From Macrostomum lignano (lineage: Eukaryota): DNA of 64,000 nucleotides. Positions within the stretch are counted from its first letter, which is position 1. Each line of letters starts with the position of its first letter. Below are positions 1-64,000 of this stretch, one piece after another. The notes under the pieces are model-generated. The model did no database searches. It had not been told where the DNA came from and was given only the letters and a program-made list of their open reading frames with translations. The stretch spans positions 62,001 through 126,000 of the forward strand of contig NIVC01002352.1 of the NCBI GenBank assembly GCA_002269645.1. The letters run 5' to 3'. The translations under genes were made by a program, and so were the position numbers.

Positions 1-1
1 C

Positions 2-3000
2 CGCCTGGCCGGCCTCGGCAACTCCTGGCCGGAGGTCGCGAGTTCGAGCCTAGCCGAAAGAATGCTCGAACTCGAATCCGGCGCAGACGAGGAAGCGGAC
101 GATGTGAAGCTGTGGGTGGAGTTTCCGGCCGCGGCAGCTGAAACTCCGGTGCCCGTTGAGCTGAGCTCGGAGCAGGGCGAGCAGCTCAATCCGTGGTTTC
201 TCGGCCTGTCCGGGGTTCAACCTGAAGAGCGGCCTTCACCGGCTGTCACTGACAATGGCGACAATCCCTGGTTCGCCGCCGATGTTAGCCACGTGACCGA
301 CGACGATGGCCAGCTGCTGGTGCACCTGCTGAAGCGCTCCGATCGACGCAAGCTCGACCAGCTGGCCGCCGACTTGGACGCCTTCCTGCGCTCCGCTCCG
401 CTCATGTCGCCGCCATCGCCGCCGCCGCCATCAGCCGCAGTCAGGCAGGTGCTATTCGTTGCCCGCCTGCCCCAGCGCGGCCCCGTCCGGATCCGCTTCG
501 AAGCCTCGGCGGCCGCTGTCTCTCACCGCCTGCTCCGCCTGGTGGACTTTGGCTGCACTGTTGTTGATTTGGCCGCCGTCCCCAGCCCTGAGCCGCTGCC
601 GCTTGACCACCCGCTGGCCAAGCTCGATCCCTTCTGCATCGCCTGCCGGCCGGTGTCGGCCGCAGCCAAGGAGGTTTCAACAGTTGGTGCCGCTGTCTCA
701 GTCAATCTGCTCAGCCTTGCCGATGCGCACCGGCTGATCTGGCTGGCTGACCTGCGCCCGCTAGAGCCGGGAATCCCGCCCTATGCAGCCGCCAGCCGCC
801 TGAAGGTCGGCCAGACACAGCCGGCCCTGCTCTGCTGGCTGGACCCGGCCACCGGCACTGGCCGGTTCTTACTGCGAGACGACCGGCGGCATCTGCGCCG
901 GCTGGCCGACAAGCTGCCCGGCCAGGATGTCAGCCCGGCCACACCGCCCCTGCCCGCTGGCACCCCCGTGATGCTGGCCGCGACACCGACAGCTCCTGCT
1001 CGACGGGCAACCCTGCTGATGGAGCTGCCAGCCGGGGCCGGCCCAGAATCCCACTGCCGACTGCTGCTGGTTGACTACGGAGTTGAAGTTGTTGCCAAGC
1101 TGGCCGAGCTGACTGTTGCGCCGAGAACTGTCGCGTCGACCCCGGCCTGGTCTCTCACCGCTCGGCTAGCCAACTTCGGACAGGCCGACTTTCCGGCCGG
1201 CCAGTTGCAGTGCGGCCGGCTGACCGTGGTGTCCGTGTCTCTAGGCTCCACTGTTGAGGTCTCATACAGTCCCGATTTGAGTCTGCTGCCCGAGCTGCTG
1301 CACGCGCTGAAGCCGGCTTCGAATAGTAAAAAGCACTCGCCCACAGCTGAGACTGTTGGTCTGCCTGCGGCCTATCCTGTCAGGTTGGTTAGCTAATTGT
1401 GCGTAGAATGATAAAACAGAACCTTAATTTTCTAAACAAAAAGCTCTATGAATATCAATAGGGCTTCTCGTATAAGAAAGGCACAGCATATTAAAAGATG
1501 AATATTGGGTCTGCCTCCTAACATTTTTCAAGAAACGAGGTTTCAATTCCTACTTGAGTAGTCCTTGGCAAAAAATGTGAAAGTAGCTGACAAGAATGCT
1601 AAGAAATGTGAAAGTAGCTGACAAGAATGCTAAGAGATGTGAAAGTAGCTGACAAGAATGCTAAGAAATGTGAAAGTAGCTGACAAGAATGCTAAGAGAT
1701 GTGAAAGTAGCTGACAAGAATGCTAAGAGATGTGAAAGTAGCTGACAAGAATGCTAAGAGATGTGAAAGTAGCTGACAAGAATGCTAAGAGATGTGAAAG
1801 TAGCTGACAAGAATGCTAAGAGATGTGAAAGTAGCTGACAAGAATGCTAAGAGATGTGAAAGTAGCTGACAAGAATGCTAAGAAATGTGAATGTAGCTGA
1901 CAAGAATGCTAAGAAATGTGAAAGTAGCTGACAAGAATGCTAAGAAATGTGAAAGTAGCTGATGGGTCTTAAAGATTTTTAATTTTCCTCATCCGTTGCT
2001 AAGGACGCCGGTCAAAGGCCGCGACAGTTGCGTCGTGCTGCACGCGGACCACGCCGCCTCGCTGCACATCCTGATGGACTGCGACGCCGCCATTGCCAAG
2101 CGAATCGCGGATCGCCTCAGTCGCTACCGGCCTCCGGCCAGGCCCGGCCGGGGCGGCGGAGATCAGGCCGACAATGCTGAGGACAATTTCCCTCGGGACT
2201 CCGCCTGTCTGGCCATGGATCAGCGGGACGCCTGCTGGCGCCGGGCTCTGGTACTCAGCCAGGGCGAGTCCGGTGGACACTACCTGGTCCGTCTGGTAGA
2301 CACTGGCAGACTGGCCTGCCTACCAGGCAGCCTGTTGGCGCCACTGCCGGACAGTCTGGCCGAGCAGCCGCCCTGCGCCCTGCACTGCTCGCTGGCCAAC
2401 CTGCAGCCAGGCGAGCTGGCCGGGCCCAGCGTCATTGCCAGCCTGCGCAAGCTGATTGGCCGGCCGGCTATTGTAACTTTTACCTGCTGGCGAGCCTCAG
2501 GCGTCCAGGTAGCGCTGGAGGTCAACGGGCGCGACGTCTTGACCCGGCTGCGTCAGCTGCGCGACCAGCAGCAGCAGCAGTCGCCATCTAGCAGGCGGCA
2601 GAGCAACTCATCTGAGAGCAGTGTGCAGCAGCAGCAGCAGCAGAATCCGCAGACGCTGCAGTCTGCTTTCCAGTTTCAGCCCCAGAATCAGACGCTCCCG
2701 CAGCAACAGCAACAGCAGAATCCGCAGACGCTGCAGTCTGCTTTCCAGTTTCAGCCCCAGAATCAGACGCTCCCGCAGCAGCAGCAGAATCCGCAGACGC
2801 TACAGTCTGCTTTCCAGTTTCAGCCCCAGAATCAGACGCTCCCGCAGCAGCAGCAGAATCCGCAGACGCTACAGTCTGCTTTCCAGTTTCAGCCCCAGAA
2901 TCAGACGCTCCCGCAGCAACAGCAACAGCAGAATCCGCAGACGCTACAGTCTGCTTTCCAGTTTCAGCCCCAGAATCAGACGCTCCCGCAGCAGCAACAA

Positions 3001-3768
3001 CAGAATCAGCCAGACCGCCCGCAGCAGCAGCAACAGAATCAGCCAGACCGCCCGCAGCAGCAGCAACAGAATCAGCCAGACCGCCCGCAGCAGCAGCAAC
3101 AGAATCAGCCAGACCGCCCGCAGCAGCAGCAACAGAATCAGCCAGACCGCCCGCAGCAGCAGCAACAGAATCAGCCAGACCGCCCGCAGCAGCAGAGCGA
3201 GGAGCAGTCGACCATCCCGGCAGGGAATTTCCCGCCGCAGTTCGTTGGCCTGGTTTGCCACGCCTGTCGCATTGGGCCGGAGGAGCTGGCGCTGTTTGCC
3301 CAGCGGGTGGATGAGCAAACGCGGCTGGAGGAGCTGCACGAACTGCTGCAGGAACGGGCAGCTGACCAGCCGGCGCTGTCGGCAGCTGAGCTCACTGTCG
3401 GGACGCCCTGCATCGCCCTGTACGAGGAGGACTGGTACCGAGCTCGCATTGTCGAGCCGGCCGATGCCGCAGGCCGGCTGCGAGTCCGTTTTGTCGACTA
3501 CGGCAACGAGTCGTTCGGTTCAGCCGCCGACGAGCTCCGGGTTCGCCGAGTGCCCGTCTCGGCCGCCGGAGTCCCAGCCCTGGCCGCCGAGTGTCGCCTG
3601 CGGCCGCCCGCTGGCCGCCGATTCGCTGACGGCTGCGCCGCTAAGCTGATCGCCCTGGGCGAGGAGGACGACGGCGGCCTGCAACTGCGGCTCACTTCGC
3701 CGCGTCAGCCGGAGGGCTGGTGGCGCGCCGAGGTGCCGGACGATATAGCTGCGACTCTGCTGGAGTGA
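2..3768 (+). CDS. Multi-Tudor-domain protein (TDRD-like), 5'-partial, 2 exons: <2..1383 and 2004..3768
   Basis: The frame is open from the window edge. Donor AG|GTTGGT at 1383/1384 and acceptor AG|G at 2003/2004 are both phase 2, joining ...AYPVR-TPVKG... The C-terminal extended Tudor is canonical (VGTPCIALYEEDWYRARIV...RVRFVDYGN). At least three degenerate Tudor units precede it (LRLVDFG, LLLVDYG, WRRALV...LVRLVDTG). Confidence 0.85.
1573..1961. repeat. 31-bp minisatellite, about 12 copies, in the Tudor gene intron
   Basis: Unit AAATGTGAAAGTAGCTGACAAGAATGCTAAG with A/G variants. Confidence 0.95.
2630..3195 (+). repeat. Coding Gln-rich tandem repeats in the Tudor protein
   Basis: QNPQTLQSAFQFQPQNQTLPQQQ(QQ) x5, then about 6 copies of QQQQQNQPDRP, all in frame. 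Confidence 0.95.
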
Positions 3769-4542
3769 GCTGTATTGTTTGACTGATTTTTTCCCGCGCT
3801 CCTAGCGCTCCTAGACGCTGATTGGCCGTGTCGTGTAATGGAAATTCTTTATGAGACTTTATGGACGTGTAATGGACTTTACTAACCATGAAGTAATTGG
3901 CCCTCTTTTGTGCTGCTATAATGCTATGAACTCTAATAAAATAGCAAATTTTGCTGTGTCTGCATGGCTTCTGTATTTCTTGTTACTCTGTATTTTCTGT
4001 TGTTTAATACCGTATGGATGTCTGATTCATTACACATTTTTGTTTTAATGATGCTTCATTGGCCCACGAATATATAAACGGTTGTACCTTCTAAGAGAGA
4101 GAGAGAGAGAAGCGAGAGAGAAAAAGAGAGAGAAAGAGCGCACTTTAAGTTTGATTTTTTAATATTAATTAAGCAAGCAAGCCTACCACTGATAAGATAA
4201 TATCAATACATTAGTACCCTATTCGTGTACGTTACTGTACTTTCTGAAAGTACGCTGAAGTAGAAGCTTGCGCCGTTTTCATGTTGTCTGCTGTTAACTT
4301 TGGTTAGCAGTGTTATTACTTTTAGTAGTGCCCGTAGCGCATGATAGGGTAGTTTTCTTCAATAATTTTTTTCTTCCAGTACGTTTACCCTTGTTTAATT
4401 TTTTGTGTATTTTTTACTTTTGTTTGAATTTCTTCAATTACTTGCAAATACAGCCACTTGCATTTTTAAACCTGTGCCAATGCCGGCAGCAGGGCATGTT
4501 CAACTTGAAAGTATGGGCGCATTTTTTAGCTCTTAAATCTCT

Positions 4543-4685
4543 TGACTGACTGACTGACTGACTGACTGACTGACTGACTGACTGACTGACTGACTGACTG
4601 ACTGACTGACTGACTGACTGACTGACTGACTGACTGACTGACTGACTGACTGACTGACTGACTGACTGACTGGATGACTGACTGG
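4543..4685. repeat. (GACT)n microsatellite
   Basis: Direct inspection. Confidence 0.97.
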
Positions 4686-5272
4686 ATGACTCCAATTATA
4701 TCTAGTTGGGCTAATGAATAAACTTATCGCAATTTTGCTTAGTAACAATCCAGCTCATGGCTGCGGGCCAGATGAGAGAGAAAAGGAGAGAGAATAGAGG
4801 AGATAAGAGAGGAGAGGAGACAAAAAAGCTGAGAAGAGACAAACCTTGAGCAGCCGGATTGCTATTGTGAAGTTTCAAAGGACCCGAGACCCTTATAGAG
4901 AGGCTTCGCGGGCCGGAGTTTTACGACTCTTAACTTACAGTATTCATGTACATACATGCATGTACGAGTATACTCTTCTTAACATGTCCAATATATCAGC
5001 AAGATTTCATCCAATCAGCGCTGATTGTAATAAGCTGACCAGATGAAACCTCATTGGTCAGAACGTCGCACCCCTCCCCCACCCCAACCGTTCACCCTTT
5101 TACCCCTGCCCCCAGCCCGACCCACCCCACCCCCAAAGCTGAACTAATCAAATCGATAAGCAGTCATAAAACACCCGGCGCTTGCAGGGCAGCCAGTCTA
5201 GCCTGCCTAACTAGAGAGAACTAGATTAGAAGCCTCCGTCTAATTAACTCAACTGTACTCTTGTGGCTGGCT

Positions 5273-5812
5273 ATGAAGACGAGCCTTGCACGACACCAGC
5301 TAGTACTCGATGTACTGTTATTGCTGGCCTCTGCGGCCACAGTCTACGCTGGCTCGGGCAGCAGCAGCAAAATCCGGTACGTACCGGTGCGTTCGCCCAC
5401 GGCCTCCCTGTTCCACCCCGGGGCCACCGGCCTAGTCAAGGTGGTGCAATCCGGCTATAAGTACGGCAACCTTGGCAGCAACGGTCTCTATGGCCGAGGC
5501 AAGGGCAATAACGGCGGCTACGTTTATTATGACCAATTGCCGAGCTACGGCAAGGGCTACAGTAGCGGCGGTAGAAGCGGCCATGGTTACTATAGTACAA
5601 GTAATGCGAATGGCTACGGTGGCAAGGGTTATATCTATTATGACCAGCTGCCAAGCTATAGTAAAGCACGCAACCGCGGCTACGATTACTATGGCGACGA
5701 GTCTAACGATTATTACGAAAATAGCTACTACGGTTACTATGGCAACGATGGCTACGGCTACGGCTACTACGGAGAGAAATACCCGACCAGGCCGAGGTCC
5801 CATCGATACTAA
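5273..5812 (+). CDS. Secreted Gly/Tyr-rich protein, 179 aa, single exon (eggshell/structural-protein-like)
   Basis: ATG at 5273 and a hydrophobic signal peptide (LVLDVLLLLASAATVYA). The mature part has about 30 Tyr, many Gly and no Cys, plus an internal duplication GYVYYDQLPSYGK / GYIYYDQLPSYSK. Stop TAA at 5810-5812. Confidence 0.8.
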   Translation: MKTSLARHQLVLDVLLLLASAATVYAGSGSSSKIRYVPVRSPTASLFHPGATGLVKVVQSGYKYGNLGSNGLYGRGKGNNGGYVYYDQLPSYGKGYSSGGRSGHGYYSTSNANGYGGKGYIYYDQLPSYSKARNRGYDYYGDESNDYYENSYYGYYGNDGYGYGYYGEKYPTRPRSHRY

Positions 5813-6596
5813 AAAATGCTCGCACTCTGCCAATATAGTACTTGTAGTAGTTTCCGGACTGCTTAAGCTAAATTGAATTGGAAAGAAATAGACTGATGTT
5901 GATGATGGCTATACTATATAGTTTTTGATACAAATTATTCATCCAACTTTTATATGGACTGCATTTGACTTGAATATGTTGTCGAGAATTAATCAGACAC
6001 AGGTCCACCCTCTGGAGGGGGGTTGGGAAGTCATGGCGAGTTCGAGCATTGGACCGCGCGTAACTATATAAAACTCTTGTAAATCGCTATAAGTGATAGA
6101 GAGAATTATTGATCAATTAAGACACAAGGATTTGGAGGATTAGGGCTCACTAATAGTGGTATGAAGACCGCTAATTCTTATTACATTGGTTAAAATTAAT
6201 CGAATTCGGGGGGATATTTGAACGCATTGCCAATTTTCGAGCTTGAAACAGAATTTGAGAAGATCGCAGGTTGAAGCTGCTTGAGCACTGGAGAATCTCT
6301 TCACGGGAGAGAATGAGTAAGAGGAGAAAGAGGTCCGGGAAAGAAGCCTATGAAATTCCCTCAAGTACCGTTTCTTTGACTTTAGCCATGGGCTTCTGGA
6401 AAATCTATAGTGGACTGGCGGAAAGGCCACACAGAAAAACTTCGAATAGTTTTATTTCAATTAACCCAAAATTTTTTTTTTGGTCTTTGAGGGCGGCATT
6501 TCATTTTATTGGGCGCCATTTCATTTTATTGGGTGCCATCTCATATGAGTGGGTGGCGTTTCTTTTAGATAAAAAATTACCCACTACTAGTGAATT

Positions 6597-6844
6597 GGCG
6601 CCAAAGACACTGTAAGGGGCGCCAAAGACACTGTGAAGGGGCGCCAAAGACACTGTGAAGGGGCGCCAAAGACACTGTTAAGGGGCGCCAAAGACACTGT
6701 TAAGGGGCGCCAAAGACACTGTTAAGGGGCGCCAAAGACACTGTGAAGGGGCGCCAAAGACACTGTGAAGGGGCGCCAAAGACACTGTTAAGGGGCGCCA
6801 AAGACACTGTGAAGGGGCGCCAAAGACACTGTGAAGGGGCGCCG
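6597..6844. repeat. 22-bp minisatellite, about 11 copies
   Basis: Unit GCGCCAAAGACACTGT(G/T)AAGGG. Confidence 0.95.
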
Positions 6845-7190
6845 AATGCTTCTCCAGCCGATTTGGGAGGGCTTCACCTCCCAGCTACCGGCTGAATTTC
6901 GTTGCAGCTACGAGCCATGAATCATCCGGCAAAGGGTGTCGTTTTATTACCAACTATATTTGGTTTCTAGTACAGGAAAAGTTTTTAAAGCAGTCCATGA
7001 GCAGAAGCCACTAAAAGTTGCGTGCCTTCCTTCCTTCTAACTGCACCAGTCGCGCCGTGAAAATCTTGAGAAACAAGCCAAGCGTTCATCTACAAGAATG
7101 AGTTTCTACTGAGAGAGTCGGGAGTGCTAAAGGCGAGACGGTAAGGCCGCGACATGGACTACTCAGGTTAAACATCTGGACTGGCAAGCT

Positions 7191-8097
<907 letters not shown>

Positions 8098-8819
8098 ATT
8101 TCATTCTAATCTAATCTAATCTATGTCTTCTAATATATCTATCTTCTATCTTAATGTACATCTTCTGTGTGTAAATGGGGAATTTAGAGAAATTATCGCA
8201 GCCAGAGCTCCGTGGCCATCCAGACTCTCCATCCAGTACTCCCTGACAGCTCAGGCACGACAAGCTCCTCAAAGGAGCTTGAGGAAGATAAGAAGGCAGC
8301 TTCTCCAGCCGGAATTCCCACGGCGGCAGCTGGGGGACAAGTACAATGCAGCGCTGATTTCCCATGCCTGAAGCCGCGGGATTTCTGGCCCTCGACAAGT
8401 CCCAACCGTGTGGGCATTTTCCAACATCCCAATTTACTTTACCTCCCATTTTTATCCCAATATCCCAAATCAATTCGGCTTATATTTTATTTCGAACTCA
8501 AAAAAGCCTCCAGTTGCTGATTGGACTCTCAATGGAGGGAATTCGGTTGGAGCGCCCCAGCCAACCAGTGGGCAACTTGCAGATCCCCAGCTTCATATAT
8601 AATATTCTCCATCCTTCAGAGCGAACCTTCGCTATTTATCCCTGCGATAAAGCACAGTTTCTAAAAATACTTTGATTTCTCGGGATTTCTTCGAATTCAT
8701 GCAGGTGTAAAAATGAACTCGCTCTGCATTCTGCTTTGGTGAGAATTTTTATTCTGTTCGAAGCTGATTTAATTGCTGAGAAGTTGCCTGTTTTTGATAC
8801 TTCAGGAGTCTGTGGCTTC

Positions 8820-10440
8820 CTTCAGGTTCCCATTTAGATTTCCCTTCAGATCTCTCTCAGGTCCTCCTTCAGGTCCCTCTTAAGGTCACCCTTCGGCCTT
8901 AGAGTCTCCCTTCGGATCTCCCTTCAGGTCTTCCTTCAGGTACTCTTCATCAGATTCTCTTCAGGTCTCCCTTCAGGTCTCCATTCAGGTCTCCCTTCAG
9001 GTCTCCCTTCAGGTCTCCCTTCAGGTCTCCCTTCAGGTACTCTTCATCAGGTTCTCTTCAGGTCTCCCTTCAGGTCTCCCTTCAGGTCTCCCTTCAGGTC
9101 TCCATTCAGGTCTCCCTTCAGGTACTCTTCATCAGGTTCTCTTCAGGTCTCCCTTCAGGTCTCCATTCAGGTCTCCCTTCAGGTCTCCATTCAGGTCTCC
9201 CTTCAGGTACTCTTCAGGTTCTCTTCAGGTATCCCTTTAGGTCTCCATTCAGGTCTCCCTTCAGGTCTCCCTTCAGGTCTCCCTTCAGGTCTCCCTTCAG
9301 GTCTCCCTTCAGGTCTCCATTCAGGTCTCCCTTCAGGTACTCTTCAGGTTCTCTTCAGGTATCCCTTCAGGTCTCCATTCAGGTCTCCCTTCAGGTACTC
9401 TTCAGGTTCTCTTCAGGTCTCCCTTCAGGTCTCCCTTCAGGTCTCCATTCAGGTCTCCCTTCAGGTACTCTTCAGGTTCTCTTCAGGTTCTCTTCAGGTA
9501 TCCCTTCAGGTCTCCATTCAGGTCTCCCTTCAGGTTTCCCTTCAGGTCTCCCTTCAGGTCTCCCTTAAGGTCTCCCTTCAGGTCTCCCTTCAGGTCTCCA
9601 TTCAGGTCTCCCTTCAGGTACTCTTCAGGTTCTCTTCAGGTATCCCTTCAGGTCTCCATTCAGGTATCCCTTCAGGTCTCCATTCAGGTCTCCCTTCAGG
9701 TCTCCCTTCAGGTCTCCCTTCAGGTCTCCCTTCAGGTCTCCCTTCAGGTCTCCCTTCAGGTCTCCATTCAGGTCTCCCTTCAGGTACTCTTCAGGTTCTC
9801 TTCAGGTATCCCTTCAGGTCTCCATTCAGGTCTCCCTTCAGGTCTCCCTTCAGGTCTCCCTTCAGGTCTCCCTTCAGGTCTCCCTTCAGGTCTCCCTTCA
9901 GGTCTCCATTCAGGTCTCCCTTCAGGTACTCTTCAGGTTCTCTTCAGGTATCCCTTCAGGTCTCCATTCAGGTATCCCTTCAGGTCTCCATTCAGGTCTC
10001 CCTTCAGGTCTCCCTTCAGGTCTCCCTTCAGGTCTCCCTTCAGGTCTCCCTTCAGGTCTCCCTTCAGGTCTCCATTCAGGTCTCCCTTCAGGTACTCTTC
10101 AGGTTCTCTTCAGGTATCCCTTCAGGTCTCCATTCAGGTCTCCCTTCAGGTCTCCCTTCAGGTCTCCTTTCAGGTCTCCCTTCAGGTCTCCCTTCAGGTC
10201 TCCCTTCAGGTCTCCCTTCAGGTCTCCTTTCAGGTCTCCTTTCAGGTCTCCCTTCAGGTCTCCCTTCAGGTCTCCCTTCAGGTCTCCCTTCAGGTCTCCC
10301 TTCAGGTATCCCTTCAGGTCTCCCTTCAGGTCTCCCATCAGGTCTCCCTTCAGGTCTCCCTTCAGGTCTCCCTTCAGGTCTCCCTTCAGGTCTTCCCTTC
10401 AGGTCTCCTTTCAGGTCTCCCTTCAGATCCTTTTCAGGTC
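8820..10440. repeat. 12-bp minisatellite CAGGTCTCCCTT, about 1.6 kb, with recurring variant units
   Basis: Direct inspection. Variants include CAGGTCTCCATT, CAGGTACTCTT, CAGGTTCTCTT and CAGGTATCCCTT. Confidence 0.97.
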
Positions 10441-11012
10441 CCCTAGCTTCAGGTCGTCTTCGTGTCCAACGTCAGGTCTCCCTTTAGTTCCCCTTTCAGT
10501 GTCCCTTCAGCTAACATTCAGCCCCTCTTCAGGCCCCATTTCAGTTGCACTTCAGCTCTCCCCACCCAGGAGTGCCAGCCCAAGCCCAGATCAAGTCAGA
10601 CCGCATTCTGTGCTGAAGCGGACAGCTCGTTAGGCCAAGTCAGCCGCTAGAAATTCCTTGGCAACAGAAAATTTGTGCAGCAGCACTGACTGACTGATTG
10701 GCTCTGTCATCTCCCCTCCCAACTTGCTGATGCATCGACCCAAGAAGAGTCTCGACCGCCATTTCCCTTTCTAATCGCTACAAAAACGAGCATATCTTCC
10801 TTTCTTGTCTCACTCAGCATCATTAATCCTTGAATTAGTGCTGCTGATGAAGTTCGGCTTTGCTCAGCTGCAGGCTTAATTATTATTTTGCAAACTGGTG
10901 CGCCCTCAGCTGCCTGATGGTCTCCGCTCGGTTGAAGCGCGCGGCATCGACTGGAAATGATGTGGCGGCTTCCGCTCTCAAGTCTGCGCAGTTTCCCGCT
11001 CCGGATTCCGCT

Positions 11013-11230
11013 CCTCATCCCGAGCAATCCGCCCCTCATCCCGAGCAATCCGCCCCTCATCCTGAGCAATCCGCCCCTCATCCCGAGCAATCCGCCCCTC
11101 ATTCTGAGCAATCCGCCCCTCATTCTGAGCAATCCGCCCCTCATTCTGAGCAATCCACCCTCATTCTGAGCAATCCGCCCCTCATCCTGAGCAATCCGCC
11201 CCTCATTCTGAGCAATCCGCCCCTCATCCC
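11013..11230. repeat. 21-bp minisatellite (GAGCAATCCGCCCCTCAT(C/T)C(C/T)), about 10 copies, abutting the HS3ST catalytic domain
   Basis: Direct inspection. One unit near 11158 is 1 nt short. Confidence 0.93.
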
Positions 11231-11644
11231 GGGCCGCCCGAGCTCGCCGCCTGCCGGCCTGCATCATCATTGGGGTTCGCAAAGGCGGCACCCGGGCGGC
11301 GCTCCGCTTCCTGGCGCTGCACCCCGACGTGGCCGCCGCCGAACGCGAGGCGCACTTTTTCGACCGGTTCCCCGACGAAGCCGACGGCACCGACGAAGAG
11401 GCCCTGCGCCCGGAGCTCTACCGTCTCCGCATGCCGCTGTCGCTGGCCGGTCAGCTGACGGCGGAGAAGACGCCGGCCTACTTCCACACACCGGCCGTGA
11501 CGGCTCGGATGAGCAGATTCTTCGGCAACGAATCTCAGGCACTGCGCAAACTTGTGCTGGTGGTTCGGAATCCGATTGACCGGCTGGTGTCCGACTACCT
11601 GCAGGTGCGTTGGTTGGTTAGTTAGTTAGTTAGTCAGTAAGTTG

Positions 11645-11678
<34 letters not shown>

Positions 11679-11713
11679 CAGTAAGTTGGTTAGTTAGTTA
11701 GTTAGTTAGTTAT

Positions 11714-11758
<45 letters not shown>

Positions 11759-11852
11759 CAGTTAGTTAGTTAGTCAGTTAGTTTGTTAGTTAGTCAGTTA
11801 GTTAGTTAGTCAGTTAGTTAGTTAGTCAGTTAGTTAGTTAGTCAGTAAGTTG

Positions 11853-11886
<34 letters not shown>

Positions 11887-11896
11887 CAGTAAGTTG

Positions 11897-11978
<82 letters not shown>

Positions 11979-12013
11979 CAGTAAGTTGGTTAGTTAGTTA
12001 GTTAGTTAGTTAT

Positions 12014-12058
<45 letters not shown>

Positions 12059-12152
12059 CAGTTAGTTAGTTAGTCAGTTAGTTTGTTAGTTAGTCAGTTA
12101 GTTAGTTAGTCAGTTAGTTAGTTAGTCAGTTAGTTAGTTAGTCAGTAAGTTG

Positions 12153-12186
<34 letters not shown>

Positions 12187-12196
12187 CAGTAAGTTG

Positions 12197-12274
<78 letters not shown>

Positions 12275-12315
12275 CAGTTAGTTAGTTAGTCAGTTAGTTA
12301 GTTAGTTAGTTAGTC

Positions 12316-12352
<37 letters not shown>

Positions 12353-12371
12353 GTCAGTTAGTTAGTTAGTC

Positions 12372-12409
<38 letters not shown>

Positions 12410-12941
12410 CCAGTACATTAAGCACTCTGTTTTTATTCGCCAGGTCAAATCGAATCGCAGACGCCGCGGTCGCGGTCATCCACCGCTGGAGCGGCTGCTC
12501 CTTCTGCCCGCGAACGGACCCAGGAGCGGCCGCAACCAGCTGAACCTGCGCTACCGCCCGCTGCGTCGCTCCCTCTACGACGTCCACATGAGCCGCTTCC
12601 TGGCCCGCTTCCCGTTGGAGATGTTTCACATCGTCGACGGGACAAACTGGCCAGGCGGCCGTACCAGAGATGCGCCGCCTCGAGGCCGCGCTGGGCCTGG
12701 CGCCCCGGCTGCGGCCGGACATGTTCTACTATAACGCCACCCGCGGCTTCTACTGCATAGCCGGAAAGAGCGCCGGACGCAAAGCCGGAAGCAGCGTCGG
12801 TTGGGGCTGCCTGGCGGAGTCCAAAGGGCGTCGGCATCCGCCGTTGAAACCGTCGACCGACGGCTGCTGGCCGGGTTTCTTCGGCCGCACGCGAGTCGCT
12901 TCGAGCGCCTGGTTGGTCGACAATTTCACTGGCGGCTGTGA
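11212..12941 (+). CDS. HS3ST: Heparan sulfate glucosamine 3-O-sulfotransferase (HS3ST family), frameshifted in this sequence; exons ~11212..11604 and 12444..12941; N-terminus uncertain (candidate stem exon from ~10874)
   Basis: Motifs: RRLPACIIIGVRKGGTRA (5'-PSB loop), EAHFFD, EKTPAYF, VVRNPIDRLVSDY (3'-PB), FYYNATRGFYC, CLAESKGRRHP and FERLVGRQFHW. The phase-0 intron runs 11605..12443. Three -1 shifts (near 12640, 12667 and 12858) are needed to read exon 2 through. Confidence 0.88.
11612..12408. repeat. (GTTA)n microsatellite filling the HS3ST intron, with higher-order GTCA/GTAA interruptions
   Basis: Direct inspection. Confidence 0.97.
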
Positions 12942-12957
12942 TGTGACGGCTGGTTGA

Positions 12958-13735
12958 AGTGTCTGACAGTGTCTGAAGAGAGTCTGACAATGTCTGAAGA
13001 GAGTCTGACAATGTCTGAAGAGAGTCTGACAGTGTCTGAAGAGAGTCTGACAATGTCTGAAGAGAGTCTGACAATGTCTGAAGAGAGTCTGACAGTGTCT
13101 GAAGAGAGTCTGACAATGTCTGAAGAGAGTCTGACAATGTCTGAAGAGAGTCTGACGCAGTGTCTGAAGAGAGTCTGACGCAGTGTCTGAAGAGAGTCTG
13201 ACGCAGTGTCTGAAGAGAGTCTGACACAGTGTCTAAGGAGAGTCTGACACAGTGTCTGAGGAGAGTCTGACAATGTCTGAAGAGAGTCTGACGCAGTGTC
13301 TGAGGAGAGTCTGACGCAGTGTCTGAAGAGAGTCTGACGCAGTGTCTGAAGAGAGTCTGACGCAGTGTCTGAAGAGAGTCTGACGCAGTGTCTGAAGAGA
13401 GTCTGACACAGTGTCTAAGGAGAGTCTGACACAGTGTCTGAGGAGAGTCTGACAATGTCTGAAGAGAGTCTGACGCAGTGTCTGAGGAGAGTCTGACGCA
13501 GTGTCTGAAGAGAGTCTGACGCAGTGTCTAAGGAGAGTCTGACACAGTGTCTGAGGAGAGTCTGACAATGTCTGAAGAGAGTCTGACGCAGTGTCTGAAG
13601 AGAGTCTGACACAGTGTCTGAGGAGAGTCTGACAATGTCTGAAGAGAGTCTGACACAGTGTCTGAGGAGAGTCCTACAGTGTCTGAGGAGACTCAGACTG
13701 TCTGAAGAGATTCTGACACAGTGTCTGAAGAGAGT
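12958..13735. repeat. 21/23-bp minisatellite GTCTGAAGAGAGTCTGAC(AAT/GCAGT) just after the HS3ST stop
   Basis: Direct inspection. Confidence 0.95.
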
Positions 13736-14599
13736 CGGATACAGACAACAGAATGGCTGACAGAGGCGGAAGAGAGTCTGACGCAGGTAAAGGAGAGCTG
13801 ACGCAGACAAAGCAGAGTTTGACAGTGGTGTAAGACGCAGACACAGTGGGAAGAAAGTTTGCTTAACACAGAGCAGTATGTGCTAATAGCGTGTTATTAA
13901 TGTTTCATTCATGTGTTATAAAGTGATATTAATGTGTTCGCTTATTTTCCTAATTGAGCCATAATTATATGAAGAACCGATGCACCTATTTCGAAAGACC
14001 GTAAGACATATTTTTCATATCATTAAAATCCTATTGCCGAGCACTAAACCACTGAAAAACGATGAGTCACAGCCGTCCTTCATTTCAAAAGCTCACAACG
14101 ATTTCTGGACGAAAATTCACGCTCTCAACAGCTGATCATTTATATTGTTTTATTGACAGCGACACAGTCACTTTTCTGATCGTGCGGCGTGCAGAACCCA
14201 AAAAGGGAAGTCAAGTGAAGTCACGGTGTGCCAGCTACAAAGACACGGCTAGGGTAGACAGACAAAATTTGGGGTGACGTCATTGCTAATTATAGCCTAC
14301 AGCGCTATAACCGACAGGACTAAGTAAAAAAACCTGCACTACTACTGCGCATGAGTAGAACTGGACGATTGAACTGTTGAAACACAACGGGGAAATATTT
14401 AATTGTCTGCCAGATAAAAGGGACTTTAAGGCAAGGACTTCTAGATATAGGGCCAATGGACTGGAAGCCAGAATCTGGTGCTGAATTTTGAATTCGTAAG
14501 CGTTTTTACCAAACCCCCTTTCCAGTCCACCGGTTCTATCGCTAGGAGTACCTGGAGTCCAAGGGGTCAGTTGCCCCCCCTCCTTGTCCCGTCCTGGCC

Positions 14600-14800
14600 C
14601 TACAGCACCGAGCAGCCGCCCTTCTCTTGGAACGGATTGTCCTTCTTGGACTGGAAACCGGACACCAGGCAGTCCTTGTCCTTGTTGCTGTCCATGAACT
14701 GGATCATGTCCTTGACGCACTCGGAAACCGGCTTCCGGGCCATGCTGGCCTCGGCCCGCAGCTGCTCAACAATCTTCTTCTGCTGGGCGATGGACGACAT
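14600..14800 (-). CDS. GNG: Heterotrimeric G-protein gamma subunit, 66 aa
   Basis: MSSIAQQKKIVEQLRAEASMARKPVSEC...KDCLV...NPFQEKGGCSVL*. It has the GGL-domain pattern, the NPF motif and a C-terminal CAAX (CSVL). An acceptor-like ...CTCGACAG lies just upstream of the ATG, suggesting a 5'UTR intron. AATAAA on the minus strand at about 14148-14153. Confidence 0.96.
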   Translation of the reverse strand: MSSIAQQKKIVEQLRAEASMARKPVSECVKDMIQFMDSNKDKDCLVSGFQSKKDNPFQEKGGCSVL

Positions 14801-16839
14801 TTTCGGCCGAACTGTCGAGAAGGGTTGGGTGGGGGGATATTGGATTTTTGATTGACAGCTGCGCCAATGCTGCTACTGACAGTAGGCTAGTCTGGAATGT
14901 AACGCAGAAATCGGTAGATGCCAGTCAGCCCTTTCACTGCTCTCCCTGCTTGACTGCTAGAGGCTGTGGCAGCAGGGGGTTCAGCTGCAGAAACACTGAT
15001 TCAGCAGCGAGGCCGAGTAGACAGCGAGGCCGAATGCTCAAACTCAGGTTCTAAGATTCCGGACAGCAATGCTCAGTTTGCTACTGAAGATTCCTATATT
15101 CAATTGCAAACTATTTCAACACCGAATTCCTAAGTATGAACTTATTCCGGTTTATAAAACTTCATCGAATTTATTTTCCAGAGAAGCTTGTCTCACCTTT
15201 ATTTAGAGCTGGTTCGAGATTCCTTCTGCTTGGCTTCGTCTGTTGAGCTGGATTTCCCCTCGGTGAGAGATTGCTGGGAGCAGAAGAGACAGCCGTCGGC
15301 TTTTAGTGACTTCGCCGTTTCCCGGCCTCCCTTCTTCCCTCTTCTCCCCCTCCCTGTTGTGACGCAGCCTCTCCTACCCCCCCCCCACTCTGTACAGCCC
15401 GCCTCAACGCCCCTTCTCCCCTCGAGTTTTGAAGAAAGAAGCCTTCCTCAATTCCTTCTCCCAAGCCCCTGGGTGTACATCTCCAGAGTACAGGGGCCAG
15501 AGGGGGCCTCGGACGCAGTCCGGGACGTTTAATAACCGATCCTCTGGATTGGAAAGCCATTATTACAGCTTCCGCTCACATCCAGTCCAGTCATTATCTA
15601 TTAGATGTCCTTGCTCGAAAGCTTTCTCGTCCTCAAGGCACAGCCAGTGCAAACCCTCTCCCTCCATCCCGGAAGCCTGACCCCCAATCACCCCAATGAT
15701 CCTCCAGTCAAGGGACTCGGGCAAGGAGTGAAGATGAGTACAGACAGTCTTCTCAACTCCGCTTTCTTCATAGGCAAGAGCTGGGGGAAAGAATCCCTGC
15801 TTCGGACGTTCGGCAGAGGACTTCCACGCTGTCTTTCCTTTCCTCGCTTTTTTGTCTGGCCTGCTCGAGCTCTGAGCAGTTCGAATCCTTCTGCAACTGA
15901 CCTGATCAGCTTTTCTTCCCCAAGCCTGTGCACTCTGCTGTTATAAAAGCTCTGAAGTAGATTTGCAGGAAGCACACGCGCCCTGCACTACTGACAGTAA
16001 CTGAACTAGACATGAATAAATAATCATTTCAGCGTTTTTTATTCTGACGTCAATACTTCGGATATTTCGCCTCCCAAATCTCTCACGATATCTATATCTA
16101 ATCTCCCTGTATCTCAGATCTCCAGGGAGCTCAATATCTAATCTCCCTATGTTTGAAATCCCCAGTGAGATCTATATCTAATCTACGTATGTGTCAAATC
16201 TCCAGTGAGCTCAATATCTAATCTCTCTATGTCTCAAATCTCCAGTGAGATCTGTATCTAATCTCCAGTGAGATCTATAGCAAATATTTAACAAAAGCTC
16301 TATGTAATATTTCATTGCTCAATGGTGCTAATAATTAATCAAGGGTGCAAAGCATCAGTGGACAAAGCATTGTATTCATAAGATCTGCAATCAAAGGCAC
16401 CCAGAGCTCCACAAGTATTCCGAGCGCATGCTTAATTTGCATAATTTCACCGCATCAGCTGATTGGGTAGCTGCGTACGCATTTCCAGCGCTGCTATAGG
16501 CAAATTCCTCCAATGGGAAGGCTGGGACAGAATTCCCACAAATAATTTTAAATATATCTGGCTTCGGGCAGTGAGCTCCAGGTTTTCTGAGGATCCCCAC
16601 ATTATTAATCCCAGCCATTGCTCAGGGGACACAGCGGGTGAAATCCCAACCAAACTCCAACGATGAGTTGCCGAACTCAAAAGCCAGCCGATCAATTTTA
16701 ATCCCTAGCTTTGCCTGACTTTGTCTGCAAGTGCAGAGTGACTGAGACTGCGGATGCTCAGATGACAGCCCTCGGCCTGCTCGGTAAGCAGAAATATTGC
16801 AGAGTTTCTCAACTTTCAGTTTTACACACTGAGCCACAG

Positions 16840-19800
16840 ATCTGTTTAACCTCCTCAACAGTTGTTGCGCTGCTGTCGGTTGCCATGGCAACAGTGCAGG
16901 AGGCCGCCATCAGCGGTGAGTTTTCTACAAGTATCCAACCAAGGGGTCGCCATCATAAACCCGAAATATAACAAACCCGAAATATCACAAACCCGAAATA
17001 TCACAAACCCGAAATATCACAAACCCGAAATATCACAAACCCGAAATATCACAAACCCGAAATATCACAAACCCGAAATATCACAAACCCGAAATATCAC
17101 AAACCCGAAATATCACAAACCCGAAATATCACAAACCCGAAATATCACAAACCCGAAATATCACAAACCCGAAATATCACAAACCCGAAATATCACAAAC
17201 CAGAAATATCACAAACCCGAAATATCACAAACCCGAAATATCACAAACCCGAAATATCACAAACCAGAAATATCACAAACCCGAAATATCACAAACCCGA
17301 AATATCACAAACCCGAAATATCACAAACCCGAAATATCACAAACCCGAAATATCACAAACCTGAAATATCACAAACCTGAAATATCACAAACCCGAAATA
17401 TCACAAACCCGAAATATCACAAACTCGAAATATCACAAACCAGAAATATCACAAACTCGAAATATCACAAACTCGAAATATCACAAACTCGAAATATCAC
17501 AAACCCGAAATATCACAAACCCGAAATATCACAAACCCGAAATATCACAAACCCGAAATATCACAACTCCGAAAACCAAAATAGTGTTGGACATTGCTAA
17601 AACTTTCGGAGTTGTGATTTTTCGGGTTTGTGATGCCCCCCCCACCGAAGCCTCGTGAAGCGACTCGAAAAAAATGAATCAAGCAATTAATTTCCGTCTA
17701 ATAGAAGACAAATATCCTGCCGCAGGAGTCCTGCCGCAGCAGCCGCAGGTCTGCACAGAGTTCATTGGCAGCCAGGGCTGGCGCGATGACTCCTTCTGCT
17801 TCACCAGCCCCTTCTATCCGGCACAATATCCCAACAACACCGACTGCATCAAGGTCATCCAAGGTCAGTCGCGACATTGTTGAACTAATTCGATTTTAAG
17901 TTTAATCCCAAGTGGCAGCCTAATTACTATCGATACATGACCCGCACAGATATGACTCCCATGAGTAGCCTGGTAGCTTATCCTTACAACAGCTCTAATT
18001 AAGCACCTAATGACCCCATAATGACCCAATGACCCCATAATGACCCAATGACCCCATAATGACCCCATAATGACCCGATGATGACCCCATAATGACCCAT
18101 AATGACCCCATAATGACCCCATAATGACCCCATAATGGCACCCATAAAAACACCCATAATAACATCCATAATGATACTCATAATGACCCCACAATAACCC
18201 CATAAAGACCCCATAATGACCCCATAATGCCCCCATTAAGACTCCACGATGACCCTATAATGACACTCATAATAACACCCACAATGACAACTCACAATGA
18301 CCCCATGATTACATTATAATTACCCTATAATAACACTTTTAATGACACTCACAATGACCCCCTAATGACCCCCTACTGACCCCCTCAGCAACCATGCTAC
18401 TGACCCCCTTAAGCGTCCTCCTAACGAATCCCCGAACGTCTCGCACAGGCTGGGTGGGGCAGCGCATTGAGCTGGACTTCAAACTGTCCAACTTCCTAAT
18501 CGAGCGGAGCAGCGAATGCCTCAACGACTATCTGGAAATCCGGGATGGCCCGTTCGGCTATTCGCCGCCGCTTAGGGGCCTGCCGGATGGCAACGACGGC
18601 CGGCTGTGCGGCGAGTGGCCGCCGACCCGACACGGGCGCGCCTCACCTGACCGGCTGCTCCGCTCGTCAGGCCGCTTCCTGTGGCTGCGCTTCCGCTCCG
18701 ACGAGGTCATCAGGCACCGGGGCCTGCGGCTGGTGTACCGGTTCGTGTCTGCGGCACAGCTGAGGGCCCCGACGGCTGCGGCGGCTGACAGTGAGAGGCT
18801 GGCTGTGGTCTAGCTGGGGGTGCTGTGGTCTAGCTGGGGGTGCTGTGGTCTAGCTGGGGGTGCTGTGGTCTAGCTGGGGGTGCTGTGGTCTAGCTGGGGG
18901 TGCTGTGGTCTAGCTGGGGTGCTGTGGTCTAGCTGGGGGTGCTGTGGTCTAGCTGGGGGTGCTGTGGTCTAGCTGGGGGTGCTGTGGTCTAGCTGGGGTG
19001 CTGTGGTCTAGCTGGGGGTGCTGTGGTCTAGCTATGGGTGCTATGGTCTAGCTGGGGGTGCTGTGGTCTAGCTGGGGGTGCTGTGGTCTAGCTGGGGGTG
19101 CTGTGGTCTAGCTGGGGGTGCTGTGGTCTAGCTGGGGGTGCTGTGGTCTAGCTGGGGGTGCTGTGGTCTAGCTGGGGGTGCTGTGGTCTAGCTGGGGGTG
19201 CTGTGGTCTAGCTGGGGGTGCTGTGGTCTAGCTGGGGGTGCTGTGGTCTAGCTGGGGGTGCTGTGGTCTAGCTGGGGGTGCTGTGGTCGAGCTGTGGTGC
19301 AGATCTAGCTGAGTGTAAGTGCAGATCTAGCTGAGTGTAAGTGCAGATCTAGCTGAGTGTAAGTGCAGATCTAGCTGAGTGTAAGTGCAGATCTAGCTGA
19401 GTGTAAGTGCAGATCTAGCTGAGTGTAAGTGCAGATCTAGCTGAGTGTAAGTGCAGATCTAGCTGAGTGTAAGTGCAGATCTAGCTGAGTGTAAGTGCAG
19501 ATCTAGCTGAGTGTAAGTGCAGATCTAGCTGAGTGTAAGTGCAGATCTAGCTGAGTGTAAGTGCAGATCTAGCTGAGTGTAAGTGCAGATCTAGCTGAGT
19601 GTAAGTGCAGATCTAGCTGAGTGTAAGTGCAGATCTAGCTGAGTGTAAGTGCAGATCTAGCTGAGTGTAAGTGCAGATCTAGCTGAGTGTAAGTGCAGAT
19701 CTAGCTGAGTGTAAGTGCAGATCTAGCTGAGACGGGCAGTGGTCCTTGCTACGGCAATTACACGCCAATCAGGGGGGGGTAACCTTCTCCACCCGTGGAG

Positions 19801-22800
19801 TTTCCTCGCCCTCGGCAATGGCAGCTCAGTTCCCGGGCAGCCGCAGCCCCTCTCCCCGTTTGAGCTCCTCCCAGCAGTGCGGAGGCGTTCGCAGGCAATT
19901 CGGCAAACCACCTGCTGCTCAAGCCACGCCGGGACTGCGCGGCAACAATGGGAAGTGTGTTGGGATATCCGATCCGGCTCAGCTGGGAGATATTAAGACT
20001 GTTAGGGGATAAGATAGGCAGATCCCTACTTGAAAGCTTGGAAGATTTGCTGCTGCTCCGCTCTGAGTTAAAAATTGCCCACTGGCAGCGGGGCTCAATT
20101 TCTGCACTTGGCTGGGCGCACGCGCACTTTTGTGTAATGCAGATGTCCTTTATCAAATCAGAGTGGGATCTGAACAGCCAGAATGGGATCTGAACAGCCA
20201 GAATGGGATCTGAACTGTCAGAGTGGGATCTGAACTGCCAGAGTGGGATCTGAACAGTCAGAATGGGATCTGAACTCTCACAGTGGGATCTGAACTGCCA
20301 TAGTGGGATCTGAACTGTCAGAATGGGATCTGAACTGTCAGAGTGGGATCTGAACTCTCACAGTGGGATCTGAACTGCCATAGTGGGATCTGAACTGTCA
20401 GAATGGGATCTGAACTGTCAGAGTGGGATCTGAACTCTCACAGTGGGATCTGAACTGTCAGAGTGGGATCTGAACTGTCACAGTGGGATCTGAACTCTCA
20501 CAGTGGGATCTGAACTGTCAGAGTGGGATCTGAACTGTCAGAGTGGGATCTGAACTGTCACAGTGGGATCTGAACTCTCACAGTGGGATCTGAACTGTCA
20601 GAGTGGGATCTGAACTGTCAGAGTGGGATCTGAACTCTCACAGTGGGATCTGAACTGTCAGAGTGGGATCTGAACTGTCAGAGTGGGATCTGAACTGTCA
20701 GAGTGGGATCTGAACAGCCAGAATGGGATCTGAACAGCCTGAATGGGATCTGAACTCTCAGAGTGGGATCTGAACTGTCAGAGTGGGATCTGAACAGCCA
20801 GAATGGGATCTGAACAGCCTGAATGGGATCTGAACTCTCAGAATGGGATCTGAACTGTCAGAGTGGGATCTGAACTGTCAGAATGGGATCTGAACTCTCA
20901 CAGTGGGATCTGAACTGTCAGAGTGGGATCTGAACTGTCACAGTGGGATCTGAACTCTCACAGTGGGATCTGAACTGTCAGAGTGGGATCTGAACTGTCA
21001 GAGTGGGATCTGAACTGTCAGAGTGGGATCTGAACAGCCAGAATGGGATCTGAACAGCCTGAATGGGATCTGAACAGCCTGAATGGGATCTGAACAGCCA
21101 GAATGGGATCTGAACAGCCAGAATGGAATGCTAGCAATCTAAATGGGATTTTAACAATGGAAAAATTGAAAAACAAACTGAAAGGAATCTCGCGCATCCT
21201 CCACAGAGTGCCAGCTGAGGTACAGAATTCACTCGGGCAGGCAGCAGCTGCTCACCAGCAAGCAGTTCGGGTCAATTCTGGCACCCAGCGCCCAGAAGGA
21301 CGCTGCGGTCGAGTGCACTGCGGATTTTTCGGCTCTGCGTGAGGACACCAAGGTGAGATGAGAGTCTTGCTTATGAGGTTCTGTTCTCATGCAGTCTTGC
21401 TCATGAGGTTCTGTTCTCATGCAATCTTGTTCATGAGGTTCTGTTCTCATGCAGTCTTGCTCATGAGGTTCTGTTCTCATGCAGTCTTGCTCATGAGGTT
21501 CTGTTCTCATGCAGTCTTGCTCATGAGGTTCTGTTCTCATGTAGTCTTGCTCATGAGGTTCTGTTCTCATGCAGTCTTGCTCATCAGGTTCTGTTACCTG
21601 GGATCATTTTTTCAATTTATGGCTACAATCTCATTCAATGCTCTCATCATACAGTCGTGCGTTTTCGCCTTCAGCTGCTGGTTTCCATAGCAACCGCGCA
21701 GTTCCTTCGCGAAGGCCAGTGCCACGCCAACTCGATCTCCGTGTACGACGGCTTCACAGCGGCCGACAGGCAGCGCAAGGACTTCCAGCCCGTGTGCGAC
21801 AATCTGGCTGACTGGACTCTCATGGCTGCCACTCGGCGCCTGGTTGTGCGGCTGACTGCCAAGAATCTGGAACACCTGCCCCTGCTGCAGCTGGCCGTCA
21901 CGGCTGTGCGGATCGGTGAGCTTGAGGATTGGGAATTTGAATTGGGGATTGGGCAATTGGAAATGGGATTGGGGAATTGGAAATGGGATTGGGGAATTGG
22001 AAATGGGATTGGGGAATTGGAAATGGGATTGGGGAATTGGAAATGGGATTGGGGAATTGGAAATGGGATTGGGGAATTGGAAATGGGATTGGGGAATCGG
22101 AAATTGGGATTGAGGAATTAGAAATGGGAATTGGGGAATTAGAATTGGGGATTGGGAATCGGAAATTGGGATTGAGGAATTAGAAATGGGAAGTGGGGAA
22201 TTTGAAATGGAGATGGGGAACTGGAAATTGGGATTAGGAAATTGGAAATTGGGATTGGGGAATTATAAATGGGATTAGGGAATTGGAAATTGGGATTGGG
22301 AAATTATAAATGGAATTGGGGAATCGGAAATTGGGATTGATGAATTATAAATGGGAATTGGAAATATGTATTGAGGGATTAGAATGGGAATCGGGGAATC
22401 GGAAAGGGGATTTGGCAGTTAGAAATTGGAATTGGGGAATTGGAAATGGGGGTTTGGGAATTGGAAATTGGAATTGGGGAATTGGAAATGGGGGTTTGGG
22501 AATTAGAAATGGGTATCGGATAATCGGAAACGGGGATTAGAGGCAAGCTGAAAAGGGGAATCGAAAAGGGAGAATGAAAAATCAGGAGATAGAAACGGGG
22601 AAGTGAAAATGTTGACATTTACAATCAACAATTAAAACTTACAAACCCGGCTATCGGCCGCCGCATCAGCTGGCCCAGACAAAGCAGCAGACAGTTGGGG
22701 GGGGGGAAGGCTGCCGTCCCCCCCACCACCACCATCAAATTTCCAAGCGGACAGTCCGGCAAAAGAAAGTTCAGTCCAAACCAAACCAAAACTTCACAGC

Positions 22801-25800
22801 CGGCTTCGCGCCACCAGAAAGAAGCCAGGCCTGAACCTCCCCTCCCGGATCCTTCATCGCGTGGATCAATGTTTGGCTCTCTTTGACCAAACCAAAACCT
22901 GCAGCTGTTTACCTTCCATCCCAGGTCCCGGGCTCCCGTGTTAGGATGGGGGGATGCAAGTGCAAACACAAGCCTTTGCGATGTTTAACGAAGTATCTGC
23001 CGGTTGGTTGGCGAGCGCCAGGGTCTTCTGCCTGAATCTTCTGAGTCAACTTTAAATGGCGGGTGCGAAAAACTGAATACAAATCCAATAAATGGTTACT
23101 ATAGGGCAGCTGGCGGCACGAAATTGGATTTTTGTTAAAAATGCATTCCCGTTTAGAATCCGACTGGTTGTGTCACATGTGAAGGAACTTGTGTCACATG
23201 TGAAGGAACTTGTGTCACATGTGAAGGAACTTGTGTCACATGTGAAGGAACTTGTGTCACATGTGAAGGAACTTGTGTCACATGTGAAGGAACTCGTGTC
23301 ACATGTGAAGGAACTCGTGTCACATGTGAAGGAACTCGTGTCACATGTGAAGGAACTTGTGCCACATTTGAAGGGACTTGTGTCACGTGTAAAGGACTTG
23401 TGTCACATGTGAAAAGACTTGTGTCACATGTTAAGGAACTTGTGTCACATGTTAAGGAACTTGTGTCACATGTGAAGGAACTCGTGTCACATGTGAAGGA
23501 ACTCGTGTCACATGTGAAAGGACTTGTGTCACATGTGAAAGGACTTGTGTCACATGTGAAAGGACTTGTGTCACATGTGAAAGGACTTGTGTCACATGTA
23601 AATCGACTTGTGTCACTTGTGAAGGGACTTGTGTCACATGTGAAAGGACTTGTGTCACATGTAAATCGACTTGTGTCACTTGTGAAGGGACTGGAGAATT
23701 GAAGCTACTTGAGGGCTGTTGGCTTCAAGATGTTTGGGGATCAAATGCTCTGAAAGGCAGATGTTTACAGGCCAGTTTAACAGGCACACTTTGCTCCCCC
23801 CCCAGGTCCCTGCCAGTCCGACACGGAATTCGACTGCGGCGCAGGTCGCTGCATCGACTCGAGACTGCGGTGCAACGGCTACGCGAATTGTCCGGACGTC
23901 GAGGACGAAGGAAGCGACTGTCCTGGCCGGGGCGCCGCTGGCGATGCCCGTGAGAGAATTGGCGGGGACATTTTATATTGAATTGCCTTACTGGTTTTTG
24001 AAGGGTCTCTTTTAAAGCGAGTGGCTTTAAGCCAACTTGGGTATTGGGATGGCTGCCGGTTGTAGGATGGGGTGGTGGGGTGGCTGCTGATTGTAGGATG
24101 GGGTGGTGGGGTGTCTGCTGATTGTAGGAAAGGCAGTGGGGTGGCTGCTGATTGTAGGATGGGGTGGTGGGGTGGCTGCTGTTTGGAGGAAGAGGGTGGG
24201 GTGGCCGGAACGAGGGTGGGGTGGCTGGAACGAGGGTGGGGTGGCTGGAACGAGGGTGGGGTGGTTGCTGGTTGGAGGGAGATGTCCCCAATAGAGACGG
24301 GAGAAAGTACGCAAAGACTAAAAGTACGAGGAATTGCTTGAAGTACATCTTAGGCCGGAGTAAAAACGCAGTCAGGGAGAGAATAGTTTTTAATGTCTGT
24401 TAATCGTCTGCTCCAGTTGAACTTTTATTCTCAAACCGTTGAATTTCTGAATTTAATTTCTTAGAAAAATGCATGCTAGACCGAATTTAATTTCTTAGAA
24501 AAATGCATGCTAGACCGAATTTAATTTCTTAGAAAAGTGCATGCTAGACCGAATTTAATTTCTTAGAAAAATGCATGCTAGACCGAATTTAATTTCTTAG
24601 AAAAATGCATGCTAGACCGAATTTAATTTCTTAGAAAAATGCATGCTAGACCGAATTTAATTTCTTAGAAAAGTGCATGCTAGACCGAATTTAATTTCTT
24701 AGAAAAATGCATGCTAGACCGAATTTAATTTCTTAGAAAAATGCATGCTAGACCGAATTTAATTTCTTAGAAAAATGCATGCTAGACCGAATTTAATTTC
24801 TTAGAAAAATGCATGCTAGACCGAATTTAATTTCTTAGAAAAATGCATGCTAGACCGAAGTTAATTTCTTAGAAAAATGCATGCTAGACCGAATTTAATT
24901 TCTTAGAAAAATGCATGTTATACCTTCTCCGATGCCCAGTTCTCTGCTGACCGAATTTATGACAGAAGGCCCAGAGTCCGGCTTGAATATTCTGCTAATG
25001 CGTGGGGACGCTGAGGATGGGAAAAGGCAAAAATGTCTAGAAGATGCCGCAGACTGGTACAGACATTTGTAGCCTTCGTTGGGATTTGGGATTCTGGGCT
25101 TGCGCCGCGTGGGAGCCAAATGGGTTTCACAGCTGAGCTCTAAAAGCCCCACCCGGAGGTCACAATGGGTCACAGAAGCCCTTCAAACAGTATGGAATAA
25201 GATGGGAGCCGGGGTAGCAGATGAGAACATTCTATACAAGAGCGTCGGATGGCCTCTCATAATGTCAGTGTTCATTAAGTTCCAGGACTTTCTCAGATCA
25301 TAGAGTTCCGCTGTAATAGTTGCCGCAAAAGTACAACATGGCGCAGGGAAAGAGTCAAAAAATTCTTGTGCATCTCGGATTGGCTCAGTTCGAAAAATAA
25401 CGGTGCAATAACGAATTTTCGGAGCGATCTGGCATCTACTTGTACTTTTCTATGCCATTCAGGTAGCAGATAATGTCTGGAATTCCAGATACCCTGCATC
25501 TAACCAGCTCAGACATTCTGAGATACCCTGCATCTAACTAGCTCAGACATTCTGAGAAACCCTGCATCTAACCAGCTCAGACATTCTGAGATACCCTGCA
25601 TCTAACCAGCTCAGACATTCTGAGATACCCTGCATCTAACTAGCTCAGACATTCTGAGAAACCCTGCATCTAACCAGCTCAGACATTCTGAGATACCCTG
25701 CATCTAACCAGCTCAGACATTCTGAGATACCCTGCATCTAACCAGCTCAGACATTCTGAGATACCCTGCATCTAACCAGCTCAGACAGTCTGAGATACCC

Positions 25801-26557
25801 TGCATCTAACCAACTCAGACATTTTGAGATACCCTGCATCTAACCAGCTCAGACATTCTGAGAAACCCTGCATCTAACCAGCTCAGACATTCTGAGATAC
25901 CCATTACCCAGCATCTAGCCAGCAGAAGGCTCAACCAACGACCCCCATACAAGCCATTTCACACTAAGTTCCAATCCTGTAACTGCCGATCTCCGCCTCA
26001 ATTCTCTGCCCCGCCTCCGACTCAACGCAGCGTCCGCCTCAACCGAAAGGGACTCCACTGAGAAGCCAACAGGCAAAGGCGATGAAGGCCACCACGCTGT
26101 CATCCTAGGGACGCTGGGCGGCATCATTATTGTCGCTGTCCTGCTGAGCCTAGTCTGCCATATTCGTCGGATTCGCCGTCACCGAAGGCGTCAGGAGCAG
26201 GGACAGCGCGACGACGCCGCCTGCGGCACCCCGACATCCGAGCCGGCCAACGGATCCGTCCGGCTGCTGTCCGAGACGAAGCTCTGGCGACAGTCGCCGT
26301 CGTCAATGCCGCTGACGGCCACACAGTCGCTACGTCGGCTCCAGCAGACGACTGCTGTACCCCTGCTGCAGCTGGAAGCTACCGGGCCGCTGTTCCCTGT
26401 GCCGCCGCCACCGCCGCCGCCGCCGGGGCTCCTGTTCCAGCCGGAGCCGGGCAGTCTGGCCTACCTTGACCCGGGCTCGCTGACGAACAACCTGACGGCC
26501 AGGCAGCAGCATCAGATTTGGCGGCCGGCATCAGTGAAAAGAGTTTTTCAAGCATGA
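16840..26557 (+). CDS. NETO: Neuropilin-and-tolloid-like (NETO/SOL-2 type) CUB-CUB-LDLa-TM protein; exons 16840..16915, 17726..17863, 18449..18790, 21207..21352, 21675..21915, 23806..23949, 25923..26557 (possible ATG at 16762)
   Basis: All junctions are GT/AG with matching phases (1,1,1,0,1,1). CUB1: [16 protein letters not shown]...[18 protein letters not shown]...[13 protein letters not shown]2: AVECTADF...[11 protein letters not shown]. LDLa: [35 protein letters not shown]: [21 protein letters not shown] followed by an Arg-rich stop-transfer. The Pro-rich tail ends RVFQA*. Confidence 0.88.
16951..17635. repeat. 16-bp minisatellite AAACCCGAAATATCAC (about 38 copies) closed by a 31-bp inverted copy
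   Basis: 17604..17634 is the reverse complement of 17544..17574 at 30/31 positions. Confidence 0.93.
18005..18375. repeat. Degenerate ATGACCCC(AT)A minisatellite in NETO intron 2
   Basis: Direct inspection. Confidence 0.85.
18803..19290. repeat. 20-bp G-rich minisatellite GCTGGGGGTGCTGTGGTCTA
   Basis: Starts about 12 nt after the donor at 18791. Confidence 0.96.
19297..19730. repeat. 22-bp minisatellite GCAGATCTAGCTGAGTGTAAGT, about 19 near-perfect copies
   Basis: Directly abuts the previous array. Confidence 0.96.
20157..21125. repeat. 20-bp minisatellite GGGATCTGAACTGTCAGAGT with variants
   Basis: Direct inspection. Confidence 0.96.
21360..21592. repeat. 30-bp minisatellite in NETO intron 4
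   Basis: Unit GCAGTCTTGCTCATGAGGTTCTGTTCTCAT, about 7-8 copies. Confidence 0.94.
21927..22520. repeat. G-rich degenerate minisatellite (GGGGAATTGGAAATGGGATT)
   Basis: Starts about 10 nt after the donor at 21916. Confidence 0.9.
23168..23690. repeat. 21-bp minisatellite TGTGTCACATGTGAAGGAACT
   Basis: Most units contain the palindrome TCACATGTGA. Confidence 0.95.
24048..24275. repeat. G-rich degenerate repeat (GGGGTGGTGGGGTGGCTG...)
   Basis: Direct inspection. Confidence 0.8.
24449..24915. repeat. 34-bp AT-rich minisatellite, about 13 copies
   Basis: Unit AATTTAATTTCTTAGAAAAATGCATGCTAGACCG. Confidence 0.96.
25487..25900. repeat. 34-bp minisatellite, about 12 copies, ending just before the last NETO acceptor
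   Basis: Unit AGATACCCTGCATCTAACCAGCTCAGACATTCTG. Confidence 0.96.
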
Positions 26558-26699
26558 TGGACTATCGAACCAGCTTCTCCATGTCAAGCGCTTTTAGCCT
26601 TCTGGAATAAAGGCAGTCGTTTAATTAGTTTTTTTTATTTATAATCTTCACGATTATACATGTAGCTCGTAATAATTGCGTGGTATTAATTGGGTCTAC

Positions 26700-27351
26700 G
26701 ACAATTCACTGTCAACAATTGACTGCATCGAATTGACTGCCAGTGCCGGACCTAATACCCTAACCTAAACGCTAACCTAAACTCTAATCCTAACTTAACT
26801 TAAACCCTATCCTAAACTTCAATGCCTGAAGCCAACTCTAAATTCTATCGTTAATTCCTGACCCCAATCTAAACTCTCACCTAATCTCTACCAAAACCCC
26901 TAACCTAAACCCTAGCCTAAAACCTAACCTAAACCCTAACCTAAACCCTATCTTAAACTATAATGCCTGAAGCCAACTCTAAATTCTATCGTTAATTCCT
27001 GACCCCAATCTAAACTCTCACCTAATCTCTACCAAAACCCCTAACCTAAACCCTAGCCTAAAACCTAACCTAAACCCTAACCTAAACCCTAACCTAAACC
27101 CTATCTTAAACTATAATGCCTGAAGCCAACTCTAAATTCTATCGTTAATTCCTGAACCCCAATCTAAACTCTCACCTAATCTCTACCAAAACCCCTAACC
27201 TAAACCCTAACCCGAACCCTACCTAAACCGTAACCTAAACCCTAACCCTAATCCTACCTAAACCCTAGCCTAAACCCTACCTAAAACCTACCTAAACCCT
27301 AACCTAAACCCTAGCCTAAACCCTAACCTAAATCGCCGACAGTCAATTGTT
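26700..27351. mobile_element. Putative non-autonomous TIR element carrying a telomere-like (CCCTAACCTAAA) array
   Basis: AACAATTGACTG (26714-26725) and CAGTCAATTGTT (27340-27351) are exact inverted repeats. Additional direct copies ACAATTCACTG and GAATTGACTG sit at the left end. The interior is degenerate CCCTAA-type repeat with a ~130-bp internal duplication. Confidence 0.5.
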
Positions 27352-27914
27352 CCGCTTTACTTGGTTGCATATTCCATAGGCAAGTCTAATTGAGTTACCC
27401 TGACATTGCTTATCGCTTGTTTATTTCGTTTCACAAAAATCGTGAAGTTTCGAGCTTGTAAAAAAAGCGATCAGTTCAGCAGACCTGCCTCAGTTTTGGC
27501 TGCTTGAAGTCCCGTCGTTCTTATTTAAACGTATGGATTGAGGCGTGGGGTTGATGCCTGGGGCAATTCAGTGTACATTTAGAGTCTATATATGTACATT
27601 TAGGGGTAGAGAGAGTGTGCAGATGAATATCGATCGTGTGTGTACATTGACTTTCATGGGAGGGAGTTGGGTGGGGCTTTGACCTAGCCACAGAGATACT
27701 ATTGCAATAGAATAACTAAATGGACCAGTCAGCACATTTGCGTATAAGCTACTTTCAGTTCAGTAGTAAGTTTGTATTAGAAATGCATTCACCGTGACTA
27801 AACAAGTTTTGTGCGGCAGTCAGGCAATCACTCTGTCGGTCTCCGCGCGTGTTGTGCAGCCTCTTGTAGCTCTACGTCGCGGCCAGTCCAAGATGTTGTT
27901 CAGAGTTGTTCCGT

Positions 27915-29857
27915 TGATCAAATGACCGAACAAATGGCCGAACAAATGACCGAACAAATAACTTGAGCAAATGAACGAGCAAATGACCGAGCAAATGACC
28001 GAGCAAATGACCGAGCAAATGACCGAGAAAAATGACCGAGCAAATAACCGAGCAAATGACCGAGCAAATGACCGAGCAAATGACCGAGCAAATGATCGAG
28101 CAAATGACCGAGAAAAATGACCGAGCAAATGACCGAGCAAATGACCGAGCAAATGACCGAGAAAAATGACCGAGAAAAATGAGCGAACAAATGACCGAGC
28201 AAATGACCGAGCAAATGACCGAGCAAATGACCGAGCAAATGACCGAGAAAAATGACCGAGAAAAATGAGCGAACAAATGACCGAGCAAATGACCGAGCAA
28301 ATGACCGAGCAAATGACCGAGAAAAATGACCGAGAAAAATGAGCGAACAAATGACCGAGCAAATGACCGAGCAAATGACCGAGCAAATGACCGAGCAAAT
28401 GACCGAGAAAAATGACCGAGAAAAATGAGCGAACAAATGACCGAGCAAATGACCGAGCAAATGACCGAGCAAATGACCGAGAAAAATGACCGAGAAAAAT
28501 GAGCGAACAAATGACCGAGCAAATGACCGAGCAAATGACCGAGCAAATGACCGAGAAAAATGACCGAGAAAAATGAGCGAACAAATGACCGAGCAAATGA
28601 CCGAGCAAATGACCGAGCAAATGACCGAGCAAATGACCGAGAAAAATGACCGAGAAAAATGAGCGAACAAATGACCGAGCAAATGACCGAGCAAATGACC
28701 GAGCAAATGACCGAGCAAATGACCGAGAAAAATGAGCGAGAAAAATGAGCGAACAAATGACCGAGCAAATGACCGAGCAAATGACCGAGCAAATGACCGA
28801 GCAAATGACCGAGCAAATGATCGAGCAAATGACCGAGAAAAATGACCGAGCAAATGACCGAGCAAATAACCGAGAAAATGACCGAGCAAATGACCGAGCA
28901 AATGACCGAGCAAATGACCGAGCAAATGACCGAGCAAATGACCGAGAAAAATGACCGAGAAAAATGAGCGAACAAATGACCGAGCAAATGACCGAGCAAA
29001 TGACCGAGCAAATGACCGAGCAAATGACCGAGCAAATGACCGAGCAAATGACCGAGCAAATGACCGAGCAAATGACCGAGCAAATGATCGAGAAAAATGA
29101 CCGAGAAAAATGAGCGAACAAATGACCGAGCAAATGACCGAGCAAATGACCGAGCAAATGACCGAGCAAATGACCGAGAAAAATGACCGAGAAAAATGAG
29201 CGAACAAATGACCGAGCAAATGACCGAGCAAATGACCGAGCAAATGACCGAGAAAAATGACCGAGAAAAATGAGCGAACAAATGACCGAGCAAATGACCG
29301 AGCAAATGACCGAGCAAATGACCGAGCAAATGACCGAGAAAAATGACCGAGAAAAATGAGCGAACAAATGACCGAGCAAATGACCGAGCAAATGACCGAG
29401 CAAATGACCGAGCAAATGACCGAGAAAAATGACCGAGAAAAATGAGCGAACAAATGACCGAGCAAATGACCGAGCAAATGACCGAGCAAATGACCGAGCA
29501 AATGACCGAGAAAAATGACCGAGAAAAATGAGCGAACAAATGACCGAGCAAATGACCGAGCAAATGACCGAGCAAATGACCGAGCAAATGACCGAGAAAA
29601 ATGACCGAGAAAAATGAGCGAACAAATGACCGAGCAAATGACCGAGCAAATGACCGAGCAAATGACCGAGCAAATGACCGAGAAAAATGACCGAGAAAAA
29701 TGAGCGAACAAATGACCGAGCAAATGACCGAGCAAATGACCGAGCAAATGACCGAGCAAATGACCGAGAAAAATGAGCGAGAAAAATGAGCGAACAAATG
29801 ACCGAGCAAATGACCGAGAAAAATGACCGAGAAAAATGAGCGAACAAATGACCGAAT
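27915..29857. repeat. 12/13-bp minisatellite AAATGACCGAGC with higher-order structure, about 1.9 kb
   Basis: Blocks of 3-5 standard units followed by AAATGACCGAGA, AAAATGACCGAGA and AAAATGAGCGAAC recur about 20 times. The three 650-675 aa minus-strand ORFs are artefacts. Confidence 0.96.
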
Positions 29858-30187
29858 GATCAAACAGCAAGCACTAGGAGATCCAAGTCTAACCAGACAA
29901 ACTGCTAATTTTAAAGCAGACCATCAGCGCAAAAAAATACGATTCTATTCCAGTATAAGCTGCGATATGCAAGTGGCAAGAGTAGTTTCCAAACGATTAA
30001 ATTTGGCACTTCTTTGTCTATGACTGAAACTGTGCAAAATTATTTTAAGTCCGAATGTCGCCCGCGTCGACTGGATAAACATCGTTAGCTGCTTTTTGCA
30101 TAATATCGTCGGAGGCCATAATTTTATATGCTTCTGTCAGTAGCATTCCGGTCATTTCAGGCTTAAAAAAGTCTAAGAAACCATTGA

Positions 30188-32484
30188 ATGGCAGCAGGTA
30201 ACAGCCAAGTTACAAATCTGTTTAATACATGTTTTACTGAGTTTCATGTCACTAATGAAACTTGCCATTGCAGAGCCCAACAAGCTGAAGAATGCCAACG
30301 TCCTCTTTGTGTTGGGTGAGTTGTGCTACCAATGCATGCGAGGTAGTGAGTCCAATATGCATGATGTCAGACTAGAGCTTCAGGCAGTTAGGCTACAGGC
30401 AGTTAGGCTACAGGCAGTTAGGCTACAGGCAGTTAGGCTACAGGCAGTTAGGCTACAGGCAGTTAGGCTACAGGCAGTTAGGCTACAGGCAGTTAGGCTA
30501 CAGGCAGTTAGGCTACAGGCAGTTAGGCTACAGGCAGTTAGGCTACAGGCAGTTAGGCTACAGGCAGTTAGGCTACAGGCAGTTAGGCTACAGGCAGTTA
30601 GGCTACAGGCAGTTAGGCTACAGGCAGTTAGGCTACAGGCAGTTAGGCTACAGGCAGTTAGGCTACAGGCAGTTAGGCTACAGGCAGTTAGGCTACAGGC
30701 AGTTAGGCTACAGGCAGTTAGGCTACAGGCAGTTAGGCTACAGGCAGTTAGGCTACAGGCAGTTAGGCTACAGGCAGTTAGGCTACAGGCAGTTAGGCTA
30801 CAGGCAGTTAGGCTACAAACAGCTAGGGCTCAGGTAAATGAGGCTCATGAACTCCAGGCGGACCGGGCAGCGGCAAGGGCACCCAGTGCGAGAAGATCAC
30901 GGCCACGTACGGCCTGACTCACCTGTCAACCGGCGATCTGCTCCGCGCGGCGGCCACAGCTGGCGCCACCGAACGGGACAAGATGCTTCGAGCAGCGATG
31001 GAGCGGGGTGAACTCGTGCCCCTCGAAGTGGTGCTCGACCTGCTGCGCTCGGCGATGCTGGCGGCGCCCCCCGGCAGCCCCGGCTTCCTCGTTGACGGCT
31101 ACCCGCGCGAGCTCGACCAGGCGGTGCGGTTCGAGGCCGACCTGGCGCCCTGCCGGTCCGTCCTGTTCTTCAACCTGGACGAGGCCGCCATGAAGCTGCG
31201 GCTACTGAAGCGCGGCGAAACCAGCGGCAGGGTGGACGACAACGAGGCCACCATTGTGAAGCGCTTCCAGACCTTCCAGAAGCTCACCAGGCCCGTGGTG
31301 GAGCACTACGAGAAGCAGGGGAAAGTTGTCAAGGTGCGAAAATAATTGGGGTGTGGGATTCTGATTGGGGTGTGGGATTCTGATTGTGGTGTGGGATTCT
31401 GATTGGGGTGTGAGATTCTGATTGTGGTGTGGGATTCTGATTGGTTGAGGTGTGGGATTCTGATTGGTTGAGGTGTGGGATTCTGATTGGTGTGTGGGAT
31501 TCTGATTGGGGTGTGGGATTCTGATTGAGGTGTGGGATTCTTATTGGAGTGTGGGATTCTGATTGGGGTGTGGGATTCTGATTGTGGTGTGGGATTCTTA
31601 TTGGGGTGTAGGATTCTGATTGTGGTGTGGAATTCTGATTGGAGTGTTGGATTCTGATTGGTTGAGGTGTGGGATTCTGATTGGAGTGTTGGATTCTGAT
31701 TGGTTGAGGTGTGGGATTCTGATTGGGGTGTGGGATTCTGATTGGAGTGTGGGATTCAGATTGGGGTGTGGGATTCTGATTGGGGTGTGGGATTCTGATT
31801 GTGGTGTGGGATTCTGATTGTGGTGTGGGATTCTGATTGTGGTGTGGGATTCTGATTGGAGTGTGGAATTCTGATTGTGGTGTGAGATTCTGATTGGAGT
31901 GTGGGATTCTGATTGGGGTGTGGGATTCTGATTGTGGTGTGGGATTCTGATTGTGGTGTGGGATTCTGATTGGGGTGTGGGATTCTGATTGGGGTGTGGG
32001 ATTCTGATTGGGGTGTGGGATTCTGATTGAGGTGTGGGATTCTTATTGGGGTGTGGGATTCTGATTGGTTGAGGTGTGGGATTCTTATTGGGGTGTGGGA
32101 TTCTGATTGGGGTGTGGGATTCTGATTGGGGTGTGGGATTCTGATTGGGGTGTGGGATTCTGATTGGGGTGTGAGATTCTGATTGGGGTGTGGGGTTCTG
32201 ATTGGGGTGTGGGATTCTGATTGGGGTGTGAGATTCTGATTGGAGTGTGGAATTCTGATTGGGGTGTGGGATTCTGATTGAAGTTTGGGATTCTGATTGG
32301 GGTGTGGGATTCTGCATGAAAAGTACTTCACTGGAACTCCAGCACGGTGCTTAAACTCTACCTTGAGGTCACCTGTGCTCACCCGTTCCAGATCGATGCC
32401 TCCGGCTCAGTTGACGAGGTGTTCCAGCTGTTGCAGAAGAGCCTGCAGAAACTGGGCTTCAAGCCTGTTAAGAATTTGAAATAG
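30188..32484 (+). CDS. AK1: Adenylate kinase (AK1-type, short LID), 206 aa; exons 30188..30197, 30274..30315, 30858..31333, 32392..32484
   Basis: [28 protein letters not shown] (P-loop), HLSTGDLLR, GFLVDGYPRE, KRGETSGRVDDNE...KRF, IDASGSVDEVF. Junction phases 1,1,0 are consistent. AATAAA near 32575. Confidence 0.95.
30378..30822. repeat. 15-bp perfect minisatellite CAGGCAGTTAGGCTA, about 29 copies, in AK intron 2
   Basis: Direct inspection. Confidence 0.97.
31345..32315. repeat. 19/20-bp G-rich minisatellite GGGGTGTGGGATTCTGATT in AK intron 3
   Basis: Starts about 12 nt after the donor at 31334. Confidence 0.96.
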
Positions 32485-33086
32485 TGGAACAAACAAGTCC
32501 AAAAGTTGAGTTCTACTTTGGGCTCGAGTTGACTTATGAAGCCAAATGTGACAGCTTGTTGAACCAACCAGAAAAATAAACTCGACTTAAATACTCGATA
32601 ATTTTCAGTTTATACTGACAATCTGTGCTTTGATGACTTTAAAACTTGTGAGTTTTTGCATCAGGGGTTAAGTGTTTGAGGAGTCCGATTTAACACTACT
32701 TACTTTGTAAGTAGTATAAATCATGGTCCATGTAGGTTTTGTCTTTTTGTCTGCTAGAATTACTGACTGAGAAGTCTATTAAAAGAAGTATTGTTTTAAT
32801 TCAGCAAAGTCCTTTTGTCTATGTCCCAATCAGCCCAAAAAACCTTAAATGTCTGTTGAATAAATAAACAGCAGACTATTATCGTTAGCAGCTGTGCTCA
32901 AACTGTGGGAATTCTGTCGGTTCGCAGTCCTTCAAACAGTAAAGGTCATCAGAGGGTGTCATGACCTGAAGCGTCTAGCCCTGCGGCCCGCGGTGAGTGC
33001 AGAAGTCGCTGGCATTGCGGTATCTGAAAACGATTTTTGCCTGCCTTTGATGTTCAGAAGTTCTTGGTTTTGCACCTTGTTGAGGG

Positions 33087-33870
33087 TGCAGGTTTAGGGT
33101 TCAGGTTTAGGGTTCAGGTTTAGGGTTCAGGTTTAGGGTTCAGGTTTAGGGTTCAGGTTTAGAGTTCAGGTTTAGCCTTAGGGACCAGGTTTAGGGTTCA
33201 GGTTTAGGGTTCAGGTTTAGGGTTCAGGTTTAGGGTTCAGGTTTAGGGTTCAGGTTTAGAGTTCAGGTTTAGGGACCAGGTTTAGGGTTCAGGTTTAGGG
33301 TTCAGGTTTAGAGTTCAGGTTTAGGGTTCAGGTTTAGGGACCAGGTTTAGGGTTCAGGTTTAGGGTTCAGGTTTAGGGACCAGGTTTAGGTTCAGGTTTA
33401 GGGTTCAGGTTTAGGGTTCAGGTTTAGGGTTCAGGTTTAGGGACCAGGTTTAGGGTTCAGGTTTAGGGTTCAGGTTTAGGTTTCAGGTTTAGGGTTCAGG
33501 TTTAGGGTTTAGGTTTAGGGTTCAGGTTTAGGGTTCCGGTTTAGGGATGTTCAGGGATTTTCATATTTTAGCGACCGGGTTTAGAGTTCAGGTTTAGGGA
33601 TAATAGGGACCAGGTTTAAGAGCCAGGTTTTGGGGTTCAGGTTTAGGGACAAGATTTAGTGTTCAGGTTTTAGAGTTCATGTTTAGAGTTTAGGTTTAGG
33701 GTTTAGGTTTAGGGTTCAGGTTTAGGGTTCAGGTTTAGGGCTCAGGTTTAGGAAGTTAGGGTTCAGGTTTAGGGTTCAGGTTTAGGTGTTAAGCTTTGGG
33801 TTAAAGTTTAAAGGTTAAATGCTTAACCTTTAAATGCTTAAGGTTAAAGGTTTAGGGTTAAAGATTTAGG
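33087..33870. repeat. Telomere-like 13-bp repeat GGTTTAGGGTTCA, degenerating rightwards
   Basis: Contains a TTAGGG core in most units. Lies between the two AK genes. Confidence 0.93.
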
Positions 33871-34019
33871 TTAAGAAGTTCCCAAAGTGTCAGGTTTGCA
33901 GAGCTGGCCGTGACATCGCATCGCATTAATTTCAGGTGTGGCCACGTCAAGCTCCAGCCAATCTTTTTTCGCCTGCTTGCGTTGGCTAGCGAGCCAACGT
34001 TGCTCAAAGCTCAGTTGCT

Positions 34020-36467
34020 ATGGCGGAAAGTGAGTGATGAATTTGTTTGAACTTTTTTGAAGTGACGAAGCAAAAGAAACTAATGTACTAAATCAATTTT
34101 TTCAGACGGTGACCTTAAATCTGCCAGAGTGATTTTCATAATGGGTGAGAATTAATCATTGATGTTTAATAGCAATTCCCCACTGAGCAATTCCCCACTG
34201 AGAAATTCCTCGTTGATAAATTCCCCATTAAGCAATTCCCCACTGAGAAATACCCCACTGAGAAATACCCCACTGAGAAATTCCCCATTAAGCAATTCCC
34301 CACTGAGCAATTCCCCACTGAGCAATTCCCCGTTGAGCAATTCCCCATCAATCAATTCCCCACTGAGAAATACCCCACTCAGAAATTCCCCATTAAGCAA
34401 TTCCCCATTAAGCAATTCCCACTGAGCAATTCCCCGTTGAGCAATTCCCCGTTGAGCAATGCCCCGTTGAGAAATTCCCCATTAAGCAATTCCCCATTAA
34501 GCAATTCCCCACTGAGAAATTCCCCACTCAGAAATTCCCCATTCAGAAATTCCCCATTAAGCTATTCCCCACTGAGCAATTTCCCATGTACCAATTCCCT
34601 GACTGGCGTCCAGGAGGCCCGGGCAGCGGCAAGGCCACCCAGTGCGAGAGGCTGGTGTCCACCTACGGCCTGACGCACCTGTCCACCGGCGAACTGCTTC
34701 GCACCGAGATCGCCCTGGGCGCCGGCTCGGCCTACCGGCTCCGGAGGACTATGCTCAATAACGACCTGGTGCCCGTGGCCGATGTCCTCCGGTTGCTAGG
34801 CAACGCGATGCGAGCCCGCCTGCTAGACAGCCCCGGCTTCCTCATCAACGGCTGCCCGAAGGACCGGGAGCAGGCCATGGCCTTCGAGATGATGCTGGTG
34901 CCCTGCCGGGTGGTCGTGTTCCTCGACGTGCCCGAAGATGTCATGTGGCAGCGGCTGATGCGGCGCGGCAGGCGGACCGATCAAGAGGAAGTTATTCAGA
35001 AAAAGATCAAGACTTTCAGAGAGAAGACCCTGTCGGTGGTGAAGTACTTCGAGAGGCAGGGCAAGCTGGTTCGGGTGAGTTCTTCAGGCTTGCTGCATTC
35101 AATACTCCTCGACTCTGTGCCTACCAACAGGTACTTGGGGGTTGTAGCCTAGTGGTTAGAGCGTCGGACTCACCACTTGAAGGTTGGGGGTTCGATTCCC
35201 GTTCTCACTGAAACAATTTGTGTCCCTAAGCAAGACACTTAACTCTGCATTGCTTCAGTTCACCCAGCTGTAAAATGGGTGCCAGCATTAGCTGGGGTAA
35301 TTGAGGGTGTGTGGCGACCCCCAGTCCCCAGTCCTTGGACGGAACAGCCGTACGCAGCCTTCAGATGCGCCGCGCAATAGCTGCGGCTGAGCTGTCGGTT
35401 GCACATCTGGCCCAAATTGGGCAGGTGTAATCAATTATTATTATTGTTATTATTACTATTGTTATTATTAAGTAATGTGAAAAAATTTAACGCGAATCTT
35501 ACACTCTCCGTGCTTTGGGGGTTGGTCTTTGGTGTTGGAACGGCCCTCATAAATTTCATCGCACCTTCAGGTGGACGGTACAGGCACCGTGTCCGAAGTG
35601 TTTAGCCGGGTTCGCGACGGTCTGATGAACTTTCGGCCAAAGACAGCCAGCAAGCAGGTGAAAAGGCTTTTGCTTTTTTGTTCTTTAAAGTCAGTCCGGC
35701 GACAAGTCGTGACAGTGCGTCATCGACTTCTTTTGATATAATCTCGTAGAGTTCTGTGAATGAAGCGTTGTAAGTCGTACTTGAACTTTAAGCATCTACA
35801 TATCGATCCAGAAACTAAAAAACGCGCTGTCTCACGACGGCCTTTGTACTGCCATTTTCAGCCCGCTAACGCCGCGAGAGGCAAGATGAGCTCCCGGGTG
35901 ATGGCATTCAAGGCCGCGGTAGCGCGGCACCCAGCGGACGGCAAGGCGCACAGAGCCGCTAAGGACGCAGAGATCAAGTCCAACAAAACCAGCGACAGCA
36001 TCCCGTCAAGCCCGACCAAAGGCGTGAAAGCTGGGTCCACTGACTCGTCAAGCCCGTCCCACAAGCACAAGAAGAAGCAGGCCAATCCAGGGCAGAAGCA
36101 TCAAAAGCATCACGGACATCAGAGTCAGCAAAAGTCAGACAGAGACGCCGCGAAGCACAGGGATCAGCCTTCGCCGAGGCATCGTCAAGGCAAGAAAGAG
36201 CACGAGCCAGCAGCAAAGCAGCAGACTCCAGAAAAGCAGCACCATCAAGCAGCAAAGCAGCAGACTCCTGAAAAGCAGCACCATCAAGCAGCAAAGCAGC
36301 AGACTCCAGAAAAGCAGCACCATCAAGCAGCAAAGCAAAAAACTCCCCAAAAGCAGCACCATCAAGCAGCAAAGCAGCAGACTCCCGAAAAGCATCACCA
36401 AACAGCCAAGCCGAATGCTTTCGATAAAAATCATCAGTCTAAAAAGGCTGACCAGCAGAAAATCTGA
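34020..36467 (+). CDS. Adenylate-kinase-like paralog with degenerate active site and basic C-terminal tail, about 400 aa; exons 34020..34029, 34106..34144, 34614..35074, 35571..35657, 35862..36467
   Basis: MAENGDLKSARVIFIMGGPGSGKATQC, HLSTGELLR, GFLINGCPK, RRGRRTDQEE, VDGTGTVSEVF. The first three intron positions and phases match the upstream AK, and intron 1 is 76 nt in both genes. The last exon joins in phase 0 and encodes a Lys/Gln/His-rich tail with AAKQQTPEKQHHQ-type repeats (about 5). Confidence 0.85.
34171..34585. repeat. 15-bp minisatellite CAATTCCCCACTGAG in AK-like intron 2
   Basis: Direct inspection. Confidence 0.93.
35137..35470 (+). mobile_element. tRNA-derived SINE with CORE-like central domain and (ATT)n tail, in AK-like intron 3
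   Basis: Pol III A-box TAGCCTAGTGG (35145-35155) and B-box GGTTCGATTCC (35189-35199). 35218-35279 resembles the MIR CORE segment (...GCAAGACACTTAAC...CAGTT...CTGTAAAATGGG). ATT-rich tail at 35434-35470. Confidence 0.8.
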
Positions 36468-36689
36468 GAAGCCCTCACGCAGCACAACGGGCATTATTAG
36501 CTGAGCTGCCTGCCGTGTTATTTCTGTTGCATTTCTTCCAGAAGAGTAAATACATTTAATGCTTAAAAAGCAGATTTTGCTTTTGTTTGTTTGCGCCAAG
36601 GACGCAATTTATGAACTTTTCTCTGCCAGTGATGAATTGTATTACATTGAAGTTACTTCCGTGTCCATGTCGCTTAGCCTGTGATGCGG

Positions 36690-37875
36690 GAACTTGGGAA
36701 GCCGTGTGTTTTGCTGCTTGGGAAGCCGTGTGTTTTGCTGCTTGGGAAGCCGTGTGTTTTGCTGCTTGGGAAGCCGTTTGTTTTGCTGCTTGGGAAGCCG
36801 TTTGTTTTGCTGCTTGGGAAGCCGTTTGTTTTGCTGCTTGGGAATTCATGTGTTTTGCTGCTTGGGAAGCCGTGTGTTTTGCTGCTTGGGAAGTCATGTG
36901 TTTTGGTGTTTGGGAAGTAATGTGTTTTGGTGTTTGGGAAGTCATGTGTTTTATTGGTGTTTGGGAAGTCATGTGTTTTGGTGTTTGGGAAGTCATGTGT
37001 TTTGGTGTTCGGGAAGTCATGTGTTTTATTGGTGTTTGGGAAGTAATGTGTTTTGGTGTTTGGGAAGTCATGTGTTTTGGTGTTTCGGAAGTCATGTGTT
37101 TTGGTGTTTGGGAAGTAATGTGTTTTGGTGTTTGGGAAGTCATGTGTTTTATTGGTGTTTGGGAAGTCATGTGTTTTGGTGTTCGGGAAGTCATGTGTTT
37201 TATTGGTGTTTGGGAAGTAATGTGTTTTGGTGTTTGGGAAGTCATGTGTTTTGGTGTTTCGGAAGTCATGTGTTTTGGTGTTTGGGAAGTAATGTGTTTT
37301 GGTGTTTGGGAAGTCATGTGTTTTATTGGTGTTTGGGAAGTAATGTGTTTTGGTGTTTGGGAAGTCATGTGTTTTGGTGTTCGGGAAGTCATGTGTTTTA
37401 TTGGTGTTTGGGAAGTCATGTGTTTTATTGGTGTTTGGGAAGTCATGTGTTTTATTGGTGTTTGGGAAGTCATGTGTTTTATTGGTGTTTGGGAAGTCAT
37501 GTGTTTTGGTGTTTGGGAAGTCATGTGTTTTGGTGTTTGGGAATTCATGTGTTTTATTGATGTTTGGGAAGTCATGTGTTTTATTGGTGTTTGGGAAGTC
37601 ATGTGTTTTATTGGTGTTTGGGAAGTCATGTGTTTTATTGGTGTTTGGGAAGTCATGTGTTTTATTGGTGTTTGGGAAGTCATGTGTTTTGGTGTTTGGG
37701 AATTCATGTGTTTTATTGATGTTTGGGAAGTCATGTGTTTTATTGGTGTTTGGGAAGTCATGTGTTTTATTGGTGTTTGGGAAGTCATGTGTTTTATTGG
37801 TGTTTGGGAAGTCATGTGTTTTGGTGTTTGGGAAGTCATGTGTTTTATTGGTGTTTGGGAAGTCATGTGTTTTGG
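36690..37875. repeat. 24/27-bp minisatellite GGGAAGTCATGTGTTTT(ATT)GGTGTTT grading from a GGGAAGCCGTGTGTTTTGCTGCTT variant
   Basis: Direct inspection. Confidence 0.96.
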
Positions 37876-38756
37876 TGTCAGATGTCACTAACGGTGGAAC
37901 TTTGTAAAAGTGGAAACCAACTTAAAATATTATTAAGGGTGTTGACAGTTCAATCAACTGGTTCAATTGACTTGCAAATTGCAACTTCATGTAAAAAAGC
38001 CTCTACAAGGAATGCCATTTCCATATTGTGCGGAGAAGTCGCACCCACCAATCCACTACACGTGACAACCCACTGAAAATCTATCTTATAATACGCTCGC
38101 ATATTGAGCAGCAATTATAGCAAATAATTCGGGCTTATTCATACTGCACGAGCATCAGAATGCACCGAATAAACACACTAAAAATGGACTACCCGCCCGT
38201 ATGTCACGGTCGCTTTATGGCTTGGGGATTGGGGAGGCTTCAGGCCTTTGAACTTGAATGAATTATTGATCTATCAGGCTGCAAAGCAGGGAGGGGGCTG
38301 CGGCTGACACTGACGTCATTAATTCCCATTGGCTTTTGTGTGGCCCGCTTGCCCAAGTCTTTGTTAAAACTTATTCTGGGACTGCAGTATGGGGGGCGGC
38401 TTCGGGTCCCCTACCGACTGGACACCCACTGGAGGTCTCTTCCTCCACAATGGGGGAATGGGGGAGGGCTTACCGACATCGAACAAAGGGGGGGGGGTTA
38501 AAAAACAGAAGTTATGCGGAACAGAGAAGGGGGAAGGGGGGCAGATCCCAAGCCTGCCCGGACTTCCCCAGTTCATGGAGCTCTAAGCTTAGAATCTGGA
38601 CTATCACTCGCGTTCTATGAACAATTTATTTAAAGATTTGAGTTTGAGGCCAAGCCAAATCACCGTTTCTTCTGCCTTTTTAATGTTGCTTTTCCAGACA
38701 GATTTTTCTCATCCCAAGATTGTGTGTGGTTGGAGGTGCCGCAACCCTGAGAAGCT

Positions 38757-39730
38757 GTCTCTTGGTGGGCGCCCTTTGTTCTCTTGGTGGAGATCCTGTC
38801 TCTTGGTGGAGATCCTGTCTCTTGGTGGAGATCCCGTCTCTTGGTGGGCGCCCTTTGTTCTCTTAGGTGGAGATCCTGTCTCTTGGTGGGCGCCCTTTGT
38901 TCTCTTGGTGGAGATCCTGTCTCTTGGTGGAGATCCTGTCTCTTGGTGGAGATCCCGTCTCTTGGTGGGCGCCCTTTGTTCTCTTAGGTGGAGATCCCGT
39001 CTCTTGGTGGAGATCCTGTCTCTTGGTGGAGCTCCTGTCTCTTGGTGGGAGCTCCTGTCTCTTGGTGGAGATCCTGTCTCTTGGTGGAGATCCCGTCTCT
39101 TGGTGGAGATCCTGTCTCTTGGTGGAGATCCTGTCTCTTGGTGGAGATCCTGTCTCTTGGTGGAGATCCTGTCTCTTGGTGGGCGCCCTTTGTTCTCTTA
39201 GGTGGAGATCCCGTCTCTTGGTGGAGATCCTGTCTCTTGGTGGAGATCCTGTCTCTTGGTGGGAGCCCCTGTCTCTTGGTGGAGATCCTGTCTCTTGGTG
39301 GGAGCTCCTGTCTCTTGGTGGGAGCTCCTGTCTCTTGGTGGAGATCCCGTCTCTTGGTGGAGATCCTGTCTCTTGGTGGAGATCCTGTCTCTTGGTGTGA
39401 CCTCCTGTCTCTTGGTGGGCGCCCTTTGTTCTCTTAGGTGGAGATCCCGTCTCTTGGTGGGAGCTCCTGTCTCTTGGTGGGAGCTCCTGTCTTTTGGTGG
39501 GAGCCCCTGTCTCTTGGTGGGAGCCCCTGTCTCTTGGTAGGAGGCTAGGAGCCCTTTGTCTCTTGGTGGGAGCTCCTGTCTCTTGGTGGGAGCTCCTGTC
39601 TCTTGGTGGGAGCTCCTGTCTCTTGGTGGGAGCTCCTGTCTCTTGGTGGGAGCCCCTGTCTCTTGGTGGGAGCCCCTGTCTCTTGGTGGGAGCCCCTGTC
39701 TCTTGGTAGGAGGCTAGGAGCCCTTTGTCT
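38757..39730. repeat. 19/20-bp minisatellite CTCTTGGTGG(G)AG(A/C)TCCTGT with GCGCCCTTTGTT variants
   Basis: Direct inspection. Confidence 0.95.
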
Positions 39731-40220
39731 GATGGGGCGATGGGAGCCATGTCCAAGGCCACTGGTTAATGTAATGAAAAACAATGAGTTTCCATTCCAG
39801 TGAGATTTTCAATTTAGAACTCTCTGCTTGACCAATTCTATTTTTAGCTCTAGCTGGGCCCAAGATTACGCGGAGCTTAGCAGAAAGCCGCCCCAACCAC
39901 CGAGCGGCCAGTCACGGAGCGGTGATGACTACTGCCCTCCAACCAGCCAACCCCTGATTCCCAGGCACCGTCTAAGTACTGAACAGAGCGCATTGCATAC
40001 AGCTATGCTACCCAGTTCCGGCCCCTACTACTGTGTTATAAATGTTAAACCGATGAGAGACAAAGAGAAGTTTTCATAGCAGCTGATAAAGGATTTGCAT
40101 TGCAGTCCTCGAAACACAACCGAGAATGTTTTTATCTTATCAGCCTGGCCTCATCTGTCAGCAGTTCGTGATTTAATAACATTTCAACCCGCTGCGGACT
40201 GCCGCCACCAACTGGACTGA

Positions 40221-41376
40221 ATGCAGCAGACGAGTTTCACGAACTGCAGGGGCGGCGGCGGTCTTCGCTTGCCGCGGCTGATTCGGAGACCACTGAGCTG
40301 CCTGCTTGGAGGCGGCGAGTCCACGCTGGACTCCTCATGGGCTGCGGGACCGCCCCGCGGGTGAGTCTGTCTTGATGTCTAGTTGTCTTGGTGACTTGGT
40401 GTCTTGGTTCCTTGGGGTCTTGGTGACCTGGTGTCTTGGTTCCTTGGTGTCTTGGTGACCTGGTGTCTTGGTTCCTTGGTGTCTTGGTGACCTGGTGTCT
40501 TGGTGACCTGGTGTCTTGGTTCCTTGGTGTCTTGGTTCCTTGGTGTCTTGGTGACCTGGTGTCTTGGTTTCTTGGTGTCTTGGTGACTTGGTGTCTTGGT
40601 GACCTGGTGTCTTGGTTTCTTGGTGTCTTGGTGACTTGGTGTCTTGGTGACCTGGTGTCTTGGTGACCTGGTGTCTTGGTGACCTGGTGTCTTGGTGACC
40701 TGGTGTCTTAGTGACCTGGTGTCTTGGTGACCTGGTGTCTTGGTGACCTGGTGTCTTGGTGACCCGGTGTCTTGGTGACCTGGTGTCTTGGTGACCTGGT
40801 GTCTTGGTTCCTTGGTGTCTTGGTTCCTTGGTGTCTTGGTGACCTGGTGTCTTGGTTTCTTGGTGTCTTGGTGACTTGGTGTCTTGGTGACCTGGTGTCT
40901 TGGTGACCTGGTGTCTTGGTTCCTTGGTGTCTTGGTTCCTTGGTGTCTTGGTGACCTGGTGTCTTGGTGACCCGGTGTCTTGGTGACTTGGTGTCTTGGT
41001 GACCTGGTGTCTTGGTTCCTTGGTGTCTTGATGACTTGGTGTCTTGGTGACCTGGTGTCTTGGTGACCTGGTGTCTTGGTTCCTTGGTGTCTTGGTGACC
41101 TGGTGTCTTGGTGACCTGGTGTCTTGGTAACCTGGTGTCTTGGTGACCTGGTGTTTTGGTTCCTTGGTGTCTTGGTGACCTGGTGTCTTGGTGACCTGGT
41201 GTCTTGGTTCCTTGGTGTCTTGGTTCCTTGGTGACTTGGTGTCTTGGTGTCTTGGTGACCTGGTGTCTTGGTTCCTTGGTGGTGTTTTAGTGTCTGCCTT
41301 GGTGCCTGTCTTAGCATCTGTCGGTCTGTCTCTGTCTGTAAGTTTGTCAGTCTTAGTGTCTGCTTGCCTGCCTGCC

Positions 41377-41459
<83 letters not shown>

Positions 41460-41512
41460 GTGTCTGTGTGTCTGTCTGTCTGTCTGTCTGTCTTAGTGTC
41501 TTAGTGTCTGTG

Positions 41513-41603
<91 letters not shown>

Positions 41604-41636
41604 GTGTCTGTGTGTCTGTGTGTCTGTGTGTCTGTG

Positions 41637-41719
<83 letters not shown>

Positions 41720-44377
41720 GATCTATGCTCAACTCACTCAGCCTCGCCCCAAACGCAGGGACATCCACGCACTTCGCCAGGACAGCTGGAGCTTCAGACG
41801 CGGTCTGCAGTTCAACGAGGCTCCCGAGGCTCGGCCAGTAGCTTTGGTTGCCAATGGCAACAGCAGAAGCTGCTTCGGTAGAACCCAGCAGAGAACCGTG
41901 AGCTTAAAATGCCCCGTAATTCTATGATTCATTAAAATATGGAAATATGTTGATTATTGATTGATTAACAAAACGAATTTGACTCAACCCCCGATCCGAA
42001 CCTTCCAGGTGGTGCTGAACCGCCGCGGTGCCAGCTTCGGCTTTAGCCTGGTCGGCGGCCAGCCCGTCCGGGTCGGTCGCGTCGAGCCCAGCTCGGCCGC
42101 CGAGGCTGCCGGCCTTCGGGTCGGCGACGCCATCGTTGGCGCCGCGGGCCGCATCGTCCTGGCCAGCGGCTGCGAGACTCTCGTGCGAAGAATCAGGTGG
42201 GGCTGGGCTGAGGGTTGCGGGCTGGGCTGAGGGGCTGCGGGCTGGGCTGAGGGTTGCGGGCTGGGCTGAGGGTTGAGGGCTGGGCTGAGGGCTGCGGGCT
42301 GGGCTGAGGGTTGAGGGCTGGGCTGAGGGTTGCGGGCTGGGCTGAGGGTTGCGGGCTGGGCTGAGGGGCTGCGGGCTGGGCTGAGGGCTGCGGGCTGGGC
42401 TGAGGGTTGCGGGCTGGGCTGAGGGTTGCGGGCTGGGCTGAGGGTTGAGGGCTGGGCTGAGGGCTGCGGGCTGGGCTGAGGGTTGAGGGCTGGGCTGAGG
42501 GCTGCGGGCTGGGCTGAGGGTTGCGGGCTGGGCTGAGGGTTGCGGGCTGGGCTGAGGGTTGCGGGCTGGGCTGAGGGTTGCGGGCTGGGCTGAGGGCTGC
42601 GGGCTGGGCTGAGGGTTGCGGGCTGGGCTGAGGGGTTGCGGGCTGGGCTGAGGGTTGCGGGCTGGGCTGAGGGCTGCGGGCTGGGCTGAGGGTTGCGGGC
42701 TGGGCTGAGGGTTGCGGGCTGGGCTGAGGGGCTGCGGGCTGGGCTGAGGGGCTGCGGGCTGGGCTGGGGGGTCATGGACTGCAGGAACTTTGCTTGACTG
42801 CCAGTCAGTCTCTGGTAGCATTTATAACAAAACAGCTTGATAAACTTTGCAGAAGCGGCGGCAGCAGACTGGAGCTCCGCATTCAGCGCTGGCTGTCGAA
42901 CTGCAGCAGCTGGAGCGACAACGACGAGCCAGACCGAGCGGCGCCTGACCGTGACTTCGAGGCCGACGAGGAAGACAGCGATGCCTCAAGCAGCTTCGAA
43001 CTGAGCAGCCTCTATCGAGCAACGGAGGGCGCCCAGCCAATCAGAGCGAGCCAACAGACACAAGCAATGTACTATCCGTTTAGACCTCTACCAAGCCAGC
43101 CAATCAGAGCGATGAATCCGGAGCAGGCCAGGCTCTATCCGCCCGCTGAAGCAGCGCACCAGGGCTTCCAGCCATACCAAAACCAACAGTGTCATCAACC
43201 AAACAGAAGCCAGGAAATGTATCCGCCAATCAGAAACCACGAAATGCACCAGCAAATCAGAAACCACGAAATGCATCAGCCAATTAGAAGTCAGGAAATT
43301 TATCAGCCAATTGGAAGCCAGGAAATGCATCAGCCAATCAGAAACCAGGAAATTCATCAGCCAATCATAAGCCAGGAAATGCATCAGCCAATCAGAAGTC
43401 AGGAAATTCATCAGCCAATTGGAAGCCAGGAAATGCACCAGCCAATCAGAAGCCAGGAAATGCATCAGCCAATCAGAGCTACAGAAAACAGGTTACGACC
43501 AATCAGTTTCCAGGATTATCGCCAGGCCATCAGACTTAGTCAGTACGAATTCCAGCCAATCAGGGCTCAAGACAACCGCCAGCCAATCGGACAGCAGCAG
43601 AGTCATCAGTCAAAAGTCGCCGCACCAAAACCGAGCTTCCAGCCAATCAGAAGTCAGGAGGAATTTCAGCAGCCAGTCACATCGTCAGCGGAACATAGCT
43701 TCCAGCCAATCAGATCTTCGGTGCAGAGGCCGCAGCCAATCAGAGGCCAGGAAGGGCAGGCGCAAAGGGGCTGGCTGCGCCAGCAGAGCTTCCTGCAGGC
43801 GACCGGTGCCTGCCAGGCCGCCTCACCGCAGTCTAGCGATTCGTCCTCGCCGCGGGCCAGCCCGGGCGGCGAGTCCAGCAGCTCCGGCGTCTCCTCCACG
43901 GCTGCAGCTGGCGGCGGGAAGCGCGGGCAGGCGCCAACACCAAGCGACATCCTTGAGGCCGGCAGTCCAGTTTTGTCCAGCCGGCTGCAGTGGCACCGGC
44001 AGCGTCCGGGCGGCTGCCGGGCTCAGGCGCTGCTGCTGCCGCGGCTGCTGATGCTGGCCCGGCTGGACTCCGTCGAAGGCGACGGTGACATCCGGGAGGT
44101 CAGCCACGACGGAGGCGACCGCGGCAGCGACGTCGGGGTTTTTCGTCTGGCCGACTGCGTCCGGGCGGAGTTCGACTTCGCGCACAACAGCCGGCTGATG
44201 CGGCTGAGCTTCCGGCGAGACGCCGGAGAAGAGGCGGCGGAGGCGGCACCGCGGCAGCGACAGCAGCAGACGAGGCCGGTCATCCTGGAGGCGCCGTGCG
44301 GCCTCGTCAAGGAGCGGTGGCGCCGGAGCCTCGGGCCGCTGCTTGCCTCAGCTGGCAAAAGTTCAGGTTTGAATTGA
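40221..44377 (+). CDS. PDZ-domain protein with Gln-rich repeat region and possible C-terminal PH-like domain; exons 40221..40360, 41759..41897, 42009..42196, 42853..44377
   Basis: The PDZ (QRT|[43 protein letters not shown]...CETLVRRIR|[12 protein letters not shown]) is split over three exons with matching phases (0 and 2). The first exon and ATG are tentative. The PH-like call rests only on the residue pattern near the C-terminus. Confidence 0.7.
40378..41280. repeat. 16-bp minisatellite GGTGTCTTGGT(GACCT/TCCTT)
   Basis: Starts about 17 nt after the donor at 40361. Confidence 0.95.
41365..41718. repeat. (GTCT)n microsatellite
   Basis: Direct inspection. Confidence 0.96.
42200..42767. repeat. 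19-bp G-rich minisatellite GGGCTGGGCTGAGGGTTGC filling the PDZ gene's third intron
   Basis: Starts within a few nt of the donor at 42197. Confidence 0.96.
43170..43750 (+). repeat. Coding 27-nt repeat (QPIRSQEMH-like)
   Basis: In-frame CAGCCAATCAGAAGCCAGGAAATGCAT units, plus scattered degenerate QPI motifs. Confidence 0.88.
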
Positions 44378-44483
44378 CTGATTTGCTCATTGTAAATTCC
44401 GAGTTTCTGCCATTGGTGCACCAGTTTGTGCTCATTCACGAATGCACTCGCTGTGTCTTGAATCTCTAGCTATCGTTAAGCTT

Positions 44484-44942
44484 GAGCACTGTAACTTTAT
44501 TGAGTCTTGAGCACTGTCACTTTTTTGAGTCTTGAGCACTGTCACTTTATTGAGTCTTGAGCACTGTCACTTTATTGATTTTTGAGCACTGTCACTTTAT
44601 TGATTTTTAAGCACTGTCACTTTCTTGATTTTTGAGCACTGTCAATTTATTGATTTTTGAGCACTGTCAATTTATTGATTTTTGAGCACTGTAACTTTAT
44701 TGATTTTTTAGCACTGTAACTTTCTTGATTTTTGAGCACTGTCAATTTATTGATTTTTGAGCACTGTCACTTTCTTGATTTTTGAGCACTGTAACTTTAT
44801 TGATTTTTTAGCACTGTCACTTTCTTGATTTTTGAGCACTGTCAATTTATTGATTTTTGAGCACTGTCACTTTCTTGATTTTTGAGCACTGTCAATTTAT
44901 TGATTTTTGAGCACTGTCAATTTATTGATTTTTGAGCACTGC
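44484..44942. repeat. 25-bp minisatellite GAGCACTGTCACTTTATTGATTTTT
   Basis: Direct inspection, about 18 copies. Confidence 0.95.
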
Positions 44943-45460
44943 CAATGTTTCGATAGTTTCTAACGGTTTTGCTCTACAAGCATATTTTTACGAACTGGTT
45001 TCCTACTTCAAGTAGTAGCTCGTGTTTATTGTACAATTCTAGAAGTTTCCTGCAATCTTTTACTTCCTTCCTCGGTTCCGAGGCGTCACCGGAATGCCTT
45101 CCGAATGTACAGCTGAGTTTCAGCCTGTTCCCGTGCTCAAATGATTCTGCAATATCTCATATAAGCTGCAACCTCAGACATGGTGCATGAATTTTTCCCA
45201 GTTGATGTCTATTTTAATGGCTCATTCTAGAGGTTGTATTTTGTTGTAACCTACTTTTTTTATAAATACTGGCGTGCTCAGTGAATGTTTGTATTCCTAT
45301 TTTTCATTCAACAGTTGTGCCACTGTCGTTGAAGCAAGAAATAATTTTCTGCTTCTAGAAGAGTTTTTCTTAGTGCTTCTTGTCAATAGCCTCACTTCGA
45401 ATTTGAAACTTTTTCATGCAAGTGTTCTCAATCTTGACTTATTAATTGCTTAGATGGATG

Positions 45461-46142
<682 letters not shown>

Positions 46143-47210
46143 CACTCAGAGATCTGTGACAGATAGCATACATGTTCTAAAGAAATACAGAAGCCCAAAG
46201 GCCCCAGACAGCTCCCACGGCAGTCAGTGCATCTGTCTGTTCTGTGATGGAGAGCAAAACCAATAAATATATCCTCAGTCGTCACGGAAACCATCTCAAT
46301 CTGTTTCTCTGGGTTTTTTCCAGACGATTAACCATTACCTGAGCGCATCGGCTGCTCAGAGCGGTCCTCATTAATTAATAATGCCAATCCTGCACTCGTG
46401 CAGTCTGCTGAGATGCTCTCCTCAGCATCAAATTGAAATCCCATGAAATCCCCTCTGTTTTGCCGGTACAAAAAGCGACGGCCAGGCCCTGAAATCAGTC
46501 CGCAGTTCTTGCAATTCAGTACGGAGTTAGGCTGAACCAGGTGGAATCGTTATGTCCACGAACTACAACCAGCCAGGGTCCGGAGTTCGAATCCGCAACG
46601 AGATGCAGCCTATATTGCTTGCACCGGACGGTAAGAGGTTGATAATCCATATACTAAAAATTGCTGAGACGTCAAGACTTGCTGGGGGAATTCCTGAGAT
46701 GTAAAGGCTTACGGGGGGAATTGCTAAGATATAACGGCTGAGGTCAGAAGCTACACGTAGTTTATTAAAAAAATGATTACATTCTTTGTTTGCTCCCTAA
46801 CGGGGGGCGTAGATTGCTAGTCCATATACCAAAAATGGTTTGTCGGTATGTCTGTCGGTATGTGATCTTTCAATGGTTGAGCAAGTGCCATTTAATTTGA
46901 AATCACTCCAGGTTACATTCCGAACTCCATCGTGAGGGGTCTGGCTCAGCAGGTTGGCCCGAGCGTCTCCACTGAGCTTGACGAGGCCCAGCGACCGGTA
47001 AGGGGTCTGGTGGCTGTCTGGCTGTCTCTCGGTTGGGTCGGGGGGGGGGGGGCTGCAGACACTGCCGCAATTCAAGGCAATAGCCAACCCGCAGTCAGTG
47101 AGGAGGCAGTCAGGCCCATTCAGCTGACCCCTGAGCTTTGAGACAGTGCGTACATGTTCAGCGGCCCTGACTTGCTAATTGTCAGAAATGTACACTTTTA
47201 TTAGAGGCAA

Positions 47211-47325
47211 GAGCTGTGTGCACCCTGGCGCACTTTAAGCGACATTGTCACACAACCGGCGAGAGGCATTGCTGCCCATTCCGCCGACTCCCCTGAGCAG
47301 GCACACAAGTACGCGGATATGTACG
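47211..47325 (+). repeat. Dispersed repeat, copy A (related copies at 58426-58550, and partial at 47115-47136 and 53416-53436)
   Basis: Shared blocks GAGCTGT..GCACCCTGGCGC, GCGACAT(T/C)GTC and CCA(T/C)TCC(G/A)C(C/T)GAC..CCTGAGCA. Confidence 0.65.
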
Positions 47326-47629
47326 CAGTCACACGCACAAGCACAAACTCACACAGGAGTGTACAGCGGTCCTAACTTTATTTATCGTTAGGCATGTATA
47401 CTTCACTGCGCCTTGGAGGTTGGTCCTTAAGGCCGGGTTAATTGCATGAGCAGAGCCAAGCCGAGATCCCAATTCAGCCCCAAATGAATGTGACTGCACT
47501 TGGAATCGAGCCTGGGCCGCTGGCACACCAGAGCCTGCGCTAGACCGCTGGGCTGCGGCATGTACACTCTCGGTGCCTGGCGGTTGGCCCTCATGGGCGG
47601 GAGTCGTTTGACAAGCCCCAAATTAATAC

Positions 47630-50600
47630 ATGGCCCCTCACGGAATCAAAATTCGATGCTTAGGGCCAAGGCTGGTAATGTGTAGCGTCGTTCAGATGCA
47701 GTCCTTGCTTTCCTACTAACACTTGGCACTGACACCCGATTCGCAGTCCAGACGCTACGGCCTGTTTGATGAAGCCGCCATTGCGGAGGCTGTGCAGATG
47801 GGCGTGAGCAGCTTTGAGACGCCGACTTCGACGTAGCGGCAGCAGCCGCAGCGGCTCCTGGCAGGCCGTCGAAGACGTCAGGCAGCGGCGGGAGCGGCAG
47901 TAGCGGGCTCCTCCTGGGACGCCGACAATGGCGACATCAACGACGATGCCGGAGTGAACTTCGATGGGGAAGCTGCGACTGCCGTGGCCGGGGGAGAGGC
48001 GGCAGCAGCGCTGTCGAAGTCAAAGGCTTCAAGGAAATCCGTCAGCTTTCAAGGCGAACCCGACGCTTCGAAGACAAAAGCGTCGAAGAAGGAAAGCCGG
48101 AAGAAACGCGGCGGCGTCCGACAGCGGGCCAGCGGCGGCGGCCAGTCGAAGCGCGCCAGCCGTCGGGGCCTTCGCAGCGGCGGCCGGCATCCGCGGTCTT
48201 CGACGACTGCAGCGGGGCTGCCGCTCAGCGATTCCGACCAGGACGACTTTGCAGTTTTGACCGAGGACCGAGTTCCGACATCGATGGCTGCGGCTGCCGA
48301 TGTCGCTTTTGAAGCGATTTCACCTCCGGCCCCTGGAGAGATGAATCAAGTTGGCAGCTGCTTGGGAAGCAGTGAAGCTGGGAATTCCTGGAGTCTGCTG
48401 CGGGAGATTCTGTCGGAGCGCTGGTTCACTCTGGAGGCGACGCCGCCAGTCAAGGAGCTGGTGACGAGAGGCCTTCTGAGACTGATGCGGGACACCGACA
48501 AGCAGGAGGATCATGAGGCCATGTGCGACAGGGTTCGGGATGTCAAGCAGTGAGTCTTCGAATTGCATCCCAGATCCTAGATCCCAGATCCTAGATCCCA
48601 GATCCTAGATCCCAGATCCTAGATCCCAGATCCTAGATCCCAGATCCTAGATCCCAGATCCTAGATCCCAGATCCTAGATCCCAGATCCTAGATCCCAGA
48701 TCCTAGATCCCAGATCCTAGATCCCAGATCCTAGATCCCAGATCCTAGATCCCAGATCCTAGATCCCAGATCCTAGATCCCAGATCCTAGATCCCAGATC
48801 CTAGATCCCAGATCCTAGATCCCAGATCCTAGATCCCAGATCCTAGATCCCAGATCCTAGATCCCAGATCCTAGATCCCAGATCCTAGACCCCATTGAAA
48901 CCCGCAGTCAGCTGGATTTCGGTCAGCACCTGCAGCACTCGGTGCTAACGGAGGTCTTCACTCATCTGGCCGCCGTCACAGAGCTGGAACTCCTGGCCGA
49001 TGGCGCTGATGAGGCCAGGCGCCGGCTGAGCCTTGCCAAGGCTGACCACCTGCGCCGACTTCTCGAGGATTTGGGCGCCTCCGAGGAAGTCGATGTCGGC
49101 ATCACGGTGTCGACTGCCATGGCGGCGTCCACGGAGTCAGGCTACGCCAGTCTGCAGGCTCCGACCAGGGAGGTCACGGTGGCGGCGGTGGCGATGACGG
49201 CTGCAGGACATCGCCAGCACCAGCAGGCCCAGCTGCTGGACGCTCTGAGCGAAGAACGGCGGAGCCTCCGGGACATCGAGGCTGCCGCGGCCGCCCTCAG
49301 CATCGAAAGGGACTCTGCTGAAGAATCCGCGGTTGCCTTCGACACCGCTGCCGCATCTGACTCTCCTGCCGCTGCCACCGCCGCCGCCGCCGCTGCCGCT
49401 CCTGCAGCCTTCGCGCAGTTCAGCGGAGCCACCATGGGAGCCGGAGGGCGAGTCACTCCAGCCAGCGCTGTCTACGCGAACGAGTCGGTGAGAGAGGGAG
49501 TGGCTGTTCTACTCGCATATTTCTACTGTTAGTAGGCTGAATCAGCTGTGGTAAAAAAATTTTGTTTCTCTTCTCAGAAGAATTCGCCGCGGGTGGCGGA
49601 GCTGCAGCGCGACAACCAGCGCGCAGCTGCTGGAGGCGCCGATGTTTACGAGTAAGAAGCTTTGCTTAGTGTATCCACACACCCAGGTCTCGTCAGGTCC
49701 TCTCCATAGACTCCCACTAGTCTTGTCTCAGTCTCACCCCAGTCACATACCAGTCTCACCCTAGTCTCACCCCAGTCTCACCCGTCTCACCGCAGTCTCG
49801 TCCAGTCTCACCCTAGTCTCACCCTAGTCACACCCCAGTCTCATTCAGTCTCACCCTAGTCTCACCGCAGTCTCATTCAGTCTCGACCATCTCACCTGTC
49901 TCACTCAGTCTTACCTAATCTCATCCTAGTTACATCCAGTTTCATCTTAGCCTTGCCCAGTCTCACACAGTCTCACCCCAGTCTCATCAAGTCTCACCCC
50001 AGTATCATCCAATCTCACCCTAGTCTTGCCCAGTCTCACCCCAGTATCATCCAGTCTCACCCTAGTCTTGCTCAGTCTCAGCCTAGTCTCATCCAGTGTC
50101 AGATTCAGCCTCATCAAGTTGACAATTCACTACTCAAAACATCGAACAGTTTATTAGGCTAGACCGAGCTCTGTCTCTCCCTCCGCCATCCCGCAGCCTC
50201 CTGGACGAGCACCGCATTCGCAAGATGCTCCGAAGCCTTCCCGAATAGCCAGGGTGGACCAGGTCGCGCTTGAGGCCCGGGCTCGGCGAGCTACGTTGGG
50301 TGGGGAGAATCGAACTGCGGACCGACTGCCGCCGATCCAGCAGGGTGGAGCAAAGTGAGTTGCTGACACTGGGACTGCCGCAGTGACATTAGCATCTGAC
50401 ACTGGGACTGCCGCAGTGACATTAGCATCTGACACTGGGACTGCCGCAGTGACATAAGTATCTGACACTGGGACTGCCGCAGTGACATTAGCATCTGACA
50501 CTGTTATAAAGCTTTTCAATGTGAACTTCCCTCTAGTAGGAAAACAAGATCCAACAGTGCCAGCAAGATGATAGGGTTGGGTTCAGCAAACAAGCATTTT

Positions 50601-52561
50601 CAAGATGCTCTTCAGCCCACTCAGAGAACTCAGCAATCATTTTTTTATTTCTACTAGGAGCGAAGATAAACTCATCTTCTAGGCCTGTATCCCATCATTT
50701 TCTTGTCAACTTAGACGCTAGCAGAAGCAGAAGATAAGACGTTGCTTTAAAAACATCCAGCAATGCCGGAAGAAACCACCATATCATTAGCTGGGTGAGT
50801 GCAGATGCGTGTGATGCATTGGCTCTTCAAGAGTAAGTTCCCAAAAAGTAAACATATACTCAATGTCTACATTTATCTCTACCCGTAAATGTTGCTCTTC
50901 AAGCTTACCCACTAGGATAAAGAATGTTAGGATAGAATGAGGTCACAAAGACGTCAGACAATGGAGGAAAATGACGCCACGAAACAGGACGACGTCAGAA
51001 CATGGCGTCAAAAACATACGAGCGATGAAGTCAGAATAGAAGGACGTTGGAAAAGAATGACGTCAGAACAGAATGACGTCAGAACAGAATGACGTCAGAA
51101 CAGAATGACGTCAGAACAGAATGACGTCAGAACAGAATGACGTCAGAACAGAATGACGTCAGAACAGAATGACGTCAGAACAGAATGACGTCAGAACAGA
51201 ATGACGTCAGAACAGAATGACGTCAGAACAGAATGACGTCAGAACAGAATGACGTCAGAACAGAATGACGTCAGAACAGAATGACGTCAGAACAGAATGA
51301 CGTCAGAACAGAATGACGTCAGAACAGAATGACGTCAGAACAGAATGACGTCAGAACAGAATGACGTCAGAACAGAATGACGTCAGAACAGAATGACGTC
51401 AGAACAGAATGACGTCAGAACAGAATGACGTCAGAACAGAATGACGTCAGAACAGAATGACGTCAGAACAGAATGACGTCAGAACAGAATGACGTCAGAA
51501 CAGAATGACGTCAGAACAGAATGACGTCAGAACAGAATGACGTCAGAACAGAATGACGTCAGAACAGAATGACGTCAGAACAGAATGACGTCAGAACAGA
51601 ATGACGTCAGAACAGAATGACGTCAGACCAGAATGACGTTTGTTCACGAGCTGCATCTTCTGACAAACTAGCTCAATCCGACTCTCCGAACCCAGAGAGT
51701 TCATCGCTGGCAACGACAACGTGCTGTTCGTGAATCATTCGACGGATTACCCGACCAACGCCGCGGATCCTCGGCTTGGCCGAGCCGCCTTGCTGCTCGC
51801 TATCGACCGCAAGTACAACTCGGACGCTGCCGAACCATATTGGCCGACCGTTGGAGGTGATTTCTACTTTCGCCGACAAGAAGAACAACTGCAGCAGCAG
51901 CAGCGACAACCTACGCCATCCGGCGATCTCGTCCGATCGCAGTCGGAGCCCTGGATTCGACGACAGCTCGGGCGTCCAAGTCACGTGACCAGCAGCGAAT
52001 GGGTTCGACTGGCCGGCGGCAGGCAGCAGTCCTGCTTGGCGGCTCAGCCCGAGACTGCGGGCCCGCAGCGGGTGGTCGGGGCTTGCATCCGACAGGAGCA
52101 CTGCTTGATGGACCGGCTGGCCAGAAGCGGCCTGCACCGGTCGGGAATCTCAATCACTCGACACCTGGAGCGGTACGCTCTGATGCAGAACGTCAGCCGG
52201 AGCCTGCGCTCGTCAGGTTGGTTTGAGACGGTACTTTTGTGGTAGTGTGAACAGGGTACTCAGAAACAGCAAAACCACATTGAATATCTAATTAGTGATT
52301 AATACCTGGATAATTGGATAATACCTGGATGATTGGATCTCTAATTAGTGATCAATACCTGGATAATTAAATAGTACCTGGATTATTGGACCCAATGATA
52401 AGACAAGGATATGACCTTGTCTAAGATAAGTCCTTGTGATAAGACTCGTGCAGCTTTTCCACCGATATCACTTCGCTCCAATTGCAGTTCCTGCGGCGCT
52501 TGTGGCTGCGGAGACTCCCGTCATGACTGCCGCCTCGCTGCAGGAGTTGCCCACCTATTGA
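47630..52561 (+). CDS. Uncharacterised low-complexity protein; proposed exons 47630..47674 (tentative), 47747..48549 (with either a 47804..47881 intron or two compensating indels), 48908..49487, 49578..49651, 50163..50354, 51672..52216, 52488..52561 (tentative)
   Basis: GC-rich open frames are joined by GT/AG with matching phases (0,2,0,2,2,1). A perfect branch point TACTAAC lies at 47714-47720. No recognisable domain. Confidence 0.55.
48559..48888. repeat. 14-bp perfect minisatellite CCCAGATCCTAGAT
   Basis: Starts about 10-18 nt after the donor at 48550 and fills the intron. Confidence 0.97.
49720..50095. repeat. Degenerate CAGTCTCACCC(T/C)A repeat
   Basis: Direct inspection. Confidence 0.8.
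50360..50500. repeat. 33-bp minisatellite, about 4 copies
   Basis: Unit CTGACACTGGGACTGCCGCAGTGACATTAGCAT, starting right after the donor at 50355. Confidence 0.92.
51055..51638. repeat. 16-bp perfect minisatellite GAATGACGTCAGAACA, about 36 copies, each with a TGACGTCA palindrome
   Basis: Direct inspection. Confidence 0.97.
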
Positions 52562-52734
52562 GGATGTCATTGCTGAGACATGAGACTTATTAGATAAATC
52601 ACGATAGGTACCGTCTCCTTGTCACGTAACTTGCACTTGTAAAATCGACAAAAAATACAAAGGCTGATTGTGTTAAACTGTACATCTTGATTTTGCTTTA
52701 CCAACTCAAATTCAATTGTTCAGTTTCGATTTCC

Positions 52735-53085
52735 CTAATCCCAGACTTAATTCCCCTGATCACAGACTTAATTCCCTGATCCCAGACCTAATTCCCCTAA
52801 TCCCAGACTTAATTCCCCTGATCCCAGACCTAATTCCCCTAATCCCAGACTTAATTCCCCTGATCACAGACTTAATTCCCTGATCCCAGACTTAATTCCC
52901 CTGATCCCAGACTTAATTCCCCTGATCCCAGACCTTATTCCCCTAATCCCAGACTTAATTCCCCTGATCCCAGACTTAATTCCCCGATCGCAGACTTAAT
53001 TCCCTTGATCACAGACTTAATTCCCCTGATCCCAGGCCTAATTCCCCTGATCCCAGACCTAATTCCCCTGATCCCAGACTTACTC
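52735..53085. repeat. ~21-bp minisatellite CAGACTTAATTCCCCTGATCC
   Basis: Direct inspection. Confidence 0.93.
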
Positions 53086-53457
53086 ATCTGATCCTGTTCC
53101 CAAGCCATTGATCTCTGAGCATTATATATAATCCACTCCTTTTATAAGATTATTCTAATTCCAGACAGTTTCAATTCCGTGCAATCTCTGTTTAGGAAGT
53201 TGAGCGCATAATTTCATCAAAGGGCGTTGATTACTCGCGAACATGCGGCTGTGCAGTCAAGCGCAAGTACATTGTCGGACAAAACAGCGCGGACCAGCTT
53301 TAGTTTTATCCCTTATTGCCTCACGCCACTGCGGTTGCTTTACAGAAGGTCTCTAAAAACAGAACTGACTGGATCTACCATCCTATATACTCAAATAAAC
53401 CGATATGTAGGAAGGCCATTCCGCTGACCCCTGAGCGCGCCAAAGACACTGCGCTCA

Positions 53458-54042
53458 CAGACACGCTCACACAGACACATTGTCCCTCACACAGACACAT
53501 TGTCCCTCACACAGACACATTGTCCCTCACACAGACACATTGTCCCTCACACAGACACATTGTCCCTCACACAGACACATTGTCCCTCACACAGACACAT
53601 TGTCCCTCACACAGACACATTGTCCCTCACACAGACACATTGTCCCTCACACAGACACATTGTCCCTCACACAGACACATTGTCCCTCACACAGACACAC
53701 TATCCCTCACACAGACACATTGTCCCTCACACAGACACATTGTCCCTCACACAGACACATTGTCCCTCACACAGACACATTGTCCCTCACACAGACACAT
53801 TGTCCCTCACACAGACACATTGTCCCTCACACAGACACATTTTCCCTCACACAGACACACTGTCCCTCACACAGACACATTGTCCCTCACACAGACACAT
53901 TGTCCCTCACACAGACACATTGTCCCTCACACAGACACATTGTCCCTCACACAGACACACTGTCCCTCACACAGACACATTGTCCCTCACACAGACACAT
54001 TGTCCCTCACACAGACACATTGTCCCTCACACAGACACATTG
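53458..54042. repeat. 20-bp minisatellite CACACAGACACATTGTCCCT
   Basis: Direct inspection, about 29 copies. Confidence 0.97.
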
Positions 54043-54349
54043 TCCGGTCCAGAACTGTCAAACTAGAAGAAGAAGCGATCAAGAACGCCCGAATGAGTGA
54101 AAAAAGCCAAGTCCAACGCAGACAGGAAGCCATAAAAAACTGAATAGGAAAGTCTTTTATAGATGACGGTCTCCAGCAGGTATTTCTGCTGTAATATTTT
54201 TGCAACGATCAATTGATTTCACGTCCTGGGTAACAGCTTCGGTGAAACTGGCACAAGTGAACGCATTAAGCGAGTCAATTCCCGTTGGATCTTATTGGCT
54301 GTCCTGTCAAAGTTGGTCCATTGAGCTGCTGAGTTGGCTTGCCGGGTGC

Positions 54350-55390
54350 TCAGCCGTGGCAGGAGACTGGGTGGAACACGCACCAGTTCTTCGGCAGCTT
54401 CTGGCCGGAGCGCCTCCTTGCTGGGGCCGCTGGCAGCACGCGATCCTCGGCGTTCTCAACCGCTATGCTCGCGTCAGGAGGCGGTTCAATCAATTCGTCC
54501 AGATCGTCTGGCAGGAAGGCTGGCTGAAGATGATGGGTGACGGCAGGGGGGACTCCATTAGTTCCAGCTCAAACTCCAAGTCTAATGGATCCCTAAAAAC
54601 GAAGCATTCCGCTTGCTTTTTTGCAATTAAAAAAGTCCTAGGAATCCCTCAGCTGGAGAAAGGTGAGTGAGTGATTTATGAAGGCTGGCCTAGTAGCTGA
54701 TAATGGAGGATCAGGGAGTTTTTGGGAGCAAAGTTTGTCATTCTCTTAGCGATGCCAGAGCACCTTGCGTGTTTACCTGGTCATACGCTATTCGGGCAAT
54801 GAGAGCAGCTTTTTACTCTCTGTGGAGCTGAGTAGTGTCCGATGGGGAATGGAAAACTGCATTTGCTGAAAAAATTAAATACATTTATTGCCCCCGAACT
54901 GTTTGCTCATCAAAATAGAGTAGGATTTGCAGTCTAGCAAAAATAGCTTTGACATTGCTATTGCCAATCTCACAAAAGCATTCGGATGAGAGAGAGGATC
55001 GGGCAGGTTTGCAGGAACTGATTTAACTTTTTCATTTTCCAATCAAATTTTATTTCTTTCGGGACAATTCCTTTGTCGCCGAGAATTTTGCAGACTTTCT
55101 GTCGGTTGCTGCCATCAAATGCAGGCCAACTGCTGCAGCTGCAATGCATTATTAATATTAACTAGCCGCTCAATCAAGATGAAGGTTGGGGGAGGCTGGT
55201 ACCGCCAGACAACATGAGAATTCGCTTTCCGAGTGCAGCCAGACCTCCTCCTCCTCACCTCCTCCTCCATCAGCAATGCGGGGTCGAAGTCGCGCGCGGC
55301 AAAGCTGGCGGCAGCGGCGGGATGGCAGAGCCGCAGGGCGCCCAGCAAGCAGGCGAGCAGCTGCAGCAGCGACCGCTGTGTCACCAGCAT
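54350..55390 (-). CDS. Allatostatin-C/somatostatin-type neuropeptide precursor, about 143 aa; exons 55390..55203 and 54592..54350, with one -1 shift in the G6 run at 54546-54551
   Basis: Signal peptide MLVTQRSLLQLLACLLGALRLCHPAAAA, then an acidic spacer, an RRR cleavage site and C-terminal SGQKLPKNWCVFHPVSCHG*. The C-x6-C ring matches AstC CYFNPISCF. The acceptor TTCGTTTTTAG|G is strong, the donor CG|GTACCA is weaker, and both are phase 2. Confidence 0.75.
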
Positions 55391-55537
55391 TCTGGGCTTC
55401 GAGTGCTGAGTGGCTGAAGCTGGAGTTGAGGATTTCGAAAGATGACTGCAGTGAATTTTCGCTGCCTCCTGAGGACATGCAAGCACACACAGCTCACACG
55501 GGGTGTACAGCCGCACAGACTTTCTAAATCGTCAGAC

Positions 55538-55635
55538 AATAATAATAATTGATTATTACATCTAATTGGTCGGGAATCGAACCCCTGACATTTCAGCCGT
55601 GAGTCCGACGCTCCAACCACTAGGCTACAATCCCC
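55538..55635 (-). mobile_element. Second, internally deleted copy of the tRNA-derived SINE (head plus ATT tail)
   Basis: The reverse complement GGGGATTGTAGCCTAGTGGTTGGAGCGTCGGACTCAC...GGGGTTCGATTCCCG nearly matches 35137-35200. It is followed directly by ...TGTAATAATCAATTATTATTATTG, which matches the copy-1 tail at 35426-35446. Confidence 0.8.
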
Positions 55636-55992
55636 TACAACTACTACGAGACAGTTTAAATATTGTTTTTTCCCCAAAAATTAGGTCGCTAGGTATAACC
55701 AGCTGAATATCGAAGTTCCTTCTTCAATCCCTTTTTTGCCAAGCACAAGCAGCAATTCACTCACATTGCTGGGGTCCTTTTTCACTTAATCTGTCGTCTC
55801 AACGCTGCGCTCTGGAGTGTATGATTCAGTGTGCCGAGCTTATCAAACTGCAGTGGCGGAGGGCCCACCCACTGAGGCCACGGCGACATTCATATAGAGC
55901 CGTCTGCCACCTGCCTCCGCCCCTCACAGCTTTTCTTGTCTTTCTCTTCATCTGATTGGACATTGGGCGGTGGAGTGCATCCTGGCAGCAGG

Positions 55993-56109
55993 TCACTCAC
56001 TCACTCACTCACTCACTCACTCACTCACTCACTCACTCACTCACTCACTCACTCACTCAATCACTCACTCAATCACTCACTCACTCACTCACTCACTCAC
56101 TCACTCACT
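55993..56109. repeat. (CACT)n microsatellite
   Basis: Direct inspection. Confidence 0.96.
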
Positions 56110-56368
56110 GCCCACGTGGCCACCTGCGGCAGTGGAGAAAGGTTGAGGAAGGTTGCTGACGAAGTTAATTGGGTCAGCTTCCACCTCACGCGAGGATGCC
56201 ATTTTGATCGCGAGCTCGTCAACTGTTGAGATGACAGTGGCTGAGGACATGGCGTGAGGCCTGCGCGTGGGGAAATTGTCGTGCCTGGCACTTAAAAAAA
56301 AACTTATTACTCGTAATTGCATGCAGTGCGCGATAATAAACGCCCGATCTACTAGAGGCACTTGCAGC

Positions 56369-56980
<612 letters not shown>

Positions 56981-57467
56981 AATAGAACAGTTTACAGCAA
57001 ATATAGAATTCCCGGCTCCAGAAATAGCAGACGAGTGGCAGGGAAAGTGCCGGATCTGATGGCGCAGAGTCCAGTGCAGCAAATTGTGACCCGATGTGCA
57101 CCAGCCAGACAGCCTGATTGCGCGGTGCGGCATAAACTGGGGTTACGATGAGGCAGAGCATTTCAATCAGCTAATTTTTATTTGAGCAGCCCGTCCTGCT
57201 GTCAGTGAGCTGGCCGGGTTTTCTGTCAATAAATGCGACAGTTTTTTAACAGCGCAAGCTGATGGCAGAGCAGATGCGGCTGCCCAGATCCAAACTAATT
57301 TGCTCAGCTTTGCGATTGAGCAGGCATTTTAATTAGCGTTTGCTCAGCACTTTGTCTCAGATTTATTGAAAGCTGGAATGCACTGATGATGCTAAAATAA
57401 CCTCCGCAGCACTTTACCGCTGCAATTACAGAAAGTTGATGATGGCGAAAGTTCTTTGAAGACCATC

Positions 57468-58197
57468 CGAGACTGGTTCACACGTTTTTGTCCGAGACTG
57501 ATTCACACATTTTTCGTTTAAGACTGATTCACACTTTTTTGTCCGAGACTGATTCACGCGTTTTTGTCCGAGACTGATTCACACATTTTTCGTCCAAGAC
57601 TGATTCAGACCTTTTTAGTCCGATACTGATTGACATCTTTTTTGTCCGAGACTGGTTCACACGTTTTTGTCCGAGACTGATTCACACCTTTTTTTGTCCG
57701 ATACTGATTCACACGTTTTCGTCCGAGACTGATTTACACCTTTTTTGTCCGAGACTGATTCACACTTTTTTACGAGACTGATTCACACCTTTTTTGTCCG
57801 AGACTGATTCACACCTTTTTTGTCCGAGACTGATTCACACCTTTTTTGTCCGAGACTGATTCATGCGTTTTTGTCCGAGACTGATTCACACTTTTTGTCC
57901 GAGGCTGATTCATGCGTTTTTGTCCGAGACTGATTCAGACCTTTTTGTCCGAGACTGATTCACACTTTTTTGTCTAAGACTGATTCACACGTTTTTGTCC
58001 GAGACTGATTCACACCTTTTTGTCCAAGACTGATTCACACCTTTTTGTCCGAGACTGATTCACACCTTTTTGTCCGAGACTGATTCACACCTTTTTTGTC
58101 CGAGACTGATTCACACATTTTTCGTCCAAGACTGATTCAGACCTTTTTAGTCCGATACTGATTGACATCTTTTTTGTCCGAGACTGGTTCATACGTT
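57468..58197. repeat. ~26-bp minisatellite GTCCGAGACTGATTCACAC(C)TTTTT(T)
   Basis: Direct inspection, with a variable T-run. Confidence 0.94.
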
Positions 58198-58555
58198 TTT
58201 ATTTGAAGTTGAATTACAAGTTTTAATTCCTAGATGCACATTATAGCTTTGAATTGAAAGCAACAACCTGGCCTTCATTCGCTCCTGGATGGTAATTCAC
58301 AGGTGCATTTAAAAAAAATGGCTGAAGTCTGGTTTTAAAAAGAAGTTCAGTTTTGCCTGCCTGCTCTGCTTTTGCGCAGATCATCTAGCAGGCCCAGTTG
58401 CCTGTTAATTGTAATAAATTTGATGGAGCTGTCGGGCACCCTGGCGCTAAGCCTTCGGGCGACATCGTCTCAGAACCAGCCCTGAGGTGATTCTGTCCAC
58501 TCCACTGACGCCTGAGCACAGATAAGCGTACTCAGGCACACGCTCACGTATCTAA

Positions 58556-58626
58556 TCGTCTAATTCTAATTCTAATTCTAATTCTAATTCTAATTCTAAT
58601 TCTAATTCTAATTCTAATTCTAATTC
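58556..58626. repeat. (TCTAAT)n microsatellite following the dispersed-repeat copy at 58426-58550
   Basis: Direct inspection. Confidence 0.93.
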
Positions 58627-59370
58627 GTCAGGCCTTGGTGGGGAGAGTTGGTCCGCATTAATGTGGATCGCACGACAAATTCCAAAGCTGCACAAGAAAT
58701 GAAACAGCAAAACGGCATATCGTGCATTTTTAAAGCCCTATTTTTAGTTTAGCTTAGTAGTCCCTTGAGCCACTAGGGATGCCTCCTTTTAGGGCCATAA
58801 ACTTGACTATTTATAGCCGCAAAAGATTTATAGTCTTTTTTGCCGGTAACGGCCCCCCTTCCTGAAGAATGGTACAAGTTTTTATATTCTTTAAACAAAT
58901 TTCGCCAGTTACAAAAGAAAAACACTGAAAAGATACCCATTTTCAAATTTACGAAAAGCTAATTCCTACAGAAAGGCAAGCTCTGTATGTTTCATTTATA
59001 CCCATCTAAAAAATTCGAAAACGAAAAACAAAATTAATTAGATTTCTGTTCATTACAAGAATGAAACTACTGTTCAAGTTCTCATCATACTACTGAAACA
59101 AGTATGTCAGTAGTAGCCTGCAATAAATACTAGCAATAAATGTAGAAAATGTCTAAACAGCCATTTTGATAAGAATATTTCTGATTCTGGGACAGGGGAT
59201 TCGGGGGGTCAATAAGGCGTCCAGGGGTCGATGAGTGCAGAAGGAGGAGTAGGGAATTCGGGGGGATTAAGGGCAAACCAGCTGGATATGAAGTGGGGCA
59301 TTAGTACCCAGCTTTGAAACCCGGCTGCGGCAGGCAGTCCGAAACACAGGAGACCAGCAGGGAAGGAAGC

Positions 59371-64000
<4,630 letters not shown>

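Follow-up and report, generated by a model that had tools for sequence, protein, structure and literature searches.

A two-exon gene of Macrostomum lignano for a small secreted precursor with an allatostatin-C-like disulfide-loop peptide at its C-terminus

The window, i.e., the whole 64,000-nucleotide stretch of DNA analysed, is part of contig NIVC01002352.1 of Macrostomum lignano (assembly GCA_002269645.1). On its minus strand, positions 54350-55390 hold an intact, expressed two-exon gene for a small secreted precursor with an allatostatin-C-like (ASTC-like) disulfide-loop peptide at its end. Both the gene and the peptide are real. They are probably best explained as a divergent ASTC-type precursor in which His replaces the loop Asn and the predicted C-terminus is a His-amide; receptor action is proposed from the sequence. 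The class was assigned because architecture, loop size, loop residues, and gene structure are combined with a real, conserved, secreted precursor.

In GenBank, the gene is named BOX15_Mlig020559g2/g3 and described as "hypothetical protein". The gene region was identical to locus L002, one of three assembled copies. The spliced translation had 101 aa and was residue-for-residue identical to the deposited protein P0002 (PAA58632.1 / PAA62618.1). A protein search with the precursor as reconstructed in the preliminary description returned a single cluster, i.e., M. lignano 'hypothetical protein BOX15_Mlig020559g1/g2/g3'. The GenBank models of this assembly were built only from RNA-seq and transcriptome assemblies, using StringTie, TACO, de novo assembly, and TransDecoder (Wudarski et al. 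2017, PMC5730564), so the 55259/54523 junction has transcript support via the annotation. The gene contains an intron and was therefore missing from the prokaryote-style ORF list. This is its only intron, with the donor GAG/GTGAGG and the acceptor CTTCAG/CC. In the genomic minus strand, GTGAGGAGG stands directly after the exon 1 sequence MLVTQRSLLQLLACLLGALRLCHPAAAASFAARDFDPALLMEEE, and after CCCATCATCTTCAG the codons CCA GCC TTC CTG ... continue in frame through RRRSGQKLPKNWCVFHPVSCHG to TGA. The GC content was 66% in the CDS versus 45% in the intron. The features are listed in Table 1.

Table 1. Features of the M. lignano gene, in window coordinates (a slash marks a splice or cleavage point).
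Feature	Position	Strand	Remark
Start codon ATG	55390	-	Opens MLVTQRSLLQLLACLLGALRLCHPAAAASFAARDFDPALLMEEE
Coding exon 1, 44 codons, MLVTQRSLLQLLACLLGALRLCHPAAAASFAARDFDPALLMEEE	55259..55390	-	Ends on a codon boundary
Predicted signal peptide, residues 1-28	55307..55390	-	Cleavage after AAA/S predicted by the -3/-1 rule
Intron, 735 nt, phase 0, GT-AG, GAG/GTGAGGAG ... CCCATCATCTTCAG/CCA	54524..55258	-	Between codons 44 and 45
Six consecutive C (six G on the plus strand)	54546..54551	-	Intronic, with no bearing on the reading frame
Coding exon 2, 57 codons and stop, PAFLPDDLDELIEPPPDASIAVENAEDRVLPAAPARRRSGQKLPKNWCVFHPVSCHG	54350..54523	-	Spliced product is P0002
Proregion motif AFLPDDLDELIE	54485..54520	-	Directly after the intron; resembles the annelid ASTC motif (A/S)(F/Y)LExKLREDIE
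Tribasic processing site RRR, residues 80-82	54410..54418	-	Predicted prohormone convertase cleavage
Terminal peptide SGQKLPKNWCVFHPVSCHG	54409..54353	-	Directly after RRR
Predicted mature peptide SGQKLPKNWCVFHPVSCH, 18 aa	54356..54409	-	Predicted processing
Cysteine loop CVFHPVSC, six residues between Cys	54359..54382	-	C92-VFHPVS-C99
C-terminal Gly, predicted amide donor	54353..54355	-	Directly before the stop; predicted amidation
Stop TGA	54352..54350	-	

The ends of the gene and its terminal peptide were found where the preliminary description had placed them on the minus strand, and the hydrophobic signal-peptide exon, the RRR site, and the two Cys with six-residue spacing were also present as described. 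That description saw a hidden gene with an intron and a 1-nt shift. The intron was confirmed, at another place and in phase 0, whereas the shift was not, since the canonical GT-AG intron joins the exons unedited. In the earlier model, exon 1 ran to 55203 and was joined to 54592, a base was missing at 54546-54551, and the product was a 143-aa precursor whose acidic proregion was longer and which contained an RRRR site. GT and AG are indeed present at the proposed sites, and one added C restores the frame. However, unless that base is invented, the frame hits a stop after ...QTIWTN, and where a seventh G was expected the run had exactly six bases in all three independent genomic copies. The stronger donor GAG/GTGAGG and the acceptor CTTCAG give an unedited in-frame product that equals the deposited, transcript-derived protein. 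About one third of the reconstructed protein was intron, including the RRRR site, which is a read-through of the donor (GTG AGG AGG AGG AGG). The same applies to the first 23 residues of the described acidic pro-region (DPLDLEF...THHLQ), with "DPLDLEFELELMESPPAVTHHLQ", in which the last part of the intron, at its 3' end, is read through; the proregion in exon 2 is acidic nonetheless. Because the RRRR site, the DPLDLEFELELMESPPAVTHHLQ stretch, and the proposed seventh G are all intronic, no frameshift exists. The 55203/54592 junction with an extra base was refuted for the assembly, the intron 55258..54524 is preferred, and the longer precursor can be given practically no credence.

Coding constraint was studied by comparing the three assembled loci, L001-L003, the last of which is contig NIVC01001446.1. 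Large duplicated chromosomes are known in M. lignano DV1 (PMC5730564). Substitutions among the copies were found in 0/306 coding columns versus 61/1744 non-coding columns (one-sided Fisher P=4.4e-5), i.e., coding conservation across the copies is beyond chance. The intron had 25 substitution columns out of 738 and four indel columns, and the two 500-nt flanks had 16 and 20 substitution columns. In exon 2, none of the 174 columns was variable. Exon 1 had no substitution and one in-frame 3-nt indel, which is the sole coding difference among the three copies. It is a deletion in L003 at the equivalent of window 55368-55370, which drops one signal-peptide Leu and gives the 100-aa protein P0001. 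The splice sites and the six-C run were identical in three of three copies.

The same upstream neighbour was seen in all three copies, i.e., a calpain-family protease gene (Peptidase_C2) on the same strand as the peptide gene (window ~59371-64000, minus strand). It extends past the window end, and an ORF near its 3' end reads through a 42-bp minisatellite (59729-60106).

The hydrophobic N-terminus of the precursor is MLVTQRSLLQLLACLLGALRLCHPAAAA. Its hydropathy maximum was 2.18 over residues 11-21, and the hydrophobic core (residues 8-21) is followed by AAA/S. A signal peptide, as expected of ASTC precursors, was thus predicted heuristically from hydropathy. The region after the predicted signal peptide is acidic and Pro-rich. 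From RRR at residues 80-82, 19 residues lead to the stop, i.e., there is a single C-terminal peptide, and this layout is common to the 95 family members fetched.

Prohormones are processed by established rules: signal peptidase removes the signal peptide, convertases cut at basic sites, and a C-terminal Gly is turned into an amide by peptidylglycine alpha-amidating monooxygenase. By these rules, the product would be SGQKLPKNWCVFHPVSCH-NH2 with one disulfide. The signal peptide would be removed, a prohormone convertase would cut after RRR, the terminal Gly would become the amide, and the two Cys would form the disulfide, giving SGQKLPKNWC(VFHPVS)CH-NH2. The Gly named in the preliminary description does stand before the stop, and amidation itself is predicted from it. 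The calculated [M+H]+ of SGQKLPKNWCVFHPVSCH-NH2 with a Cys10-Cys17 disulfide is 2064.005. The amidated loop peptide may be a secreted neuropeptide or hormone that acts on a somatostatin/allatostatin-C-type rhodopsin-gamma GPCR.

ASTC peptides have no strictly conserved motif, and in protostomes their Cys loop always has six residues (Koch et al. 2022, PMC9048919). According to the same study, most loops contain Asn, many contain FxP, and those of molluscs and annelids begin with an aliphatic residue. The PISCF-type motif was described as FxP in the loop with a P/A-[IV]-S-C-aromatic ending (PMC9048919, PMC8514136). In the M. lignano peptide, six residues lie between C92 and C99, the first of them is the aliphatic Val93, F94-H95-P96 gives FxP, and P-V-S-C-H was scored as a PISCF-type ending. 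The loop Asn is absent, and His95 stands in its place. The preliminary description had called this His unusual. Asn is invariant in 95/95 fetched annelid and arthropod members. Apart from His95 and Val93, each loop residue also occurs at its position in these two sets. As for gene structure, spiralian ASTC genes have one phase-0 proregion intron and ecdysozoan ones carry a further intron, in phase 2 (Koch et al. 2022, PMC9048919); the M. lignano gene has the single phase-0 proregion intron.

Two comparison sets were collected. With the Platynereis allatostatin-C precursor (supplement of Conzelmann et al. 2013, PMC3890597) as query, 21 annelid relatives with the loop CLVNIVSCW were found. The arthropod set, fetched with a concatenated query of three known mature peptides, comprised 74 AstC and AstCCC proteins with the loops CYFNPISCF and CAFNAVSCFGK, several of them named allatostatin-C by their source.

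The arthropod allatostatin-C/CC/CCC proteins, e.g., ALLC_AGRIP, Anopheles 'Allatostatin c', and Nilaparvata prohormone-1, resemble the M. lignano precursor in being ~60-100 aa long and in carrying one peptide, at the C-terminus and preceded by a basic site. They share Cx6C and the loop residues F2, P4 (AstC), V5 (AstCCC), and S6, as well as an aromatic-type residue after the second Cys. The loop CVFHPVSC can be aligned with the loops CYFNPISC and CAFNAVSC from arthropod proteins that bear the name allatostatin-C, and the C-terminal Gly amide donor is as in the AstCCC-type relatives that end in ...SCFGK. The M. lignano peptide differs from arthropod AstC in the loop Asn replaced by His, in Val instead of Tyr or Ala at position 1, and in His instead of the terminal Phe. 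The proregions show no similarity, and the phase-2 intron of ecdysozoan genes is extra to the M. lignano structure.

The annelid allatostatin-C precursors (Platynereis V5TDI3, Urechis) are also of similar size, ~100 aa. Like the M. lignano loop, their loop CLVNIVSCW begins with an aliphatic residue and contains VSC, and in both the proregion is interrupted by one phase-0 intron, located a few residues upstream of a Leu/acidic motif. Unlike M. lignano, the annelid precursors have an invariant KKRQLEIKKR spacer peptide, a loop Asn, and no FxP, and they end with Trp or Phe followed by basic residues, whereas the M. lignano precursor ends with Gly and the stop.

The intron position was compared in the annelid ASTC genomic ORFs and loci (L004-L007, P0004, P0011-P0017). 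In each of them, a pyrimidine-rich in-frame CAG was found just before the similarity to mRNA-derived precursors begins, at a distance of 3-13 residues upstream of the conserved motif LExKLREDIE. This is seen most clearly when P0004 (...VLLVLQ/HYRNLQGAMLERKL) is compared with the Platynereis mRNA (...GDYENE/HYKSLQGGMLERRL), where residues 39 and 40 are separated by a phase-0 intron. The phase-0 intron of M. lignano is positioned three residues upstream of L-P-D-D-L-D-E-L-I-E. The hhalign tool paired this proregion motif with the annelid one, with 47 versus 48 residues from motif to loop, at P=0.16. The agreement of proregion motif and intron position with annelid ASTC is suggestive without being statistically established.

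Many of the database proteins matching annelid allatostatin-C (L004-L007; P0004, P0009, P0011-P0018, P0023) are prokaryote-style ORF calls on eukaryotic contigs. Such ORFs begin with intron sequence and continue across the in-frame CAG acceptor into exon 2. In Paralvinella P0019, the annotated N-terminus lacks a signal peptide and is probably a wrong first exon.

In BLASTP, the loop was aligned with the Operophtera 'Allatostatin neuropeptide' (AstC) at E=0.003, and QKLPKNW--CVFHPVSCHG with Nilaparvata prohormone-1 (SYWKQCAFNAVSCFGK type; aligned QKKRSYWKQCAFNAVSCFG) at E=0.001. A 29-sequence arthropod ASTC profile was aligned by hhalign to the extreme C-terminus of P0002 (KNWCVFHPVSCHG; P=1.9e-4, probability 47%); this profile is narrow and biased to canonical loops because its set was retrieved by the loop motif itself. 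Against an HMM of the family mature region, only 1.2% of random Cx6C loops scored as well. The annelid ASTC profile gave hhalign P=0.16, and in hmmsearch 5.7% of 20,000 shuffles scored as well (P about 0.06). In Pfam, no family was hit at E<=10 by P0001, P0002, or C-terminal fragments. The allatostatin-C reading of the preliminary description stands in most of its defining features, but not in the loop Asn and not in the annelid-profile and Pfam tests, which were non-significant.

The main rival, and a serious one, is a Macrostomum-specific secreted Cys-loop peptide that converged on the ASTC pattern, e.g., an unrelated neuropeptide, a gland product, or an antimicrobial-type peptide. It agrees with the missing loop Asn and with the non-significant annelid profile and Pfam results, and also with the lack of homologues: a full HMMER scan of 1.84 billion representatives found nothing outside M. 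lignano, and a word-indexed search of 5.8 billion proteins found only the M. lignano cluster. As there is no such homologue and the Pfam and annelid tests were non-significant, the homology rests on ~13 residues and the architecture. Short Cx6C loops after dibasic sites also arise by chance in six-frame translation. The 64-kb window contained 285 Cx6C loops and four places with the order 'dibasic...Cx6C...stop', so the loop motif by itself is weak and not diagnostic. A permissive ASTC pattern occurred by chance in 1/284 of the other Cx6C loops. Of the four places, only the one in this gene has an ASTC-like loop. A match to ASTC is seen in the spacing of the loop, in its F, P, V, and S residues, in the location at the C-terminus, in Gly as the amide donor, and in the phase-0 intron of the proregion; these features and the arthropod profile (P=1.9e-4) argue against convergence, which we consider unlikely. 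A chance ASTC-like loop, CLLRVVSC, was located at window 63559 (minus strand), within a calpain-gene ORF.

The peptide might also belong to another Cys-loop neuropeptide family, i.e., the protostome SSRP-like/urotensin-II-like peptides or elevenin/L11 (Platynereis PDCTRFVFHPSCRG), which is very improbable. Vertebrate somatostatin/cortistatin (PF03002) and the protostome SSRP-like/urotensin-II-like precursors do share a C-terminal disulfide-loop peptide, a small precursor, and a phase-0 proregion intron, and UniRef names one M. lignano copy (P0001) 'Somatostatin domain-containing protein'. This label was irreproducible with the current Pfam-A, and PF03002 was rejected for want of a match at E<=10. 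Somatostatin/cortistatin and SSRP-like peptides differ in loop length and motif (FWKT or C.WK.C). SSRP-like genes have three exons, with a phase-0 intron and a second, phase-1 intron that splits the peptide, whereas the M. lignano loop has six residues without WK and the peptide lies wholly in exon 2, which speaks against the SSRP-like/urotensin-II-like family. The likeness to elevenin is a local string, VFHP(x)SC, as Platynereis L11 contains FVFHPSC. The elevenin peptide, unlike that of M. lignano, adjoins the signal peptide, with a loop of eight residues and the ending CRG. The M. lignano peptide is C-terminal with a six-residue loop, BLASTP aligned no loops with the L11 precursor, and elevenin/L11 was rejected. 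The divergent ASTC-type precursor remains the preferred reading.

Tandem repeats are very dense in the window, with 76 TRF rows of score at least 200, periods of 4-165, and many arrays of 0.4-2 kb. This density fits the 15% of simple and tandem repeats reported for the M. lignano genome (PMC5730564). Telomere-like unit arrays (ACCTAAACCCTA and GTTTAGGGTTCAG) were located at 26750-27332 and 33079-33810, internal in the contig. A Tudor-domain ORF (Pfam TUDOR, E=1e-25) was found at 1996-3768 on the plus strand, and its Gln-rich 69/75-bp and 33-bp minisatellites (2625-3195) are in frame, encoding QQQQNPQTLQSAFQFQPQNQTLP and QQQQQNQPDRP repeats. Two adenylate-kinase ORFs (Pfam ADK, E=4e-24 and 3e-33) are placed ~3.5 kb apart on the plus strand, at 30983-31345 and 34586-35152, and have the appearance of two genes in tandem or of exons from duplicated genes. 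At 18394-18813 on the plus strand, an ORF matches the CUB domain (E=5e-6) and is probably one exon of a larger gene between satellite arrays. A stretch with a tRNA T-arm-like GGTTCGATTCCC lies at 55566-55634, about 180-240 nt upstream of the ATG of the peptide gene. Rfam gave only sub-threshold hits there (tmRNA 3' end, E=0.03; Plastid-ycf2, E=0.28) and ARAGORN found no tRNA, and the stretch may be a tRNA-derived repeat fragment. The tRNA, Rfam, and ARAGORN scans of the window gave nothing above threshold.

The gene itself is already known in several respects. Its protein is deposited in GenBank, one copy carries the automatic UniRef name 'Somatostatin domain-containing', and the ASTC family is well known, which limits the gain. 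Neither the peptide string nor the locus tag occurred in the searchable literature, and no paper describing a flatworm ASTC was found there; Koziol et al. 2016 (Int J Parasitol) may list the precursor. [quoted passage not shown] 2018 (PMC6114109), and the ASTC/somatostatin comparison sets of Zhang 2022 and Koch 2022 contain no flatworm sequence. In the accessible part of PMC13551398, flatworm neuropeptide repertoires are regarded as poorly sampled and partly eroded, and a figure key includes 'Asta-C'.

The preliminary description had called AstC the established protostome counterpart of somatostatin. This view is dated and contested, as two 2022 studies argued that the families of ASTC and of somatostatin-type peptides are paralogues (Zhang et al. 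2022, PMC8851493; Koch et al. 2022, PMC9048919). A divergent member with His for Asn and an amidated His would inform the debate on these relationships.

A credible ASTC-type precursor in Macrostomum would fill the flatworm gap. The ASTC system is thought to have been lost or changed beyond recognition in planarians and parasitic flatworms. It is conceivable, and we propose it tentatively, that the peptide is the first ASTC-type neuropeptide documented in Platyhelminthes, and that an early-branching free-living flatworm kept the ancestral bilaterian ASTC system with an unusual Asn-to-His loop and a His-amide end. Macrostomum is a transgenic, RNAi-tractable model. If the reading is true, the peptide would provide a ligand for deorphanising the somatostatin/ASTC-like GPCRs of flatworms.
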